From contig CAVTJJ010000006.1 in the NCBI GenBank assembly GCA_963735035.1, forward strand, positions 320,001 through 384,000: a stretch of 64,000 nt of DNA, in the 5' to 3' direction. This DNA comes from an uncultured candidate division Zixibacteria bacterium (GTDB lineage Bacteria > Zixibacteria > MSB-5A5 > GN15 > FEB-12). The translations under genes and the position numbers were made by a program. Below the pieces are notes generated by a model. That model saw only the letters and a list, made by a program, of their open reading frames with translations, was not told the origin of the DNA and ran no database searches. Position 1 is the stretch's first letter. Each line of letters starts with the position of its first letter. Shown here piece by piece: positions 1 through 64,000 of the stretch.

Positions 1-641
1 ATGAGGGTCTCGAACGTCCGGTGATTACAATGATTACACAAGTGCTGGTCGATCCAAACGACCGCGCCATCGCCGACCCCTCGAAGTTCATCGGTCAGTT
101 TTACACCGAAGACGAAGCTAAGTCATTTACCGAGACCCGTGGCTGGCAGATGAAGAAGGATTCGAATCGCGGTTGGCGGCGCGTGGTGCCGTCACCGACT
201 CCGCTTCGTACGATCGAAGCGGGCACGATCAGGCAACTGGTCGATTCCGGCTCGGTCGTTATTGCGGCCGGCGGAGGTGGTATCCCGATCTATATCGACT
301 ATCGCAAATGGTATGAAGGTATCGATGCCGTCATTGATAAGGACCTCGCGTCGGCGCTTCTCGCATCCGAAATCGGAGCGGGAATTCTCTCGATCCTGAC
401 TTCGGTCGATGCCGTGGCTGTGAATTTCGGCACGCCGCAGCAGAAGAATCTGAGCGAGGTCACTCTGGCCGAAATCAAGAAGTTGCACGCCGAGGGACAA
501 TTTCCGCCGGGGTCGATGGGCCCCAAGATTCTGGCTGCAATCAAGTTTCTCGAAAGCGGCGGTGAAGTCGTAACGATTACGTCCTTTCAGAATGCCGCCA
601 AATCACTTAAGGGAGAAGCGGGTACTCGCATAGTGCGCTAA
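1..641 (+). CDS. arcC: Carbamate kinase (5'-truncated by window edge)
   Basis: Motifs KFIGQFY, GWRRVVPSP, AAGGGGIP, DAVIDKD and GSMGPK; frame is open to position 1. Confidence 0.93.
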   Translation, partial: EGLERPVITMITQVLVDPNDRAIADPSKFIGQFYTEDEAKSFTETRGWQMKKDSNRGWRRVVPSPTPLRTIEAGTIRQLVDSGSVVIAAGGGGIPIYIDYRKWYEGIDAVIDKDLASALLASEIGAGILSILTSVDAVAVNFGTPQQKNLSEVTLAEIKKLHAEGQFPPGSMGPKILAAIKFLESGGEVVTITSFQNAAKSLKGEAGTRIVR

Positions 642-646
642 GTATC

Positions 647-2038
647 ATGTGCAGACTCTCCCCACAAATGGTTGCTGAAGTGATATCACACGGTCGTATA
701 TACGAAGTTGGCGGGGCGGTGCGAGATCGCTTTCTGCATCCGGATATAGAAGTAAAGGACCGCGACTACCTGGTCACCGGCATACCCTACGACGAACTGA
801 CCGCGATTCTCCGGCGGCACGGGCGGGTTGATCTGGTGGGCAAGAGCTTTGGCGTCATAAAATTCACGCAGTTCGTGGGCGACAAATCCCACACCTTTGA
901 TATTACGTTGCCCCGTCGCGAGCACTCTACCGGTGTCGGCCACAAGGACTTCGAAGTCAATTTCGATCCCGCGCTGCCGGTCGAAGAAGACCTCACCCGG
1001 CGCGACTTTACGATCAACGCCATGGCGATTGAGCTAAGCGGCGACCGCCTGGTTGACCCGCTCAATGGAATGGCCGACCTGAAGAAGCGCCTTCTGCGCA
1101 TGACCACGCCGGATTCATTCAAAGAAGACCCCCTGCGAATGCTACGTGCGGTACAGTTTGCAGCTCGATTTGATCTCGACATTGAACCGGTAACACGGGC
1201 AGCGTTGGAGTCATCGACAAATCTGATCTCCTCTATCTCGGCTGAGAGAATCGCGGAAGAGTTGACTAAGCTGCTTACTCTATCTGAGAAACCCTCGCAA
1301 GGTCTTCGCCTGATGCAGCAAACCGGTTTGATGCGACTGATTCTGCCCGAACTGGAAGTCGGGGTGGGGGTGGATCAGCCGGGCGGATATCATGCTTACG
1401 ATGTTTTTGAGCACTCGATGCGCTGTATCGACGCCTGCCCGCCCAGGCTGCATCTTCGCCTGGCTGCCCTGTTTCACGATATCGAGAAGCCGCGCTCCAA
1501 GCGATTGGTCGAAGACGGCGCTACGTTCTACGGGCACGAAGTCATGGGGGCGGATACGGCCCACGACGTGCTCACTCGCCTCCGGTTCTCTAACGATCTA
1601 ATCGCGCAGGTAGTAACTTTGGTCGAGCGGCACATGTTTACAACGGCCGTTACCGACAAGGGGCTGCGTCGATTGGTTCGCAAGGTCGGGGTCGAACTGA
1701 TTTTCGACCTGCTCGATCTGCGCCGGGCGGACGTAATCGCTCAGGGTATGGGCGGGAAGACTGACGATGTTGACGTATTCGAAGAACAAATCCGAGAAGA
1801 ATTATCACATAAACCCCCGTTCAGCTACTCTGATCTCGCTCTGAACGGTCACGATATCATGAAAATGTTCGGGATATCGCCCGGACCGAAAGTCGGTGAC
1901 GTGTTGGAGTATCTGATGGAACAGGTGCTGGATAATCCGTCCAGTAACACCAAGGAAGTACTTGAAAGTTTGGCCCGCGCGTATTATCAAAGGCGGACTG
2001 TGAATAGCGTAACAGGCAGCGAGGAAAACGTTCTATGA
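647..2038 (+). CDS. CCA tRNA nucleotidyltransferase / poly(A) polymerase family protein with HD domain
   Basis: VGGAVRD, DRD, RRDFTINAM and EDPLRMLRA motifs, plus HD motif (LFHDIEK). Confidence 0.9.
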   Translation: MCRLSPQMVAEVISHGRIYEVGGAVRDRFLHPDIEVKDRDYLVTGIPYDELTAILRRHGRVDLVGKSFGVIKFTQFVGDKSHTFDITLPRREHSTGVGHKDFEVNFDPALPVEEDLTRRDFTINAMAIELSGDRLVDPLNGMADLKKRLLRMTTPDSFKEDPLRMLRAVQFAARFDLDIEPVTRAALESSTNLISSISAERIAEELTKLLTLSEKPSQGLRLMQQTGLMRLILPELEVGVGVDQPGGYHAYDVFEHSMRCIDACPPRLHLRLAALFHDIEKPRSKRLVEDGATFYGHEVMGADTAHDVLTRLRFSNDLIAQVVTLVERHMFTTAVTDKGLRRLVRKVGVELIFDLLDLRRADVIAQGMGGKTDDVDVFEEQIREELSHKPPFSYSDLALNGHDIMKMFGISPGPKVGDVLEYLMEQVLDNPSSNTKEVLESLARAYYQRRTVNSVTGSEENVL

Positions 2039-3174
2039 AAGTACATGAATATCAGGCAAGACAGATGTTTGCGGACAGTGGCGTACCGGTTCCCCCCGGT
2101 GAAATCGCCACTACGAGCGCCGAAGCCGCAGATATAGCGATCCGCTATAACAAGCCGGTCATGGTGAAAGCCCAGGTTCTGGTAGGCGGGCGCGGTAAAG
2201 CCGGCGGCGTGAAATACGCCGAGAATGCCGAAGCTGCCCGCGTGCTGGCGACGAAGATTCTCGGGATGGACATCAAGGGCGAAACCGTCCGCAAAGTGCT
2301 CATCTCCGAAGCGGTCGATATCCTCTCTGAATCCTATGTCGGTATCGTGCTCGATCGCGCTGCTCAGAAACCGTTGATTATGGTTTCATCGGCGGGCGGA
2401 GTGGATATCGAGGAAGTAGCCGCCAAGACGCCGGAAAAGATTCACAAGTTGCACGTCGATCCGGTCTATGGCCTTCAGATGCACGAAGCCCGCGAATTGG
2501 CCTACAAGCTCTTCAAGGACGTCGGCCAGGTCCGCAAGGCGGCTGACATTCTGATGAAACTGTATCAGACCTTCTGGGAAGTGGATGCCTCGCTGGTAGA
2601 AATCAACCCGCTGGTCACGATTCCCGGCGGCGATGTAGTCGCAATTGATGCCAAAGTGAACATCGATGACAATGGTCTCTTCCGTCATCCTGAAATCGCG
2701 GCTCTGCGCGACTTGGATGCCGAGAACCCGGCCGAGATGCAAGCCCGCAACGCCGATCTGTCGTTCGTGAAGCTTGAAGGGAGCATCGGTTGTATTGTCA
2801 ACGGCGCCGGACTGGCCATGACCACGATGGACCTGGTGAAGCGTTACGGAGCCGAACCGGCCAACTTTCTCGATATCGGCGGCTCGTCGAATCCGCAAAA
2901 AGTCGTTACGGCCATGCAGATTATTCTCAGCGACCCGAACGTTCGCGCCATCCTTATCAACATCTTCGGCGGTATAACCCGTTGTGACGATGTCGCGACC
3001 GGTATTGTCGAGGCATTTCGCCAGTTGCAGCCGAAGGTTCCGGTGGTCGTAAGATTGACCGGTACCAACGAGAAGGAAGCCAAGCGCATCCTGGCGTCGG
3101 TGAAATTACCGTCGGCGGATACCCTTGACAGCGTAGTAAAGAAGGCGATTGAACTGGCTGGACAGGCCGCGTAA
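2035..3174 (+). CDS. sucC: Succinyl-CoA synthetase beta subunit
   Basis: MKVHEYQA, KAQVLVGGRGKAGG, NGAGLAM, NFLDIGG and INIFGGITRCD. Confidence 0.97.
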   Translation: MKVHEYQARQMFADSGVPVPPGEIATTSAEAADIAIRYNKPVMVKAQVLVGGRGKAGGVKYAENAEAARVLATKILGMDIKGETVRKVLISEAVDILSESYVGIVLDRAAQKPLIMVSSAGGVDIEEVAAKTPEKIHKLHVDPVYGLQMHEARELAYKLFKDVGQVRKAADILMKLYQTFWEVDASLVEINPLVTIPGGDVVAIDAKVNIDDNGLFRHPEIAALRDLDAENPAEMQARNADLSFVKLEGSIGCIVNGAGLAMTTMDLVKRYGAEPANFLDIGGSSNPQKVVTAMQIILSDPNVRAILINIFGGITRCDDVATGIVEAFRQLQPKVPVVVRLTGTNEKEAKRILASVKLPSADTLDSVVKKAIELAGQAA

Positions 3175-3201
3175 GAACCCGGCTGAGAGGAACGAAATAA
3201 A

Positions 3202-4191
3202 ATGGCAATATTCATAGACAAGAATTCGACTGTAATCGTGCAGGGCATCACGGGCCGCGACGGTTCGTTTCATGCCGAGCAGATGAAGAAATACGGAACG
3301 CGCGTGGTCGGTGGCGTTACCCCCGGCAAAGGCGGTTCCAAGATTAACGGCATCCCCGTATTCAACACCATGAAGGAAGCGGTAGAGAAGACCAAAGCCA
3401 ACACGTCGGTCATTTATGTTCCGCCGTCGTTTGCGGTTGATGCGATTTACGAAGCGGTTTCGGCCGGTATCAAGTTGGTCGTCTGTGTGACCGAAGGTCT
3501 CCCGGCCAACGACATGATGAAAGTCGTGCCGTATGTGAAGAAACATGGCGCCCGCCTGATCGGACCGAACTGCCCTGGCTTGATTTCTCCCGGGATGTCC
3601 AAAGTTGGCATTTTGCCGGGTACGATTGTCAAGCAGGGCAATATCGGTGTCGTGTCGCGCTCTGGCACGCTCACCTATGAAGCGATCTGGGCCCTAACTC
3701 AGGCTGGGATGGGCCAGACGAGCTGTGTGGGTATCGGTGGCGACCAGGTGATCGGCACCAATTTTATCGACTGTCTCCAGGCGTTTCAGGCTGATGCCAG
3801 CACGAAGGGAATCGTTATGATCGGTGAGATCGGCGGTTCAGACGAGGAAGAGGCGGCCAGGTATATTAAGAAGCACGTCACCAAGCCGGTCGTGGCTTTT
3901 ATCGCAGGCCAGACCGCCCCTCCCGGCAAGCGGATGGGCCATGCGGGTGCGATTGTCTCCGGCGGCTCAGGCACGGCCGAGGGTAAGATCAAGGCTTTGA
4001 ATGCAGCGGGCGTCCCGGTAGCGGGATCACCGACTGAACTTCCGGGACTCATGCTGCAAGCCTTCAAGAAGGGTAAAGCAAAGCCAGCCACCGGAACCAA
4101 GAAGACCGCCAAGCCGGCTGCCAAGAGCGCCAAGAAGCCCTCGGGCAAGAAGGCGGCCAAGCCAACTAAGAAGACTGCAAGAAAGAAGTAA
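3202..4191 (+). CDS. sucD: Succinyl-CoA synthetase alpha subunit with Lys/Ala/Pro-rich C-terminal tail
   Basis: [20 protein letters not shown] and RMGHAGAI (phospho-His). Confidence 0.97.
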
Positions 4192-4246
4192 CTCTGTTTG
4201 ATAAGCATTTGCTGCGTTGAAGAAGCACACGGTGCGAGGAGATGAA

Positions 4247-4510
4247 ATGAGTACGTCAGACGCCACCAATGAGGCCAAAGAGCGGCCAGGTCCACAGTCC
4301 AAGTATGACTACAAGAACGGACCTCCGCCTGTGACCATCAATATGAAGTGGTGCAAGGCCTGCAATATATGCATCGCCCTTTGTCCCAAGGATGTTTTCG
4401 AACCCAATCGCGACGGTAAGCCGATCATAGCACGAGCCGAGAATTGTACCCAGTGTACGATCTGCTGGGTGCACTGCCCTGACCTGGCCATTACCAGCAA
4501 CTACAAGTAG
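4247..4510 (+). CDS. korD: 2x[4Fe-4S] ferredoxin, delta subunit of 2-oxoacid:ferredoxin oxidoreductase
   Basis: Two CxxCxxCxxxCP motifs; RBS GAGGAG before ATG 4247; directly upstream of the alpha subunit. Confidence 0.85.
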
Positions 4511-4522
4511 GAAGGCAGGTCC

Positions 4523-5659
4523 ATGGCCAAGAAAGAACGTGTTATAGTTATGGGCAACCAGGCCGTCGTCCTGGGCGCCATATACGCCGGCATGCGTTTC
4601 TATGCCGGTTATCCCATTACGCCGTCGACCGAGGTAGCCGAAGGGTGCGCCCGCGAGCTGCCCAAAATCGGTGGACGGTTCATTCAGATGGAAGACGAAA
4701 TCGGTTCCATTGCCGCCGTGGTCGGCGCGTCGGTGTCCGGCTTCAAGGCGATGACCGCCACTTCGGGTCCCGGCTACTCGCTTATGGTCGAGAATATCGG
4801 CTATGCGTATATGACCGAGACTCCGCTGGTGGTAGTCAACGTGCAGCGCGGCGGTCCTTCGACCGGTCTCCCGACCAAAGTCAGTCAGTCCGATACCATG
4901 CAGGCCCAGTGGGGTCCGCACGGCGACTATACGGCGATCGCAGTAGCCCCGTCGACCATCTACGAGACTTTCACCGAGACGGTAAGGGCCTTCAATCTGG
5001 CGGAGCGTTTTCGCACCCCGGTGACGATCCTTCTGGACGAAGTCATCGCGCACTCGCGCCAGGTGATTACGCTTCCGGAGCCGGGCGAACTGGAAGTTTT
5101 CAATCGTGTCAAGCCGACCTGCGCGCCGGAGGATTTCGAAGCGTTCGCCATGACCGAGAACCTGGTTTCTCCGATGCCGGCCTACGGCGACGGTTATCGC
5201 TACGTCTGCACCGGTCTGACGCACGACACCCACGGGTTTACCACCAACCGGGCGGATGAAATCCAGCCCAAGTTGTACAAGCTTCGTCATAAGATTGTCA
5301 ACTACCGCGATGAGACGGTCAAGCTCCGCGATGAATACATGGATGACGCCGAGATTGCGTTCATATCCTACGGTTCTGTGGCGCGGGCCGCTCTGCAAGC
5401 GACGGATATCGCCCGCAAGGTAGGAGCGAAGGTCGGGGCCGTGCAGCTCTTCACGATCTGGCCGTTCCCTGATGAGCAGATTCGCCAGCTCTGTGGCCGC
5501 TGCCGCAAGGTGATCGTGGGCGAATTGAACATGGGGCAGATCGTAAATGAAGTTCGTCGGGTGCTGCCCCGCGATATCGAAGTACACAGCCTGCTGCGCT
5601 ACGATGGTGAAATTCTGACGCCAATGCAGTTGGTTGAGAAACTGGAGGAAGTGATCTGA
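4523..5659 (+). CDS. korA: 2-oxoacid (probably 2-oxoglutarate):ferredoxin oxidoreductase alpha subunit
   Basis: AGYPITPSTE, QMEDEI, TATSGPG and QRGGPSTGLPT. Confidence 0.92.
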   Translation: MAKKERVIVMGNQAVVLGAIYAGMRFYAGYPITPSTEVAEGCARELPKIGGRFIQMEDEIGSIAAVVGASVSGFKAMTATSGPGYSLMVENIGYAYMTETPLVVVNVQRGGPSTGLPTKVSQSDTMQAQWGPHGDYTAIAVAPSTIYETFTETVRAFNLAERFRTPVTILLDEVIAHSRQVITLPEPGELEVFNRVKPTCAPEDFEAFAMTENLVSPMPAYGDGYRYVCTGLTHDTHGFTTNRADEIQPKLYKLRHKIVNYRDETVKLRDEYMDDAEIAFISYGSVARAALQATDIARKVGAKVGAVQLFTIWPFPDEQIRQLCGRCRKVIVGELNMGQIVNEVRRVLPRDIEVHSLLRYDGEILTPMQLVEKLEEVI

Positions 5660-6513
5660 TGAGCACCGTTACCAAAGATCAGGAAAAGCAACGCTCGGAT
5701 GTCATGCTGAAGTACCTCCGGCCCCGCAAGTCGATGCCTACGGTCTGGTGTGCCGGCTGCGGCAATGGAATTGTCATGTCGGCCATTATCAGGGCGGTGG
5801 ACAATCTGGGTTTGTCGAAGGACAATGTCGTGATGGTATCCGGTATCGGCTGCTCCAGCCGTATGCCGATCTATCTCGACTTCAACGCCTTGCACACCAC
5901 TCACGGCCGCGCACTCGGGTTCGCGACCGGCGTTAAGTTCGCCCGTCCCGACTTGAAAGTGATCGTGATCACGGGCGACGGCGATGCCCTGGCTATCGGC
6001 GGGAATCATTTCATTCACGCCTGCCGCCGCAATATCGACATCACAACCGTCTTGATTAACAACAACATTTACGGCATGACCGGCGGCCAGGGATCGCCCA
6101 CGACTCCGGCGCATGCCTTTTCGACAACCACACCGTACGGTAACTCCGAAAAGCAGTTCGATCCCTGTGGCCTGGCCACGGCGGCTGGGGCCTCGTTTGT
6201 CGGACGCGGGACGGTTTACCATACGCCGCAGCTGGAGAAACTGATCATGCAGGCTATACAGCATCGCGGTTTCTCTCTGGTGGAAGCGATTTCCAACTGC
6301 CACACCTACTACGGGCGGCTTAACAAACAGGGCGACGCCGTCATGATGATCAATGACTTCAAGGATCGAGCTATACCACTCGCCCGGGCGCAGAAGATGA
6401 CGCCGGAAGAGCTCAAAGGGAAGCACGTTATCGGAGTGTTGCATGAGGACGACCGCACTGAATTCTGCGACGTGTATGATTCCATGATGACGCAGATGAA
6501 GGGAGGCAAGTAA
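5659..6513 (+). CDS. korB: 2-oxoacid:ferredoxin oxidoreductase beta subunit (TPP-binding)
   Basis: WCAGCGNG, SGIGCS, HGRA, GDGD...NN and YGMTGGQ. Confidence 0.93.
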   Translation: MSTVTKDQEKQRSDVMLKYLRPRKSMPTVWCAGCGNGIVMSAIIRAVDNLGLSKDNVVMVSGIGCSSRMPIYLDFNALHTTHGRALGFATGVKFARPDLKVIVITGDGDALAIGGNHFIHACRRNIDITTVLINNNIYGMTGGQGSPTTPAHAFSTTTPYGNSEKQFDPCGLATAAGASFVGRGTVYHTPQLEKLIMQAIQHRGFSLVEAISNCHTYYGRLNKQGDAVMMINDFKDRAIPLARAQKMTPEELKGKHVIGVLHEDDRTEFCDVYDSMMTQMKGGK

Positions 6514-6515
6514 CC

Positions 6516-7100
6516 ATGGCAGCCAAGATTCTTGATAAGGTTCAGATCCCTCAGGATCGTTTCGAAATGCGCCTCTCCGGTTCGGGCGGTCAGGGCATGA
6601 TTCTGGCATCGGTGATTTTCGCCGAAGCGATAGGCAAGTCGGACGAACGTAATGTCGTGCAGACTCAGTCGTACGGTCCGGAAGCCCGCGGTGGAGCGTC
6701 CAAATCGGACGTAGTGATTTCCCCGAACGAAATCTACTATCCGAAGGCGATGCAGCTTGACCTGCTTCTGTGCATGACGCAGGAGTCGATGGACAAGTAC
6801 TTCGGGGACCTGAAGCCGAACGGCATTCTGGTCGTAGATACGACGCTTGTCACCGAGATTCCGACTGAGAAGTACTACGGTCTGCCGTTCACGCGCCTGG
6901 CGCGCGAGGAAGCCGGCCATGTCATGGTGGCCAACGTCATCGCACTCGCGGCGATTGCCGAGCTGGCGAACCTGGTCTCGCGTGATGCTCTCACGAACGC
7001 CGTGCTCAGCCGGGCTCCGAAAGGCACGGAAGAGAAGAATCGTAAAGCGATTGAGATCGGCTTTACCGAAGCGGCCAAGCTGAAACGGGAGAAGGGTTGA
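6516..7100 (+). CDS. korC: 2-oxoacid:ferredoxin oxidoreductase gamma subunit
   Basis: GSGGQG and QSYGPEARGGAS. Confidence 0.92.
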   Translation: MAAKILDKVQIPQDRFEMRLSGSGGQGMILASVIFAEAIGKSDERNVVQTQSYGPEARGGASKSDVVISPNEIYYPKAMQLDLLLCMTQESMDKYFGDLKPNGILVVDTTLVTEIPTEKYYGLPFTRLAREEAGHVMVANVIALAAIAELANLVSRDALTNAVLSRAPKGTEEKNRKAIEIGFTEAAKLKREKG

Positions 7101-7104
7101 GTTC

Positions 7105-7500
7105 ATGAGTCGGACTTTGTTAATCGTCAAGCCGGATGCAACGCAGCGTCGACTCATCGGGCATGTGGTCAGTCGCCTGGAAAAGGCCGGCTTCCGCATT
7201 GTTGAAATGCGGATGCTGCAATTGACCGAGCAGAAGGCCCGCTCTTTCTACGCCGTGCATGAGGGGAAACCGTTTCTCAACGGCCTGGTGAAGTTTATGA
7301 CCTCCGGGCCGGTCGTTCCCATGGTGCTGGAGAAGGAGAATGCAGTCAATGATCTTCGCGCCCTGATCGGCGCGACCGATCCGAGCAAGGCAGCGTGCGG
7401 GACAATTCGTCAGGAGATTGCTCTCGATATCGAGATGAACTCGGTGCATGCGTCCGACTCGGATGAAAACGCTGTGAAGGAGATCAGCCACTTCTTTTGA
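7105..7500 (+). CDS. ndk: Nucleoside-diphosphate kinase
   Basis: RTLLIVKPDA, FYAVHEGKPF, GTIR and NSVHASDS. Confidence 0.97.
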   Translation: MSRTLLIVKPDATQRRLIGHVVSRLEKAGFRIVEMRMLQLTEQKARSFYAVHEGKPFLNGLVKFMTSGPVVPMVLEKENAVNDLRALIGATDPSKAACGTIRQEIALDIEMNSVHASDSDENAVKEISHFF

Positions 7501-7525
7501 TATTCGGTGACAGGATTCACCCGCC

Positions 7526-8761
7526 ATGAAGATTAGACTCCAATACGACCGCCGCGACCTCGACGTGGACATTCCCGACCGGGTCGATGTTGTGTCGTAT
7601 GGTCTGAACGGGGCGCCGAAGCAAGTCAGTTTGACTGACTTTGTCGACGCTTTCAATAATGCCGGCGGCGATCGGTGGTTAGCCGATGAACCGCCGCTGC
7701 TGATTGTGAACGATGGACATCGGCCCACACCCACGGTACGCGTTCTGGAATGGCTGAATTATTGCGACAAGACGCTTCTGGATCGGGCTCCGGTACTGAT
7801 AGCTTGCGGGACGCATACCGAGCCAACGTCAGAACAACTTCAGAGGATCTTCGGGCCCTTTCTTGGCCGAATAAGACCGCGGCTATCGTGGCACGATTGT
7901 AATGACCTCTCAAGCATGGTGTTGGTGGGAACGGATCGATTCGGTGGAGATATATATATCAATCGTCTGGCGGCCAAAGCCAGAAAGCTGATGATTATCA
8001 CTTCGGTCGAGCCGCACTATTTCGCCGGATTCACGGGTGGGCGCAAGTCTTTGTTCCCCGGCCTGACTGATCGTGCCACGATAGAGCGAAACCATAACCT
8101 GGCCAACTCTCTGGAATGCCAACCGCTCCGATTGTCAGGCAACCCGATGGCGGAGCAGCTTCTCGAATTGTTGCAGTTGATAAACACTGCCGGAGTTTTC
8201 GCTATTCAACTTGTGGTCGATGCGACCCAGCAAATCAGCGATGTCTTCTGCGGTTCTCTGGAAGAGACTTTCAAACAGGCCGTCGAGAAATCGAACCGCT
8301 TTTTCTGTAACGAGGTGGTCGAACCATTCAACCTGATTCTTGCCGAAGTGCGCCCGCCGCTCGATGGCACACTGTATCAGATTCAAAAGGCGCTGGAGAA
8401 TTGTCAGGCCGCCTGCGCCGACGGTGGTACCGTGGCGGTCGTTGCAGCGTGCAAAGATGGTATCGGCAAACGCGACTTCTATGACATGGCAGCGACCTGG
8501 GATCGAAAGAATAACCAGGCATCCGATGGTACTACTCGTTTGGGCTCACACAAGCTCTCGCGAGTCAATGCCATGACCCGACGCATCAACGTGCGGCTCT
8601 TTTCGGAGTTGCCGGATGATCAGCCGCGACGGGTCTTTTATGAACCGGTTCATGATTTGAACGCTCTGGTTGGGCAGTGCTTTCATGAAAACGATAGAAA
8701 CAGGCTGGCGGTTATCTACGACGCCGGCCATACAGTGCTTAAACTAGCAGGTGCGCTCTAA
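7526..8761 (+). CDS. LarA (nickel-pincer lactate racemase) family protein
   Basis: DGHRPTP, ACGTH, HDC, EPHYFAGFTGGRKSLFPG and YQIQKAL motifs typical of LarA/DUF2088. Confidence 0.8.
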   Translation: MKIRLQYDRRDLDVDIPDRVDVVSYGLNGAPKQVSLTDFVDAFNNAGGDRWLADEPPLLIVNDGHRPTPTVRVLEWLNYCDKTLLDRAPVLIACGTHTEPTSEQLQRIFGPFLGRIRPRLSWHDCNDLSSMVLVGTDRFGGDIYINRLAAKARKLMIITSVEPHYFAGFTGGRKSLFPGLTDRATIERNHNLANSLECQPLRLSGNPMAEQLLELLQLINTAGVFAIQLVVDATQQISDVFCGSLEETFKQAVEKSNRFFCNEVVEPFNLILAEVRPPLDGTLYQIQKALENCQAACADGGTVAVVAACKDGIGKRDFYDMAATWDRKNNQASDGTTRLGSHKLSRVNAMTRRINVRLFSELPDDQPRRVFYEPVHDLNALVGQCFHENDRNRLAVIYDAGHTVLKLAGAL

Positions 8762-8790
8762 TATGCGCACAGAATAAACCTGGAGGGTTT

Positions 8791-9720
8791 ATGAATAAGA
8801 AGATAGCGGTGATAGGTGCCGGGAACGTCGGAGCCTCTTGCGCTTTGTATCTTGCCGAAGCCAATTTCGCCGATGTCGTTCTGGTTGATGTTATCGAGGA
8901 CATGCCCAAGGGAAAAGGGCTTGATCTTACCCAGGCCGGACCGGTTCGCGGTTACAACTCGCAGGTCATCGGCTCGAATAATTTCGAAGACATGAAAGGG
9001 GCCGACATCGTCATCATGACCGCCGGTCTCGCTCGCAAACCGGGAATGACCCGCGAAGATTTGCTGACCAAGAACGCCGAGATCATCTCCGCCTGCGGCA
9101 AGCATATCAAGAAGTACTGCCCCAAGAGTACGGTTCTGGTCGTCTCCAATCCGCTCGATTTGATGACGTTCCACATGCAGAACGTCACTGGCTTCCCGAA
9201 GAACCGGGTGCTCGGCCAGGCGGGCGTGCTCGATTCGACCCGTTTCCGAACCTTCATCGCGATGGAACTCGGCGTCGCTATGACCGACATCCAGGCGATG
9301 GTGCTCGGAGGCCACGGCGACACTATGGTTCCGCTGCCGCGCTACACGACCGTCGCGGGAATTCCAATCGGCGAACTGATTGAGAAGAAACGTCTGGAAG
9401 AGATCTGCGCCCGCACGGCTGATGGCGGTGGCGAGATTGTCCGCTTGCTCAAGAGCGGGTCGGCTTACTATGCGCCAGCGGCCGCGTCGGTGAATATGTG
9501 CAAGGCGATCTTCAACGACGAAAAGCGGGTGCTGGCTGCGTCCGCCTGGCTCACCGGCCAGTACGGCATCAGCGATATCTACATCGGCGTCCCGGTTATT
9601 CTCGGCGCCGGCGGAGTCGAGAAAATCCTCGAACTGGAACTGAGCATGGGCGAATTGAAGTCGCTTCAGGGGTCGGCCGCGACTTACAAAGAGCACCTCA
9701 AAATCATGGGCTACAATTGA
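8791..9720 (+). CDS. mdh: Malate dehydrogenase (LDH-like type)
   Basis: GAGNVG, GLARKPGMTREDL, VSNPLD, LDSTRF, GGHGD and GSAYYAP. Confidence 0.96.
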   Translation: MNKKIAVIGAGNVGASCALYLAEANFADVVLVDVIEDMPKGKGLDLTQAGPVRGYNSQVIGSNNFEDMKGADIVIMTAGLARKPGMTREDLLTKNAEIISACGKHIKKYCPKSTVLVVSNPLDLMTFHMQNVTGFPKNRVLGQAGVLDSTRFRTFIAMELGVAMTDIQAMVLGGHGDTMVPLPRYTTVAGIPIGELIEKKRLEEICARTADGGGEIVRLLKSGSAYYAPAAASVNMCKAIFNDEKRVLAASAWLTGQYGISDIYIGVPVILGAGGVEKILELELSMGELKSLQGSAATYKEHLKIMGYN

Positions 9721-9731
9721 GCCACTGATTC

Positions 9732-10128
9732 TGTCATCCTCCGCGCCCCTTTTTGCAATCCTCCGCGAAGGCGGGGAACCAAGGGTGTGGATGCCCCGCC
9801 TGAAGCGGGGCAAGACAAATATCGAGATGCGAATTGTCGGAACCTCGCCACGGCGAGCAGGCACAGGAGTCCCGACCTACGATGAGCAAAACGTAGGGCA
9901 GAACCCTCGCCGCTTCGGTGAGTGGTTCTGCCAGTAGGTCAGGCCGACATAGAGCCGGAAACAAACGTGCCCGGCAGATGCCTGCCCTCGACTTGATCGG
10001 GGGTCCACATCTGCCGGATGTTGACAGCGACCGACATAGGTGCCCCGGCTGAACCGGGGCAAGACAGAGATTGAGATGTGGATTGTCGGGACCTCGCCAC
10101 GGCGAGCGGGCACGAGGGTCCCGACCTA
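9732..10128. repeat. Cluster of REP-like palindromes with a ~90-bp direct duplication (9790-9880 vs 10039-10128)
   Basis: tgcccc-hairpin-ggggcaagaca followed by gtcgg...cccgacctac occurs twice; GTAG-type gtagggcagaacc...ggttctgcc at 9893; gtgcccggcagatg...catctgccg at 9967. Confidence 0.85.
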
Positions 10129-10165
10129 CAAATAGAGAGCGAACATTTTTTCATAAGGAGCCACT

Positions 10166-11410
10166 ATGGCAAAATACAAACATATCGTCGTCCCTGCGAA
10201 CGGCCAGCCGATAACCCTGAAGAACAAGAAGCTGGCAATCCCGGACAATCCCATTATCCCGTTTATCGAAGGTGACGGTATCGGCCGCGACATCACCAAG
10301 GCCATGATTCGTGTGGTTGATGGTGCAGTCCAAAAGGCCTACGGCGGCAAGAAGAAGATCGCCTGGATGGAAGTTTACGCCGGTGAAAAAGCCAACGACC
10401 TCTACGCCGAATGGCTGCCGAAAGAAACCACCGACGCCATCAAGAAGTATTACGTGGCCATCAAGGGCCCGCTCACCACGCCGATTGGCGGCGGTATTCG
10501 CTCCCTGAACGTAGCAATGCGCCAAATCATGAACCTGTACGCCTGCGTACGTCCGGTTCGCTGGTTCCGCGGGGTCGGTTCGCCGGTGACTCATCCCGAG
10601 AAGCTGAATATCATCATCTTCCGTGAGAACACCGAAGACGTCTATGCCGGCATCGAATGGCCCAAGGGAAGCAAGGACGCCAAGAAGGTCATCGCCTTCC
10701 TGAACAAGACGATGAAGACCAACATCCGTTTGGATTCCGGTATAGGAATCAAGCCGATTTCGGTCACCGGCACCAAGCGGCTGGTCCGCAAGGCGATCCA
10801 GTATGCCATCGACCACAACAAAGCGTCGGTCACGATCGTGCACAAAGGCAACATCATGAAGTACACCGAAGGTGCCTTCCGTGACTGGGGCTACAAGCTG
10901 GCCACGACCGAATTCCGCGACAAGATCGTCACCGAGGACGAACTCTGGTCGAAATACAACGGCAAAGCGCCGGCCGGGAAGGTGATCGTCAAGGATCGTA
11001 TAGCCGATTCGATGTTCCAGCAGGCGCTGCTTCGTCCGGACGAGTACGACGTGCTTGCGACGCCGAACTTGAACGGGGATTTCCTGTCGGATGCGACCGC
11101 CGCACAGGTGGGCGGACTCGGCATGGCGGCCGGCGCGAACATCGGCGACTTCGTGGCGCTCTTCGAGGCGACTCACGGCACCGCGCCGAAATACGCCGAC
11201 AAGGACGTTATCAATCCCGGCTCGTTGATTTTGTCGGCGGTGATGATGCTCGAGTACATGGGCTGGACCGAAGCTGCGAAGCTGGTTGACGCCGGTGTGC
11301 AGAAGACGATCGACAACAAGACGGTGACTTATGATTTGGAGCGGCAGATGACGGGTGCGACGAAAGTCGGCACGTCCGAATTCGCCACGCAGATCATCAA
11401 GAACATGTAG
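10166..11410 (+). CDS. icd: NADP-dependent isocitrate dehydrogenase
   Basis: [34 protein letters not shown] and [11 protein letters not shown]. Confidence 0.97.
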
Positions 11411-11451
11411 TATAGGTGGCCCACCTTTCGGGTGGGGAATGTGGGCGGCAA

Positions 11452-11525
11452 AGCCTGCCCTCGACTTGAACGGGGGTCATCGTCTGCCTCCCAAACATGA
11501 TCGGCAGGGTTCCAACCCTGCCGAT
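11452..11525. repeat. REP-like palindromes downstream of icd
   Basis: cctgccctcgacttgaacggggg (also near 9981, and reversed at 13562 and 14974); tgatcggcagggttccaaccctgccg (also at 27651 and 29575). Confidence 0.75.
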
Positions 11526-11603
11526 TGTCTTAGTCGCTCAAGTTCCCCACAGCAGAGGAGCGGGCGACCGAGCTAACGCGAGTGGTGGGTCATCCGCAGT
11601 AAC

Positions 11604-12806
11604 TTAGATGAGTCCAGCAATGTCTTCCCAGGAGAGCTCTTGAATCCACTTCGGAATGATCAACATGCGATTCCCTTGAATCCAGGAGGGAGCCGCATCC
11701 CGAATCGCAGGTCGGGCGGATTGGAGCAACGAGTCTTTGTTTTTGTGGGCGACGATCAACCTGTTTCGCGGTGACTCCTGCATCCACAGGACGATTCTTG
11801 TGTTCACTGCTTTGTCCCCGAAACCGTAGCCGCACACAAACAGAGTTTCTGTCTGGCGTAATGCGGCATGGAATGCACAATGCAGATCTGAGTAGACGTT
11901 TCCCCAGTAATCCAGAATCTTGTTGAATGTGCCGATGAGGAGCATCGGTCTTCCCGGTTCCGGCCAACCTAGGTACCCGGTGTTGGTGGGAATGTGGTGG
12001 ATGTCGCCGCCGCCCCACTTGACTATACGGTTCTTGCCCGAATTGTTCGTCCGTATGCTAAACCAGTCCACAGACCCGTGCAGCTTTAGCAGTCGAGTCG
12101 TGGCTGAAGGGTTCCCGATCGCTTCGTATTGCCAATAGGAGATGCCTGAATCGTCCTTGACGAAGCCGTCCACGAATGGTATACCTTCCCGGTCGAGAAA
12201 ACTCTCCACTACAGTGTCGTGATTGAGGGTGACAAGGTCAACAGTTGCGAAAGTATCGCCCTTCAGCGGTTCAATCAGGAACGCGAGATGATCAACTGAA
12301 GCGTGTCTGTCAACGAGAAGGCGCCAGACCACATCAGCCAGATATTTGCTGGATTCTTCTATGATTCGCGCTTCGTTTAGCCAGCCTGGTTCGCCGTTAC
12401 TGCGTTTCTCAGTGTACGGTTCGAGCAAGGCGACAATCCTGTCGAAGGCGGGTTGGAGCGCGGGATTTTCATATTCTCCAGTGCGGTTGTCGTCTATCTG
12501 GGTGACGTAGTAGAAGAGATCTTCATATGTGGTCGGCCGGAACGCCAGATCATGGAATGAGCTGTCGATATCGTCCTTGACAGCGTTCAGCAGCGCGACC
12601 ACTCTCGGGACGTACTTATCGGGCAATCCGTGTTTTGCATGAGGATGCTCGCCAAAACGATAACTGTCGTCGGTCCATTTGTATACCGACTCACCTGACA
12701 ATACGCGCTCAGTGATTTCCTGTGTTGTCCGCATTCCGGCTGGTATCGACGCCCCGGCCCCCAGCAGGAACACTATCCTTCTCTGACTGGCCTTTTCAGT
12801 AGTCAT
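11604..12806 (-). CDS. SIR2-like (SIR2_2-type) domain protein, standalone
   Basis: LLGAGAS, TLNHD, LLKLHGSVDW and GYGFGD motifs; ATG 12806 preceded by GGGGG. Confidence 0.85.
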   Translation of the reverse strand: MTTEKASQRRIVFLLGAGASIPAGMRTTQEITERVLSGESVYKWTDDSYRFGEHPHAKHGLPDKYVPRVVALLNAVKDDIDSSFHDLAFRPTTYEDLFYYVTQIDDNRTGEYENPALQPAFDRIVALLEPYTEKRSNGEPGWLNEARIIEESSKYLADVVWRLLVDRHASVDHLAFLIEPLKGDTFATVDLVTLNHDTVVESFLDREGIPFVDGFVKDDSGISYWQYEAIGNPSATTRLLKLHGSVDWFSIRTNNSGKNRIVKWGGGDIHHIPTNTGYLGWPEPGRPMLLIGTFNKILDYWGNVYSDLHCAFHAALRQTETLFVCGYGFGDKAVNTRIVLWMQESPRNRLIVAHKNKDSLLQSARPAIRDAAPSWIQGNRMLIIPKWIQELSWEDIAGLI

Positions 12807-12940
12807 TGACCCCCCAGTTTCTCCGATGATTTTGGACTTAGAAGCATATCTGGGTATAACGCGCTCATTGCCAGCGCGCAATCACATTTTGCCCCCTCCA
12901 ACCCCAGCCTCTCATGTATGGCAACCCCTGCTGGCACTAC

Positions 12941-13390
12941 CTAATCCAGCTTGAACTCCACCTTGTAAACCACCCACACGCAGATCGGCTGGCCGTAGCG
13001 CATGGCCGGATTGAATCTACACTTCGGAGCGGCTGCCAAGGCAGCTTCTTCGAGCGACGGTGCCCCGCTGGATTTGTATATGATCGCATCAACCACGTCG
13101 CCATGCTGGCCGACCAACACCTTGACCCACACGAGACCTTCAAGCCCGGCCTGTTTGGCCTGCCGAGGATATACCGGTTCCTGGTAATAGATCATTTCCG
13201 GCATTTGCCCATCCTCGACAAACTCGTCGGACCCGGGACGCTGGACGGTGTCGCCAACTAAGCACGAGTCGGCTATGTTTTCGATTGTACTAACGGCGAT
13301 GTCTTTCACGGGGCGATTAGCTGAACACGCGTTAAGTAGCCAGAGCACAAACGCAGCGACTATCCCGATCACCATCCTATGTGTAGTCAT
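12941..13390 (-). CDS. Short TonB C-terminal domain protein, probable lipoprotein
   Basis: PVYPRQAKQAGLEGLVWVKVLV...VYKVEFKL; N-terminal hydrophobic stretch ending in LNAC. Confidence 0.85.
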   Translation of the reverse strand: MTTHRMVIGIVAAFVLWLLNACSANRPVKDIAVSTIENIADSCLVGDTVQRPGSDEFVEDGQMPEMIYYQEPVYPRQAKQAGLEGLVWVKVLVGQHGDVVDAIIYKSSGAPSLEEAALAAAPKCRFNPAMRYGQPICVWVVYKVEFKLD

Positions 13391-13547
13391 AAATTTGAAA
13401 CCTCCACCTGATTATAACGACTAACCTCGCCCCTGTCACCCATATTCTGGTCCGCAAACCACGGTCTTGCATGAACGGCGGTGCCGTGCGATATTATCCC
13501 CAGGTCACGGATTTTAGGAAATCGATTCGGTCGAGTAGTCGTATATG

Positions 13548-13802
13548 TCGGCATATGTGGGCCCCCGATCAGGTCGAGGGCAGGCATCTGCCGGGCACGT
13601 TGCACGCGGGCCGAATAGTTGTAAATGTCGGCAGATGTGGGCATCTGCCGGGCACGCCTACGAGTAGGGCAAATTGCTAAATCGGCAGATGTGGACATCT
13701 GCCGGGCACGCTTGGATGTGGGTCCGCTGTGGCGGATCGGGCACGTTGTATGTCGGTCGAATAGGCTGTGAAATCGGCAGATGTGGGCATCTGCCGGGCA
13801 CG
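13548..13802. repeat. Tandem array of ~55-bp units built on the palindrome tcggcagatgtgg(g/a)catctgccgggcacg
   Basis: Copies at 13548 (with ~24-nt loop insert), 13628, 13682, 13714 (variant) and 13774; linkers resemble one another. Confidence 0.9.
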
Positions 13803-13961
13803 TCTACGAAGTCGGTCGAACAAAAATATGGCGCCGCCGGACAGGCTCTCTCAAGTCCGACGGCGCCTCCGAGTGGGTGATTCCGTGTGGTCGAGTCGAT
13901 CAGCCCTGTTGGGTGTGTGCTCTCCAGGCTACTGTATTCGACCGGCCCACGGGATCAACCC

Positions 13962-14648
13962 TTAGTGATGTCCCCCTCCATGTCCTCCGTTATGACCCCC
14001 ACCGTGATGACCCCCGTTATGATCTCCGTGATCATTGTCGTCATGATCCCCCGGAATTGTGTCGTGAGGAATCGTGTCCGGCCAGATGGTGTCATTGGGG
14101 ATAGTATCGTGTGGCACGGTGTCCGGCCAGATCGTGTCGTGAGGAATCGTATCCCCCGGCAGGGTGTCCGGCCAAATCGTGTCGATAATCACGGTATCCC
14201 ACGGTAGAGTATCCGGCCAGATCGTATCGTGAGGGACGGTATCAGGCCAGATGGTGTCATGAGGAATGGTGTCCGACGGCACCGTATCCCATCCCGGGAA
14301 TGTATCCCAGGGCAAGGTATCCCAGGGGAGGGAATCCGGCCAGGGGAAAGTGTCTCCGGGATGAGTGTCCCAGGGAATGGTGTCGGGGTAAATCGTGTCG
14401 CCCGGAATAGTGTCTCCGGGGATCGTATCTCCCGACACCGTATCTCCCGGCGGGGTGGTGTCGTGGGGGGGACAAGTGTCGCAAAGCACGGTGTCGTCAC
14501 CGGGCGACGGATTGCCGGTGTTTCTGTCTGCTACACGAGCTATAACCTTATCCGGACCGGTTGCATTAGATGTGCGGGAACACCCATACAACAGGACGGA
14601 GAGGCTTAGAAGTGCGAGAAGAAGCAGACAGACGATGGAACGTCTCAT
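13962..14648 (-). CDS. Lipoprotein with 29 tandem D(T/S)-X-X-X repeats and His/Gly-rich C-terminus
   Basis: RBS AAGGAGG; signal peptide with LYGC lipobox; DTIPH/DTIWP/DTIPG repeats with varied third codon positions. Confidence 0.85.
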   Translation of the reverse strand: MRRSIVCLLLLALLSLSVLLYGCSRTSNATGPDKVIARVADRNTGNPSPGDDTVLCDTCPPHDTTPPGDTVSGDTIPGDTIPGDTIYPDTIPWDTHPGDTFPWPDSLPWDTLPWDTFPGWDTVPSDTIPHDTIWPDTVPHDTIWPDTLPWDTVIIDTIWPDTLPGDTIPHDTIWPDTVPHDTIPNDTIWPDTIPHDTIPGDHDDNDHGDHNGGHHGGGHNGGHGGGHH

Positions 14649-14808
14649 GCAAACCTCCTTCAGCTAAACGTTACTGCGCCGCACCCGCTAAATCACAGCG
14701 CATTCAACTGTCGTTAGCTGTAGAAGTCTGTTTGACGCTCCTTAGAGGTTCAAAGTTGGTGTTTTCGATTGACTGCCGGAGGAACCCGCCCCGACCAGCC
14801 GCTTAGTT

Positions 14809-14836
14809 AATATATGAAAAATCCTCAGGCCGTCAA
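14809..14836 (-). promoter_or_regulatory. Putative sigma70 promoter of the repeat lipoprotein gene
   Basis: Minus strand TTGACG-N16-TATATT with an A-tract upstream. Confidence 0.5.
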
Positions 14837-14903
14837 TTTTTTTTCTTCGATGAAATGTTAAAACATTCGGCCACGCGGTTCCTGCTCACCTAGACTGCGA
14901 CAA

Positions 14904-15012
14904 TCGGCAGATGTGGACATCTGCCGGGCACTCTATAGGTCGGACGAATTGCCGACAACATCGACAGACGTGGCCCTCCGATCAGGTCGAGGGCAGGTAT
15001 CTGCCGGGCGCG
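14904..15012. repeat. Two further copies of the cggcagatgtggacatctgccgggcac palindrome
   Basis: Direct sequence match to the 13548-13802 units; the second copy carries the same loop insert. Confidence 0.85.
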
Positions 15013-15082
15013 TTCTTCTTTAGGACGTCATAGAATAGGCTCGTTCAACGATTTGACGAGTCAAGCCGGGGAGAAGGTGATA

Positions 15083-15850
15083 CTACTTGCAGCGTTCCGG
15101 CGAAAACAGTGCGGTCAGGTCCTGTTGAGGGATTGAATCTCTCAGTGCGACCGCCGTCGCATTGGTGCTGTCCACCGCCAGAACCCGGCGCAAGTACAGG
15201 TAGGCGGCCAATTCGTTGCCGTATTGATGATGTCCCTCGGCCAGTTCCAGATTCTGCCACTGTCGCATCCGTTCGGTCTGTCTTTCTTCGTCTGAGAGCC
15301 CCCCCGAGAGACGATTTTCCACCTGTGAAAGACATTGTGAAATCTGGCCCTGAACGAAAGTGTTATCCCGTGACGGGCAGTAGATTTTCTCGAAATACAG
15401 CAAGGCATCGCAGCACTGCCGGTTGTCCATGGCGGTGATTCCGCGAGAGAGTATGTCAGCTTCAGCCGGAGGCAAAGGTGTCAGGGACGCTCTGTCCTTT
15501 TTGAGCACCTGGAAATCGGATACCCGAACCACGAACTTGCAGGTGGCGTCACAGGCGTTGACCGACTGTACAGTCAGGTCGGCAATCTCCACCTGGCCTT
15601 TGATCTTGTTCTTGCGCCAGACTACGCCGGTCATGCCTTCGGTCAGCCCACCGGTATACCCGGCGTTGACCACCAACTGCCCGGACAGACGTCCGGTCGC
15701 CGCATCCACGCCGCTTTCACGCACCATCAGGATGCGAAAGTCTTCCCCCTTCGCTTCAATTGACAACAACAGCAACGGTGCGGCCAGTAATAGGCCGCCA
15801 ATAAAACCGATATGCCTGGACAGCACCGCTGATAGATTCTGACGAGCCAT
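15083..15850 (-). CDS. Hypothetical exported protein with TPR-like C-terminal helices
   Basis: 255-aa ORF; RBS GGAGG; signal-peptide-like N-terminus; YLRRVLAVDSTNATA TPR-like end. Confidence 0.6.
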   Translation of the reverse strand: MARQNLSAVLSRHIGFIGGLLLAAPLLLLSIEAKGEDFRILMVRESGVDAATGRLSGQLVVNAGYTGGLTEGMTGVVWRKNKIKGQVEIADLTVQSVNACDATCKFVVRVSDFQVLKKDRASLTPLPPAEADILSRGITAMDNRQCCDALLYFEKIYCPSRDNTFVQGQISQCLSQVENRLSGGLSDEERQTERMRQWQNLELAEGHHQYGNELAAYLYLRRVLAVDSTNATAVALRDSIPQQDLTALFSPERCK

Positions 15851-15955
15851 CTCGGTACCTCCGGGACCTCTGTCCCTCTTCGTGCCTCTGATATCAATAT
15901 AGACCAGAAGCGCAAGGATGCAACAATAACATCGAGGATGTGGGGGGATGAGGAA

Positions 15956-16164
15956 GTAGGTCGAAACCAGTCCGCCTCGGGCGGTTTCGACTTATCTTGC
16001 AGCCTGTAGGTCAGGCCTACTCGGGGCCTGACATCGTCTGTGCGTCAGGCGTCAAGTCCGCCTGACCTACAATCTTCAATTCTTCGTAGGGCAGAACCCT
16101 CGCCGCTTCGGCGAGCGGTTCTGCCAACTAGAAGAAGGCAGAACCACAAGGGGTTCTGCCTTAC
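15956..16164. repeat. GTAG-type REP doublets in inverted orientation
   Basis: gtaggtcgaaacc..ggtttcgac, gtaggtcaggc..gcctgac, gtcaggcg..cctgacctac, and gtagggcagaacc..ggttctgcc paired with ggcagaacc..ggttctgccttac. Confidence 0.8.
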
Positions 16165-16195
16165 AATTTCTGTGAAGAAATGTGTCCGAAAAGGA

Positions 16196-16630
16196 TCAGG
16201 TGCCGGAAGTGACTCTCTTGTCCTTGCTGATGTCCTGAAATTCGCCACCCTCACCCTGATACTTCGACGGGCATTTTACCAACATTTGACTGGCCACAAA
16301 CATGCCAGTCGAGTCCGGCTTCCCTTTGAGAACTACCGAGGTAGCCTGGTCGAAATTACCCGGCACGATGCCGTAGTAGACAACATCCAGGCGTTTCGCT
16401 CCAGTCGGTTGGGCGGCCTCAGGATCGTAGATGGAGAATTCCAGCCGCTGACGGCCCTGGTCGTACTTGACCACATCGAAATCGATCTTACCCATCACCT
16501 GTACCGTGCGGGTGGTCTTTTCAGCCGTCTCGAACGAGACATACTGTACCGTCGTTTGCATAAAGGAACTTGCGCCCCAGGCAACGAACGCGACTATAAT
16601 AATTCCACCGATGATATATTTGGCTGTCAT
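16196..16630 (-). CDS. ccmE: Cytochrome c maturation heme chaperone CcmE (CxxxY variant)
   Basis: N-terminal TM, V-Y-Y-G-I-V-P-G-N-F and KCPSKY; adjacent to ccmAB. Confidence 0.9.
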   Translation of the reverse strand: MTAKYIIGGIIIVAFVAWGASSFMQTTVQYVSFETAEKTTRTVQVMGKIDFDVVKYDQGRQRLEFSIYDPEAAQPTGAKRLDVVYYGIVPGNFDQATSVVLKGKPDSTGMFVASQMLVKCPSKYQGEGGEFQDISKDKRVTSGT

Positions 16631-16715
16631 GCTCAATCCATTTCTAAGTTTTCGCTACGAATGGCAGGTCACTTCATTTCAACGGGCTATCTGCCGCTTT
16701 CGTTCCAGAACTTTT

Positions 16716-17393
16716 CTATTCCTTCCAAACGAACTTGAAGAGTAATATCGAAGCGGTTACCATCACTACAGTGTAAGCGATTAGCCCCTGCACCGGAGCC
16801 AGAATGCTGGTTCCCTGGTCGGCCAAAAGGACCGCGTCGGAAGCCTTCACCAAGAGCATCAAGGGGAGGAGCAGAATAGGAAAGCTCAACACTGCAAACA
16901 GGGCCCCTTTGACCGCCGCCTTGGAGATAATCGCGGCTACTAAAGTAGTCGCAGCGCAGAGGGCGAGAATACCGAGAATCGCCACCCAGCAGAATTGCAG
17001 GACATTGCCCGTGGGAGCGTCGGTGAACATGAAGAACAACGGGGTGATAATTCCGGTCATGGTTGACAGGAGCGCCAGATTGAAGAAGAGCTTGCCCAGA
17101 TAGACCGCGTTCGGTTCGGCCGAAAGGCGAAGAGCCAGGGCCGTGCCGGCTTCCTCCTCACGAGTGAATACCTGCGCGAGCGCCGCGATGGCCGAAAAGA
17201 AAACCACGATCCAGTACAGCGCCGCCAACAAAAGAGTCGGCAGGCCGCTTTGCCCGAGCGAGAATGAGACGACCGCCAGCGTGGTCACGCCGAACATCAT
17301 AATCGTGTTCAGCGCGTACTTTGTACGCAACTCCAGGCGGAGGTCCTTGGCGAAGACCGCAAACGCGCTGCTAACCAAGCCGGATGATTCCAT
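16716..17393 (-). CDS. ccmB: Heme exporter permease CcmB
   Basis: KDLRLELR, F-TREEEAGT, LGKL and FPILLPL; six TM segments. Confidence 0.9.
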   Translation of the reverse strand: MESSGLVSSAFAVFAKDLRLELRTKYALNTIMMFGVTTLAVVSFSLGQSGLPTLLLAALYWIVVFFSAIAALAQVFTREEEAGTALALRLSAEPNAVYLGKLFFNLALLSTMTGIITPLFFMFTDAPTGNVLQFCWVAILGILALCAATTLVAAIISKAAVKGALFAVLSFPILLLPLMLLVKASDAVLLADQGTSILAPVQGLIAYTVVMVTASILLFKFVWKE

Positions 17394-17985
17394 CTGCGAG
17401 GGAATACTCCTCTTCTTCGTTCGTGGCGATCACCACCACGGCCTGGGGACGTCGCTCGGCAATGATCCGCTGCACCACCTGCTTGCCCTCGGCGTCGAGG
17501 TTGGAGGTCGGTTCGTCGAGAAACAGGAAAGCCGGGTCTTTGAGTAGAGCGGCGGCGTATTTGAGGCGTTGCTTCATGCCGGAGGAATACGTTCCGACCC
17601 GATCAACCCCTCGACCTTCGAGACCAACCATGGTGAGAAGTTCATCAAGGCGTTTTCCGGTCAGGTTGAGACCCGCTAACGTCGCAAGAAAGATCAGATT
17701 CTCTTCGCCGGTCAGTTGGTCGTATAGATTCAAATAGGGGGAGACCAGCGAGGTCCGAAAGCGAATGGCCCGGTCGTCAAGCGGAGCACTCTCATGAGAA
17801 TAGCTGACGGCTCCCCGGGTCGGGTGGTAGAGGCCGAGCAGAAGCATCAGCAGGGTCGACTTGCCGGTCCCGTTTCGCCCGGTTATGGCGATCGATTGTC
17901 CAGTCCGCAATTCGAACGTTACCCCCGAAAACACCTTTCGGGAACCGAAATGCTTGCCAAGATTTTCGGCTTTGAGACTATACAT
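17371..17985 (-). CDS. ccmA: Heme exporter ABC ATPase CcmA
   Basis: GRNGTGKST, YSSGMKQR and LDEPT; overlaps ccmB. Confidence 0.88.
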   Translation of the reverse strand: MYSLKAENLGKHFGSRKVFSGVTFELRTGQSIAITGRNGTGKSTLLMLLLGLYHPTRGAVSYSHESAPLDDRAIRFRTSLVSPYLNLYDQLTGEENLIFLATLAGLNLTGKRLDELLTMVGLEGRGVDRVGTYSSGMKQRLKYAAALLKDPAFLFLDEPTSNLDAEGKQVVQRIIAERRPQAVVVIATNEEEEYSLADGIIRLG

Positions 17986-18065
17986 CGAGGAGAATTTGTC
18001 ACAGGACGGGACAAATTCCAATCAAAAAAGGTGGTGGATCTGAATTCAGACGCCGAGGCCGATTG

Positions 18066-18821
18066 TCACTGACCGGGCAGGCCGGCAGGCCGGTACCGGC
18101 GGAACACCGGCAGAGTGTAGTTGTATTCGCTCTTCCCTTTGATGAGAAAGGTCACCGATTCTTCGAAGTCTGTAGCTACGGCCTCGTCCTTGACCCGAAG
18201 CTTGCCTTCGATCGTTCTGCCGGCAGGGATAAGTGACGGCACTTTGACTTCAAAGCTTCGGAAGGTTGAGTCGATGACAATCAACTGAAGGTCTTCGCTG
18301 CTCTTGTTTTGCAGCGTGAATTTGTCCATGCGGCGGACCTTCTCGCTGTATTGAGATACGTCTACGACTTCTGGGAGCAGCACCACCGGCGAAGCATCTT
18401 CCGGTTTCATAATGACATCCGCCAGAATGCTCAGTTTGATAAGGTCGTTGGACGCGTTGGTCTGGATTTCCGGTTGTTTAACCACCGGACCCTGCATCCG
18501 TCCGGTCGAAAACCGGATTGGTACTCTCAGTGAATCGCCGGGCTTTACTATTGAATCGGTCAGCTCAACTTCGGTACAGCCGCAACCCGACCAGAGCATC
18601 GTGATCTTGAGAGGTACATCACCTACGGACTTAACGAAGAAGCTGGTGGTCACCATCTTGCTCTGCGTCACGCGGCCAAAATTAACGGTTGGATGGATAA
18701 TCTCCACCTGCGGGCCGGCGGCAACTGTTGCCGACAGGAATATCCCCGATAGCAAAGCGCAGGCTGAGATTGCGAGAAGGCTTCTACGGGCGGATCTGGA
18801 CGTTTCTGCCTTGTACATCAA
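18066..18821 (-). CDS. Exported DUF1573-like Ig-fold protein
   Basis: Signal peptide; NFGRV, G-DVPLKI and CGCT motifs. Confidence 0.75.
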   Translation of the reverse strand: MMYKAETSRSARRSLLAISACALLSGIFLSATVAAGPQVEIIHPTVNFGRVTQSKMVTTSFFVKSVGDVPLKITMLWSGCGCTEVELTDSIVKPGDSLRVPIRFSTGRMQGPVVKQPEIQTNASNDLIKLSILADVIMKPEDASPVVLLPEVVDVSQYSEKVRRMDKFTLQNKSSEDLQLIVIDSTFRSFEVKVPSLIPAGRTIEGKLRVKDEAVATDFEESVTFLIKGKSEYNYTLPVFRRYRPAGLPGQ

Positions 18822-18841
18822 TGAACCTTCCTAATAATTCC

Positions 18842-19588
18842 TCAAGAAATCACAGTGAACAGACGCCCCCAACGTACCTTCTGGAAGAAATGGACGACGT
18901 TGAAAGCGAACAAACGCGGCACCGAAAGCGGATCGGAAACGGTCACTTCGGGCGAGGGATTCGACGTCTCGTTCCACGACCAGTGAATCATCATAGCTTC
19001 GCCCAGAATCAGATCCCGGGGAACCGCCTGCCAGAAACGAGAATCGTAAGAGTTGTCACGGTTATCACCCATCATGAAATAGCTGTTCGGTGGGACAACA
19101 TAAGGCCCGAAAAAGTCCCGGCTGTTCTGGCCACCCGCCTTGCGGCGCTGGATATTGGGAGAGCCGTCGCGGGCGGTGTCGATGTACTTGGCATGAGGAG
19201 CATCGGGAACCCGCTGGCCGTTAATGTACAGAATCTTGTTCTTGACCAGCACCGTATCACCGGGGAGGCCGACGCACCTCTTGATGTATTTTGTGACGCC
19301 ATCGCCGGGGAAAATGAATATCACGATATCGCCGTGCTGCGGTCCATGCAGAGCGGGGAGCCGCCAGTTGACCAACGGCAGCCGAGCCCCGTAAACGAAC
19401 TTATTGGCGAGCAAGAAATCTCCGACCAGCAGCGTGTCTTCCATCGAGGCCGTGGGGATCTTGTACGCTTCGACCACCGACGTTTTGATGAACAACGCCA
19501 GAATGATAGCCAGTCCGATCTGCTTGACATTTTCCCAGATTATGTTGGCGGCCGATTGCCGCTCTGATTTGTCTTGATCTGCTGCCAT
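18842..19588 (-). CDS. lepB: Signal peptidase I
   Basis: IPTASMEDTLLVGD, YIKRCVGLPGD and MMGDNRDNSYDSRFW. Confidence 0.96.
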   Translation of the reverse strand: MAADQDKSERQSAANIIWENVKQIGLAIILALFIKTSVVEAYKIPTASMEDTLLVGDFLLANKFVYGARLPLVNWRLPALHGPQHGDIVIFIFPGDGVTKYIKRCVGLPGDTVLVKNKILYINGQRVPDAPHAKYIDTARDGSPNIQRRKAGGQNSRDFFGPYVVPPNSYFMMGDNRDNSYDSRFWQAVPRDLILGEAMMIHWSWNETSNPSPEVTVSDPLSVPRLFAFNVVHFFQKVRWGRLFTVIS

Positions 19589-19696
19589 GCTTATCCTATT
19601 AGTCATTCTGGTCGTTAATGGTTCTACAATGTCCGGATTAACTTGTTTCCTGCCGTTTTGTCAACCAGAACAAGCCGTCGGTCCCTGGGGTGTCAG

Positions 19697-20767
19697 TCAA
19701 TTGCGTCCCAGCATTCTCATAATGTCATTGTAAGTCACGAACAGGGTCAGTGACAATACCGCGAGAATGCCGGCATATTGGACAGCTATCCTGGCTTTCA
19801 TGGGCAAGGGGACGCCGCGAATCTTCTCGATCAGCAGGAACAGCAGTTGTCCGCCATCGAGAATAGGTATGATCGGTTGAATATTCAGCACCGCCAGGTT
19901 GACGGACAGGAGCGCCATAAAGAACAACAGGCGTGACAATCCACGGCGCGCCTCTTTGCCTGACTGTTGAGCGATAAACAGCGGGCCGCCGATCATCTTG
20001 GTCGACACCTGTCCGAACATCAATTGCTTGATAAATTTCAGCGTCTCCCAGACAATTACATGAGTGGTCAGGAAACCGTTGCTGACCGCCTCGCCGACGC
20101 TGTATCGCTGATATCCTTCCGGTTTCTCGCTGATGCCTATTTCACCTACAGCTTTCGAGTTACCGTTCTCGTCCATGATCTCACCCTTGCGGGTGACCAC
20201 GCCGACCGTCATAGTATCAACACCTCGGACCCAGGTGACGTTGACGGGAGCTTCGACCACGGCGTTGATAACAACGCGCATGGAATCGAACACTTTCACC
20301 GGAGCGCCGTTGACCGCAATCACCTGGTCATCGGGCTGAAGTCCCGCCAGGGAGGCCGGGCTGTTTTCGGAGACTTCGCCGACTACGATCTTGTCGGTGC
20401 TGAAATAGGGCACGCCCGCGAATAGATAGATGCCGATCATCAGGGCAATCGCGAGGATGTAATTCATGAACGGACCGGCAAACATCACCGCCGCCCGGTG
20501 TCTGATCGGTTTGGACATGAACTCGTTGGGAGCGCCGCTCATTTCTTCGTCCGGGTTTTCACCGGCCATTTTGACATAACCCCCGAGCGGGATCATTCCG
20601 ATGCAGTAGGTGGTCTCGCCAACCGTCTTGCTGAAAATATTGGGGGGAAAGCCCAACGAAAACTTCTCCACCCGGATGCCGACTTTCTTGGCTACCAGAA
20701 AGTGGCCCAGTTCGTGGAAGAAGATCAACACGCCGAGAACGAATATGAACGAAAGAAAGGTCAACAT
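19697..20767 (-). CDS. rseP: RIP metalloprotease RseP
   Basis: HELGH, PLGGYVKM, AGPFMN, PDZ domain and LDGG. Confidence 0.95.
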   Translation of the reverse strand: MLTFLSFIFVLGVLIFFHELGHFLVAKKVGIRVEKFSLGFPPNIFSKTVGETTYCIGMIPLGGYVKMAGENPDEEMSGAPNEFMSKPIRHRAAVMFAGPFMNYILAIALMIGIYLFAGVPYFSTDKIVVGEVSENSPASLAGLQPDDQVIAVNGAPVKVFDSMRVVINAVVEAPVNVTWVRGVDTMTVGVVTRKGEIMDENGNSKAVGEIGISEKPEGYQRYSVGEAVSNGFLTTHVIVWETLKFIKQLMFGQVSTKMIGGPLFIAQQSGKEARRGLSRLLFFMALLSVNLAVLNIQPIIPILDGGQLLFLLIEKIRGVPLPMKARIAVQYAGILAVLSLTLFVTYNDIMRMLGRN

Positions 20768-21927
20768 ATTGTTTTGCTTTTCACTTCTGTTGCGACCTGT
20801 CTGGCCCGACGGTCGGCCTCTAAAATATCTTCAAGCTCCGGCTTCGATACCGGATCAACCCGGTCCAGGGTTCTCTTTACAATATCGGCAATCTCAGTGA
20901 ACCTGATGGTTCGATCGAGAAAAGCCGCGACCGCAACTTCGTTGGCCGCGTTGTATATCGCGGGAGCCGTCCCGCCTGCTTCCGCCGTCTGGTAGGCCAG
21001 TCCGAGGGCGGGAAAACGGTCGAAATCAGGCGCGTCGAACTCCAGCTTGCGGGACCGGGCCCAGTCCATCCGCCCAAATCCCTGTTCCAGCCGGTCGGGC
21101 CAGAACAAAGCGTGGGCAATAGGCAGACACATGTCCGGTTCCGACATCTGAGCTACCACCGACGAGTCAATATATTCAACCATAGAATGTACAACCGACT
21201 GCGGGTGAATAACAACTTTGATCTGCCGGGGTTCCAGACCGAACAAAACGACCGCCTCGAGGACTTCGAGCCCCTTATTGACGAGGGTGGCTGAATCGAT
21301 CGAGATTTTCGGACCCATTTTCCAGGTTGGGTGAGCCAGGGCCTGCTCCACGGTTACCCCGGCGATCTGCTCCGCGGTCCAGGTGCGAAACGGCCCGCCG
21401 GAGGAGGTCAGGATGATCTGTCGTACTTCGCCGCGCCTACCCGCTCGAAGCGCCTGCCAGATGGCGGAATGCTCTGAATCGACCGGTAAGATCTGCGGTG
21501 GCTCTTTGCGGCAAACTTGTTCAAAGAGCGGTCCTCCCGCCACGAGCGATTCTTTGTTGGCCAGGGCCAGTTGTTTGCCGGCGGCAACCGCCTCGCAGGA
21601 AGCTTTCAATCCCGCCGCGCCCACTACCGCGTTCAACACGATATCGACTTCGCCCATTCCCGCCAACCGGGTCAACTCGTCCTCGCCTTCGAGGATCGTC
21701 ACCGGCTCTCCCTTGAGAGTCTGTCGAAGTCTCGCGGCGGCAGCCTTGTCAACCAGGCACAGATACTGGGGCCTGAACTCTCGATATTGCTCGGTTATCA
21801 GGCGGTCATTACTAAAAGCTCCGAGCGCAGTAATAGTCAGTCGTCCGGGGTGCTGCCGAATGACTTTCAACGCGGATTGGCCGATTGATCCGGTCGACCC
21901 AAGTATGGCAAGGCGTCTGGAGCTCAT
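20761..21927 (-). CDS. dxr: 1-deoxy-D-xylulose 5-phosphate reductoisomerase
   Basis: ILGSTGSIG, LANKESLV, PVDSEHSAI, HPTWKMGPKI and NAANEVAV. Confidence 0.97.
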   Translation of the reverse strand: MSSRRLAILGSTGSIGQSALKVIRQHPGRLTITALGAFSNDRLITEQYREFRPQYLCLVDKAAAARLRQTLKGEPVTILEGEDELTRLAGMGEVDIVLNAVVGAAGLKASCEAVAAGKQLALANKESLVAGGPLFEQVCRKEPPQILPVDSEHSAIWQALRAGRRGEVRQIILTSSGGPFRTWTAEQIAGVTVEQALAHPTWKMGPKISIDSATLVNKGLEVLEAVVLFGLEPRQIKVVIHPQSVVHSMVEYIDSSVVAQMSEPDMCLPIAHALFWPDRLEQGFGRMDWARSRKLEFDAPDFDRFPALGLAYQTAEAGGTAPAIYNAANEVAVAAFLDRTIRFTEIADIVKRTLDRVDPVSKPELEDILEADRRARQVATEVKSKTIC

Positions 21928-21979
21928 CAATGCTTATAGGACGGTTTTGGGGTCACCGAAGTTCCCCGGCTAAGACATA

Positions 21980-22182
21980 GTGCCCGGCAGATACCTGCCG
22001 TAGGGGAAAGTGCCTGGTCCGCCGCGGCGGACCCACATCTGCCAGCTTCTTGAAACCGCGTGGACTATTGTCCACAGATCCCGCTGTCACATCTAGTGCC
22101 TGGCAGATGCCCACATCTGCCAGCTTTCCGGAACCACGCAGGCAATCGTGAAGCGGTGTCACCCGGATTCGGGCCACCGACA
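21980..22182. repeat. REP-like palindromes (reverse-orientation gtgcccggcagat..atctgcc family)
   Basis: Copies at 21980, 22010 (ggtccgccgcggcggacc insert) and 22096. Confidence 0.8.
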
Positions 22183-22851
22183 TCACTTCAGCGGATTCCC
22201 TTCAGCATCGGAGCGATAGGCTTTGAGTACGAAACAGTCCTTGGTTGGCGTCGATTCCTCGGCCGGCGGCGATGCTTTCACTACCGGAATCCTGCTGATC
22301 GACCAGAGAACGTCAAACCCTTTTAGGAGATGTCCGAAGACCACGTATTTGCGGTCGAGATACTGGGTCTGAGTGTTGCGATCGGTACAGATGAAGAACT
22401 GCGTCTGGGCCGTTTCGGGAGAACCACGGCTGGCCATCGAGAGAGTACCGAACTCGTGGGGAAGATCGTTCAACTCGTTCGGAAGGTAATATTCGACATT
22501 CTTCTTGCCGACCACGAACGGATTTCCGCCCTGAACCATGAAATCCTTGATGATGCGATGGAACTTGGTGCCGGTGTAAAAACCGTCATTGCAGCGCGCC
22601 AGAAACGAATCAGCATGTGCCGGAGCGACATCGCGGTAGAGCTCGAGCACCAACTTGCCGCGATCGGTTTCGAGCGTGACAATGGTGTTCTTTGGATTCC
22701 GGATTTCGTGCCGCCATTGCGGCAGACTGTCCGGATACTTTGGGGCCTCTCCCGGGAGTTGGATTGCACCGGTGCGCGGTGGGGGCGTGACGGCCATTAC
22801 CGATGCCGCCAACGCGACAGTCAACAGAGCGATCGTCAGAATTCTCGACAT
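22183..22851 (-). CDS. Exported cyclophilin-type peptidyl-prolyl cis-trans isomerase
   Basis: FHRIIKDFMVQGG, GTLSMA, QFFI, LDRKYVVFG and a signal peptide. Confidence 0.93.
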   Translation of the reverse strand: MSRILTIALLTVALAASVMAVTPPPRTGAIQLPGEAPKYPDSLPQWRHEIRNPKNTIVTLETDRGKLVLELYRDVAPAHADSFLARCNDGFYTGTKFHRIIKDFMVQGGNPFVVGKKNVEYYLPNELNDLPHEFGTLSMASRGSPETAQTQFFICTDRNTQTQYLDRKYVVFGHLLKGFDVLWSISRIPVVKASPPAEESTPTKDCFVLKAYRSDAEGNPLK

Positions 22852-22955
22852 GTACTTCCTACCTCGTTTGATACAGAGTCAACGGTTACTTTGTCCACGT
22901 ATGATAAACAAGCCTCATGGCACTGTCAACAGCAGGGCGCATAACGGGTTGAAGT

Positions 22956-24359
22956 CTACTTCCTGTAGGAAGAAGTACTTCCGAGCAGTCGGGTTCCGTG
23001 CTTGAAATTCTCCATAGAAACGGCTCCAGCCGCAACTTTCGGCGTAGGATCCCAGAGATGGATTTCTATGATGGCCGAGTCCGGAGCGTTTGTAGAAGCA
23101 TAGAATAAGGCCCCCAGAGCGTCGTACCGCATGCCCCAGGCGGGGGGAGCCGTCGGATCGTAAAATAGACTGTCAGGTGTGCCATACGCTGATCGTACCG
23201 CCTGAATAGAGGAGCCTACGCCAATTCCTTCCGGAGTGGTTCTGTTGAAAACCGTGTTGAGGATGATTGATTCCACCGGCTCATTTGAATCTATGGTACT
23301 ATTTTGATTCACGTCCCTGATCGCCACGACGACTCCCAAAGCAGCTTCGTAGTTGGCGAAATTGCGCCAGTAATCAGGATCAACGTCGATTGAGGCCGGG
23401 CTTCCGTTCCACGCGAACACATCTGCGTACGCATCACTGAATCTGACAAACTGCCCCTGGCCGTCGGCGCCTAAGCGGATGACGCTCGCTCTCGCTTTGA
23501 CATCGACCGTGTCAATACCGCGTAGCATCGCCCTGATTTGTCCGTACCCTTTCTGACCGCTGAATAGATAATTATTCGAGACTACGCCGTTCGAATTCGA
23601 CCGGGCCGAGTCAGCCGAAAGAGTTCCGTCGCCGTCAACCACCGAGAAGAGAAGCCACGGACGACGCAACGAATTACCCTGCTGGTCAAGTACGCGAAAA
23701 TCAAGCGGCGGAGCGGTGATACCGGAGCCCATGGTCCCCTTGTAGTACAGCCCGTTCACGGCGCTTATCTGGTAGGGGATTTCGATTCTCAAAGCCGCCG
23801 TGGATGTGTCTGTGGCAATGTGATTGTACGCGACAGCGGTGAACGTCTGAGAACTCGTAGGCTTGACAACCACGCTTCCGGAATCTTTGTCCGCTACATG
23901 GGCAGTCCCGTTGTTGACTACGAACGAGTCACAACGAATGGTCTTCCATGACAGTATGGCGGAATCACCGACGAGAAGAGTGTCTTCGGATAGTCCAAAC
24001 GATTCAATTACCGGAACCGCTCCCGACATAGTGACAGCCACTGCCGCAGAATCCCTCCCGCTCTTGTTGTAGCCCAGCAGGGAATAGGTAGTGGGCGTGG
24101 CGGGTTTCGTCCAGTGTTGACCGGACGTCACCGTAGTCAGTTTGATCCCTCCGGGAAAGAGCTTGACTGAATCGGCCCCCGTAACCGTATAACTCAGCTG
24201 CGATGAATCCCCCGGCATAATGTCGGCCGGTGTTGCGGTGAAACTGTTGATCCGGGGCGGATCGACCGGCTTGACCGGATCGTCTTTACAACCGTTAATA
24301 GCTGTGATAGCAGCCAGTATCGCCAAGAATACCAGGAGAACTTTGCGTTCTTTGCTCAT
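22956..24359 (-). CDS. Hypothetical lipoprotein with tandem Ig-like domains
   Basis: INGC lipobox; repeated P-x-I-x-S-F...GDS-x-x-L-S-W beta-rich units; RBS AAAGGA. Confidence 0.75.
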   Translation of the reverse strand: MSKERKVLLVFLAILAAITAINGCKDDPVKPVDPPRINSFTATPADIMPGDSSQLSYTVTGADSVKLFPGGIKLTTVTSGQHWTKPATPTTYSLLGYNKSGRDSAAVAVTMSGAVPVIESFGLSEDTLLVGDSAILSWKTIRCDSFVVNNGTAHVADKDSGSVVVKPTSSQTFTAVAYNHIATDTSTAALRIEIPYQISAVNGLYYKGTMGSGITAPPLDFRVLDQQGNSLRRPWLLFSVVDGDGTLSADSARSNSNGVVSNNYLFSGQKGYGQIRAMLRGIDTVDVKARASVIRLGADGQGQFVRFSDAYADVFAWNGSPASIDVDPDYWRNFANYEAALGVVVAIRDVNQNSTIDSNEPVESIILNTVFNRTTPEGIGVGSSIQAVRSAYGTPDSLFYDPTAPPAWGMRYDALGALFYASTNAPDSAIIEIHLWDPTPKVAAGAVSMENFKHGTRLLGSTSSYRK

Positions 24360-24436
24360 GCGTTCCTTTGAAGCGAGTTCAGGATTGAAATTGAAGTCAC
24401 GAACATAAGGATTATCGGCCGAATCCAATATTGCGT

Positions 24437-25123
24437 CTACGACTTGAAGAAGTATCTCAGGCCGCCGCCGACTTGCAGGTGCTTTATCCGATCTCCGGTA
24501 GCGACGAAAGTCCAGCTATTGATCGACGAGAAGGTGACAAAAGATCGTTTGTCCGGCGCAGTCCAGAGTTTGACATCAAGGCCGAAATCGGCGGCAAGCG
24601 ACGTGTTAAACTGGTAATCTGTCTGATAGCCGGGTGTACTGACACTGCCTAGTCCTAGTGACGCGCCCAAACCTACAAACGGAGTCCAGTACGATTCGGT
24701 CAGGTTGAGCGGGGCATAGGCGCAATGAAGTTTGACGTCAGACTGGTGATAAGTGGGATCGTCCATGAAAGCGATCGTGTATTCGTAGAGCCCGCCAGCC
24801 TGCGAAATCGGGTTCTTTATCTTGTTTCGGGCGTAGTCAAAACCGACCGCTATGCGCCAGTTGCTGATGTAGGCCTTTCCAAACGTCAGTCCCACCCCGA
24901 AGCCGTCATTGTATACTCGGTTAGCGTCATATGAAAACGTCGATCCAGCGTCGAACTCAAAAGGCATTCCCGGTATGCCATTATAACTTCCCAGTGGCAT
25001 GGCGTAACTGGAACTAACCTCCATATACCCCATTCTTGCCGCCACGCGCTCAATTGCAGAAGTCTGACCGCTTATCACGCAAATCAATGCCAGAGTCGCC
25101 CAAAACCATATTCGCTGTCGCAT
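24437..25123 (-). CDS. Outer-membrane beta-barrel protein
   Basis: Signal peptide, alternating amphipathic strands, C-terminal GGGLRYFF. Confidence 0.7.
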   Translation of the reverse strand: MRQRIWFWATLALICVISGQTSAIERVAARMGYMEVSSSYAMPLGSYNGIPGMPFEFDAGSTFSYDANRVYNDGFGVGLTFGKAYISNWRIAVGFDYARNKIKNPISQAGGLYEYTIAFMDDPTYHQSDVKLHCAYAPLNLTESYWTPFVGLGASLGLGSVSTPGYQTDYQFNTSLAADFGLDVKLWTAPDKRSFVTFSSINSWTFVATGDRIKHLQVGGGLRYFFKS

Positions 25124-25350
25124 TTTTCCTCCGATGTCATAATCCGTCGTCCGGGCCGATTAGTCACAAACCGACCACCTTCATATTATACAACGAATCG
25201 GTTATGTCAACCACGGATAAACTTAACCTGTTTTGTAGCAATTCGTTCGCTATCAGGAACCGCTTGCCACCCGATAATGAATGTATATAATGCTCGGACC
25301 TGGTGAATTACAGCCAGGCAGAAATTAGCGACTTGACGAGGTTACAACAT

Positions 25351-26259
25351 ATGGCAAATTCCAAGATAATGGTGATCGGCGCCGGAGCCATGGGGCAAGG
25401 TCTCAGTGAAGCTATCGCGGCGGCCGGTCATGACGTCACTTTAGTGGACAAAACCACCAAGATAGTGGACAAAGGGCTTCGCGGTATCGACGAAGCCATG
25501 GACCGAGAAATCGGCCGCTGGGGACTCACCCAGTCAGACAAGAAGGCGATCCGTTCCCGCATTAGCGCCACCGCCGACCTGTCTCAGGCCGAAGACGCCG
25601 AAATCGTGCTCGAATGCATTCCTGAAGATCTCGAAATGAAGCGAGCCCTGTTCGGGAAGCTCGACCGGATATGCCCCGAAGATACGCTGATGATTACGAA
25701 CACGGGGACACTGTCTATCTCTGAGATCGCCCAGGCGACCGAACGTCCGGCGAAGATCATCGGTATGCATTTCCTGAATCCGGTCACCCGGATTCCGCTC
25801 GTTGAAATTGTCAAAGGTCTGCACACCGACGGCAATACTTTCAAGAAGGCTGTCGAATTCGCCCAGATGCTGGACAAGAAGTGGATCACGGTCAACGAAT
25901 ATCCCGGCTACGTTACAACCCGTATCATCGTTCCGCTGCTTAACGAGGCGATGTACGTCCTTATGGAAGGTGTAGCGTCGGCCGAGGACATCGACGAGGC
26001 CATGAAGCTCGGCTTCGGATTCAATGTCGGCCCGCTCACGCTCGCTGACCAGATGGGACTGGACGTGGTCATGTCATGGATGAACAACTTGCTCAAGGAA
26101 CTGTCGGAACATCGCTACAACGCCTGTCCGATTCTCAGAAAGCTGGTCCGCGCCGGACATTTGGGCGTGAAGACCGGCAAGGGTTTCTTTGAGTACGACA
26201 AAGAGGGCAATCGGATCGTGGTGCTTGTGGAGCCAAACGGCAAAGGACAACAGCGATGA
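25351..26259 (+). CDS. hbd: 3-hydroxybutyryl-CoA / 3-hydroxyacyl-CoA dehydrogenase
   Basis: GAGAMG, E-CIPEDLEMK, GMHFLNP, GPLTLADQMGLD and GVKTGKGF. Confidence 0.9.
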   Translation: MANSKIMVIGAGAMGQGLSEAIAAAGHDVTLVDKTTKIVDKGLRGIDEAMDREIGRWGLTQSDKKAIRSRISATADLSQAEDAEIVLECIPEDLEMKRALFGKLDRICPEDTLMITNTGTLSISEIAQATERPAKIIGMHFLNPVTRIPLVEIVKGLHTDGNTFKKAVEFAQMLDKKWITVNEYPGYVTTRIIVPLLNEAMYVLMEGVASAEDIDEAMKLGFGFNVGPLTLADQMGLDVVMSWMNNLLKELSEHRYNACPILRKLVRAGHLGVKTGKGFFEYDKEGNRIVVLVEPNGKGQQR

Positions 26260-27467
26260 AAATACTAGTACTAAACTGCGGGTCGTCATCTGTAAAATAC
26301 CAGCTCATTGACACCGAACTCAAACTCGCTATGGCCAAGGGTATGGTTTCACGGATCGGCATGGCCGGCTCGGTCGTGACTCATAAGCCGCACGATCGCC
26401 CCGAAGTGAAGATCTCGGCTGAGATTCTCGACCACATTCAGGCCGTCGAGTATGTCATCTCGATGCTCATGTCGGCCAACCACGGTGTTATCGCCGACAA
26501 GAAAGAAATTCAGGCGGTGGGACATCGGGTGGTTCACGGCGGTGAAGCCTTCTCGGATTCTGCCCTGATTACGCAGGACATGATGGCCACGCTGCGGTCG
26601 TTGATTGATTTGGCCCCCCTTCACAATCCGCACAACATTCGTGGTATCAACGCCTGCAAAACGGGACTGCCGGGGATTCCGCAGGTTGCCGTCTTTGATA
26701 CAGCGTTTCATCACTTGATGCCGCCGCGCGCTTTCATTTACGGTCTGCCATACGTGATGTATAAGCGGTACGGTATTCGTCGCTACGGTTTCCATGGCAC
26801 GTCGCATCTATATGTGAGTGAGCGCGCCGCGGCGATGCTGGGACGTCCACTATCCGAGTTGAAAATCATCACCGCCCATCTTGGCAATGGCGCGTCGATT
26901 TCGGCGGTGGATCGCGGACACTCGATAGATACGTCGATGGGGTTTACGCCCCTTGAAGGTCTGCTGATGGGTACCCGCTCGGGCGATCTCGATCCGGCCG
27001 TGATTTTGCACGTCATGGCGCAGGAAGAGCTCTCTTTGCATGAGGCTAACGCGCTGCTGAATAAACATTCGGGTCTGGTGGGTATATCGGGTGTGTCGTC
27101 GGATGTGCGTGAAGTCATCGAAGCCGCATCGGATTCCAATCAGCCCAATGCCAAGCTGGCGCTGGAAGTGTATTGCTATCGTCTGAAGAAATACATCGGC
27201 TCGTACTTCGCTGCTATGGGCGGAGCCGATGCGGTTGTGTTCACGGCCGGTGTGGGCGAAAATTCACCATTTATCCGTGCGGCGACATGTACCAATCTTG
27301 AGTGCATCGGTATTTCTATCGACGACGAGAAGAATCGCCAGGCCATCGGCAAGGAGATGGACATCTCCACGAACGGTGCGACTTGTCGCACGCTGGTGGT
27401 GCCGACTAACGAGGAGCTGGTGATTGCGCGCGATACGGAACGTATCGTGAAAGCCTCGCAGCACTAA
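26256..27467 (+). CDS. ackA: Acetate kinase
   Basis: LNCGSSS, GHRVVHGG, APLHN, FDTAFH, YGFHGTSH, HLGNG and TNEE. Confidence 0.97.
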   Translation: MKILVLNCGSSSVKYQLIDTELKLAMAKGMVSRIGMAGSVVTHKPHDRPEVKISAEILDHIQAVEYVISMLMSANHGVIADKKEIQAVGHRVVHGGEAFSDSALITQDMMATLRSLIDLAPLHNPHNIRGINACKTGLPGIPQVAVFDTAFHHLMPPRAFIYGLPYVMYKRYGIRRYGFHGTSHLYVSERAAAMLGRPLSELKIITAHLGNGASISAVDRGHSIDTSMGFTPLEGLLMGTRSGDLDPAVILHVMAQEELSLHEANALLNKHSGLVGISGVSSDVREVIEAASDSNQPNAKLALEVYCYRLKKYIGSYFAAMGGADAVVFTAGVGENSPFIRAATCTNLECIGISIDDEKNRQAIGKEMDISTNGATCRTLVVPTNEELVIARDTERIVKASQH

Positions 27468-27484
27468 TGATAGATATGTGATTC

Positions 27485-28104
27485 TGTCTTGCCCCGGCTT
27501 GCCACGGGTACCCCACAGCTTGCTGTGGGGCCGCCCCCGCTTGAAAAGTGCCCGGCAGATGTCCACATCTGCCGGCTCGCATTAATACCGCCCCACATCT
27601 GTCTTGCCCCGTGAAGACGGGGCATCCAAGGGTATGATCGGCAGCAAACTTGATCGGCAGGGTTCCAACCCTGCCGTGCGCTCTCCGGCAGGCACAGAGG
27701 CCTGCCGATCAAAATAAACGCTCTCTTGCCCCGCTTCAGGCAGAGTACCCAGGGGTTGCCTGATCGGCAGCCAGTAGGTCAGGAGCCCTTAGGCTCCTAA
27801 TATTTTCTGCTATCTCCGTCATACCCGGCTTGGCCGGGAATCCATGGGCTGCTCGGTTGGAGGGATCACCGTCTCTGACGAGAGTTGATATCTTCGCATA
27901 TTATCATCAGTCTGCTGTGTCCTTCGTGAGTGCAAGAGTTCTTGCGGTCGCGAGTAGTCATGGGTGCCCGACCAAGTCGGGCATGACGGAATAGCAACTC
28001 TTGAGAAGATCGATCAAGATGCCACCCGCTGGGCGGGGTACAGAAGAGTGCCGTAAAAACCGGCGGACAAACACGATGTCGGGATGACAAGCATCCCGAC
28101 CTAC
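27485..28104. repeat. Composite REP cluster, left flank of the 28156-29367 gene
   Basis: Several palindrome families; 27650-27826 plus 27965-28041 match 29574-29822. Confidence 0.85.
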
Positions 28105-28155
28105 AAGACTTGCCAGCGGTTGTGGTTCTGCGTGGACTTACTTGCAAGGGTTGAA

Positions 28156-29367
28156 TCAGGAGATGTCGCGGCCCACAGCAGGTCTGTTAACTACAGGTCT
28201 TTTCGGAAAGTGGATCAGAACGAGTCCAAGAAGTCCTGTTGTAACGTGGATAGTGAACATCATGCGGGCAAACTGATGGTCACTGCGATAGTCGAAAGAA
28301 GGAAACCAGGCACTCGCCAGGAGGCCCACTGCGTACAAACCGGTGGCAGCTAACCCGGCACCAACCAAGAGGTACCAGGGTTTTAGCCAGTCGCGGAAGT
28401 CGGTCCAACGCGAAGCAATCAGCTTGAGAACCAGGGGTAATGAAAGAACTACTGGCGGCAGGAATAATCGGGTCTCGCGTGCGAAGGCATTGGTCAGAAC
28501 CACGGCAGTTACGACCGGAAGCGCCACGATAGTTCCCCATCCAAGGAACCGCTCCTCGGGCGCGAGTGGAATCCGCCCTTTTAGATACGCCCACAGCGCC
28601 GACGGGATCAGCAGCCATAGCAATCCCTGTCCCATGACAAGCGAGTAGAGCGAATTGAGTGTCCACTTCGAATCGCGGAAATTCTCTGCTATACTGCTTA
28701 TTGTCGTGGCGGCCGGTTCCTTTTCCGGAAAATACCAAAATAGAAACGCAATCAAAATAGGGAACAGTGCCAGTAGGTTGCGTGGATTTGTCCGCCTGCC
28801 GTCGGCCTGAATGAAGGCAATTACCCAGACCGGGAAGAACAACACCGTTGCTTCGCGCGCGGCTATGCCGAACGCGAACGCCGCCGCGCTCCACAGGAAC
28901 TTTTTCTCAAGCAACAGGCTGAACGACAGGATGAGCGCCCCGTACTGCCAGAAGTCGTCCCACGTTTCCACCCCGAGGTGAAACGCCGCCATGACCGGAT
29001 AGGCGCCGAAGAAGGCTACGACGCCGGCCAATGCGAAGCCGTTCGAGAGCCGCAGCAGGCGGAGATATCGATAAAAGAGAAATCCAGTCAGGGCCAGAAG
29101 GGAAAACTGCAAGCACGCAAAAGCAAACTCGTACCGGCCCCCCAGCAAATCTCCCAGCCAAATTACGGGATAGGTCGTGAAGACGCGCGCCGAGAACGGG
29201 TAGTAACTGGCGTGGATATTGAGCCGGAATTTCCAGTCTGCGTCAGTGGCATTGAACATGGAGTCGGTTGCGAACTGTTCGCCGATGGAAAGCGCCAGCA
29301 GTGCGGCGATCACGATCCCGGCCGCGGCATACTCTCTTGACGATGGATGGGGGAGGTCTCTGGCCAT
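28156..29367 (-). CDS. Polytopic membrane protein, possibly a GT-C fold glycosyltransferase
   Basis: About 10 TM segments; WDDFW and AAREAT motifs resembling ArnT/PMT-like proteins; function is inference. Confidence 0.6.
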   Translation of the reverse strand: MARDLPHPSSREYAAAGIVIAALLALSIGEQFATDSMFNATDADWKFRLNIHASYYPFSARVFTTYPVIWLGDLLGGRYEFAFACLQFSLLALTGFLFYRYLRLLRLSNGFALAGVVAFFGAYPVMAAFHLGVETWDDFWQYGALILSFSLLLEKKFLWSAAAFAFGIAAREATVLFFPVWVIAFIQADGRRTNPRNLLALFPILIAFLFWYFPEKEPAATTISSIAENFRDSKWTLNSLYSLVMGQGLLWLLIPSALWAYLKGRIPLAPEERFLGWGTIVALPVVTAVVLTNAFARETRLFLPPVVLSLPLVLKLIASRWTDFRDWLKPWYLLVGAGLAATGLYAVGLLASAWFPSFDYRSDHQFARMMFTIHVTTGLLGLVLIHFPKRPVVNRPAVGRDIS

Positions 29368-29441
29368 CCTGGCGACTATACTTCATCGTATCAATACGAG
29401 CAAGTCTTACCTTGGACGATGCGCTTTACGGGAGTCGTCTT

Positions 29442-29992
29442 GTAGGGCGGGTCCGACTGCGAACCCGCAAGAATCCGGCCGATGTCGGCATCTTCCGAGC
29501 ACTCTTCATGAACGGGTCACCCAACTGTCTTGCCTCGCTTTAGGCGGGGCACCCAAGGGATGTGACCCACCACTTGATCGGCAGGGTTCCAACCCTGCCG
29601 GACGCATTCCGGCAGGCGCAGAGGCCTGCCGATTAGAGTAAGTACTGTCTTGCCCCGCTTCAGGCAGAGCACCCAAGGGTTGTTTGATCGGCAGCCAATA
29701 GGTCAGGAGCCCTTAGGCTTCTGACATTTTCTGCTATCTCCGTCATGCCCGACCAAGTCGGGCATGACGGAACAGCAACTCTTGAGAAGATCGATCAAGA
29801 TGCCACCCGTTGGGTGGGGTACCGAAGATAGCGTGCCGTACGAGCCGGCAGATGTGGACATCTGCCGGGCACTTTGCACATCAAGCGGCAGGCCGGGCAC
29901 TCTTCATGAGCGGGTCACAATACTGTCTTGCCCAGCTTCAGGCGGGGCACCCACCGGCATGCAATCAGCGGTCAGGCAGAGACGCCTGACCG
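29442..29992. repeat. Composite REP cluster, right flank
   Basis: Direct-repeat copy of the left cluster, plus an internal repeat gcactcttcatga..gggtcac..ctgtcttgcc at ~29499 and ~29897. Confidence 0.85.
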
Positions 29993-30003
29993 CACAATCT
30001 TCC

Positions 30004-30031
30004 TTGACATCACTATCATCCATCGCATATT
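30004..30031 (+). promoter_or_regulatory. Putative sigma70 promoter of riboswitch-btuB
   Basis: TTGACA-N16-CATATT just upstream of the riboswitch. Confidence 0.55.
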
Positions 30032-30044
30032 AATACCCTACATC

Positions 30045-30207
30045 GTTTCGGTGCCGCCCAAGGTGGGCGGATAATAGGGAAGACGGTGCGAAGCCGTCGC
30101 AGCCCCGCTACTGTAAGGGCTACTCCCGCGGCCGGAAGCCACTCGTCGTAAAGACGGGGAAGGCGCCGCGCGAGGTTCGAAGCCCCAGCCAGGAAACCTG
30201 CCGAAAC
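30045..30207 (+). ncRNA. Cobalamin riboswitch
   Basis: P1 gtttcgg/ccgaaac; GGTG..AATAGGGAA.CGGTG.GAAGCCG, GCCCCGCTACTGT, GCCACT, GGGAAGG and AGCCAGGAAACCTGCC B12 box; lies upstream of a TonB receptor. Confidence 0.95.
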
Positions 30208-30286
30208 CACACATCTTGGCATTGCCGGCAGCGTGGGCTGTCAGGTGAGACGTCTCGCGCCGGGCCGGTGGTTCAAGGAGGCTGCT

Positions 30287-32206
30287 ATGCGGCGCTTTTT
30301 CATGCTCGGCATTATGCTTCTGGCGGGTGCGACGGGACCCCGCGCGGAAGACAAGCCGGGCGACTGGCTCAATCCGTATCATCTCGAAGACACCATTGTC
30401 GTAACCGCCAACCGTCTGGCCACCCCGGTTAGTCAGACGGCCAGCTCGGTGACTGTCATCACCGCTAAGGAAATACAACAATCTCAGGCGACCAACCTGG
30501 CTGAGGCACTTCGCTCGGTTCCCGGCCTGAACGTGGTCCAGTCCGGCGGGCCGGGGCAACAGACGTCGCTCTTTCTGCGCGGAGCGAACGCGGAGCATGT
30601 GCTGGTCCTAATCGACGGTGTCAAGATCAATGACCCCTCTTCACCCAACAACGCTACGAATCTGGCGAACCTCGGTGTGGCCAATATCGATCGTATCGAA
30701 ATCCTGCGCGGCCCGCAAAGCGTGCTCTACGGCTCGGACGCTGTCGGCGGCATCATTCAGATCTTTACCAAGCGGGGGACCGGGCGTCCGGAGATCAACC
30801 TGTCGGCTGAAGGCGGTTCGCTGAACACTTATTCCGAACAATTGGCCGTAAGGGCCGGTCAGGAACAACACGATTATTCCGTGACCTTGTCCCGACACAG
30901 CACCGACGGAATTTCAGCGTCCAGGAACGGCGTAGAAAAGGACGGTTATGCCAATACCACCGTGGCAGCGGCGGCCGGACTCCGACCGTCCTCGAAAATC
31001 CAACTGCGTCTCACTGGACAGGCGTCCGAGAGTGATGTCGATCTGGATCAAGGGTACGGCGTGCTCGACGATCCCAACTACACGATGTATTCGAAAGAAC
31101 AGTACGCTTCCGCTCGTCTCGATCACGATATCTCGCGGGGACTCTGGCGGCAGCAGTTTGGCGCCTACTTGACGCGTTACGAGCGCAGGACTATCGATCG
31201 TCGTGACACCAACCATCCAGACGATACGAGCAGCACCCACTATGACGGTCTTCGCATCAAATACGATTGGCAACTGGCGGCGGCGCTGCGCGAGTCGCTG
31301 CGTATGACGGTGGGAGCCGAGACCGAATCGGATCAACTCAACCAGAGGCTGTTCTACCTGCCGGTCTGGTCCGGCGACTCGCTGAGTAAGCTGGGTGTGG
31401 TCAAGTCTCGCACTTCTGGCATGTATGCGATGGGGGAATTGAGCCGCGAAGGGTTAGGGGCAATCACCGCTGGAGGGCGGTTTGATCATCATGATCAATT
31501 CGGCGATCATGGCACGTACCGGTTAACCGGAGTGTATCACCTCAATTTGTTGCGACTCAAACTGAGGGCGACTTACGGCACCGGGTTCAAATCCCCTTCA
31601 CTTTACCAAATTTACGATCCTGGGACGGGCAACCCGCGGCTTAATCCGGAAGCGAGTCGAGGTGGAGAAGTGGGCTTGGATTACCATCCACATGGAGATG
31701 CGGTGTCGACCGGGATAACCTACTTCCATACGGATTTTGATGACTTGATTCAGTTTCAGTCGACTACCGGACATATGGGCAATGTCGCGCGGGCTCGGTC
31801 GCTGGGAGTGGAGACTTATGGCAGTCTCGACTTACGACAGACGCGAATATATTTGAGCTACACCTACACGGAAGCGGTGGATCGAGATTCCAGCCAGTTT
31901 TTGCTGCGTCGTCCGAAAAACAAAGTGTCACTCCAGGCGGAGCAGCAGGTTGTACCTTCATTTCTCATGCGCGGTGACATAATCTACACCGGCAAGCGTT
32001 ACGATGTGGACTATACGGCCTGGCCCCCGCAAAGAGTCACTCTCCATGACTATACCTTAATGAACCTGGCCGGGTCGTACACTCTTCGCGACGGCTTTCG
32101 GTTATCAGCCCGAATCGACAATTTGTTCAATACTGAATACGAGGAAGTCTGGTCTTACGAGAGCATGCCGCGCACGGTTTCGTTGGGAGTCGAAGCGACT
32201 TTCTGA
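30287..32206 (+). CDS. btuB: TonB-dependent cobalamin receptor
   Basis: DTIVVTANR TonB box, plug motif RIEILRGPQSVLYGSDAVGG and terminal Phe; controlled by the B12 riboswitch. Confidence 0.9.
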   Translation: MRRFFMLGIMLLAGATGPRAEDKPGDWLNPYHLEDTIVVTANRLATPVSQTASSVTVITAKEIQQSQATNLAEALRSVPGLNVVQSGGPGQQTSLFLRGANAEHVLVLIDGVKINDPSSPNNATNLANLGVANIDRIEILRGPQSVLYGSDAVGGIIQIFTKRGTGRPEINLSAEGGSLNTYSEQLAVRAGQEQHDYSVTLSRHSTDGISASRNGVEKDGYANTTVAAAAGLRPSSKIQLRLTGQASESDVDLDQGYGVLDDPNYTMYSKEQYASARLDHDISRGLWRQQFGAYLTRYERRTIDRRDTNHPDDTSSTHYDGLRIKYDWQLAAALRESLRMTVGAETESDQLNQRLFYLPVWSGDSLSKLGVVKSRTSGMYAMGELSREGLGAITAGGRFDHHDQFGDHGTYRLTGVYHLNLLRLKLRATYGTGFKSPSLYQIYDPGTGNPRLNPEASRGGEVGLDYHPHGDAVSTGITYFHTDFDDLIQFQSTTGHMGNVARARSLGVETYGSLDLRQTRIYLSYTYTEAVDRDSSQFLLRRPKNKVSLQAEQQVVPSFLMRGDIIYTGKRYDVDYTAWPPQRVTLHDYTLMNLAGSYTLRDGFRLSARIDNLFNTEYEEVWSYESMPRTVSLGVEATF

Positions 32207-32242
32207 CCCGATCGTGATCTCAGAATAGCTATGCTGAGCCAT

Positions 32243-32279
32243 TCCTCCGGGGCATTTACGCCCCGGAGGATACTATTTT
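32243..32279 (+). terminator. Stem-loop after btuB, probable terminator
   Basis: tcctccggggc-attta(c)-gccccggagga followed by tactattttg. Confidence 0.55.
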
Positions 32280-32497
32280 GTCTCGGTGAAGTGATCAGCA
32301 ATTATCGTTTTTTTGTCTTGCCTTAGGGTGGCGAAGACGTATAATGAGCTGGGTGAAGCTAAGACTGAGTTGAAGCATTCCCAATAATTCAGCAGACGGT
32401 CGGTCGGTAATTGCACGGGGTTTGTCCGGTTAGGAACCGGGTTTTGCAGCAATCGATCAGACAATCGGCCCCAGCCTTGGGCCTACGAGAGGAACTT

Positions 32498-32917
32498 ATG
32501 GCTAGTTGGAGTCTGGAATACACCATCGAGGTTGATCTAGAGAACGCCGTGGTCTACGCCAAGGTGTACGGTCAATGGACGGCCGAGACGGCGCAACGGT
32601 ATCACGACGAATTCAAAAAGGAAGTTCAGCCGCTTCTCGGACAACCGTGGGCCAAGATCGTCGATGTCAGCAACTGGAAGACATCCCGCAACGAAGTCAC
32701 GGCAGTAGTCGGCAAACACATGTCCTGGTCGAAGGCCAACGGGGTGGCGCTATCAATCTATGTGATCGACAACGTAAGCACCTTCCGCCAGCTCAACGAG
32801 ATGTTCGTCAAGGGGGGCACCAAGCATATCTCGCACACCTTCCGTACCTGGCAGGAAGGCGAGCAGTTTCTTCAGGACCGCTGGCTGAGCAAGAAGCGCA
32901 AAACGCCGCAAAGCTGA
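32498..32917 (+). CDS. Hypothetical protein, STAS/SEC14 (SpoIIAA-like) fold
   Basis: RBS GAGAGG; YAKVYGQW...KIVDVSNW...TFRTWQEGEQFL pattern. Confidence 0.65.
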   Translation: MASWSLEYTIEVDLENAVVYAKVYGQWTAETAQRYHDEFKKEVQPLLGQPWAKIVDVSNWKTSRNEVTAVVGKHMSWSKANGVALSIYVIDNVSTFRQLNEMFVKGGTKHISHTFRTWQEGEQFLQDRWLSKKRKTPQS

Positions 32918-32969
32918 GAATAGAGCTTCATACGAACCGGATGACGATAGGGCGATACCCTTCCCGCCA

Positions 32970-34982
32970 TCACTTCTTCAAGTATCTGTCAAACCACTTT
33001 CTAATCCACTCCAGGCGGGCAATGCGGCGATCCGGTCGGCCATGTCTCGATAAGCCGTGAGGCTCGTCCGGGAAACGGACAAATTCGACTGTCTTACCCA
33101 GCACCTTGAGCATGGCGAACATCTGTTCAGCCTGCTCGATATTGCACCGCAGGTCGCGCTCGTTATGGAGTATCAGCACCGGCGTCTTTACGTTCTTGAA
33201 ATAGGTCAGGGGAGAGCACTTCTCGTAATTCTCAGGATTAATCCACGGGCGACCGTCGAATTCACGCTCCAGGGAATAGCCTATATCCGAGGACCCAAAG
33301 AACGACTTCAGTTCAACCACCGAGCGCTGTGTGACAGCCGCTTTGAAGCGGTTGGTGTGACCGATAATCCAGTTGGTCATGTAGCCGCCGTATGAGCCGC
33401 CAGTGACGCCAAGTCGTTTGGAATCGACATACTTCTGCGCCGCCAGCCAGTCTGCCGCCGCCATGCAATCCTGGTAGTCCAGATCACCCCAGCCGCCTGC
33501 GATAGCGTCGGCCCACAATTCGCCCCGTCCTGATCCGCCACGCGGATTAGTGTAGAACACCACATAGCCACACGCCGCCAGATACTGCATCTCGTGGAAG
33601 AACGTGAACACGTATTGGGTGCGGGGCCCACCGTGAATCTCAAGTATCGCCGGATAACGACGTTTCGAATTGAAACCCGGAGGCAGAACCAACCACCCCT
33701 GGACATCGGTCCCGTCGAACGACTTGAACCAAACTTCGCGCATCCGGCTCGGTTGGATGTTCTTTCTTAGGAACGGATTCATATCCGTGTGGCGAACGGT
33801 CTTCTTCTCGGCGCCGTAGACGAGTGGGCAGGTTACAATGTCGCCCGGATTATCCAGATCGGCCAGAATGAGAGCGGCCGTTTTGGCGGAACCGTTCAAA
33901 GAGAAGCCTTTGATATGGCAGTTGCCCTTGAACAGACGGGTCGGTGTGCCGCCCTTGCTTGGAATCGAAAACAGATTGACCGTCCCGGTATCGCCACACG
34001 CGAAGATTATACGGCGTCCATCGGCCGACCACTCTATGTGCAAGTCGCCGTGGGCGTCGGCGGTGTCGTGAATCGACTGGTCATACGCCATCCGGTCAAA
34101 TTTCGGCATCACGTCTTTGGCGGCCGGGTGACCGTTTACTCCCACCACCCAGACATGTATGCTGGTGACACCCCAGGCGTCGTTGGGATTGTCATGGCCA
34201 AGATATGCGACTCGCTTGCCGTCGGGTGAAAACTTCGGCGCAGCCACCGGTCCAGCCGGGGTTGGGATGCGACGTTCTTTACCGCCGCGAAACGGAATCA
34301 GAAATAGATCGTCCCGGAGCGAGTCCAGATCCTGGTTCTTGGCCCGATTGGATACGTACACCACCGTGCGGCCGTCGGGTGAAACCTCGGGCGAGAGATT
34401 GTCCCGATTACCCCTGGAAATCTGACGCAGTTTGGCCGTTTCGACGTCCAAAGCGTAGACTTGATATTTGTCGCGCGGCAAGAACCCTTCGCCGTCGAGG
34501 CGATAGTACAGGCGGGTGATATGGCGATAAACCGGCGGTTCGGCTTTCTTCTTTTCATCGGTAATATAGTGGGAGTCGTTGTATCGTAGGGCGAACACCA
34601 GATGACGGTCATCGGGCGTCCATTGCAGCGAAGTAATCGTACCGTCGATCTCTATCAATCTTTTTTCGCTGCCCCCCGCCGAGGGCATAAGGTAGATGCC
34701 GGTTTTCTTGTTGCGGTTTGACACAAAGGCTAACCGGCCCCCGTCGTGCGACCAGACCGGTAAGCCGTCACTCTGCTCTCCGTTGGTAAACGGCGAGGAG
34801 GTCCTGGTGCGGACATCCAACATCATGATATTCTTGAAATACTTATTGGCGTCCCGGTCCATCCGCTCCACACAGTAAGCGACTTTCTTTTCATCGGGAG
34901 ACAGCGCTATTCCGGTAATGACACGAAGTTGGAAAAGATCCTGAGGCGACATCTTGTGCCGGGCCGGTTTCCGTATGTCCAT
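32970..34982 (-). CDS. S9 family peptidase (acylaminoacyl/dipeptidyl peptidase) with beta-propeller
   Basis: SPDG propeller repeats; HGGP, GGSYGG (Ser), DLRC (Asp) and EPHG (His). Confidence 0.93.
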   Translation of the reverse strand: MDIRKPARHKMSPQDLFQLRVITGIALSPDEKKVAYCVERMDRDANKYFKNIMMLDVRTRTSSPFTNGEQSDGLPVWSHDGGRLAFVSNRNKKTGIYLMPSAGGSEKRLIEIDGTITSLQWTPDDRHLVFALRYNDSHYITDEKKKAEPPVYRHITRLYYRLDGEGFLPRDKYQVYALDVETAKLRQISRGNRDNLSPEVSPDGRTVVYVSNRAKNQDLDSLRDDLFLIPFRGGKERRIPTPAGPVAAPKFSPDGKRVAYLGHDNPNDAWGVTSIHVWVVGVNGHPAAKDVMPKFDRMAYDQSIHDTADAHGDLHIEWSADGRRIIFACGDTGTVNLFSIPSKGGTPTRLFKGNCHIKGFSLNGSAKTAALILADLDNPGDIVTCPLVYGAEKKTVRHTDMNPFLRKNIQPSRMREVWFKSFDGTDVQGWLVLPPGFNSKRRYPAILEIHGGPRTQYVFTFFHEMQYLAACGYVVFYTNPRGGSGRGELWADAIAGGWGDLDYQDCMAAADWLAAQKYVDSKRLGVTGGSYGGYMTNWIIGHTNRFKAAVTQRSVVELKSFFGSSDIGYSLEREFDGRPWINPENYEKCSPLTYFKNVKTPVLILHNERDLRCNIEQAEQMFAMLKVLGKTVEFVRFPDEPHGLSRHGRPDRRIARLEWIRKWFDRYLKK

Positions 34983-35070
34983 TGATCAGACTCCTTTCAG
35001 GATTTGCATCAATAGTACGAACATGTTAGCAGGAGTGGGAGCGTCGGGCAAGTGAAAGTATACGAAGTTC

Positions 35071-36585
35071 TCAATCGCGCTTCTTGATGTGAAGGCGGAC
35101 CAGCAAGGCCGCGCGATCACCCGACTCCAATACGGTCCACGCGCCTGCCGCTCCGATCGCGCTTACAACCGCGACGTTGATTACAAACGATGTCCAGTCG
35201 AGCGGGGGAAGAACCAGTCTTAGAATGATGGCCGCCGGGGTGCAGGCGAACATGGCGACAAACCCGGCGCGGACCTGGCTCATGAGAATTTCGGCGACCG
35301 GCAAGCGCATGATCCGGGCCATGAGTATCGGATACGCTGTAATATAGAGTACGAGTTGAGGCATTGATGCAGCCCAGGCCATGCCGACCAGCCCGTATGA
35401 GGGGATGAGCGCGAATGACAGCACGATCTTCAACACACATTCGGCGAGGGCCACTTTCAGGATTAGAGCATGGCGGTCGATTCCGAACAGGACGGCGTTG
35501 CCCACAATCTGCGGCACAAAGAACGCCGCGCCGATGGCCAGGATGCGCATTACTTCGGCCGATCCGGCGAACTCCGGCTCCAGCCATAGCGCCACGAACG
35601 GGCGGGCGTAGATCACGACTCCGACAGTCATGAAGAACGACAAGTACGATGTATACGTAAGCCCTTTCAGATAGATGCGCCGGATGCCCTCGAAGTCCCC
35701 TCTCGCTTCGCGTTCAGAAACGGCCGTCGTTATTGGTGAAGCGACTACGTTCACGGCATTACGCAGGTACAACATTAACTGCGCTCCCGGTGCATAGACG
35801 CCGGCGGCGGCGGACGATACCATCAATCCCAATAGCACTGCGTCAGTATTGTAGAGTATTAACCAGGCAATCGTAATGCCGAACGTAATGCGCGAATAGT
35901 TGAACAGTTCGCGGGCGGTCTGTTTGTCGGTCATGGTAGGTGAGAAGGTGATCTCGGGATGAAGGTGTTTCAGCCAAATGATGGCCGCCACTTGTTTCAG
36001 GACGCTCATGCCGAGAATGGCCAGAGCCAGCGGTACCAGCCCGTACCCGTTGGCCAGCAGGAACACCATGACGCCAGCGCGCAGGATATCTTCCAGCATG
36101 TGCAGCAGGTTCGAGACATCGAAGCGTTGAAAACCGCCCAGGGAACCGGCAAAGGGGAGCAGGAAGAACCGAAGGCCCATGTAGAAGCCGATAATCAGAA
36201 GAGCGCTCCGGCCTTCGGCCAGCGCGGTCGGATCGGCGACTTTGAAGAAGTCGAACAAAAAAGTTGCCGCGAGCCAGGCGCCGAGTATGATTACCGTGCC
36301 TACCGCGAGATACAGATTGAACGCGGTATTGAGGATTCGATTGATCGGCCCGAACTGGCCCGTTCCCAGATGCTTGGAAACGAAACGCAACAGAGCCTTT
36401 TCGAGCCCGAAATCGAGCAGCACGAAATAGTTGATCGTCTGGAATACCAGCACCCAGACCCCGTATCGGGCATCGCCCAGGGTCGATGTAATGTATGGGA
36501 CGAACAGAAAGCTGATACCCAGGCGGACGGCGTAGCCGACCCAGGAAGTCCAGAGGTTTCTTGAAAGCTGTTGTCGATCTGTCAC
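35071..36585 (-). CDS. Wzx/MOP-family oligosaccharide flippase
   Basis: LG-ARYGVW, LDFGL and SAAAGVY motifs; about 14 TM segments. Confidence 0.85.
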   Translation of the reverse strand: MTDRQQLSRNLWTSWVGYAVRLGISFLFVPYITSTLGDARYGVWVLVFQTINYFVLLDFGLEKALLRFVSKHLGTGQFGPINRILNTAFNLYLAVGTVIILGAWLAATFLFDFFKVADPTALAEGRSALLIIGFYMGLRFFLLPFAGSLGGFQRFDVSNLLHMLEDILRAGVMVFLLANGYGLVPLALAILGMSVLKQVAAIIWLKHLHPEITFSPTMTDKQTARELFNYSRITFGITIAWLILYNTDAVLLGLMVSSAAAGVYAPGAQLMLYLRNAVNVVASPITTAVSEREARGDFEGIRRIYLKGLTYTSYLSFFMTVGVVIYARPFVALWLEPEFAGSAEVMRILAIGAAFFVPQIVGNAVLFGIDRHALILKVALAECVLKIVLSFALIPSYGLVGMAWAASMPQLVLYITAYPILMARIMRLPVAEILMSQVRAGFVAMFACTPAAIILRLVLPPLDWTSFVINVAVVSAIGAAGAWTVLESGDRAALLVRLHIKKRD

Positions 36586-36670
36586 GCGCCGCTACTTTCG
36601 TGCTGAATTGGTATAAGGATAACTCAGCTTTAAGGCTGCGGCAACCGCATAGTCGAGAGGTGACCCAGGA

Positions 36671-37858
36671 ATGACCAGAATCCATGCAAGATCGATCCTG
36701 TGGGTAATGCTGGCCGGAATTCTGGGCGGATGCGGTGGGCCGATGATCAGACTTCTCGATCCAACCCAACCTCTGCGGCCGCGGCCGACTCATTACGGCC
36801 TGACCCTTCCCGTTCCGATTTCATCCAAGCCTTGGCTGACTGACTCGACATCCACCGGGCAAGCGGAGCGACGAGTTCCAATCAACCTCCGTGTGAATCA
36901 GAAGGGTGTCGTCATTTCCGTGACCTTCGCATCATCGGCGGACAGCATCGGCTTGGCCTGCTTTGTGCCGTATCTAAGATCCCTCAAATTTGAGCCGGGA
37001 CTTCGCGATAATGTACCGGCGGAGATGACTCTCAGGTTGGAGATGCAAACGGACGGAGCGTGCCGTCAGCCGCTGCTTCATTTCCCGGTCGGACCTAATC
37101 GACAAATTGCCCGAAGCGAGCTCTACTGGGCCGCATTTGCCGCCAACGGAATCGAACCCGCCCGTCTGGTAACGTTCCCGTCCTACTATTACATGTCCGA
37201 CCCGCTGACTTCGGGAAGTCGCTACGATTACAAGCTGTACCGTATTGATCTGGACACTCTGGGGAAAGTCACGGCGGTGGACGTTGTCGCCGCAACCGAA
37301 ACTAAATTCAGCGATCAGATTCGCTCGGCCACGGTCTGGGGTGAATACCAGCCCCTTCGAATAAATGGTCGCCCTATGGCTTCTATCAACTACCTCGCGG
37401 TGGCGTTGTTTGCTGATATGGAGTATCCCACAACTACCTGGTCGCCAGAAACGATTTCCTCACGCTCTGCTGAGGAACGTCTGCGGATCCGCCTTCTGCC
37501 CGACACTGTCGGCGAGATGATACCTCCGGTAGTGCGTCGGGATTGGTCAGGTGTAATTGCCGACTCCGCCGCCTGGGAGCCGGTTCGAAATCTTGTGTCG
37601 GCTCAGCTCCAGATAGACACCACCGGCGCTACCGTAATTGACCGGATAAATAACCTGTCATGGCGCGTTCGCCGGGTGTTCGGAGGGCTGGCTTTCGATC
37701 GGCGATTCTTCCCGGCGCGGTCTTTCTCAGGACAGTGGCTGACCTGGCAGGGTCTGGCGTATGCTCGATATCAGGACGCCTCTCACGTCAAGATCTGGTT
37801 CGACTGGTCGCCACAAACTGACCCCGGCCCCGTGAGCGACACCTTAACTTCGAATTAG
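36671..37858 (+). CDS. Hypothetical lipoprotein with degenerate TonB-C-like repeats
   Basis: LGGC lipobox; repeated V/IxxxGxV...F-x-P-G/L-R-x-x-G segments. Confidence 0.55.
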   Translation: MTRIHARSILWVMLAGILGGCGGPMIRLLDPTQPLRPRPTHYGLTLPVPISSKPWLTDSTSTGQAERRVPINLRVNQKGVVISVTFASSADSIGLACFVPYLRSLKFEPGLRDNVPAEMTLRLEMQTDGACRQPLLHFPVGPNRQIARSELYWAAFAANGIEPARLVTFPSYYYMSDPLTSGSRYDYKLYRIDLDTLGKVTAVDVVAATETKFSDQIRSATVWGEYQPLRINGRPMASINYLAVALFADMEYPTTTWSPETISSRSAEERLRIRLLPDTVGEMIPPVVRRDWSGVIADSAAWEPVRNLVSAQLQIDTTGATVIDRINNLSWRVRRVFGGLAFDRRFFPARSFSGQWLTWQGLAYARYQDASHVKIWFDWSPQTDPGPVSDTLTSN

Positions 37859-38083
37859 CCATTCCCTTCCAGACGCAGTTGTTGCGTTACTACCTGCTAT
37901 CCATACGAACAGACAAGATTAGTCCAGAATCTGGGGATTGCTGTCTAACGACTTACGACAGCAATTCCACGCTGGCACCGGGATTGTCATCTCTCTCGCC
38001 GGTTGGCATAAAACCGGCTGCCGGGTCCATCTCAGGGAAGATTATAGACCTATCCCGGTAGTATAAGAAGAAAGGAGGCGACC

Positions 38084-38329
38084 ATGGTGGTCGCTACGAG
38101 AGTCATGTACCTCTTGTCTGGAGTTCTTGTGTTGGCCAGCGGCGTTTGTATCCAGGCCAGATTCTGCGATCAGCTCCCGGAAGTTCTTCGTTCGTCGGTT
38201 CTCGCGGCTGCTCTGGCCTACTTTGGCTGGCAGCTCTGGCGTTTTCTGGCGAGTGAATGTCGGGTGCCGAAAGTAGCTGTGCCGAGACCTGCGATCCGGA
38301 AATTAGGGCTTGACTTTGTCCGACAATAG
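38084..38329 (+). CDS. Small membrane protein, hypothetical
   Basis: Strong RBS AAAGGAGG; two hydrophobic helices. Confidence 0.55.
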   Translation: MVVATRVMYLLSGVLVLASGVCIQARFCDQLPEVLRSSVLAAALAYFGWQLWRFLASECRVPKVAVPRPAIRKLGLDFVRQ

Positions 38330-38359
38330 CATAACTTTACCGTCTTGTTTATTGACGGG

Positions 38360-40270
38360 ATGGAAGAGAAGGCATTGAAACAGAACATCTTAGCGACGGC
38401 ATTGTGGTCAGCGGCGGCTTTTATATTACTCACCGCCGTAGGCTCCACTGAGACCCTTGACCAGACCGCTCAGGCTGCTCTGGACGCGGGGGATACGGCG
38501 GTTGCGATCACCAGGATCGAGGCCGCTATCAAGACCGATCCGGCCTACCACTACAACTATCATGTCCTCGGTCTGATCTTCTACAAGCGTGAAGATATCC
38601 GCAAAGCGCGCGATTACTTCGCTCAGGCGGTTGAGAAGAAGAAGAAGGCCTTTGAGTCGGTCTATTACTTAGGTCTGTGCCAGCTTCAGTTGGAAGATTT
38701 GGTCGGCGCCGAGAAAACTTTGGTCGACGGATTGAAGAAAGCTCCGCGCGAAATGACCGTTCAATTCGAATACGCCACGGGACTTCTGTACATGGCGCAG
38801 AAGAACTATCCGGAAGCGGATCGTTCGCTCCGACGGGCTCTTGCCAAAGATTCCACTCGGGCCGACTATCACATTGCCCTGGGCGATGTCAATCTCTATC
38901 AGGGCGTACCGGCTCTGGCGGTGAGCGAATACGAAATCGCCCACCGGCTCGACACGGCCGGTGCGGAAGTCTATTTCCACTGGGCTGAGGCCTGCCTTGA
39001 GAACAAAGACTATACTTGTGCTCTGGATAAATTGCGCATCGTCCTGACGCGTGATTCCACATTCGCGCCGGCCTGGAATCGGGCGGGCGGTATCTATTTC
39101 AAAGCCGCGCTTTCTTCGCGCGGTCGCGAAGAGCGTATGCAACGTTTCGGCGAGGCCATTGGTTCATACAAGCGTTTCATGGAATTGACCAGCGCCAAGG
39201 CGGATTCTTCGACGGTTCGTGCTTTCTTCGAGACCGCCATGGCTTATAACAACATCTATCGCTACGAAGATGCCATTCCGTTCTTCGAACAGGTGCTGGC
39301 CATACCGTATGAACCGAGGGATATATACTTCCAGTTCGGCAAAGCGCTCTGGGGCATGAAGCAGTATGATCGCGCGGCCGAGATGCTGGAAAAGCATATC
39401 ACCTGGGCGGCGGGTCAGAACGAAAAGAACGCTTCCCGGGTCGATCAAGCGGAACTGTACAAGATATTCGGCGACTGCCGTTTCTATACTCAGCCCAAGC
39501 GTTATTCCGACGCCGTACGTTATTACAAATTATCCCTCGAAGCTGACTCGAATCAACCACGCGTCCTTCAGAACGTAGCCCTGGCGCTGCATACTCTCGA
39601 GCGGTACGGCGAAGCCATGCACTACTATGACCTGAGAATTGCCGCCGGCGTCGATTCCAGCACTGCCAATATCGTCAAGAACGCTTCGCTCTGTGCGCTG
39701 AAAATCGCCGGTGACGAATCAGCCAATATCCAGGAAGAGTTGATTCCGGAAGATACCGTCGGTCAGGGAGCCACGGTTGATACTTTCGTTAGTAAGACTC
39801 TAAATTACTATCAGGTCTCGGCTGATCTCATGGTGAAGTACCTCGAAATGATGCCGAACGACACGGCGACGGTCGAGCGCCTCTCCAACACCTATCTTTA
39901 TCAGTTACGTGATTGCACCAACGGCGTAGCGGCCTGTGAGCGGGTATTGTCGTTGGATCCCAAGAACTGTCAGGCCAAGAAGTCGATCGGTTTTGCCTAT
40001 TTCATGGGCGACATCTGCAATAAGGATCTCTCCAAGACGCTCAAATATCTGTTGCAGGCTTATGAATGTTATGCCGCGAAAGGCACTTCTGACGCTACTT
40101 TGACCAAGTGGATCGCCCAGGCTTATCACCTGAGAGCAGCAACCGGCGGCAGTGAATCTAACAGTGATTTTAAGAACGCTTTCGAATGGTATGGCAAGGT
40201 ATTGAAACTCAATCCTAACGACGCGGAAGCCAAGAAGGGTTGGGAAGATACCCAATTCGAGTTTAATTGA
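38360..40270 (+). CDS. Exported tetratricopeptide repeat protein
   Basis: Signal peptide and many TPR units (e.g. YHIALGDV, ERVLSLDPKN); exact start uncertain. Confidence 0.88.
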   Translation: MEEKALKQNILATALWSAAAFILLTAVGSTETLDQTAQAALDAGDTAVAITRIEAAIKTDPAYHYNYHVLGLIFYKREDIRKARDYFAQAVEKKKKAFESVYYLGLCQLQLEDLVGAEKTLVDGLKKAPREMTVQFEYATGLLYMAQKNYPEADRSLRRALAKDSTRADYHIALGDVNLYQGVPALAVSEYEIAHRLDTAGAEVYFHWAEACLENKDYTCALDKLRIVLTRDSTFAPAWNRAGGIYFKAALSSRGREERMQRFGEAIGSYKRFMELTSAKADSSTVRAFFETAMAYNNIYRYEDAIPFFEQVLAIPYEPRDIYFQFGKALWGMKQYDRAAEMLEKHITWAAGQNEKNASRVDQAELYKIFGDCRFYTQPKRYSDAVRYYKLSLEADSNQPRVLQNVALALHTLERYGEAMHYYDLRIAAGVDSSTANIVKNASLCALKIAGDESANIQEELIPEDTVGQGATVDTFVSKTLNYYQVSADLMVKYLEMMPNDTATVERLSNTYLYQLRDCTNGVAACERVLSLDPKNCQAKKSIGFAYFMGDICNKDLSKTLKYLLQAYECYAAKGTSDATLTKWIAQAYHLRAATGGSESNSDFKNAFEWYGKVLKLNPNDAEAKKGWEDTQFEFN

Positions 40271-40280
40271 TAACCAGTAG

Positions 40281-41165
40281 ATGTTAGGTGTAGGAATGGC
40301 AGAAGGGGATAAGAAGAACCCCGGCGGATCGCGAGTCACTAGTGACGAGCGGTATCACTACATTGGCTTTGACGTATTTCCGGGCAAGCCCAAGGATTTG
40401 TTCAAGACCGAAGCTGAAAAGACCCAACTGGTAGAGGCGGTGAAGAGCCGCCGGCAGTCAAACGAAACCCTTCGGGATGACTGCAAGCTCTTGGAAGAGC
40501 GGGTCGGCTCCGGCGAAAGAATTGTCCTGGCGATTGCTTCCGTAGTCATCTTTCTCGCTTTGTTTCTTCCGTGGTACTCAGCTTATACGGTTGTCCCGGA
40601 GACGGCTCCTCAGACATCCGGAGTCTCAGGCACTACGACGACACCCACCACTGATGCCGGCGGGGGCGGTGTAACCAGTCAGCACGGTGAACGCGCCAAT
40701 GAGGAAATTATCACCGGCCGCACTACCCAGTCGCGTACCCGCAGAGAGTACTCGACTCTCAGCGGTCTCGGCGTATTTGCCTCGATCGGCTCGGTCGGCG
40801 GCAAGGTGTTTTCGTCCGGACTCATTTTGATCTTATCTGGCCTGCTGATGCTGGCTTACGGCCTGCTCTGCATTGCGCTGCCGGTCGTCAATCTTTACAC
40901 TCTGTACGGTTTGAAAGGAAAGCCGGACGAACTGGCTCTCAAGCTCAAGCACAATCTTCGTCTGAACTGGCTCCCGCTGCTCATTTTGGTGGCGCTGTTG
41001 CTGTTGTCGCTTCTGGGGTCTGACTACGGTTTCAGCACGACGACATCATTTGTCAGTCTGGGAACAAGCTATGACATCGTCACTATTTTTAACACGCTGT
41101 CGTGGGGTATCTTTGTAGCCATGGCGGCGTCGCTATTGGTGGCTCTAAAAGGAATAGAAATCTAA
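40281..41165 (+). CDS. Hypothetical membrane protein in the TPR-ExbBD-TonB operon
   Basis: 294-aa ORF with 4-5 TM segments, FLPWY motif and a Thr/Gly-rich loop. Confidence 0.7.
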   Translation: MLGVGMAEGDKKNPGGSRVTSDERYHYIGFDVFPGKPKDLFKTEAEKTQLVEAVKSRRQSNETLRDDCKLLEERVGSGERIVLAIASVVIFLALFLPWYSAYTVVPETAPQTSGVSGTTTTPTTDAGGGGVTSQHGERANEEIITGRTTQSRTRREYSTLSGLGVFASIGSVGGKVFSSGLILILSGLLMLAYGLLCIALPVVNLYTLYGLKGKPDELALKLKHNLRLNWLPLLILVALLLLSLLGSDYGFSTTTSFVSLGTSYDIVTIFNTLSWGIFVAMAASLLVALKGIEI

Positions 41166-41194
41166 TTCGCAATACTCTCGGAGGATTTGGAGAA

Positions 41195-41953
41195 GTGGTT
41201 AAACAGACTCTATTTGTAACACTGAATGCCGTCGTGGCGTTCTTTATCGGGCTCGGGCTCTTTATGTTTGTTTTCAAGACCTCGACCATTCCGATCGTCC
41301 ATTCCATCTATAAGGGCGGTCCGCTGGTGGTGGTTCTTATCATGGTTCTGATCATGCTGCTGGTCTTCGTGATCGAGCGCTATTTCTCGCTCTACGGCGT
41401 GGCGAAGGGCAAGAGCTCCGTTCAGGTGTTTTTCAAGAAGCTCGTCACCTTGCTCCAGGGCAATGATTTTGACGGCGCCCTGGCCGCCTGCGACAAGCAG
41501 CGCGGCACGACCGCCAACGTTCTGCGGGCTGGTATCGAACGCTATCGGGAAGTCAAAGACAACCCGGCTATCGACAAGGAAAAGAAGATCACTCTGACCC
41601 AGACCGCCATCGAAGAAGCCAACGCTCTCGAAGGCCCGCTTTTGGAACGGAACCTGATCGCTCTGTCGACCATCGCTTCGATCGCCACCATGGTCGGGCT
41701 GCTCGGCACCACTATCGGTATGATTCGCGCGTTTGCGGCCACCGGTAACGTCGAGGGCGGTGTTATCGACGCTACCCAGTTGGCCACCGGTATTTCCGAA
41801 GCTCTGGTCAACACCGCCGGCGGTCTGATCTCCGGTATTCTCGGAATCTTCTTCTACAATTTCTTCGTCAACAAAGTGGACGCTTTCAACTACACCACCG
41901 ACGAAGCAACTTTTGAAATCATGCAGTTGTTGAAGTCTAAAGAAACGAAGTAG
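41195..41953 (+). CDS. exbB: MotA/TolQ/ExbB proton channel protein
   Basis: LSTIASIATMVGLLGTTIGMIRAF and GISEALVNTAGG; GTG start after GGAG. Confidence 0.93.
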   Translation: MVKQTLFVTLNAVVAFFIGLGLFMFVFKTSTIPIVHSIYKGGPLVVVLIMVLIMLLVFVIERYFSLYGVAKGKSSVQVFFKKLVTLLQGNDFDGALAACDKQRGTTANVLRAGIERYREVKDNPAIDKEKKITLTQTAIEEANALEGPLLERNLIALSTIASIATMVGLLGTTIGMIRAFAATGNVEGGVIDATQLATGISEALVNTAGGLISGILGIFFYNFFVNKVDAFNYTTDEATFEIMQLLKSKETK

Positions 41954-41974
41954 CAAGGCGCGCGTAGGTCTAAT

Positions 41975-42466
41975 ATGGCTGTAAAGAAGAAACGCCGGAT
42001 TTCAATCCGGATTGACATGACGCCGATGGTGGACATCGCCTTTCTGCTGCTCATTTTTTACATGGCGACTACCACGTTCAAACCACCGGAAGCCCGGGCG
42101 GTCGAACTGCCACAGTCTCATTCGCAGATTAAGCTGCCTGACAAGGACGTTATCAATCTGACTGTCTCCAAGGACGATTCGATGTTTGTCGACTTTGTAA
42201 AAGAGGTCGAGATTGAAGTCGACGGTCAGAAGATGATGACCAAGGGGCGGGTTGTAACCAGGGTCGACCTGAGCAATCTCGCTTCAACCCTTCTTAAGGC
42301 CCGAGCCGAGCAGATTCGCGCTTTGGTGGTGGTGAAGGCGGACAAGAGGGCCAATTTCGGCCTGGTGCAGGATATCATGACGCAGATGCAGGAGAACTAC
42401 CTGAATCGCTTCCTGATTATCACTGATAATGAGGTAGATAAGACCACACCGCAGGGCGGTGTGTGA
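41975..42466 (+). CDS. exbD: ExbD/TolR family protein
   Basis: IDMTPMVDIAFLLLIF and VKADK. Confidence 0.93.
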   Translation: MAVKKKRRISIRIDMTPMVDIAFLLLIFYMATTTFKPPEARAVELPQSHSQIKLPDKDVINLTVSKDDSMFVDFVKEVEIEVDGQKMMTKGRVVTRVDLSNLASTLLKARAEQIRALVVVKADKRANFGLVQDIMTQMQENYLNRFLIITDNEVDKTTPQGGV

Positions 42467-42543
42467 TCCGAAACGGATAACAACCCCAACGGTTGCCGGA
42501 TGCTCCAATGCGAACGGTGCCGTCGAAGGGAGCGTGATAGCTA

Positions 42544-43203
42544 ATGGCAGGCGATGTAGTCGAACGAGCAGGTAAAGGTCATAAGAAAGGTTTACGGCGG
42601 CCCAAGCGCCGACTGGCCATCCGCATCGACATGACCCCGATGGTGGATATTGCTTTTCTGCTGCTCATTTTCTATATGGTGACCACCGTGTTTTCGATGC
42701 CCCAGGCGATGGAGATCAATCTCCCTAAGAAGGAACAGGTTGCCGATTCTACCGTGATCAAGGAGTCGAATCTTCTGACTCTGCGGGTGGATTCTCTTAG
42801 CCGTTATTGGTGGCATAAAGGAATAGCCAAGGAAAGCAACCCGCCGCTCTTGATTCCGACACTCACTGCGAAACCGGATTCGGTGGCTTACAAGCTAAAC
42901 GCCGACAGTCTCCGAGCTGTCTTGTTCAATCTGAACAAAGAGAATCCCAAGCTGAGCACGTTGATCTTGATTAGCCGCAAAGCGAGGTACGAGGATATGG
43001 TGAATATTCTCGACGAGATTGACTACCTGGAACGCGGCTGGAATGCGGGGTTGGCGAAACAGCTCAACAAGAAAGTCACCGACTTGACCGAAGCGGACGG
43101 GAAGTTTTCGTATCGTTACGCGGTAGGACAGTGGGAAGAGAAAGACGACCGGCTAATGGACTTAGCGGTGCAGGCGGCCCGGTCCAGCGGCAAGCTTCAA
43201 TAG
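42544..43203 (+). CDS. exbD: ExbD/TolR family protein (second copy)
   Basis: IDMTPMVDIAFLLLIF and YEDMVNILDE. Confidence 0.9.
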   Translation: MAGDVVERAGKGHKKGLRRPKRRLAIRIDMTPMVDIAFLLLIFYMVTTVFSMPQAMEINLPKKEQVADSTVIKESNLLTLRVDSLSRYWWHKGIAKESNPPLLIPTLTAKPDSVAYKLNADSLRAVLFNLNKENPKLSTLILISRKARYEDMVNILDEIDYLERGWNAGLAKQLNKKVTDLTEADGKFSYRYAVGQWEEKDDRLMDLAVQAARSSGKLQ

Positions 43204-43253
43204 TCGGATCCGGAAGGCCGCCGCAGTTGTTTAAGAAACAGAGGTGATTTGAT

Positions 43254-43985
43254 ATGTCGCACACGGAATCGGCCCTGTACTCTCCATATGGAGCGTTCGA
43301 GCTCAAGTCGAAATACCAGCGTAATTTCATGTTCGGAACGCTGTCCGTCTTGGGTTTCGTGCTCTTCATCTTGTTGGTGGCCTGGGTCGTATCGAGTATG
43401 GGCCAGGAGACCGCTATCAGCGATCAGGTAACGGTTATCAAGACTGTCGCCGATCTGGGTCCTCCGCCGACACTGGCGAAGAAACCGCCGCAGGTTCAGG
43501 TCAACCAGCCTCAGGTGGCTGCTCCGAAAGTAGGTATTCCGGTTCCGGTGGCCGACGACGAAGCCCCGGAAGAAGATGTCGTGATGGCCACTCGTGAAGA
43601 AATGGCCGACATCGCTGCGCCTGACATCGCTGCGGATGCCAACCAGGATATCAAAGTTGATATCGCGGAAGAGGATTATCTGCCTTCGATCGACGAGTTC
43701 GTGGCGGTCGAGCAAAGCGCTGACATGGTTTACGAAGAAAAGCCGGTCTATCCGCGTCTGGCCGAGCAGGCCGGTCTTGAAGGGGTAGTCTGGGTAAAGG
43801 CGCTTGTTGGCAGTGACGGCAGTGTGAAGAATGCGGTGGTTTTCAAATCCTCCGGTACGCCGTCGCTCGACGAAGCCGCCGTTGCAGCGGCGCCCAAATG
43901 CAAGTACAAACCGGCAATTCAGAATGGACGCTCGGTGGCTATGTGGGTGGCCTATAAGGTGGAATTCACCCTGAAGAACCGTTGA
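43254..43985 (+). CDS. tonB: Energy transducer TonB
   Basis: YGAFELK, TM segment, Pro-rich linker and PVYPRLAEQAGLEG C-domain. Confidence 0.92.
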   Translation: MSHTESALYSPYGAFELKSKYQRNFMFGTLSVLGFVLFILLVAWVVSSMGQETAISDQVTVIKTVADLGPPPTLAKKPPQVQVNQPQVAAPKVGIPVPVADDEAPEEDVVMATREEMADIAAPDIAADANQDIKVDIAEEDYLPSIDEFVAVEQSADMVYEEKPVYPRLAEQAGLEGVVWVKALVGSDGSVKNAVVFKSSGTPSLDEAAVAAAPKCKYKPAIQNGRSVAMWVAYKVEFTLKNR

Positions 43986-44009
43986 GCGAAGTTCTACTCA
44001 TTGATTTCT

Positions 44010-44042
44010 AAGCGCCCGGCTTTGGTCGGGCGCTTTCTTTTT
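44010..44042 (+). terminator. Rho-independent terminator
   Basis: aagcgcccggc-tttg-gtcgggcgctt followed by T-tract. Confidence 0.85.
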
Positions 44043-44171
44043 CACAGATATTAGACTCTATTCGTCTTTATTGCGGGTGACACCAAATTCGGAGTTCCTG
44101 CCCGCCCTTGATTATTCGTCCAGGAGGGACGTGCGACCGCGCACGAAACCTGCCCTTCGTAGGAGGCGAAT

Positions 44172-44921
44172 ATGGCTAACACAGCACTCACCCCGTTTGC
44201 CGGTTACGGCGCCTATCAACTGAAAGCGACCTACCAGCGCAACATGCTCTGGGCACTCGGCACCACCACCGGCCTGGTCACACTGATGGTCGCGCTCGGC
44301 GGAATCTTGCTGGGAACTCAAAACGCTCCAGCTTCGTCGGGTCCGCATTCAGGTGACTTTGTAGCGGATACGATAAAGTTCCATCCAATACCGCCTCCTA
44401 CCATTGAGCGATCACGGCCGGACGTTAGACCGTCCCGTCCGAAACCGCAGAAAGATAACGGAAGTATCCTCAGGCCAGTCGATGACACCTCGTCGACAGT
44501 GGAGGATCCCGTGTTGCCGTATGAACCGGGGGACTCCTCAGTTGGTCCTGTGGGAGACGGCGGCGGTTCCGGAGAAGGGGATGGAGCCGGCGTAGGCACT
44601 ATTGATACGGTCGAGTATCTGCCGTCAATAGATAGCTTCGTGCCGGTCGAACGGGATCCGGTAATGATCTACTCGGTTCAGCCGGAGTATCCTCGTTGGT
44701 TCAAGGATGCGGGTATTGAAGGGATAGTAGTAATCAAAGCCCTGGTTGGTCGTAAGGGCGACGTTCTGGACGCGGCGGTTTATGTAAGTTCCGGTATCAA
44801 GCTGCTTGATGAAGCGGCTCTGGCGGTGGCCGGGAAGTACAAATACCAGCCGGCGGTCCAGAACGGCCGCCCGGTGGCGGTCTGGGTTACCTATAAGGTA
44901 GACTTCAAGTTATCTAAGTAG
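44172..44921 (+). CDS. tonB: Energy transducer TonB (second copy)
   Basis: YGAYQLK, TM segment, Pro/Gly linker and PEYP...AGIEG C-domain; RBS AGGAGG. Confidence 0.9.
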   Translation: MANTALTPFAGYGAYQLKATYQRNMLWALGTTTGLVTLMVALGGILLGTQNAPASSGPHSGDFVADTIKFHPIPPPTIERSRPDVRPSRPKPQKDNGSILRPVDDTSSTVEDPVLPYEPGDSSVGPVGDGGGSGEGDGAGVGTIDTVEYLPSIDSFVPVERDPVMIYSVQPEYPRWFKDAGIEGIVVIKALVGRKGDVLDAAVYVSSGIKLLDEAALAVAGKYKYQPAVQNGRPVAVWVTYKVDFKLSK

Positions 44922-44948
44922 CGGTTCTTGTGGCAGCGTCGACGGGGT

Positions 44949-44988
44949 AAGGCCGGTGGTCTGGTGACCGCCGGCCTTTTGTCATTTT
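44949..44988 (+). terminator. Rho-independent terminator
   Basis: aaggccggtggtc-tggt-gaccgccggcctt followed by T-rich tract. Confidence 0.8.
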
Positions 44989-45021
44989 TGGTCTTTTCAC
45001 AAAATTTCTCTGATTTCCTAC

Positions 45022-45050
45022 TTGACACCTGCACAAATGTGCAGTATTAT
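45022..45050 (+). promoter_or_regulatory. sigma70 promoter with palindromic operator in the spacer
   Basis: TTGACA-N17-TATTAT; spacer contains CTGCACA-AA-TGTGCAG (45029-45044). Confidence 0.8.
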
Positions 45051-45096
45051 CTGTTAAGCATGATAGAAACCCCATACGCCAGGAGGCGTGAGAAGT

Positions 45097-45348
45097 ATGA
45101 GTTTACAGAGCAGCAATTTTCAGGTCGAGTACCAGGCCGTCCTTTTCGAAGCGGCCGTACCGCTGGCGACCGAAGCCGATTTTTACAACCGTCACCTGTT
45201 TCAGGACATCGATCTCTTCGGGGTGGCGGACAGCGACAATTTCGCCTACCAGAACGCGGCGACCTGCCCGGACTGCTCCGGCGGCATGATTCGTCAGGGG
45301 CGGTGCTGCGCTTGTCCGTCGTGCGGATACGAAAGCTGCCTGATTTAA
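45097..45348 (+). CDS. Small acidic protein with C-terminal Zn ribbon
   Basis: RBS AGGAGG; CPDC-x10-CPSCGYESC. Confidence 0.7.
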   Translation: MSLQSSNFQVEYQAVLFEAAVPLATEADFYNRHLFQDIDLFGVADSDNFAYQNAATCPDCSGGMIRQGRCCACPSCGYESCLI

Positions 45349-45387
45349 GATGTAGGGAATAACCCCGGCCACGGGGGAGGAGGTGCC

Positions 45388-48084
45388 ATGCAATTGGGAG
45401 AATTGACAAGATACGGGATTTCGGAACGAATGATCGAAGTTTGGCGAAAACGTCAGGGCGACACTCTCCTGCCGGTACAACGGCGGGCGATCCGTCAGGG
45501 GCTGCTTGATCCGGGGTCACCGGGAGTAGCCCGGTCGAACCTGATTATCGCCGCGCCGACCTCGGCCGGTAAATCGTTCTGCGCCGAACTGGCCGTCGCC
45601 CGGGCCCTGGCGAACCGTCAGCGGGTGGTCATGGTATTTCCGCTGAAATCTCTCGTGGAGCAGAAGTATGCGATGTTCTGTCGCACCTACGAATCGCTCG
45701 GGATCAAATGCCTCATCTTGACCTCGGATCATCCTGAAAACGATCGCCGGTTCCTGACCGGGGAATATCATATCGCTCTGGCCATACAGGAGAAATTCGA
45801 CTTGGCGCTTGCCGGACGGCTGGACCTCCTGCGCAATATCGGTCTGATCGTAATCGATGAGCTTCAGACGATCTCGGAGCCGGGGCGGGGAGCGGTGTTG
45901 GAACGACTGCTGACGCGCATTATGGCTTCCACGTTTCGTCCGGAGATTATTGGGCTGTCGGCAGTGCTGATGGATCAGCGGATCGATCCGCTCGCCCTCT
46001 GGTTGAACGCGACCGTGGTTGAAGAGACCACTCCCCCGCGCGAACTGATTCGCGGTGTCGTCGCCGACGGCAAGCTGACCTACCGCAGCTACAACGATGG
46101 GCGCGACGGCTGTGAAGACCTGGGCGAGTCCTGCCCGGGGCACGATGCCGAGCAGACGGCGGCCTGGCTGGCGAGTCGCATCAAAGCCGATTCCGGGCGC
46201 ACGCTCATATTCCTGAAATCACGCCTTGATACCGTCAACCTGGCCCTCCGGCTGGCCGCGGTTCTGGGACGGCCATCGGCGGTCGAGGCGCTGAAGCAAT
46301 TCGACGACGAGGAACCGTCGTTTTTGCTCCGTTCGCTCACCCAGGCGATGAATCACGGGATAGCCTTCCACAACTCGGATCTGTCGTCACACCAGCGGAC
46401 CGTGGTCGAGAACGCTTTCTGTGCCGGAGAAATCTCGGTACTCTGCGCCACGACCACGCTGGCACTGGGGGTGAATCTTCCGGCCGATACGGTTTTTCTC
46501 GAGACCGTCAAATACGCTTCCGGTGAGTATGGCGGTCGCCCGGACCTGGTGCCGATCAGCCGGGCCGAATTCGATAACATGACCGGTCGGGCGGGGAGAC
46601 TCGGTTTCGAAAGCAGCGGGCCGGGCAAGGCGTTCGTTCTGGCCGACTCAGCCTTCGAATCCGATGTGCTCTGGAAAGCCTATCTCGCCCCGTGTCAACC
46701 GCAGCCCATGCAGTCGGCCTGGGACCCTCTGGCGGTCGATGATTGGGCGCTTCACATGATCGTCTGCGGTCTGGTCCGGACGGATGACGATTTGCAGCAA
46801 GTCTATTCCCAGACGCTACGCCACTGTCTCAACTCCGATTCAGCGAACGGTCACTCGTCCCATCCCGATTTCGGGGCGTCGTTGGCGCGGCTGAGTGAGT
46901 CGGGTTTCATCCGCCGGAACGCCGACGGTTCGATGGAGCCGTCCTCCGTGGCGACCGCGGTGGTGACTTCGGGTCTGTCACTCAACGAGGCGCACCACTA
47001 CTTGCGGTATCTGGAGACGTCGGATCTCCCCGAGACCCCTTTCGGCTGGACCTGTCTGGCGCTGAGCTCGCCGGAATGGGCGCTGCCGCCGGCAATACTG
47101 TCCCGTTATGAGCAGGCCAACAATGCTCCGGTGCGGATGCTGTACCGTCGCTTTGACCATTCCGTCGAAGAGGCGGTCTCACTCCTGCCCGAGGATCATC
47201 GCCGCCAGCCCCTGCCATATCGGGTTGCGGCGACGCTCAAAGCGGCGCTGTTGTTAGACGATTGGAGCCATCTGACCCCGGCGCAGAAGATCGAAGAGCG
47301 GTACCATTTGCATCTGGGCCAGATTCAGTATTTGGGGCGGACGGCGGCCCATCTGGTGTCGGCTCTGGGACGATTGATAGCAGCCGGCGACCGTGAATCA
47401 GAGCGCCCCCGTTATCTGACCGATCATGCTTTCTCGCTTCGTTTCGGTCTGCCGCCCGGCTTCCGGGAAATCCATCGCCACTTCTCCCATCTGTTGTCAC
47501 GCACCGATTTTCAGAAGCTGCACAAGGCCGGGGTGGAGAGCCTGGAAGAGTTTTGTGAATTGTCCTCATCGCGTCTCGCTGGCCTGTTCGACGACACTCA
47601 TAAGATACAGCATATTATAGCGTTAAATGATACTCTTAAAGAGGAGGTTGATGTGCATACGGCAATGTTGGATAGCCATGCGCCGCTCACCCGGCAGCCC
47701 CGGGTGATCGAAATCGACGGTACCTTCGAAGCGGATCGGTACCTCGTGCGGATCGACGGTTTCCCGGTTCGGTTGACCGGCAAGTCGTTCAAATACCTCA
47801 CCCGGTTGGCCTGGTCGCGGTTACACGACTCCAACGGATGGGTCTACAAGGAAGACATCGAGGTCGGCTTCAATCAGGCCCGGTATCTATACCGGATGAA
47901 GAACGAGATTTCGGCCGGATTCCGGTCGGGTTGGCCGGTGGTGGAGAACAACCGGCTGGGATATTATCGTCTGCAGATTGAGCCTGACAAGATTCATCTG
48001 AATGTCGACAACCTGCGGAGTCATCCCGATTACGAACTGCGGAGTTTGTTTGAGGCGGGTGGTCAGACGAGTGCGGTCAATTGA
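45388..48084 (+). CDS. Ski2/Hel308-like SF2 helicase with C-terminal winged-helix extension
   Basis: Q motif LLPVQ, APTSAGKS, PLKSL, DELQ, GLSA, FHNSDL, ATTTLALGVNLPA and MTGRAGR; RBS GGAGG. Confidence 0.88.
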   Translation: MQLGELTRYGISERMIEVWRKRQGDTLLPVQRRAIRQGLLDPGSPGVARSNLIIAAPTSAGKSFCAELAVARALANRQRVVMVFPLKSLVEQKYAMFCRTYESLGIKCLILTSDHPENDRRFLTGEYHIALAIQEKFDLALAGRLDLLRNIGLIVIDELQTISEPGRGAVLERLLTRIMASTFRPEIIGLSAVLMDQRIDPLALWLNATVVEETTPPRELIRGVVADGKLTYRSYNDGRDGCEDLGESCPGHDAEQTAAWLASRIKADSGRTLIFLKSRLDTVNLALRLAAVLGRPSAVEALKQFDDEEPSFLLRSLTQAMNHGIAFHNSDLSSHQRTVVENAFCAGEISVLCATTTLALGVNLPADTVFLETVKYASGEYGGRPDLVPISRAEFDNMTGRAGRLGFESSGPGKAFVLADSAFESDVLWKAYLAPCQPQPMQSAWDPLAVDDWALHMIVCGLVRTDDDLQQVYSQTLRHCLNSDSANGHSSHPDFGASLARLSESGFIRRNADGSMEPSSVATAVVTSGLSLNEAHHYLRYLETSDLPETPFGWTCLALSSPEWALPPAILSRYEQANNAPVRMLYRRFDHSVEEAVSLLPEDHRRQPLPYRVAATLKAALLLDDWSHLTPAQKIEERYHLHLGQIQYLGRTAAHLVSALGRLIAAGDRESERPRYLTDHAFSLRFGLPPGFREIHRHFSHLLSRTDFQKLHKAGVESLEEFCELSSSRLAGLFDDTHKIQHIIALNDTLKEEVDVHTAMLDSHAPLTRQPRVIEIDGTFEADRYLVRIDGFPVRLTGKSFKYLTRLAWSRLHDSNGWVYKEDIEVGFNQARYLYRMKNEISAGFRSGWPVVENNRLGYYRLQIEPDKIHLNVDNLRSHPDYELRSLFEAGGQTSAVN

Positions 48085-48097
48085 CGCACCGGCATCG

Positions 48098-48349
48098 TGG
48101 CTGGTGGACGTTTATAGATGTTTGTGGCTGGTGGACGTCCTCGTCCACCAGCGCGAGGATCGAAAGGTTGTGTCAGGTCTTGTCCTCGGCCCGCCGCAGG
48201 CGGGGTGGGGATGTGACCTGACACGCAACCTATTCGCATTAAACGGTGTCAGTTCACACGCCCCCGATTTCAATCGGGGGCGCAGGAACTGACACAACCT
48301 CTCGTTGATGCGTCGGTAACGTGACAGACGGACGTCCTCGTCCACCAGC
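48098..48349. repeat. REP-like palindrome cluster between convergent genes
   Basis: gctggtggacgtcctcgtccaccagc (one full and two partial copies); gtgtcagg..cctgacac and gtgtcagttc..gaactgacac. Confidence 0.8.
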
Positions 48350-48356
48350 GTTAGGA

Positions 48357-49631
48357 TCAATCAAGCACTTCAGCCGCCGAAACCCCGGCCAACCAGCCGG
48401 TCGAGAAAGCGGCCTGAAGGTTGAACCCGCCCGTGGGGCCGTCGATGTCCAGCAGCTCTCCCGCGAAGAAAAGCCCTTTGACCAGCCGCGACTGCATGGT
48501 GCGGGGATCGATTTCGCGAAGATCGACGCCCCCCGCGGTTACGACGGCCTCGTCGTACATACGATGTCCCGACACATCGAAGCGGAAATCTTTTAGCCAG
48601 TGGCGCAAGCGGCGGCGCTCTACCGCGGTGATCTGACTCCCCGGCGAAGTCTCCGGCAGATCGTTGAGATCAAGACATACGGGCACCAGTCTGGCCGGAA
48701 GAAGTTCTTTAAGTATGGTCGACAACTGCTTCTTGCCCAATTCGTTGAAGCGTTCCACCAGAAATGCTTCGAGCATCCGTTCGTCCTTGGCGGGGAGAAG
48801 ATCAATTGAAATCTGTACTGCTTTTCCGGCCTGTAACCCGTCGACCGCCAGTCGGCTCAGTTGGAGAATCACCGGTCCGGACAATCCATAATGCGTGAAG
48901 ATCAGGTCGCCAATTAATCCGGCAACCGGCTTCTCGTCGATCAATAACCGGACACTGATATCGTGCAGGCTTATGCCTTGAAGCCGGGAAGCGGCGTCAC
49001 CTCTGGTTTCCAGCGGGACCAGCACGGGCCGAGTGGCCACTATGGTATGTCCGAGGGATTGAGCCAGCGCATACCCGTCACCGGTCGAGCCGGTCTCGGG
49101 GTAGGACATCCCACCGGTCGCAAGAACAACGGCGTCGGCTGGATATTCTTTGTGACGCCCGGCCCGGACGACTCTAACACAGCCGTCCTCCTTCACGATC
49201 TCCGTTACCTTAGCATCTGTTACCAGTTCGGCGCCGCAATCGACTGCCCACTGCCCCAAGACGCGGGCAAGCTCGGGGGCGCAGTTGCCTTTCGGAAAGA
49301 ACTTCCCACCCGGCTCCAGTTCGACCTCAATGCCGAGGTTCTGGAACATCCCGATCAAGTCGGTGGAGAAGAAGCGCATGAACGCCTGGCGCAGGAACCG
49401 GCCGTTGGGGCCGTAGGCATCGATGAATTGTTCGAGGGGGGCGCTGTTGGTGAGATTGCATCGTCCTTTGCCGGTGATGCTGAGTTTCCGCCCCGGGGCG
49501 CTCATTTTCTCAAGGATTAGGACGTGTGCGCCCGCTGAAGCGGCCGATCCGGCGGCCATAAGTCCGGCCGCTCCGCCACCGACGACGACCACGCGCCGTT
49601 TTCGTCCTTGATTAGGCAATTCGTCTGACAT
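48357..49631 (-). CDS. HI0933/YhiN (BaiN-like) flavoprotein
   Basis: GGGAAG, GKGRCNLTN, ATGGMSYPETGSTGDG and GPTGGFNLQAA. Confidence 0.93.
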   Translation of the reverse strand: MSDELPNQGRKRRVVVVGGGAAGLMAAGSAASAGAHVLILEKMSAPGRKLSITGKGRCNLTNSAPLEQFIDAYGPNGRFLRQAFMRFFSTDLIGMFQNLGIEVELEPGGKFFPKGNCAPELARVLGQWAVDCGAELVTDAKVTEIVKEDGCVRVVRAGRHKEYPADAVVLATGGMSYPETGSTGDGYALAQSLGHTIVATRPVLVPLETRGDAASRLQGISLHDISVRLLIDEKPVAGLIGDLIFTHYGLSGPVILQLSRLAVDGLQAGKAVQISIDLLPAKDERMLEAFLVERFNELGKKQLSTILKELLPARLVPVCLDLNDLPETSPGSQITAVERRRLRHWLKDFRFDVSGHRMYDEAVVTAGGVDLREIDPRTMQSRLVKGLFFAGELLDIDGPTGGFNLQAAFSTGWLAGVSAAEVLD

Positions 49632-49810
49632 CATTCCTCCCCGAATATAGGCATTGATGTCCCGGCTTGAAGAATTTTCTTGGCAATCGCCGGGTCAATA
49701 TGCTAATTTCCATACAATCGGGCAGCAGTTGAGAAATCCAGGTGGGCATCGCCGGGTAATTCGACTGGTCTCGCCCAGCGCAGAAACTGTATTTCAGGAG
49801 TGTAGTCATT

Positions 49811-50035
49811 ATGGCAGAGCGCGAAACCGGCACCGTCAAGTGGTTTAGCGCTGAGAAGGGATACGGGTTCATCGTTCGTGACAAGGGCGATGACATTTTT
49901 GTGCATCACTCACAGATTGCGCAGACCGGATACCGCCGACTTCAAGAAGGACAGAAAGTCGAGTTCTCAGTCTTCCAGGCAGAAAAAGGCTTCCAGGCCC
50001 AAGAGGTGACAGTACTCGAGGATAAGACCGCGTAA
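49811..50035 (+). CDS. Cold-shock protein
   Basis: GTVKWF, KGYGFI and DIFVHHS. Confidence 0.96.
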   Translation: MAERETGTVKWFSAEKGYGFIVRDKGDDIFVHHSQIAQTGYRRLQEGQKVEFSVFQAEKGFQAQEVTVLEDKTA

Positions 50036-50232
50036 GGTCTTGCGGCGACTACACTAGGGGAAGGACGGCTGACGGGCGTCAGAGCCTGAGGGCGACGCTT
50101 GCGCCACCTGCCATCCACCATTTCATCGTCCCAGGAGACTGATAACCGGCAGGTACCGGAAGGGCCGGATTCTGTCGAACCTAGGTGCAATCTAACCTGT
50201 TTTGTCCGATAACAATAGAACGGTCAGGATAT

Positions 50233-52694
50233 ATGGTCATAAAGAGCAAACACAGACTTCAACTGGTAGCCAGCGACAGCGAAGATTCTCATCCGGTTCT
50301 GCCGTTGATGACCGAAGTTTTGTTTCCTGGCATGATGATTACGATTCATGTCGGACGACCGGAAAACCTGGCTCTGCTTGAGAAAGTATTCGAACAGCGG
50401 GCGCAGTTTGTCGCGGCCTATTCCCAATCCGGATTTGACACCCAGGGGACACGCCCGATCTACCAGGTCGGGGTCCTGGCCGAAGTGCGCGATATTCGCG
50501 AGGGCACCGGCGACACCAAGGTAGTCACTCTCGAAGGCATCCGCCGGGTTGCTATCAGCAAGATTACGAGCGAAGAGCCGTTCCTTCAGGGGAAAGTCAA
50601 CGCGGTCGAGACACCTTCTTTCGTAAACAAGACCATTCGGGAGAAAGTGTCTGAAGTTATAGCCATCGTCAGCGAAATCACCCACCTCGATCCGACTTAT
50701 TCGCCGGAATTGTCCAACGTGCTGAAGACCAGCGCGGAAGACCCGGCCCTTCTCGCCGATCACGTCGCGGCCAGTTTCCACTTTTCGCTTTCGGCAAAGC
50801 AGGAAATTCTCGAGTGCGTGGCCCTGGACGAGCGGTACGAACACCTGCTGAACCAGCTTAACAACGAGCTCAACCGGGCGGCGACCGTCCTGAGCATTCA
50901 GGACAAGGTTAAGAAACAGATCGAATCCGAGCAGCAGAAATACTTCCTGCGGCAGCAGCTTCATGAGATTCGCCGCCAACTGGGCGAAGACCCCAGCGAA
51001 GAAAAGGAAGTCGCCCGTTGGAAGCGGTTGGTGAAGAGTCTACCCAAGCTCCCGCACGAAGTGCTGGATCGGTCGCGTATCGAAATCGAACGCCTCGGTC
51101 AACTAAGTCCGGCATCGGGCGAGTACGGCGCTACCAAGAACTATCTCGACTGGTTGTTGAATCTACCTTGGGGCAAGACCGCTCAAGAAGATTATCAGAT
51201 TGCAGAAGTCCAGAAAGTCATCGATACCGATTATTTCGGCCCTGATTCTCTCAAAGGAGCGAATTCTGCAGCGGCTGTCAGTTCGCAAACTGCTCGGCGG
51301 CAAGGATGAGGGTCCAACGCTCTGTCTGGTCGGTGCACCCGGAACCGGTAAGGCCTCGCTGGCCAAGGCGATAGCTAAAGCGATCGGCAAAGAATTGATC
51401 CGGATTTCGGTCGGTGGGATTACTGCCGTGGCGGATATAAAGGGCACCCCCCGGACCTATCTGGGAGCTCAACCAGGACAGATCGTTCGCACTCTACGGC
51501 AAGCGGGAAGTTGCGATCCGGTGGTGCTGCTTGAAGACATTGACTATTTCAACGTCGATAATAATTCTTCAGTCAATATGGCCTTGCTCGAAGTGATTGA
51601 CGCCCGCTATAACGCCCACTTCCTGGATCAATATGTCGGCGTGCCGTTCGATTTGAGCCGCATCTTCTTCGTCTGTTCGGTTCGTTCCTACGAAGAGATT
51701 CCGGAACAATTCGTGCCGCGTCTGGAGATAATTGAGCTGCCCGGATACATCGAGCGCGAGAAGATTACGATCGCCAAGAGATACATCATTCCCGGCATGC
51801 TCGAGAAGCACGGGCTGAAGAAATCGGAAGTTCACATTTCCGACCGGACTCTGTCGAAGATCATCGGCAACTACACGATGGAAGCCGGGTTGGTTGGCTT
51901 GTCGCAGCAATTGGAGCGAATCTGTCGCAAGATCGCCTTGCACAAGGCCGAAAACCACAAACGCAGTTGGTTGGTGAGCGAGAAGACACTCGATTCGTAT
52001 CTCGGTACGCCGCTGTACATTCCGGAGAAAGCCGAATCAGTGCCGGAAGTCGGCAATGCGGCCGGATTGGCCTGGACCGGCGCGGGCGGCGAGTTGATGT
52101 TTATCGAAGGCTTGAAGATGAAGGGGGAAGGCCAGATCATTACGACCGGATCGCTCGGCGAAGTCATGCGCGAGTCGATTCAGGCCGCCCATTCATATGT
52201 CCGCTCCAAGGCCGACGTTCTTGGTATCGATTTCAGTGACTTCAACGAATTCGATATTCACATTCACTTTCCGTCAGGCGCCATTCCCGAAAGACGGCCC
52301 GTCCGCGGGTATCACAGTCTGTCTTGTCATCGCGTCGGTTATGTCGGAGCGCCCGATTCGAAATGACATCGCCATGACCGGTGAAGTGACGCTTCGGGGT
52401 AAAGTGCTTCCGGTTGGCGGAACCAAGGAGAAGATTTCTGCCGCCTACCGCGCCGGTATCTACAATGTCGTGCTCCCCAAGGAGAACGAAAAAGACCTGA
52501 AAGACATCCCGCGCGAAATTCTTCGCCAGACCAAGTTCTACTTCATCCAGAGTGTGGACGAGCTTTTTGAGCTTTGCTTGCTCGATTTCAAGCCGTCGAC
52601 TTACACGCTCGAGAAGATCTTCGCCGAAGAGATCGCCCGTGCCCGCAAGAAACCCGCTCGTCGAAAGCGACCGGTGGCACGGCGCGCGCGCTGA
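50233..52694 (+). CDS. lon: Lon protease (LonA architecture) split by two single-base frameshifts (~51254, ~52287); ATPase motifs atypical
   Basis: N-domain [21 protein letters not shown] module, [18 protein letters not shown] and [10 protein letters not shown]; removing one base at each site gives ~819 aa. Confidence 0.88.
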
Positions 52695-52756
52695 TCTCGA
52701 ATCTATCTAATCGTATCTCGTCACACAATTGATGGTCCACAGGGGTCAAGAACTGC

Positions 52757-52786
52757 TTGACACCTGTTTGATTGAGTGCCTATATT
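52757..52786 (+). promoter_or_regulatory. Putative sigma70 promoter with long 5' leader
   Basis: TTGACA-N18-TATATT about 220 nt upstream of ATG 53009. Confidence 0.5.
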
Positions 52787-53008
52787 GATGTCATACGGGC
52801 AGGCCGCGTAATCGAAAGATGTCTGCCTGTTACAGGCATTCGATACTTGACCTCAGACGGTCTCATGCGAACCAAAAAGAGCACATCCTGATCCCGTTCC
52901 CGACTGACCCCACGCCGATTCCTCAAGGGATGAGGTGCTCCGGTTCCGACCAGGTCACACAGTGGAAAACAAGGCATTCTGGTGCTACGCTAGGCATGGA
53001 GGCAGACC

Positions 53009-55373
53009 ATGAATAAGAGATTTGGGACAGTGTTGATGACGGCGGCGGTTCTGATGATCGGCTGGGTCCAACCCCGAGCCCAGCAGGATCCTAACGATCA
53101 GGGTGTCGCGGACACGGTGCGCATGGAGTTTACCGTAGTAGCCGGACGCGAATACCAACCAGTTGAACGTATCCATGGATCTGTATCTGTTCAACGACGT
53201 TCAGAGTCTTAACTCCATTTCACTCGGCTTCAAGTGGATAAACAACAATTTGCGCATGACCAGTGCGGCGTTTTCGCCAAGCGGCGCTACGATCTTCGAT
53301 TTCATGAAGATGGTGTACCGCAACAATAAGATCGACAGCACTAACAAGTACCGTGTTTTTCAATGTACGGGAGCCCGAGGGGGTGAATCGCCGGGTTTGG
53401 TGGGAAGTATGACCGCCAAACACGTTGCTACCTATAATTTCACCCTGTCGAGTTGGACCGTGCTTGATTCGCTGGTCTTTGATACTATGCGAGTGTTGGG
53501 CGCCGGATTCGCCTTTGTCGATTTCAACAATATTGAGTACCGACCTTTCTGGAAGTCCAGCGTAGTAATCTATGACGCCAACAAGCCTATTATCTCCAAC
53601 CTGGTCTTATCCGAGGACACGCTCGATTTCGCGGCTACCGTAGGTCAGGGGAACCCTCCGGCGCAGTCGTTCAGGATAACTTCGGACCAGGATCCGTTGT
53701 TCTTTACCCTGACTGAGGATGCCTCCTGGCTGCTGAAAGCCCCTTCAAGCGGTACGACGCCGCAGGATATATCAGTATCGATAACGACTACCGGTTTGTC
53801 TTCCGGAATCTATTTTGATTCGATTCGGGTGGCCGCGTCGGGCGCCTCGAACTCGCCGAGCTTTCTTTTCGTTCGCCTGAACCTAAATCCCGCGTTGCCT
53901 CGGATCGGAGTCGATAAGACTTCTTTCATCTTCAATGCTCTGGTCGGGGGAGCCAACCCCGCCCCTCAGAATCTGGGCATCTACAATGCCGGTCAGTCCA
54001 CGCTAAATTGGTCGGTGACCAACGTGGAATCGTGGCTGAGCCTAAGCCCGATGTCGGGCACCAACTCGGGCACCGTAGTGCTTACGGTCACGAGCTCCAG
54101 CCTCGCCTTCGGTCAATATTACGATACCGTGGTCGTAACCGATCCGATCGCCCCCAACAGCCCCGTGAGAATCCCGGTACGTCTATCGGTGGCTTCGGAT
54201 TTGCCGTTCATCGTTGTTGATTCCTGTCCCAACTACTGGGTGGTGGATTGGGGGGCAGAGGGACCGATGTTTACGCGGAAGTTCCGCGTACGGAACGGTG
54301 GCCCCGGGCCGCTTACTTTCCGTGTCGAAGAACACTCCGATTACATTCTGAATGTCACTCCCGGCACTGGTGCGGCTCCCCAGGAGGTCGAGCTTCTGTT
54401 CTATTTTGCATTCGACCCGCAGCACGATCCGCTCGTACCTGACATCATAAAGGACACCGTCTGGGTTTATTCGGATGACGCCGCCAACTCGCCGGTGATG
54501 GTGGAGTGCCAGATGCGTTTCCCGGCTATCCCGGCGGAACTGCAATTGTCAACTCATTCAATCCAGTTTGACGTCTACCAGTGTTGGCAGGGCTACGGCC
54601 AGACTCTGCCATCGGCCGCATTTACCGTCACGAACATCGGCGACGACGATCCGGTCAAGATTCATCTGACTTACCCCAATGAAAGATTCCAGATTGTAGA
54701 CGGCACTCAGTCGCATGTGGCGCCGCATACTTATCAAGTGAATGCCGTATTACCGGAAGTCCCTACGGGCATCTACCACGATACCATCTATGTTACATCG
54801 CAGTGGGCGATCAACAATCCTCAGGTGATTGAGGTCATTTACAATTTCCTGCCGGGGGAAGCACCACTTGTCTACGTACCTGGAGCGCCCCTCAAGATTC
54901 CGTACCAGCAAGACTCCGGCCCGTTGTTGTATGAGGGCCTTCAGATCTACAACTTCGATCCCGGCTGTATGAACTGGGAGATCAGCGAGAACATCCCCTG
55001 GCTTACTCCGGTCGTCTCAAGTGGATCGGTGCCACAGGTCAGCCCGCTCTTAATCGATCCAGGTGACCGCATTTATGGCGAGTACCACGAGAACCTTTCA
55101 ATCCTGGCGCCGGGAGCTTCGAATCAACCCTTCCCGGTCGAGATGGTCTTGCAGGTGTGGAAGCTGCGCGGAGATGTCAACTGGAACGGTCGCATCACTG
55201 TGCAGGATGTGGCATTACTGCTTGATTACGTATTCAATCAGACCCATGCCCCGCAGCCGATTCCGGAAATTGGTGATGTCGACTGCGACGGTTTCGTTAA
55301 CATAAATGACATAGTCGGGTTGGTGGATTACTTGTTCCGTGACCTCCAGCCGCTTTGTGGCAATCCGTACTGA
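53009..55373 (+). CDS. Secreted protein with BACON-like repeats and C-terminal dockerin-like domain; one frameshift near 53140
   Basis: RBS GGAGG and signal peptide in ORF 53009; repeated W-L...P-x-S-G / G-x-Y-x-D-T units; GDVNWNG..GDVDCDG; removing one base gives ~787 aa. Confidence 0.8.
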
Positions 55374-55392
55374 TAGGTATCGATACAATCTG

Positions 55393-55431
55393 AAAGGGCG
55401 TCACTGCCGTGAGGTGGTGACGCCCTTTTTT
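55393..55431 (+). terminator. Rho-independent terminator
   Basis: aaagggcgtcactgcc-gtga-ggtggtgacgcccttt followed by ttt. Confidence 0.85.
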
Positions 55432-55575
55432 CTGCCGATAACTCTTCTTGACAGTAGGCCGGTTGGTGCCGTAATTAAGGCGTTGATACCTCACGACTTC
55501 AGGTTCCTGCCCAAGTGGTCAAGTCTTGTCGGCATACTCTTCACCGGTCACACGCGAAAACCGCGGAGGTTAGCT

Positions 55576-57846
55576 TTGTCTAAGTTTCTCAATGTCGCGG
55601 CCTTATCAATTCTCGGGGCTGTAATCCTATCGCTCGCCCCGGCTACGTTCAGCCAGGACCACGGCGCCTTACCTATGGACAGTCTGACGGCACCGGAAAG
55701 ACACCGGATTGAGGGAGAAGCCAAAGCTCAGGCCCTCGACCGTTCCCGCCGGATGCAGCAACTGGCGGCATCCATGCCGCAAGACGACCAGTCCAACTAC
55801 GACGTCAAATGGTACGACATTACTTTCAGGGTCAACGATACCACGGAGATTTTGTACGGCGTGGTGAAATTCGTGGCCCTGGCGACGATAAATAACGTCA
55901 GCCAGATTGACGTCAGCTTCTATTCAGGTATGAGCGTTGATCAGATTGTAGGACCGTCCGGACCTCTGACCTTCACCCGCACCGGTGACTTTGTGACCGT
56001 GACCCTTGATCGCTCGTACAACACCGGGGAAGAATTCGCTTTTGATTTTTACTATAGCGGCCATCCGGTCGAAAGTGGATTTCAGGCCTTTGCTTTCGAT
56101 TGGTACAATGGGAAGCGTTCGATAACCACTTTGTCTGAACCGTATTTCGCTCATACCTGGTGGCCGTGCAAAGACCGGATGGACGACAAGCCGGATTCAA
56201 TAGGTATTCATATTGAAGTCGATACGTCGCTCTATTGCGCCTCGAACGGCACCCTGGATTCCATAACAGCAGGGTCCGGTCCCAACAGCCGTGTCTTCAA
56301 TTACACTAACCACTATCCGATTGCGACTTATCTGTTCTCGGTAGCTATTGCTCCTTACGTGGTCTGGCAGCAGAATTACATCTATAACGGTGGTCTGGAC
56401 ACTATGCCGGTCGTACACCACGCCTACCAGGACCGATACAGTCTGTCGCTAACGACCTGGATCAACACACCCACTTACATAGCGGCTCTTGCCGCGGCTT
56501 ACGGTCCATATCCGTTTCCGAAGGACAAATATGGCCACGCCAATTTCAATTGGGGCGGGGCAATGGAGCATCAAACCTGTACGTCGATGCAAGGTAACAC
56601 CACTTTTGGTTTCGACACCTGGGTGATCGTGCACGAGTTGAGTCATCAGTGGTGGGGCGATCTGGTCACGTGCAAGTCATGGCATGATATTTGGCTCAAC
56701 GAAGGCTGGGCCTCATATTCCGAAGCGGTTTACCAGCTCGCCGCGAGCGGCTGGAGCGCCTACCGCACTTATATGAACTCTATGGCCTACAAAGGCCCGG
56801 GGACGGTCTGGTGCGACGACACGACCAGTGTTAATCGAATCTTCAACGGCAGTCTGAGCTACGACAAGGGCGCCTGGGTTGTTCATATGCTCCGGGGCGT
56901 GCTCGGCGAAGATCTATTCGCGCAGGGTATCGTGGCCTATCGCAATGCTTTCGCCAACAGTGCCGCGACCACGGAAGACTTCCGCAATGTCTGGGAAACG
57001 ACCACTGGTGTGAACCTCTATTCGTTCATTAACGAATGGGTCTACGGCCAAAACTGCCCCAATTACACATATTATTTCATGAGCGAACCTTCGGACACGG
57101 GCGGATATGACACCTATCTGGTGGTCAAGCAAACGCAGACCACGCTGCCCACTGTGTTCGATATGCCAGTGCAGTTCTTCTTCGATTATGCCACGATGCC
57201 GGATGATACGGTAAGACTCGTGGTAAACGAGCGTTCCCAGCTTTTCAAGTTCAATCTGCCCTCGGCTGTTAATCAAATTACGCTTGACCCGGCTGGCTGG
57301 ATTCTCAAGAATGCCACTAACCCCGCCTGGCGCATGTCAATCATTACTCTTCAGCCCGAGCTGTCTGGGGGGTGGCGCAGCAGGCCGTACCTCGATACCA
57401 TTGAAACCCGCGGCGGGACCGGACCCAATGTGATTTCCATCAGTGACGGTATCCTGCCACCCGGTCTGACGATAGACGCTGCCGGCGTGATCAGCGGTTC
57501 CCCGACCACCCTCGGGGTCTATCCCTTTACCGTTGGAATTGCCAACCCCGGCACGGGAGCCTCGGATCAGAGAAGTTTCCAAATCGAGATCTTGGAGCCT
57601 TCATGTTGTACCGGACTAGTTGGCAACGTTAACGGCCTGGCCGGTGATGAACCTACGATCGGCGACATATCTATGCTCATCGACGCCTTGTTTGTCTCGG
57701 GCGTGACTCTGCCGTGTTTGACCGAAGCCGATATCAACCAGTCGGGTGGAGCAAATCCTACCAGAGATGATATTACGATCGGCGACATTTCTCTGCTCAT
57801 CGACCACGTGTTTATCACCGGGGTGCCTCTATTGCCATGTCTGTAG
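55576..57846 (+). CDS. Secreted M1 aminopeptidase with Ig-like and dockerin-like C-terminal domains
   Basis: GAMEH, HELSHQWWG...NEG and YDKG; LPPGL..G.ISG.P Ig repeat; CC..GNVNG..TIGDIS duplicated; TTG start after GGAGG. Confidence 0.9.
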   Translation: MSKFLNVAALSILGAVILSLAPATFSQDHGALPMDSLTAPERHRIEGEAKAQALDRSRRMQQLAASMPQDDQSNYDVKWYDITFRVNDTTEILYGVVKFVALATINNVSQIDVSFYSGMSVDQIVGPSGPLTFTRTGDFVTVTLDRSYNTGEEFAFDFYYSGHPVESGFQAFAFDWYNGKRSITTLSEPYFAHTWWPCKDRMDDKPDSIGIHIEVDTSLYCASNGTLDSITAGSGPNSRVFNYTNHYPIATYLFSVAIAPYVVWQQNYIYNGGLDTMPVVHHAYQDRYSLSLTTWINTPTYIAALAAAYGPYPFPKDKYGHANFNWGGAMEHQTCTSMQGNTTFGFDTWVIVHELSHQWWGDLVTCKSWHDIWLNEGWASYSEAVYQLAASGWSAYRTYMNSMAYKGPGTVWCDDTTSVNRIFNGSLSYDKGAWVVHMLRGVLGEDLFAQGIVAYRNAFANSAATTEDFRNVWETTTGVNLYSFINEWVYGQNCPNYTYYFMSEPSDTGGYDTYLVVKQTQTTLPTVFDMPVQFFFDYATMPDDTVRLVVNERSQLFKFNLPSAVNQITLDPAGWILKNATNPAWRMSIITLQPELSGGWRSRPYLDTIETRGGTGPNVISISDGILPPGLTIDAAGVISGSPTTLGVYPFTVGIANPGTGASDQRSFQIEILEPSCCTGLVGNVNGLAGDEPTIGDISMLIDALFVSGVTLPCLTEADINQSGGANPTRDDITIGDISLLIDHVFITGVPLLPCL

Positions 57847-57862
57847 ATCTACAGTGCAGGAC

Positions 57863-57903
57863 CTCAAGCGGCGATTCCGCGCATTGCGGGATCGCCGCTT
57901 GAG
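57863..57903 (+). terminator. Long stem-loop after the peptidase gene
   Basis: ctcaagcggcgattccgc-gcatt-gcgggatcgccgcttgag. Confidence 0.6.
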
Positions 57904-58021
57904 TTTGTAGTTGGGCGGCGCTTCACCGGACGGCAGGCCGTATTCTTCAAAACAAGTTGATTTTGACGACCGGGAAGGTATGTTTCGTCCGCGATGGGGC
58001 GCGGGCGAAAGCCTCCGAACC

Positions 58022-58144
58022 GTCATCGCGAGGCCCCGGCTTGGACGGGGCCGTGGCGATCTCAAGTTGCGACGCAATAACTGTTGTGAGATTGCCGCGC
58101 TACGATGGCCCGCCTGGCGGCGAGTCATCTCCGCTCGCAATGAC
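58022..58144. repeat. Palindromic MITE/REP-like element (gtcatcgcgag...ctcgcaatgac)
   Basis: Terminal inverted repeats of 11 bp with one mismatch; inner pair gtggcgatctc/gagattgccgc. Confidence 0.7.
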
Positions 58145-58214
58145 ATTGAATGGGATTTTTCTCGCAGTCGCAACACGAGAGGGGGCGCGGTAACTTTACT
58201 CACCAGGGCTCAGA

Positions 58215-59543
58215 GTGACTACAGATCGAAAAATCGAAACCTTTCACGTGACCACTTTTGGTTGCCAGATGAACCTGGCCGATTCGTCGACCCTGGTTGC
58301 CTCCCTGACCACGCGCGGCTACCGCCGAGTCAGAAACGTTCAGGAAGCCGACCTGATCGTTCTCAATACCTGCTCTGTCCGCGACAAGGCCGAGCAACGG
58401 GTAATGGGACGTCTGGGCGAGCTTGCCCGGCACAAGCAGGAGCGACCCTGGGTTAAGATTGCGGTGGTTGGCTGTATGGCTCAGCGCTGGGGGAGCGACC
58501 TGGCCGAGCAAATTCCTCACGTGGACTTTGTTCTGGGTACCGACCGGGTGTTTGAACTTCCGGATGTGCTCGAAGGACGGGAGGGGAAATCGGCCGTCAT
58601 GACTGCGTTCGGCCACGAAAGCATCGACCAGATCGAACCGGTTCAGGAAAGCAGTTATTCCGGATTCGTGACCATCTCCCGTGGCTGCGACAACTATTGT
58701 TCCTATTGCATCGTTCCCTACGTGCGCGGTAAGGAGCAATCCCATTCGGTGGAACATGTCCTGGCCGGGGTCCGCAAGATGGTGGCGGCCGGCGTCTCGG
58801 AAATCATGCTCCTCGGTCAGAACGTCAACAGCTATCGCTATAACGGCACCGACTTTCCTGACTTGTTGAAACGCGTGGCGGGGGAGACGGATATCAAGCG
58901 GGTCAGGTTCATGACCTCGCATCCCAAAGACCTCTCCCGGAAACTAATCGAAGTCTTAGCGAGCGAGCCGAAACTGATGCCCCATCTGCACCTGCCGCTG
59001 CAGTCCGGATCCGACCTCATTCTGGAACGGATGGGACGAAGTTACACTCGGGAGGCCTATTTTAAGCTTGTCGACGACCTCCGCGCGGCCCTTGATTACG
59101 TGGCGCTGACTACTGACCTGATTGTAGGCTTTCCGGGTGAAACGATGGATGATTACGAGATGACGCTCGACGCAGTGCGCCGCATCGGTTACGATGCCGC
59201 GTTCATGTTCCGGTATTCGGTTCGCCCCGGCACGGCCGCGGCGTCTTTCGACGACGATGTCCCCGAGGACGAGAAGATTGATCGCCTCTCGCGACTCATT
59301 CGACTACAGCAGCAAATCTCTCACGAGCGCAACCAACGGGAAATTGGCCAAGTGAGGTATTCGCTGGTCGAAGGAGCGTCGCGTCGCTCCGAGCGTTTTG
59401 CCCGCGCCCGAACCGAAGGCAACAAGACGGTCTTATTTGAGTGCGATGCGCCTCAGGTCGGAGCGATACTTCCGATCCGGATAACTTCGGCCGATGCCTT
59501 CACGCTCCACGGCCGGGTAGAGCAGGGGGAAAGAAATGGTTGA
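58215..59543 (+). CDS. miaB: tRNA methylthiotransferase MiaB
   Basis: TFGCQMN, NTCSVR, GCMAQ, CDNYCSYC, LLGQNVNSY and TRAM domain. Confidence 0.95.
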   Translation: MTTDRKIETFHVTTFGCQMNLADSSTLVASLTTRGYRRVRNVQEADLIVLNTCSVRDKAEQRVMGRLGELARHKQERPWVKIAVVGCMAQRWGSDLAEQIPHVDFVLGTDRVFELPDVLEGREGKSAVMTAFGHESIDQIEPVQESSYSGFVTISRGCDNYCSYCIVPYVRGKEQSHSVEHVLAGVRKMVAAGVSEIMLLGQNVNSYRYNGTDFPDLLKRVAGETDIKRVRFMTSHPKDLSRKLIEVLASEPKLMPHLHLPLQSGSDLILERMGRSYTREAYFKLVDDLRAALDYVALTTDLIVGFPGETMDDYEMTLDAVRRIGYDAAFMFRYSVRPGTAAASFDDDVPEDEKIDRLSRLIRLQQQISHERNQREIGQVRYSLVEGASRRSERFARARTEGNKTVLFECDAPQVGAILPIRITSADAFTLHGRVEQGERNG

Positions 59544-62463
59544 GATAATTACTACCGTCGCGACCCCGCTTCTGGTGGTCCTGATAGCGGGCTTCTTGAT
59601 CGTGCGCTTCGGCTACTTCTCCGGACGGGATATCGGTGGACGAGCGCCATTTGTGACCGGCTCCGTGATTCTACTGATTGTATCGCTCTGGAAAGTCGTT
59701 CAACTGGCCTCCGACTATTCTGATTGGTTTGTCGTGGGGGCCTATCCGCTGATAGACTTTGCGCTGTATCTCTTGATCGCTCTAGGCGTGGTGTTGGTGG
59801 TGGTCGGCCTGGCGTTGTATGCTGATTACTGGCAGGAACGACGGGTCGAAGTGGAGGAGCGTCTCGGTCGCCTCTCGATCCTTGACAATCTTCAGCACGA
59901 CAGTCGCCAGCCGTATCATGTCCTCGAAATGCTCAACATCTCGCTCCGCGAGATTCTCGTGCAATATCCGATGGCGGCCGGTGCGGTGTTCCTGGTCAAC
60001 CGAACCCGGCGACAGTTTGTGCTCACTTCTTCATCGGGGCTACACAAAGAAGAAGTCGCCTATCTGGAATATTACCCGCTGGAACGGAACGCTGTCAGCC
60101 AGGCGGTGGAGCTGGGCGATGCCATGTTGCTGGCGCAATTCGATTTCATCGACCGATCGGGGGCCCGAGTGCCCTCACGTTTCAACAGCATCCTCATTAT
60201 GCCGTTGATCTCGGGCATGGAGAAGATCGGTGGCTTGCTCTTGTTCTCAGAGGAGCACCAGTTCTTCGGCACTCAGGATATTAGGTATCTCTCTCCGGTC
60301 TCGCAATGGCTGGCCGAGAGACTCAAATCGGCCCGGCTGTCTCGGCTGCTGACGCAGGCCGAAAGCCAACGCGAAAGCGACAAAGCCCGCCATTCCGAAC
60401 TGACTGTCAGGCTCGGCACCACCGCCCGCGCGGCCGGATCAAATGACCCGATCACCGGTTTCTGCCTGGCGCTCGTGGGTTTGGCCGATTCCGAATCAGT
60501 GCATCTGTGTGGCTTGCGTCAGGGACTGCTGGTCATGCACGGCGGCAGTGAACCGATGTTTGATCTCTCGGAGAATCTTCGGACCGCGCTGGTCGACGGC
60601 ATCGATCGCGCCAAGCCGCTGATCATCAACCAGGAATCCGATGACTCCGCTTCGTCAACTCGCGTAGTGCAATCAAGCCTCCTTTATCCTATCCCATCGA
60701 CCAGTGCTGACGCGCTGTTGTTCGTAAAGTCCGGTCGACCGTTTGCGGTCGATGACACCAATCTCAAACTGCTGGAAAGTTTCGCGCAACTGGCCGGATT
60801 GGTTGTTCGCATGGACGATGACAACCGTCTTCGGCTCACCCGGCGCAAAGGGTTTGAAATCATTCTGGAAATGCTCCAGTCTGAAGCCGTAGGTCCCGAT
60901 GTGGTTCGGGGCGCGGAGTACTTCCTCGATGCGATTTGTCGGGTCTTCCCGAGAAAAGCGGTCTGTCTGTCGTTTGTCCCGAGCGACGGTTCTGGGTTCA
61001 AAGCTGTTTGCCCATCCGGACGTCCTGAAAAAGACATTACAGCTGACTGGGAGATTGAATCTGCCGAAGGGGCCATCGGGACCGTGGTCGAATCCGGTCG
61101 CACCGTTATCGTGTTCGGCAAAGCGGCCGTCTCTCGACATCTGGAAAATTACGGCGACCTGAGCCGTACCGGTTTCCAGCGCTTGTTCGGAGAACGTGGG
61201 CTGCCCGAATTCATGGCCTATTGTCCGATCACGGACGGTCGGCAGTTGGCAATAGCGCTTGTAGTTTCGTTCACCATGGAAGACCACGAGCGCGGGGAAT
61301 GGGAACGTTTGCTCACTCTTGCCGCCGGAATGTGCTCGCTTCGGCTGACCATGATTCGACTTCAGCATCCCGAAGTCATCGCCGCGAAAACGCACGAGCC
61401 TTTCAACATTCCCGGCGAGCTTCTAAATGAATTCAACAATCTATTGTCCGGTGTCGTAGGAACGGCGGAGTTGGCGGCCAGAGATAGTCATTTATCCGAA
61501 GATGCTCGCGCCAGGCTTCGGTCGATTGCCGAGCAGGCGGAACAAGCGGCCGGGGTAGCGCGACGTGCACTTTCGTCGTCTTCGACTCCACCCGAAAGTA
61601 CACTCGCACCGGATCTGATCAATCAGGATATTCGTAGAGAGCTGGACCGGGTCCGGGTCGCAGGTAATCTTTACATGGCTGGGAGACGCCCCCGCGAGAT
61701 CGATCTCAGGCTCGAGGCTGTTCCGAAGATTGCGTTGCCGCCGCTCCGTTTCGGCGAGCTGTTCCGGACTCTTCTGGATCGGTTTGCGGCTCTGGCCGAA
61801 GACGATGACCTGTTCACGGTGGCAACCTATGTTCGAGACAATTTCGTATATCTCGATCTGTCCCGGCACCGCCGCAATTTTCCGCCGGTGGCTCCTATTG
61901 CCGGTTTCGGTAGATATATTTCGTCCGATGAGGCCTTCAGGAGCCGTCCTGCGGATGTCTATCTGAGCCATGTGCTCGATGCCGGTACCGGGTACGCAGT
62001 CGACAGTGAGTCGGCCTCACCGGCCTATCTGTCTTTCCGGTTTCCTATGAAAGAGGCCAATAGCGTCCCGAACCGCTCGGGTTCGGCCTCCCGGCCGAGA
62101 CTGTTAGCCATTGATGATCAAGCAGTTATACTCGATCTCATTTCTGCCATGGGTCAGTCTCTTGGTTACGACGTCAGGACCGCTTCTACCGGTGAAGAGG
62201 GACTCCGTCTGGCTGAACAGGATTCCTTCGAGGCCGTTCTGACTGATCTGGCTCTTCCGGGCATCTCCGGGCTCGAAGTTGCCCGCAGAATTACACTCCA
62301 GTACCCAGGGACGCCGGTGATACTGGTTACTGGCTGGAGCACACCGCTCAAGGCCGAAGAACTGGCCAGTTCCGGCGTGGCCGAAGTTGTCTACAAGCCG
62401 TTTCGAATTGAACAGCTCACCGCAGTCGTTCGAACCGTTGTCGCCGGCCGGGTTCGCTCCTGA
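59536..62463 (+). CDS. Membrane-anchored multi-GAF protein with degenerate kinase core and C-terminal receiver domain
   Basis: Three N-terminal TMs; GAF-like segments; NEFNNLLSGVVG; receiver motifs IDD, TDLALPG, VTG and KPF. Confidence 0.85.
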   Translation: MVEIITTVATPLLVVLIAGFLIVRFGYFSGRDIGGRAPFVTGSVILLIVSLWKVVQLASDYSDWFVVGAYPLIDFALYLLIALGVVLVVVGLALYADYWQERRVEVEERLGRLSILDNLQHDSRQPYHVLEMLNISLREILVQYPMAAGAVFLVNRTRRQFVLTSSSGLHKEEVAYLEYYPLERNAVSQAVELGDAMLLAQFDFIDRSGARVPSRFNSILIMPLISGMEKIGGLLLFSEEHQFFGTQDIRYLSPVSQWLAERLKSARLSRLLTQAESQRESDKARHSELTVRLGTTARAAGSNDPITGFCLALVGLADSESVHLCGLRQGLLVMHGGSEPMFDLSENLRTALVDGIDRAKPLIINQESDDSASSTRVVQSSLLYPIPSTSADALLFVKSGRPFAVDDTNLKLLESFAQLAGLVVRMDDDNRLRLTRRKGFEIILEMLQSEAVGPDVVRGAEYFLDAICRVFPRKAVCLSFVPSDGSGFKAVCPSGRPEKDITADWEIESAEGAIGTVVESGRTVIVFGKAAVSRHLENYGDLSRTGFQRLFGERGLPEFMAYCPITDGRQLAIALVVSFTMEDHERGEWERLLTLAAGMCSLRLTMIRLQHPEVIAAKTHEPFNIPGELLNEFNNLLSGVVGTAELAARDSHLSEDARARLRSIAEQAEQAAGVARRALSSSSTPPESTLAPDLINQDIRRELDRVRVAGNLYMAGRRPREIDLRLEAVPKIALPPLRFGELFRTLLDRFAALAEDDDLFTVATYVRDNFVYLDLSRHRRNFPPVAPIAGFGRYISSDEAFRSRPADVYLSHVLDAGTGYAVDSESASPAYLSFRFPMKEANSVPNRSGSASRPRLLAIDDQAVILDLISAMGQSLGYDVRTASTGEEGLRLAEQDSFEAVLTDLALPGISGLEVARRITLQYPGTPVILVTGWSTPLKAEELASSGVAEVVYKPFRIEQLTAVVRTVVAGRVRS

Positions 62464-62479
62464 CCCGGCGATTTGATTG

Positions 62480-62506
62480 TCAAACACCGCCATTTCCTGC
62501 CGATAA
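62480..62506 (+). promoter_or_regulatory. Putative sigma28 (FliA-type) promoter
   Basis: TCAA-N15-GCCGATAA upstream of the HDOD gene. Confidence 0.5.
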
Positions 62507-62537
62507 TAAGGGGGAGAACAAATAGGAGTGTCGGTAA

Positions 62538-63866
62538 ATGGACAAAATGATGATTCTTTCCCAGGTACGGGAAGGACGCGACCTATTATCCTTGCCCCAG
62601 GCCCTGGCCCAGATCCTCAGAGAAGTTGACAACCCGGATTTCGGTTCGGATCAATTGGCCCGGATCATCCTGAAGGATCCGCCGCTCACGGCCAAGATTC
62701 TCAAGCTGGCCAATTCGTCGATGTATCGACGTTATTCCCAGGTATCCAATGTACATCAGGCGGTTCAGACGCTGGGGGCAGTGACTGTAAAGTGCCTGGC
62801 GCTGTCGAGTTCGGTATTTCATCCCGAGCAGATCAAGGCGAATTCCGGAATAGATCCTCAGCGCTATTTCGAGAATGTTTTGACTGTAGCTGCGGCCTGC
62901 GAGAAAATCGCCGGAGCCCTGCGCTACCATTCGGCGGAAGAAGCGTTCATTGCCGGACTACTTCACGATATGGGCACTCTGTTCTTCCTGCACAACTACC
63001 CGAAAGACTATCGTAAGGTTGTGGAGAGCCACGCCAAGGGGATCGGCGGCATCATCAGTGCTGAGCGTCGGGTTTTCGGTACCGACCATTGCGAAGTAGG
63101 TGCGTCGCTGGCGAGTCGCTGGCGGCTGCCGGAATACATTGTTGATGCCATCCGCGACCATCACAATCTAAGCCCGGGTGATGTTACGAATCCGATTCCG
63201 CGCGTGGTTCGGCTGGCCACTCTGATGGTTGACCAGAGCCTGACCGGACACTATCTCGATCTCGAAACCAGGCTGCCGGCGATCAGCGCGACCGCCGCGA
63301 TGCTGGAGATTCCCAAGGAGCAGGTAGACGGTATATCCGTGTCGCTGCTCTCCGCCACAGTGGCGACGGCCGAATATCTGGAAGTTGACATTGGCAGCGT
63401 GGAAAATATTCTGACCCGGGCCAACCAGGAAATCTGGCGTACCTATTTCATGGTGGAAAATCTATTCCGCGAGCGCCAGGAGTTGACCCAGAAACTTCTG
63501 CAGCAGGAGCGGGCTCGAGGGGCGTCCGAAACCAAGGCTATCGCCATGGCGACGCTTTCGCACTATCTCAATAATGCTGCTATGGCTATTTACGGTCGCT
63601 CCCAGATGGTCCGCATACAACTACGCAAAGGCGAGAATGACCAGTTGCTGGACAAGCTGCCGGCGGCACTCAACGTGATCGATACGGGGGTTAAGAAGAT
63701 CGTCGCGGTGCTTTCGGAAATGAAAGAAATCACCCCAATCGACGAGACCGAGTTCCTCTCGACTTCCAAGGCCATGAACATCGACGATCGCATCCGGCGT
63801 CGCATGGAAGAACTCGATCGGGATTCGGGTGTGGTTATACCCGAAGAAGCCGAAGTCAAAGTCTGA
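62538..63866 (+). CDS. HDOD domain protein with C-terminal HisKA-like helix pair
   Basis: DPPLTAKILKLANS, AGLLHDMG, DHCEVG..W.LP and HH; C-terminal ATLSHYLNN. Confidence 0.9.
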   Translation: MDKMMILSQVREGRDLLSLPQALAQILREVDNPDFGSDQLARIILKDPPLTAKILKLANSSMYRRYSQVSNVHQAVQTLGAVTVKCLALSSSVFHPEQIKANSGIDPQRYFENVLTVAAACEKIAGALRYHSAEEAFIAGLLHDMGTLFFLHNYPKDYRKVVESHAKGIGGIISAERRVFGTDHCEVGASLASRWRLPEYIVDAIRDHHNLSPGDVTNPIPRVVRLATLMVDQSLTGHYLDLETRLPAISATAAMLEIPKEQVDGISVSLLSATVATAEYLEVDIGSVENILTRANQEIWRTYFMVENLFRERQELTQKLLQQERARGASETKAIAMATLSHYLNNAAMAIYGRSQMVRIQLRKGENDQLLDKLPAALNVIDTGVKKIVAVLSEMKEITPIDETEFLSTSKAMNIDDRIRRRMEELDRDSGVVIPEEAEVKV

Positions 63867-63873
63867 ACTTCTC

Positions 63874-63905
63874 AAGCGGCCGGTTGACCCGGCCGCTTTC
63901 ATTTT
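63874..63905 (+). terminator. Stem-loop, probable terminator
   Basis: aagcggccgg-ttgac-ccggccgctt followed by tcatttt. Confidence 0.65.
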
Positions 63906-63917
63906 GTAGACTATAGT

Positions 63918-64000
63918 ATGTTGACCTGTCTTACGAGCGGTGAATCGCACGGTCCCTGCCTTACGGCTATTGTAGACGGTCTCCCGGCGGGGCTATCAAT
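63918..64000 (+). CDS. aroC: Chorismate synthase, N-terminus (3'-truncated; not in the ORF track)
   Basis: Translates to MLTCLTSGESHGPCLTAIVDGLPAGLS, the T-x-GESHG signature. Confidence 0.9.
   Translation, partial: MLTCLTSGESHGPCLTAIVDGLPAGLS

Follow-up and report, generated by a model that had tools for sequence, protein, structure and literature searches.

A Hel308-like helicase with a tethered OmpR-type winged helix behind a putative LexA operator in Zixibacteria

Introduction

There are several described systems with which a bacterial helicase of the Hel308 type can be compared. Hel308-type helicases are otherwise typical of archaea and animals, and work on Hel308 and HELQ has dealt with their repair function in these two groups. 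RecQ is a bacterial 3'-5' SF2 repair helicase whose own winged helix holds duplex DNA. E. coli DinG, which is SOS-regulated, contains an iron-sulfur cluster and belongs to the XPD-like helicases of 5'-3' polarity. The gene described here lies in a window of 64,000 nucleotides, the whole stretch of DNA that was analysed, from an uncultured bacterium of the phylum Zixibacteria (contig CAVTJJ010000006.1, positions 320,001 to 384,000), and it encodes a helicase with the fold of Hel308, a C-terminal winged helix and a promoter with a LexA-type element.

The archaeal Hel308/Hjm enzymes (2p6r, 2va8, 2zj8, 9b15) share the five-domain architecture along their whole length (TM 0.83-0.90) and are the best relatives by sequence, although identity is about 21-24%. 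They have DExH in motif II, a motif VI that starts with Q and F/YHHAGL in motif IVa, whereas the protein described here has DExQ, an N start and FHNSDL, in addition to an extra C-terminal winged helix, a bacterial host and a LexA-type operator. The helicase domain of Pol theta and HELQ, which belong to the same clade of DNA-repair helicases, are the second-best structural matches (5aga and 9bpa, E about 1e-35), but here both the polymerase domain and the N-terminal HELQ extension are absent and the C-terminal addition differs. HamB of the Hachiman system and other defence helicases share the SF2 Ski2-like core. In this case only the RecA domains match, HamA is absent, and the gene belongs to the core genome instead of an island. 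The C-terminal domain resembles OmpR/PhoB and SARP domains (BaeR, VanR, SaeR, PhoB, CadC, ToxR, EmbR and AfsR), but it is unmatched by Trans_reg_C, has a helicase and not a receiver as its fusion partner, shows a signature of its own and, separately, continues at the C-terminus into one more strand and two helices. RecQ, which also combines an SF2 core with a winged helix, might be a working analogue from a different helicase family. DinG is likewise encoded by a helicase gene under LexA control, but it is one of many SOS targets, while the Hel308-like helicase is apparently the main conserved target here.

Literature searches on Hel308 together with LexA, and on Zixibacteria together with LexA, returned no relevant paper. 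In the part of a 2026 review of HELQ/Hel308 that was accessible, the statement on bacteria is that Ski2-like helicases occur there. The system had been called a strong candidate for an undescribed one in an earlier reading of the sequence only (the sequence-only reading), and this holds as far as the literature searches reach.

The locus and its transcription unit

The features of the locus, in coordinates of the window, are as follows.

44172..44921, TonB-like ORF upstream (Pfam TonB_C)
44949..44978, plus strand, terminator-like hairpin at the 3' end of the upstream TonB-like gene, a 13-pair stem followed by a T-run
45022..45050, plus strand, sigma-70-type promoter, TTGACA at 45022-45027, a 17-nt spacer and TATTAT at 45045-45050
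45030..45043, no strand, putative LexA (SOS) operator TGCACAAATGTGCA, a perfect 14-bp palindrome within the promoter spacer, between the -35 and -10 boxes
45097..45348, plus strand, small ORF of 83 aa, counted from the ATG behind AGGAGG
45388..48084, plus strand, helicase gene, stop codon included, an ORF of 898 aa exactly as first listed

On its 5' side, the helicase transcription unit is delimited by the terminator-like hairpin. The promoter, with 11 of 12 box matches, is the top candidate in the region. By Pfam, the neighbours at the locus are the TonB_C protein, the small ORF with six cysteines and an HI0933-like flavoprotein, and the TonB neighbour is kept upstream at no fewer than 10 of 19 related helicase loci. 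A search of positions 44800-48500 against Rfam gave nothing meaningful, the sole match being a plant microRNA model far under threshold (E 0.013). Among sequencing runs, no RNA run was listed for the locus, and a single DNA run shared a small part of its sequence words. The two-gene unit with the small ORF upstream, as it had been read from the sequence at first, recurs at all 20 loci of the same family and at 11 of 20 loci of other families.

The small ORF has a variable N-terminus and a conserved C-terminal zinc-ribbon-like motif, C-x2-C-x9-C-x2-C-x2-CG-x3-C, the six cysteines of which are invariant across 30 orthologues. Its NCBIfam match, a weak one (3e-05), is to B12-dependent ribonucleotide reductase, in the tail at the C-terminus of that enzyme; nothing significant was found in Pfam, where the only match, IBR (E 0.038), is under the cut-off, and no PADLOC model matched.

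The helicase core

45388..47658, plus strand, Hel308-like five-domain core, residues 1-757, consisting of RecA1, RecA2, winged helix, ratchet and HhH

Pfam detects DEAD at residues 29-194 (6.7e-22) and Helicase_C at 316-406 (2.3e-09), and Helicase_dom4_arc is found at 611-669 below the Pfam cut-off. The NCBIfam Hel308 model PRK02362 is aligned over residues 11-733 (1.3e-67), and the closest solved relative by sequence is Hel308 9b15_A (1.8e-44). The full-length AlphaFold model (pLDDT 89.2, pTM 0.79) finds as its best Foldseek matches the Hel308/Hjm structures 9b15, 2zj8, 2zj5, 2va8 and 2p6r, with E values of 1e-39 to 3e-35 and target TM of 0.83-0.90 over 712-780 columns, followed by the Pol-theta helicase domain and then Brr2. 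The Hel308 five-domain architecture is present both by Foldseek TM and by the HMM alignment, and these matches confirm the Hel308-like layout that had been recognized in the translation. The HhH stretch LHKAGVESLEE aligns with the HhH of Hel308 domain 5, and the model has a beta-hairpin ahead of motif VI (strands 374-378 and 385-389).

The core contains a Q motif (Q31), GKS and DELQ in RecA1, and FHNSDL and NMTGRAGR in RecA2. In the alignment with 9b15_A, motif II is VIDELQ against VVDEIH, motif III is SAV against SAT, and motif VI is NMTGRAGR against QMAGRAGR, so that the departures in motifs II, III and VI that had been pointed out from the sequence are seen directly. Those in motifs II and VI are family-wide: across the 73 family members compared, D157 and E158 never vary and at least 90% retain Q160 and N397, which indicates that these variants are a trait of the family and not noise. 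In motif IVa, H328 and D331 are invariant in the same members. The ATPase residues (GKS, DE and GRxGR) are intact, together with the DExQ and N-x-x-GRxGR variants.

The fold is that of Hel308, but by sequence the protein does not qualify as Hel308 proper. Its scores against the Hel308 equivalog models, NCBIfam NF040935 and related ones, stay far below the cut-offs (228.7 against 887 for PRK02362, and 174 against 1200 for helicase_Hel308). DELQ and NMTGRAGR stand in place of the DExH of motif II and the QxxGRxGR of motif VI. FHNSDL stands in place of the motif IVa consensus, which is given as F/YHHAGL in the abstract of PMC10484726.

The C-terminal winged-helix domain

Beyond the Hel308 core, about 130-140 extra residues form a discrete domain.

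47650..47691, plus strand, flexible linker, residues 755-768 (pLDDT <50)
47698..47982, plus strand, OmpR/PhoB-type winged helix-turn-helix, residues 771-865
47983..48057, plus strand, C-terminal extension (residues 866-890), made up of one strand plus a pair of short helices

The winged helix is built of a three-stranded sheet, helix 1, a short helix 2, the recognition helix N829-K838, which is nearly invariant across the phylum, and a beta-hairpin wing. An N-terminal sheet, helix 1, helix-turn-helix and C-terminal hairpin wing, all of them present here, are the fold elements of OmpR/PhoB. Modelled alone (pLDDT 93.7), the domain retrieves with VIA-align 50 listed entries, all of them OmpR/PhoB-type DNA-binding domains (Z 7.0-9.9). 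By sequence profile, kinship is possible: the profile hits the ArlR DNA-binding domain in the PDB at E 0.04, and hhalign places it in register with six Trans_reg_C domains of the same genome (76% probability, E 2.3e-05, 73 columns). The OmpR-like winged helix suggested by the sequence-only reading is supported by the model fold and by structural comparison. The extension is kept in fused and free-standing relatives, and the SARP proteins EmbR and AfsR also align there.

Residues 731-898 match no Pfam family at E<=10, and Trans_reg_C (PF00486) is unmatched at E<=1 in all 32 relatives tried, whether free-standing or fused. The signature of the domain consists of G-W, NQARYLYR and ENNRxGxYRL. It is a distinct branch of the OmpR/PhoB winged helix, unnamed in Pfam, that exists in fused and free-standing forms.

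Matches to the domain comprise 279 database representatives at E<=0.001, 135 of them at E<=1e-10, among which some short free-standing proteins may in fact stem from helicase genes cut off at the end of a contig. The domain is present in 118 of 121 sampled Zixibacteria genomes. When one free-standing protein was used as the query against genome contigs, 117 relatives were obtained. The 80 of these that were listed come nearly all from Zixibacteria, GN15, Ignavibacteriales, Calditrichota or the FCB group, or bear no phylum name, the other labels among them being Phycisphaerales, Deferrimicrobium and Acidoferrum (three).

The operator and its recurrence

The palindrome at the helicase promoter is part of a layout in which TTGACA, with at most one mismatch, is followed by 2 nt and the 14-mer. 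This layout is found at all 20 helicase loci of the same family and is clear at 18 of 20 loci from 13 other families, the other two having diverged forms. It is also found at 25 of 27 lexA loci. When the upstream regions of 40 helicase genes are aligned, CTTGACA-nn-14mer-GTAT is the sole conserved stretch. A degenerate 25-nt pattern gave 188 matches in 121 genomes, mostly 1-3 per genome, against 16 for the control. A putative LexA consensus of a related phylum, matched without any deviation, is not enriched in this genome (11 hits against 8 for the control); the literature searched did not confirm this consensus, and it is given no weight here.

In this genome the lexA promoter (contig position 540463) has the identical -35 box, the same 2-nt spacing and a 14-mer with 12 of 14 bases shared. 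The product of lexA (contig positions 540533-541132) scores above the NCBIfam cut-off for LexA (207.6 against 110.95), and AG, GDSM and KR in its translation presumably stand where LexA has its cleavage site and catalytic Ser and Lys. The gene of the presumed repressor is not a neighbour of the helicase; on this contig about 175 kb separate the two. A -35 box linked to a high operator score is found in this genome at the helicase operon (24.4) and lexA (22.5) only, the next site scoring 10.0, although the matrix was made from helicase and lexA sites and their top ranks are partly circular. Other high-scoring 14-mers (14.5-17.9; 12 inspected) were rejected as regulon members, because most of the 12 fall within long ORFs and all of them lack a linked -35 box. 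At recA of this genome no element was found, the best score being 3.6 within the 650 bases scanned across the start, and a recA without the element is unusual for an SOS regulon.

Further signs of a link to LexA come from single families. In one family (f11) a third copy precedes a gene for an IMS/DinB-type polymerase in all three genomes, and the one polymerase gene scanned matches Pfam IMS at 7.4e-55. In another (f10), the operators of lexA and the helicase are both shifted to the GAAC..GTTC type, and GAAC-N4-GTTC has been published as the LexA motif of Gram-positive bacteria (PMC3323433). In a third (f6), a lexA match was found in none of three genomes, and neither of the two helicase upstream regions examined has a TTGAC-linked element (best scores 3.6 and 0.7). 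As exceptions to this joint absence, two genomes (G052 and G053, completeness 97% and 96%) keep the element at the helicase though no full lexA was found. The element is common to the lexA promoter, to orthologous promoters across taxa and to a dinB-like gene, as in an SOS regulon. The sequence-only reading had proposed repressor control and a link to DNA damage, and an operator common to lexA and the dinB-like gene supports both.

Proposed function and alternative readings

The operon, which encodes a Cys6 zinc-ribbon protein and a Hel308-type helicase with a tethered winged helix, is probably repressed by LexA and inducible by DNA damage. LexA would bind the palindrome and block RNA polymerase; upon DNA damage, self-cleavage of LexA stimulated by RecA would free the promoter. 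By analogy with Hel308, the helicase would then move along single-stranded DNA in the 3'-5' direction, at recombination intermediates or stalled forks, and the tethered winged helix might hold or steer it on duplex DNA. Since only the promoters of the helicase operon and lexA carry the element in this genome, the helicase may rank first among the SOS effectors of the phylum.

If this is true, a conserved enzyme of the Hel308 fold under LexA would offer a tractable bacterial setting for this helicase class. The helicase would be a new SOS gene, in an SOS regulon cut to nearly a single effector with recA outside. The ligand of the C-terminal domain, once defined, would show how a module of the transcription-factor type steers a helicase, and the paired changes of DExH to DExQ and of Q to N would provide a natural test of cooperation between motifs II and VI.

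Alternatively, the winged helix might make the helicase also a sequence-specific transcription regulator of its own promoter or of other genes, beside or instead of a role in repair. The OmpR/PhoB effector fold, the near invariance of the recognition helix and the flexible linker would suit such a role. On the other hand, the -35 box, the palindrome and GTAT account for every conserved position in the 94 aligned bases around the 40 helicase promoters, which indicates that there is no OmpR-style direct repeat at the gene's own promoter. Winged helices can also serve to bind a protein, or contact DNA whatever its sequence. This reading is considered unlikely.

A role in RNA decay or surveillance, as a Ski2/Suv3-like RNA helicase, is very unlikely for the protein. 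DExQ in motif II is a hallmark of Suv3, many homologues score above the Pfam DEXQc_Suv3 cut-off, and Ski2, Mtr4 and Brr2 are among the relatives. However, the top matches in sequence and fold are the DNA helicases Hel308/Hjm and Pol theta, a ratchet and an HhH domain of the Hel308 type are present, and the promoter layout is common to lexA and dinB.

The palindrome might also be bound by the winged helix of the helicase itself and not by LexA, with the helicase regulating both itself and lexA. The most perfect palindrome is that of the helicase promoter, operator and recognition helix are both very conserved, and the two genomes without a full lexA that keep the element would fit. OmpR-type domains, however, mostly bind direct repeats, and autoregulation is the rule for LexA. 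Furthermore, family f6 keeps the helicase with its C-terminal domain and yet lacks the element in the two of three genomes examined, with no lexA match in any of the three; the element also precedes the dinB-like gene, and some of its variants coincide with the published Gram-positive LexA motif (PMC3323433). Binding by the helicase itself is considered highly improbable.

Distribution in Zixibacteria

The helicase is found in 116 of the 121 sampled genomes of the phylum, in most of them at full length, in one copy and reaching about residue 888. It is a near-universal, mostly single-copy gene of Zixibacteria and not a mobile defence module. The sequence-only reading had considered an anti-phage role, but a defence helicase like HamB (Hachiman) or AbpB, with the small ORF as its partner, has hardly any probability left. 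The PADLOC models of HamB and PDC-M23B do match at about 1e-33, the solved relatives include HamB 8vx9 (3.7e-18), free-standing C-terminal domains occur within a prophage-like region of one sampled genome (G043), and the nearest clusters in the ESM Atlas are in part viral, which is a lead only. However, the PADLOC matches are confined to the core (residues 25-425, the listed HamB ones within 49-425) while Hel308 models score double and span residues 11-733, the gene is not patchy and has a conserved TonB neighbour, neither a HamA-like partner at the locus nor a PADLOC match of the small ORF was found, and the C-terminal domain has no match among phage or plasmid records nor in IMG/VR.

Within the preferred reading of a LexA-controlled repair helicase, a more far-reaching version can be put forward tentatively. 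The SOS response of the whole phylum might have been pared to one operon, in which a Hel308-type helicase carries an OmpR-type DNA-reading head that directs it either to RNA polymerase or to particular sites or structures in DNA, and the free-standing heads in prophage-like elements might interfere with this function or borrow it.

A RecQ-family gene above cut-off is found in only 18 of the 121 sampled genomes and not in the genome described here. Of the five genomes in which the helicase was not matched, three (G021, G112 and G115) do carry RecQ.

Helicase core and fold

The helicase is encoded in a genome of 3.6 Mb (G000; 6 contigs, 96.9% complete), and its closest protein relatives carry the label Candidatus Zixiibacteriota. 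The gene and its domains are as follows.

45388..48084, + strand: helicase gene, 898 residues
Helicase residues 29-194: DEAD (Pfam)
Helicase residues 316-406: Helicase_C (Pfam)
Helicase residues 611-669: archaeal helicase domain 4 (Pfam, below cut-off)

NCBIfam models of the Hel308 type cover residues 11-733 at 1.3e-67, with a score (228.7) far below the equivalog cut-off of 887. Among solved relatives ranked by sequence, Hel308 is the best, followed by ASCC3, Slh1, Brr2, Pol theta, Ski2 and Mtr4, with HamB far lower. An AlphaFold model of the whole protein, based on 73 sequences (pLDDT 89.2, pTM 0.79), has a low-confidence linker at residues 755-768. It is placed by Foldseek with archaeal Hel308/Hjm over the full target length (E 1.2e-39 to 2.9e-35; target TM 0.83-0.90; 712-780 columns), with the helicase domain of Pol theta and the Brr2 cassettes ranking next.

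Residue-by-residue alignment with Hel308 bears out the unusual motifs pointed out in the sequence-only reading: motif II is DELQ instead of DEIH, motif III is SAV instead of SAT and motif VI is NMTGRAGR instead of QMAGRAGR, while the HhH stretch that it described aligns to domain 5 of Hel308. Motif IVa also differs (FHNSDL versus FHHAGL). In the alignment of 73 family members, D157, E158, G400, G403 and R404 never vary, and Q160 and N397 are kept in at least 90%, so the paired Q160/N397 change is a trait of the family. Residues for ATP binding and the arginine finger are preserved. Pfam DEXQc_Suv3 is also matched by many homologues, indicating that DExQ boxes occur in active helicases of another family. 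The helicase thus has the same fold as Hel308 and by analogy may work like it, whereas it falls outside Hel308 in equivalog score, DExH box, Q of motif VI and motif IVa, and has an added domain. It is therefore filed as a Hel308-like bacterial family, not Hel308 proper.

C-terminal winged helix

The added C-terminal domain (C-domain), modelled alone from the C-terminal 134 residues with 83 sequences (pLDDT 93.7), consists of three strands, a helix, a short helix, a long helix and a hairpin, with one more strand and two helices after them. OmpR/PhoB effector domains are its top Foldseek matches, weak yet consistent, and its profile matches the ArlR DNA-binding domain at E 0.04. Against the six Trans_reg_C domains encoded in G000, hhalign gives 76% probability (E 2.3e-05, 73 columns) in a register that sets LT-K-F on LT-E-F, the recognition helices together and R-G-YRL on RGVGYRL. 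The OmpR-like winged helix first recognized from sequence patterns is upheld. No family was found for the C-domain in Pfam; though its fold is that of OmpR/PhoB domains, it is no member of Trans_reg_C, and is accordingly a divergent, unnamed branch of these winged helices. No other part of the protein is as well conserved in the 73-member alignment, with G817, W818, N854, G858, Y860, R861 and L862 invariant and the recognition helix N829-K838 nearly so.

Few free-standing copies occur in the phylum. A prophage-like stretch of genome G043 (contig C1, locus L084) contains two of them, next to ORFs identified by eye as ParB-like, cytosine-methyltransferase-like and RNase H-like.

L084 3485-3946, - strand: free-standing C-domain copy, 153 aa
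L084 7557-7991, - strand: free-standing C-domain copy, 144 aa

Another copy, in genome G101 (C83:23875-24255), is about 6 kb downstream of a LexA-type element at C83:17850. Many short C-domain representatives occur in metagenomes, part of which could be fragments of genes. The clusters nearest to the C-domain in the Atlas come in part from tailed phages, no more than a lead; no relatives were found in phage, plasmid and IMG/VR collections.

Distribution and neighbourhood

A full-length helicase match, mostly in single copy, is present in 116 of the 121 sampled genomes of the phylum (77/80 genera), and the C-domain in 118/121, nearly always within the helicase frame. At least 10 of 19 related loci have a TonB-like gene upstream of the helicase operon; a downstream flavoprotein gene recurs in the same genus only. 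This phylum-wide, mostly single-copy presence and the recurring neighbour fit a chromosomal core gene, not a defence island. Nor is the gene part of a Hachiman system: there is no HamA, similarity is confined to the helicase core, and the gene is a core gene.

The surrounding genes include a run of membrane-energy-transducer-like genes upstream, in which three ORFs before the TonB_C genes resemble ExbB/ExbD by eye, and downstream a Lon-protease-like gene seemingly split into three overlapping ORFs (by eye, from translations).

41102-44921, + strand: membrane-energy-transducer-like genes
43254..43985, + strand: TonB_C protein (Pfam)
44172..44921, + strand: TonB_C protein (Pfam), the conserved neighbour of the helicase operon
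50185..51309, 51200..52366 and 52197..52694, + strand: Lon-protease-like ORFs (50185-52694)

The split suggests frameshifts, which may be due to assembly errors or gene decay.

Transcription unit and operator element

44949-44978: terminator-like hairpin ending the TonB-like gene
45022-45050: promoter TTGACA, 17 nt, TATTAT (11/12 matches; no better promoter match in the region), 3' of the hairpin
45097: ATG of a small ORF (83 aa) behind AGGAGG

The helicase gene follows the small ORF after a 39-nt gap, behind a GGAGG of its own. All 20 loci of the same family and 11/20 from other families contain the small ORF; it was not found before the helicase in the f11 family genomes G089, G050 and G093. 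Only its last ~27 residues are conserved, with six invariant Cys (C-x2-C-x9-C-x2-C-x2-CG-x3-C), and NCBIfam gives a weak match to the Cys-rich tail of B12-dependent ribonucleotide reductase (3e-05).

The promoter spacer contains a perfect palindrome, TGCACAAATGTGCA (45030-45043). The -35 box, 2 nt and this 14-mer form an element that recurs with the same spacing at the G000 lexA promoter, outside the window (G000:C6:540455-540479), where it is followed by GTA and 12 of the 14 bases are identical. This lexA, which scores above its cut-off, is monocistronic. Allowing at most one mismatch in the -35 box and five in the 14-mer, with 2 nt between, the element is present in 20/20 helicase loci and 25/27 lexA loci of the same family (absent at lexA loci L040 and L048). 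In 13 other families it is obvious in 18/20 helicase upstream regions, and L078 and L082 have diverged forms. Information is limited to CTTGACA-nn-TGCACAnATGTGCAGTAT, and the flanks carry none (94 bases aligned, 40 helicase loci).

A degenerate 25-nt pattern is matched in 108/121 genomes, with 188 matches versus 16 for the reversed control, mostly one to three per genome; among the matches listed (150 of 188), the places compared by eye lay before the helicase operon and before lexA. A -35 box together with a good 14-mer occurs at exactly two G000 sites, the helicase operon (24.4) and lexA (22.5), and the third-ranked site scores 10.0. Because the matrix derives from sites of this kind, the two top ranks are partly circular, though the emptiness of the remaining genome is not.

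LexA as the probable binder

Four observations point to LexA as the probable binder of the element, one being its presence at lexA itself, which is expected from the established autoregulation of LexA. In family f10, a joint shift to a GAAC..GTTC form has affected the lexA element and the helicase element alike, and one f1 genome has a similar symmetric change. For Bacillus subtilis and further Gram-positive bacteria, the published LexA motif is GAAC-N4-GTTC (PMC3323433). In family f6, which keeps the helicase and C-domain, lexA was matched in 0/3 genomes, and the two genomes examined have no TTGAC-linked element upstream of the helicase. In 3/3 genomes of f11, a third copy precedes the gene for a Y-family (IMS/DinB-type) polymerase, a classical SOS gene. 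Additional copies are found before SocA/Panacea antitoxin-like genes and before prophage-like regions; L183 and L184 may be SOS-controlled mobile elements.

L178 (G089), L179 (G050) and L180 (G093), family f11: element before IMS/DinB-type polymerase gene
L183 (G097:C52): element before SocA/Panacea antitoxin-like gene (Pfam 1.6e-14)
L184 (G060:C134): element before SocA/Panacea antitoxin-like gene (Pfam 6.6e-21)

Against a simple LexA picture, G000 recA has no element in 650 bases across its start (G000:C3:540651-541300; best score 3.6), and recA seems to be outside this regulon in this genome. Likewise, G052 and G053 (completeness 97% and 96%) keep the helicase element while no full lexA was found. 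In the literature covered, which includes few subscription journals, neither LexA control of a Hel308-like helicase in bacteria nor a Zixibacteria LexA regulon was found described.

Proposed mechanism

Beyond the observed folds, conserved catalytic residues, phylum-wide conservation and shared operator, the following scheme is proposed. LexA would sit on the promoter spacer and block the helicase-operon promoter; upon DNA damage, its self-cleavage would allow expression of the operon. The helicase might then load on single-stranded DNA and move 3'-5' in the manner of Hel308, presumably at stalled forks or recombination intermediates, while the tethered winged helix could bind duplex DNA nearby, either sequence-independently or at some specific target.

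The scarcity of RecQ may hint at the niche of the helicase, a lead only, as the genomes are related and not independent. A RecQ-family gene was found above cut-off in only 18/121 genomes and not in G000, where RecG is present; of the five genomes in which the helicase was not matched, three (G021, G112 and G115) have RecQ.
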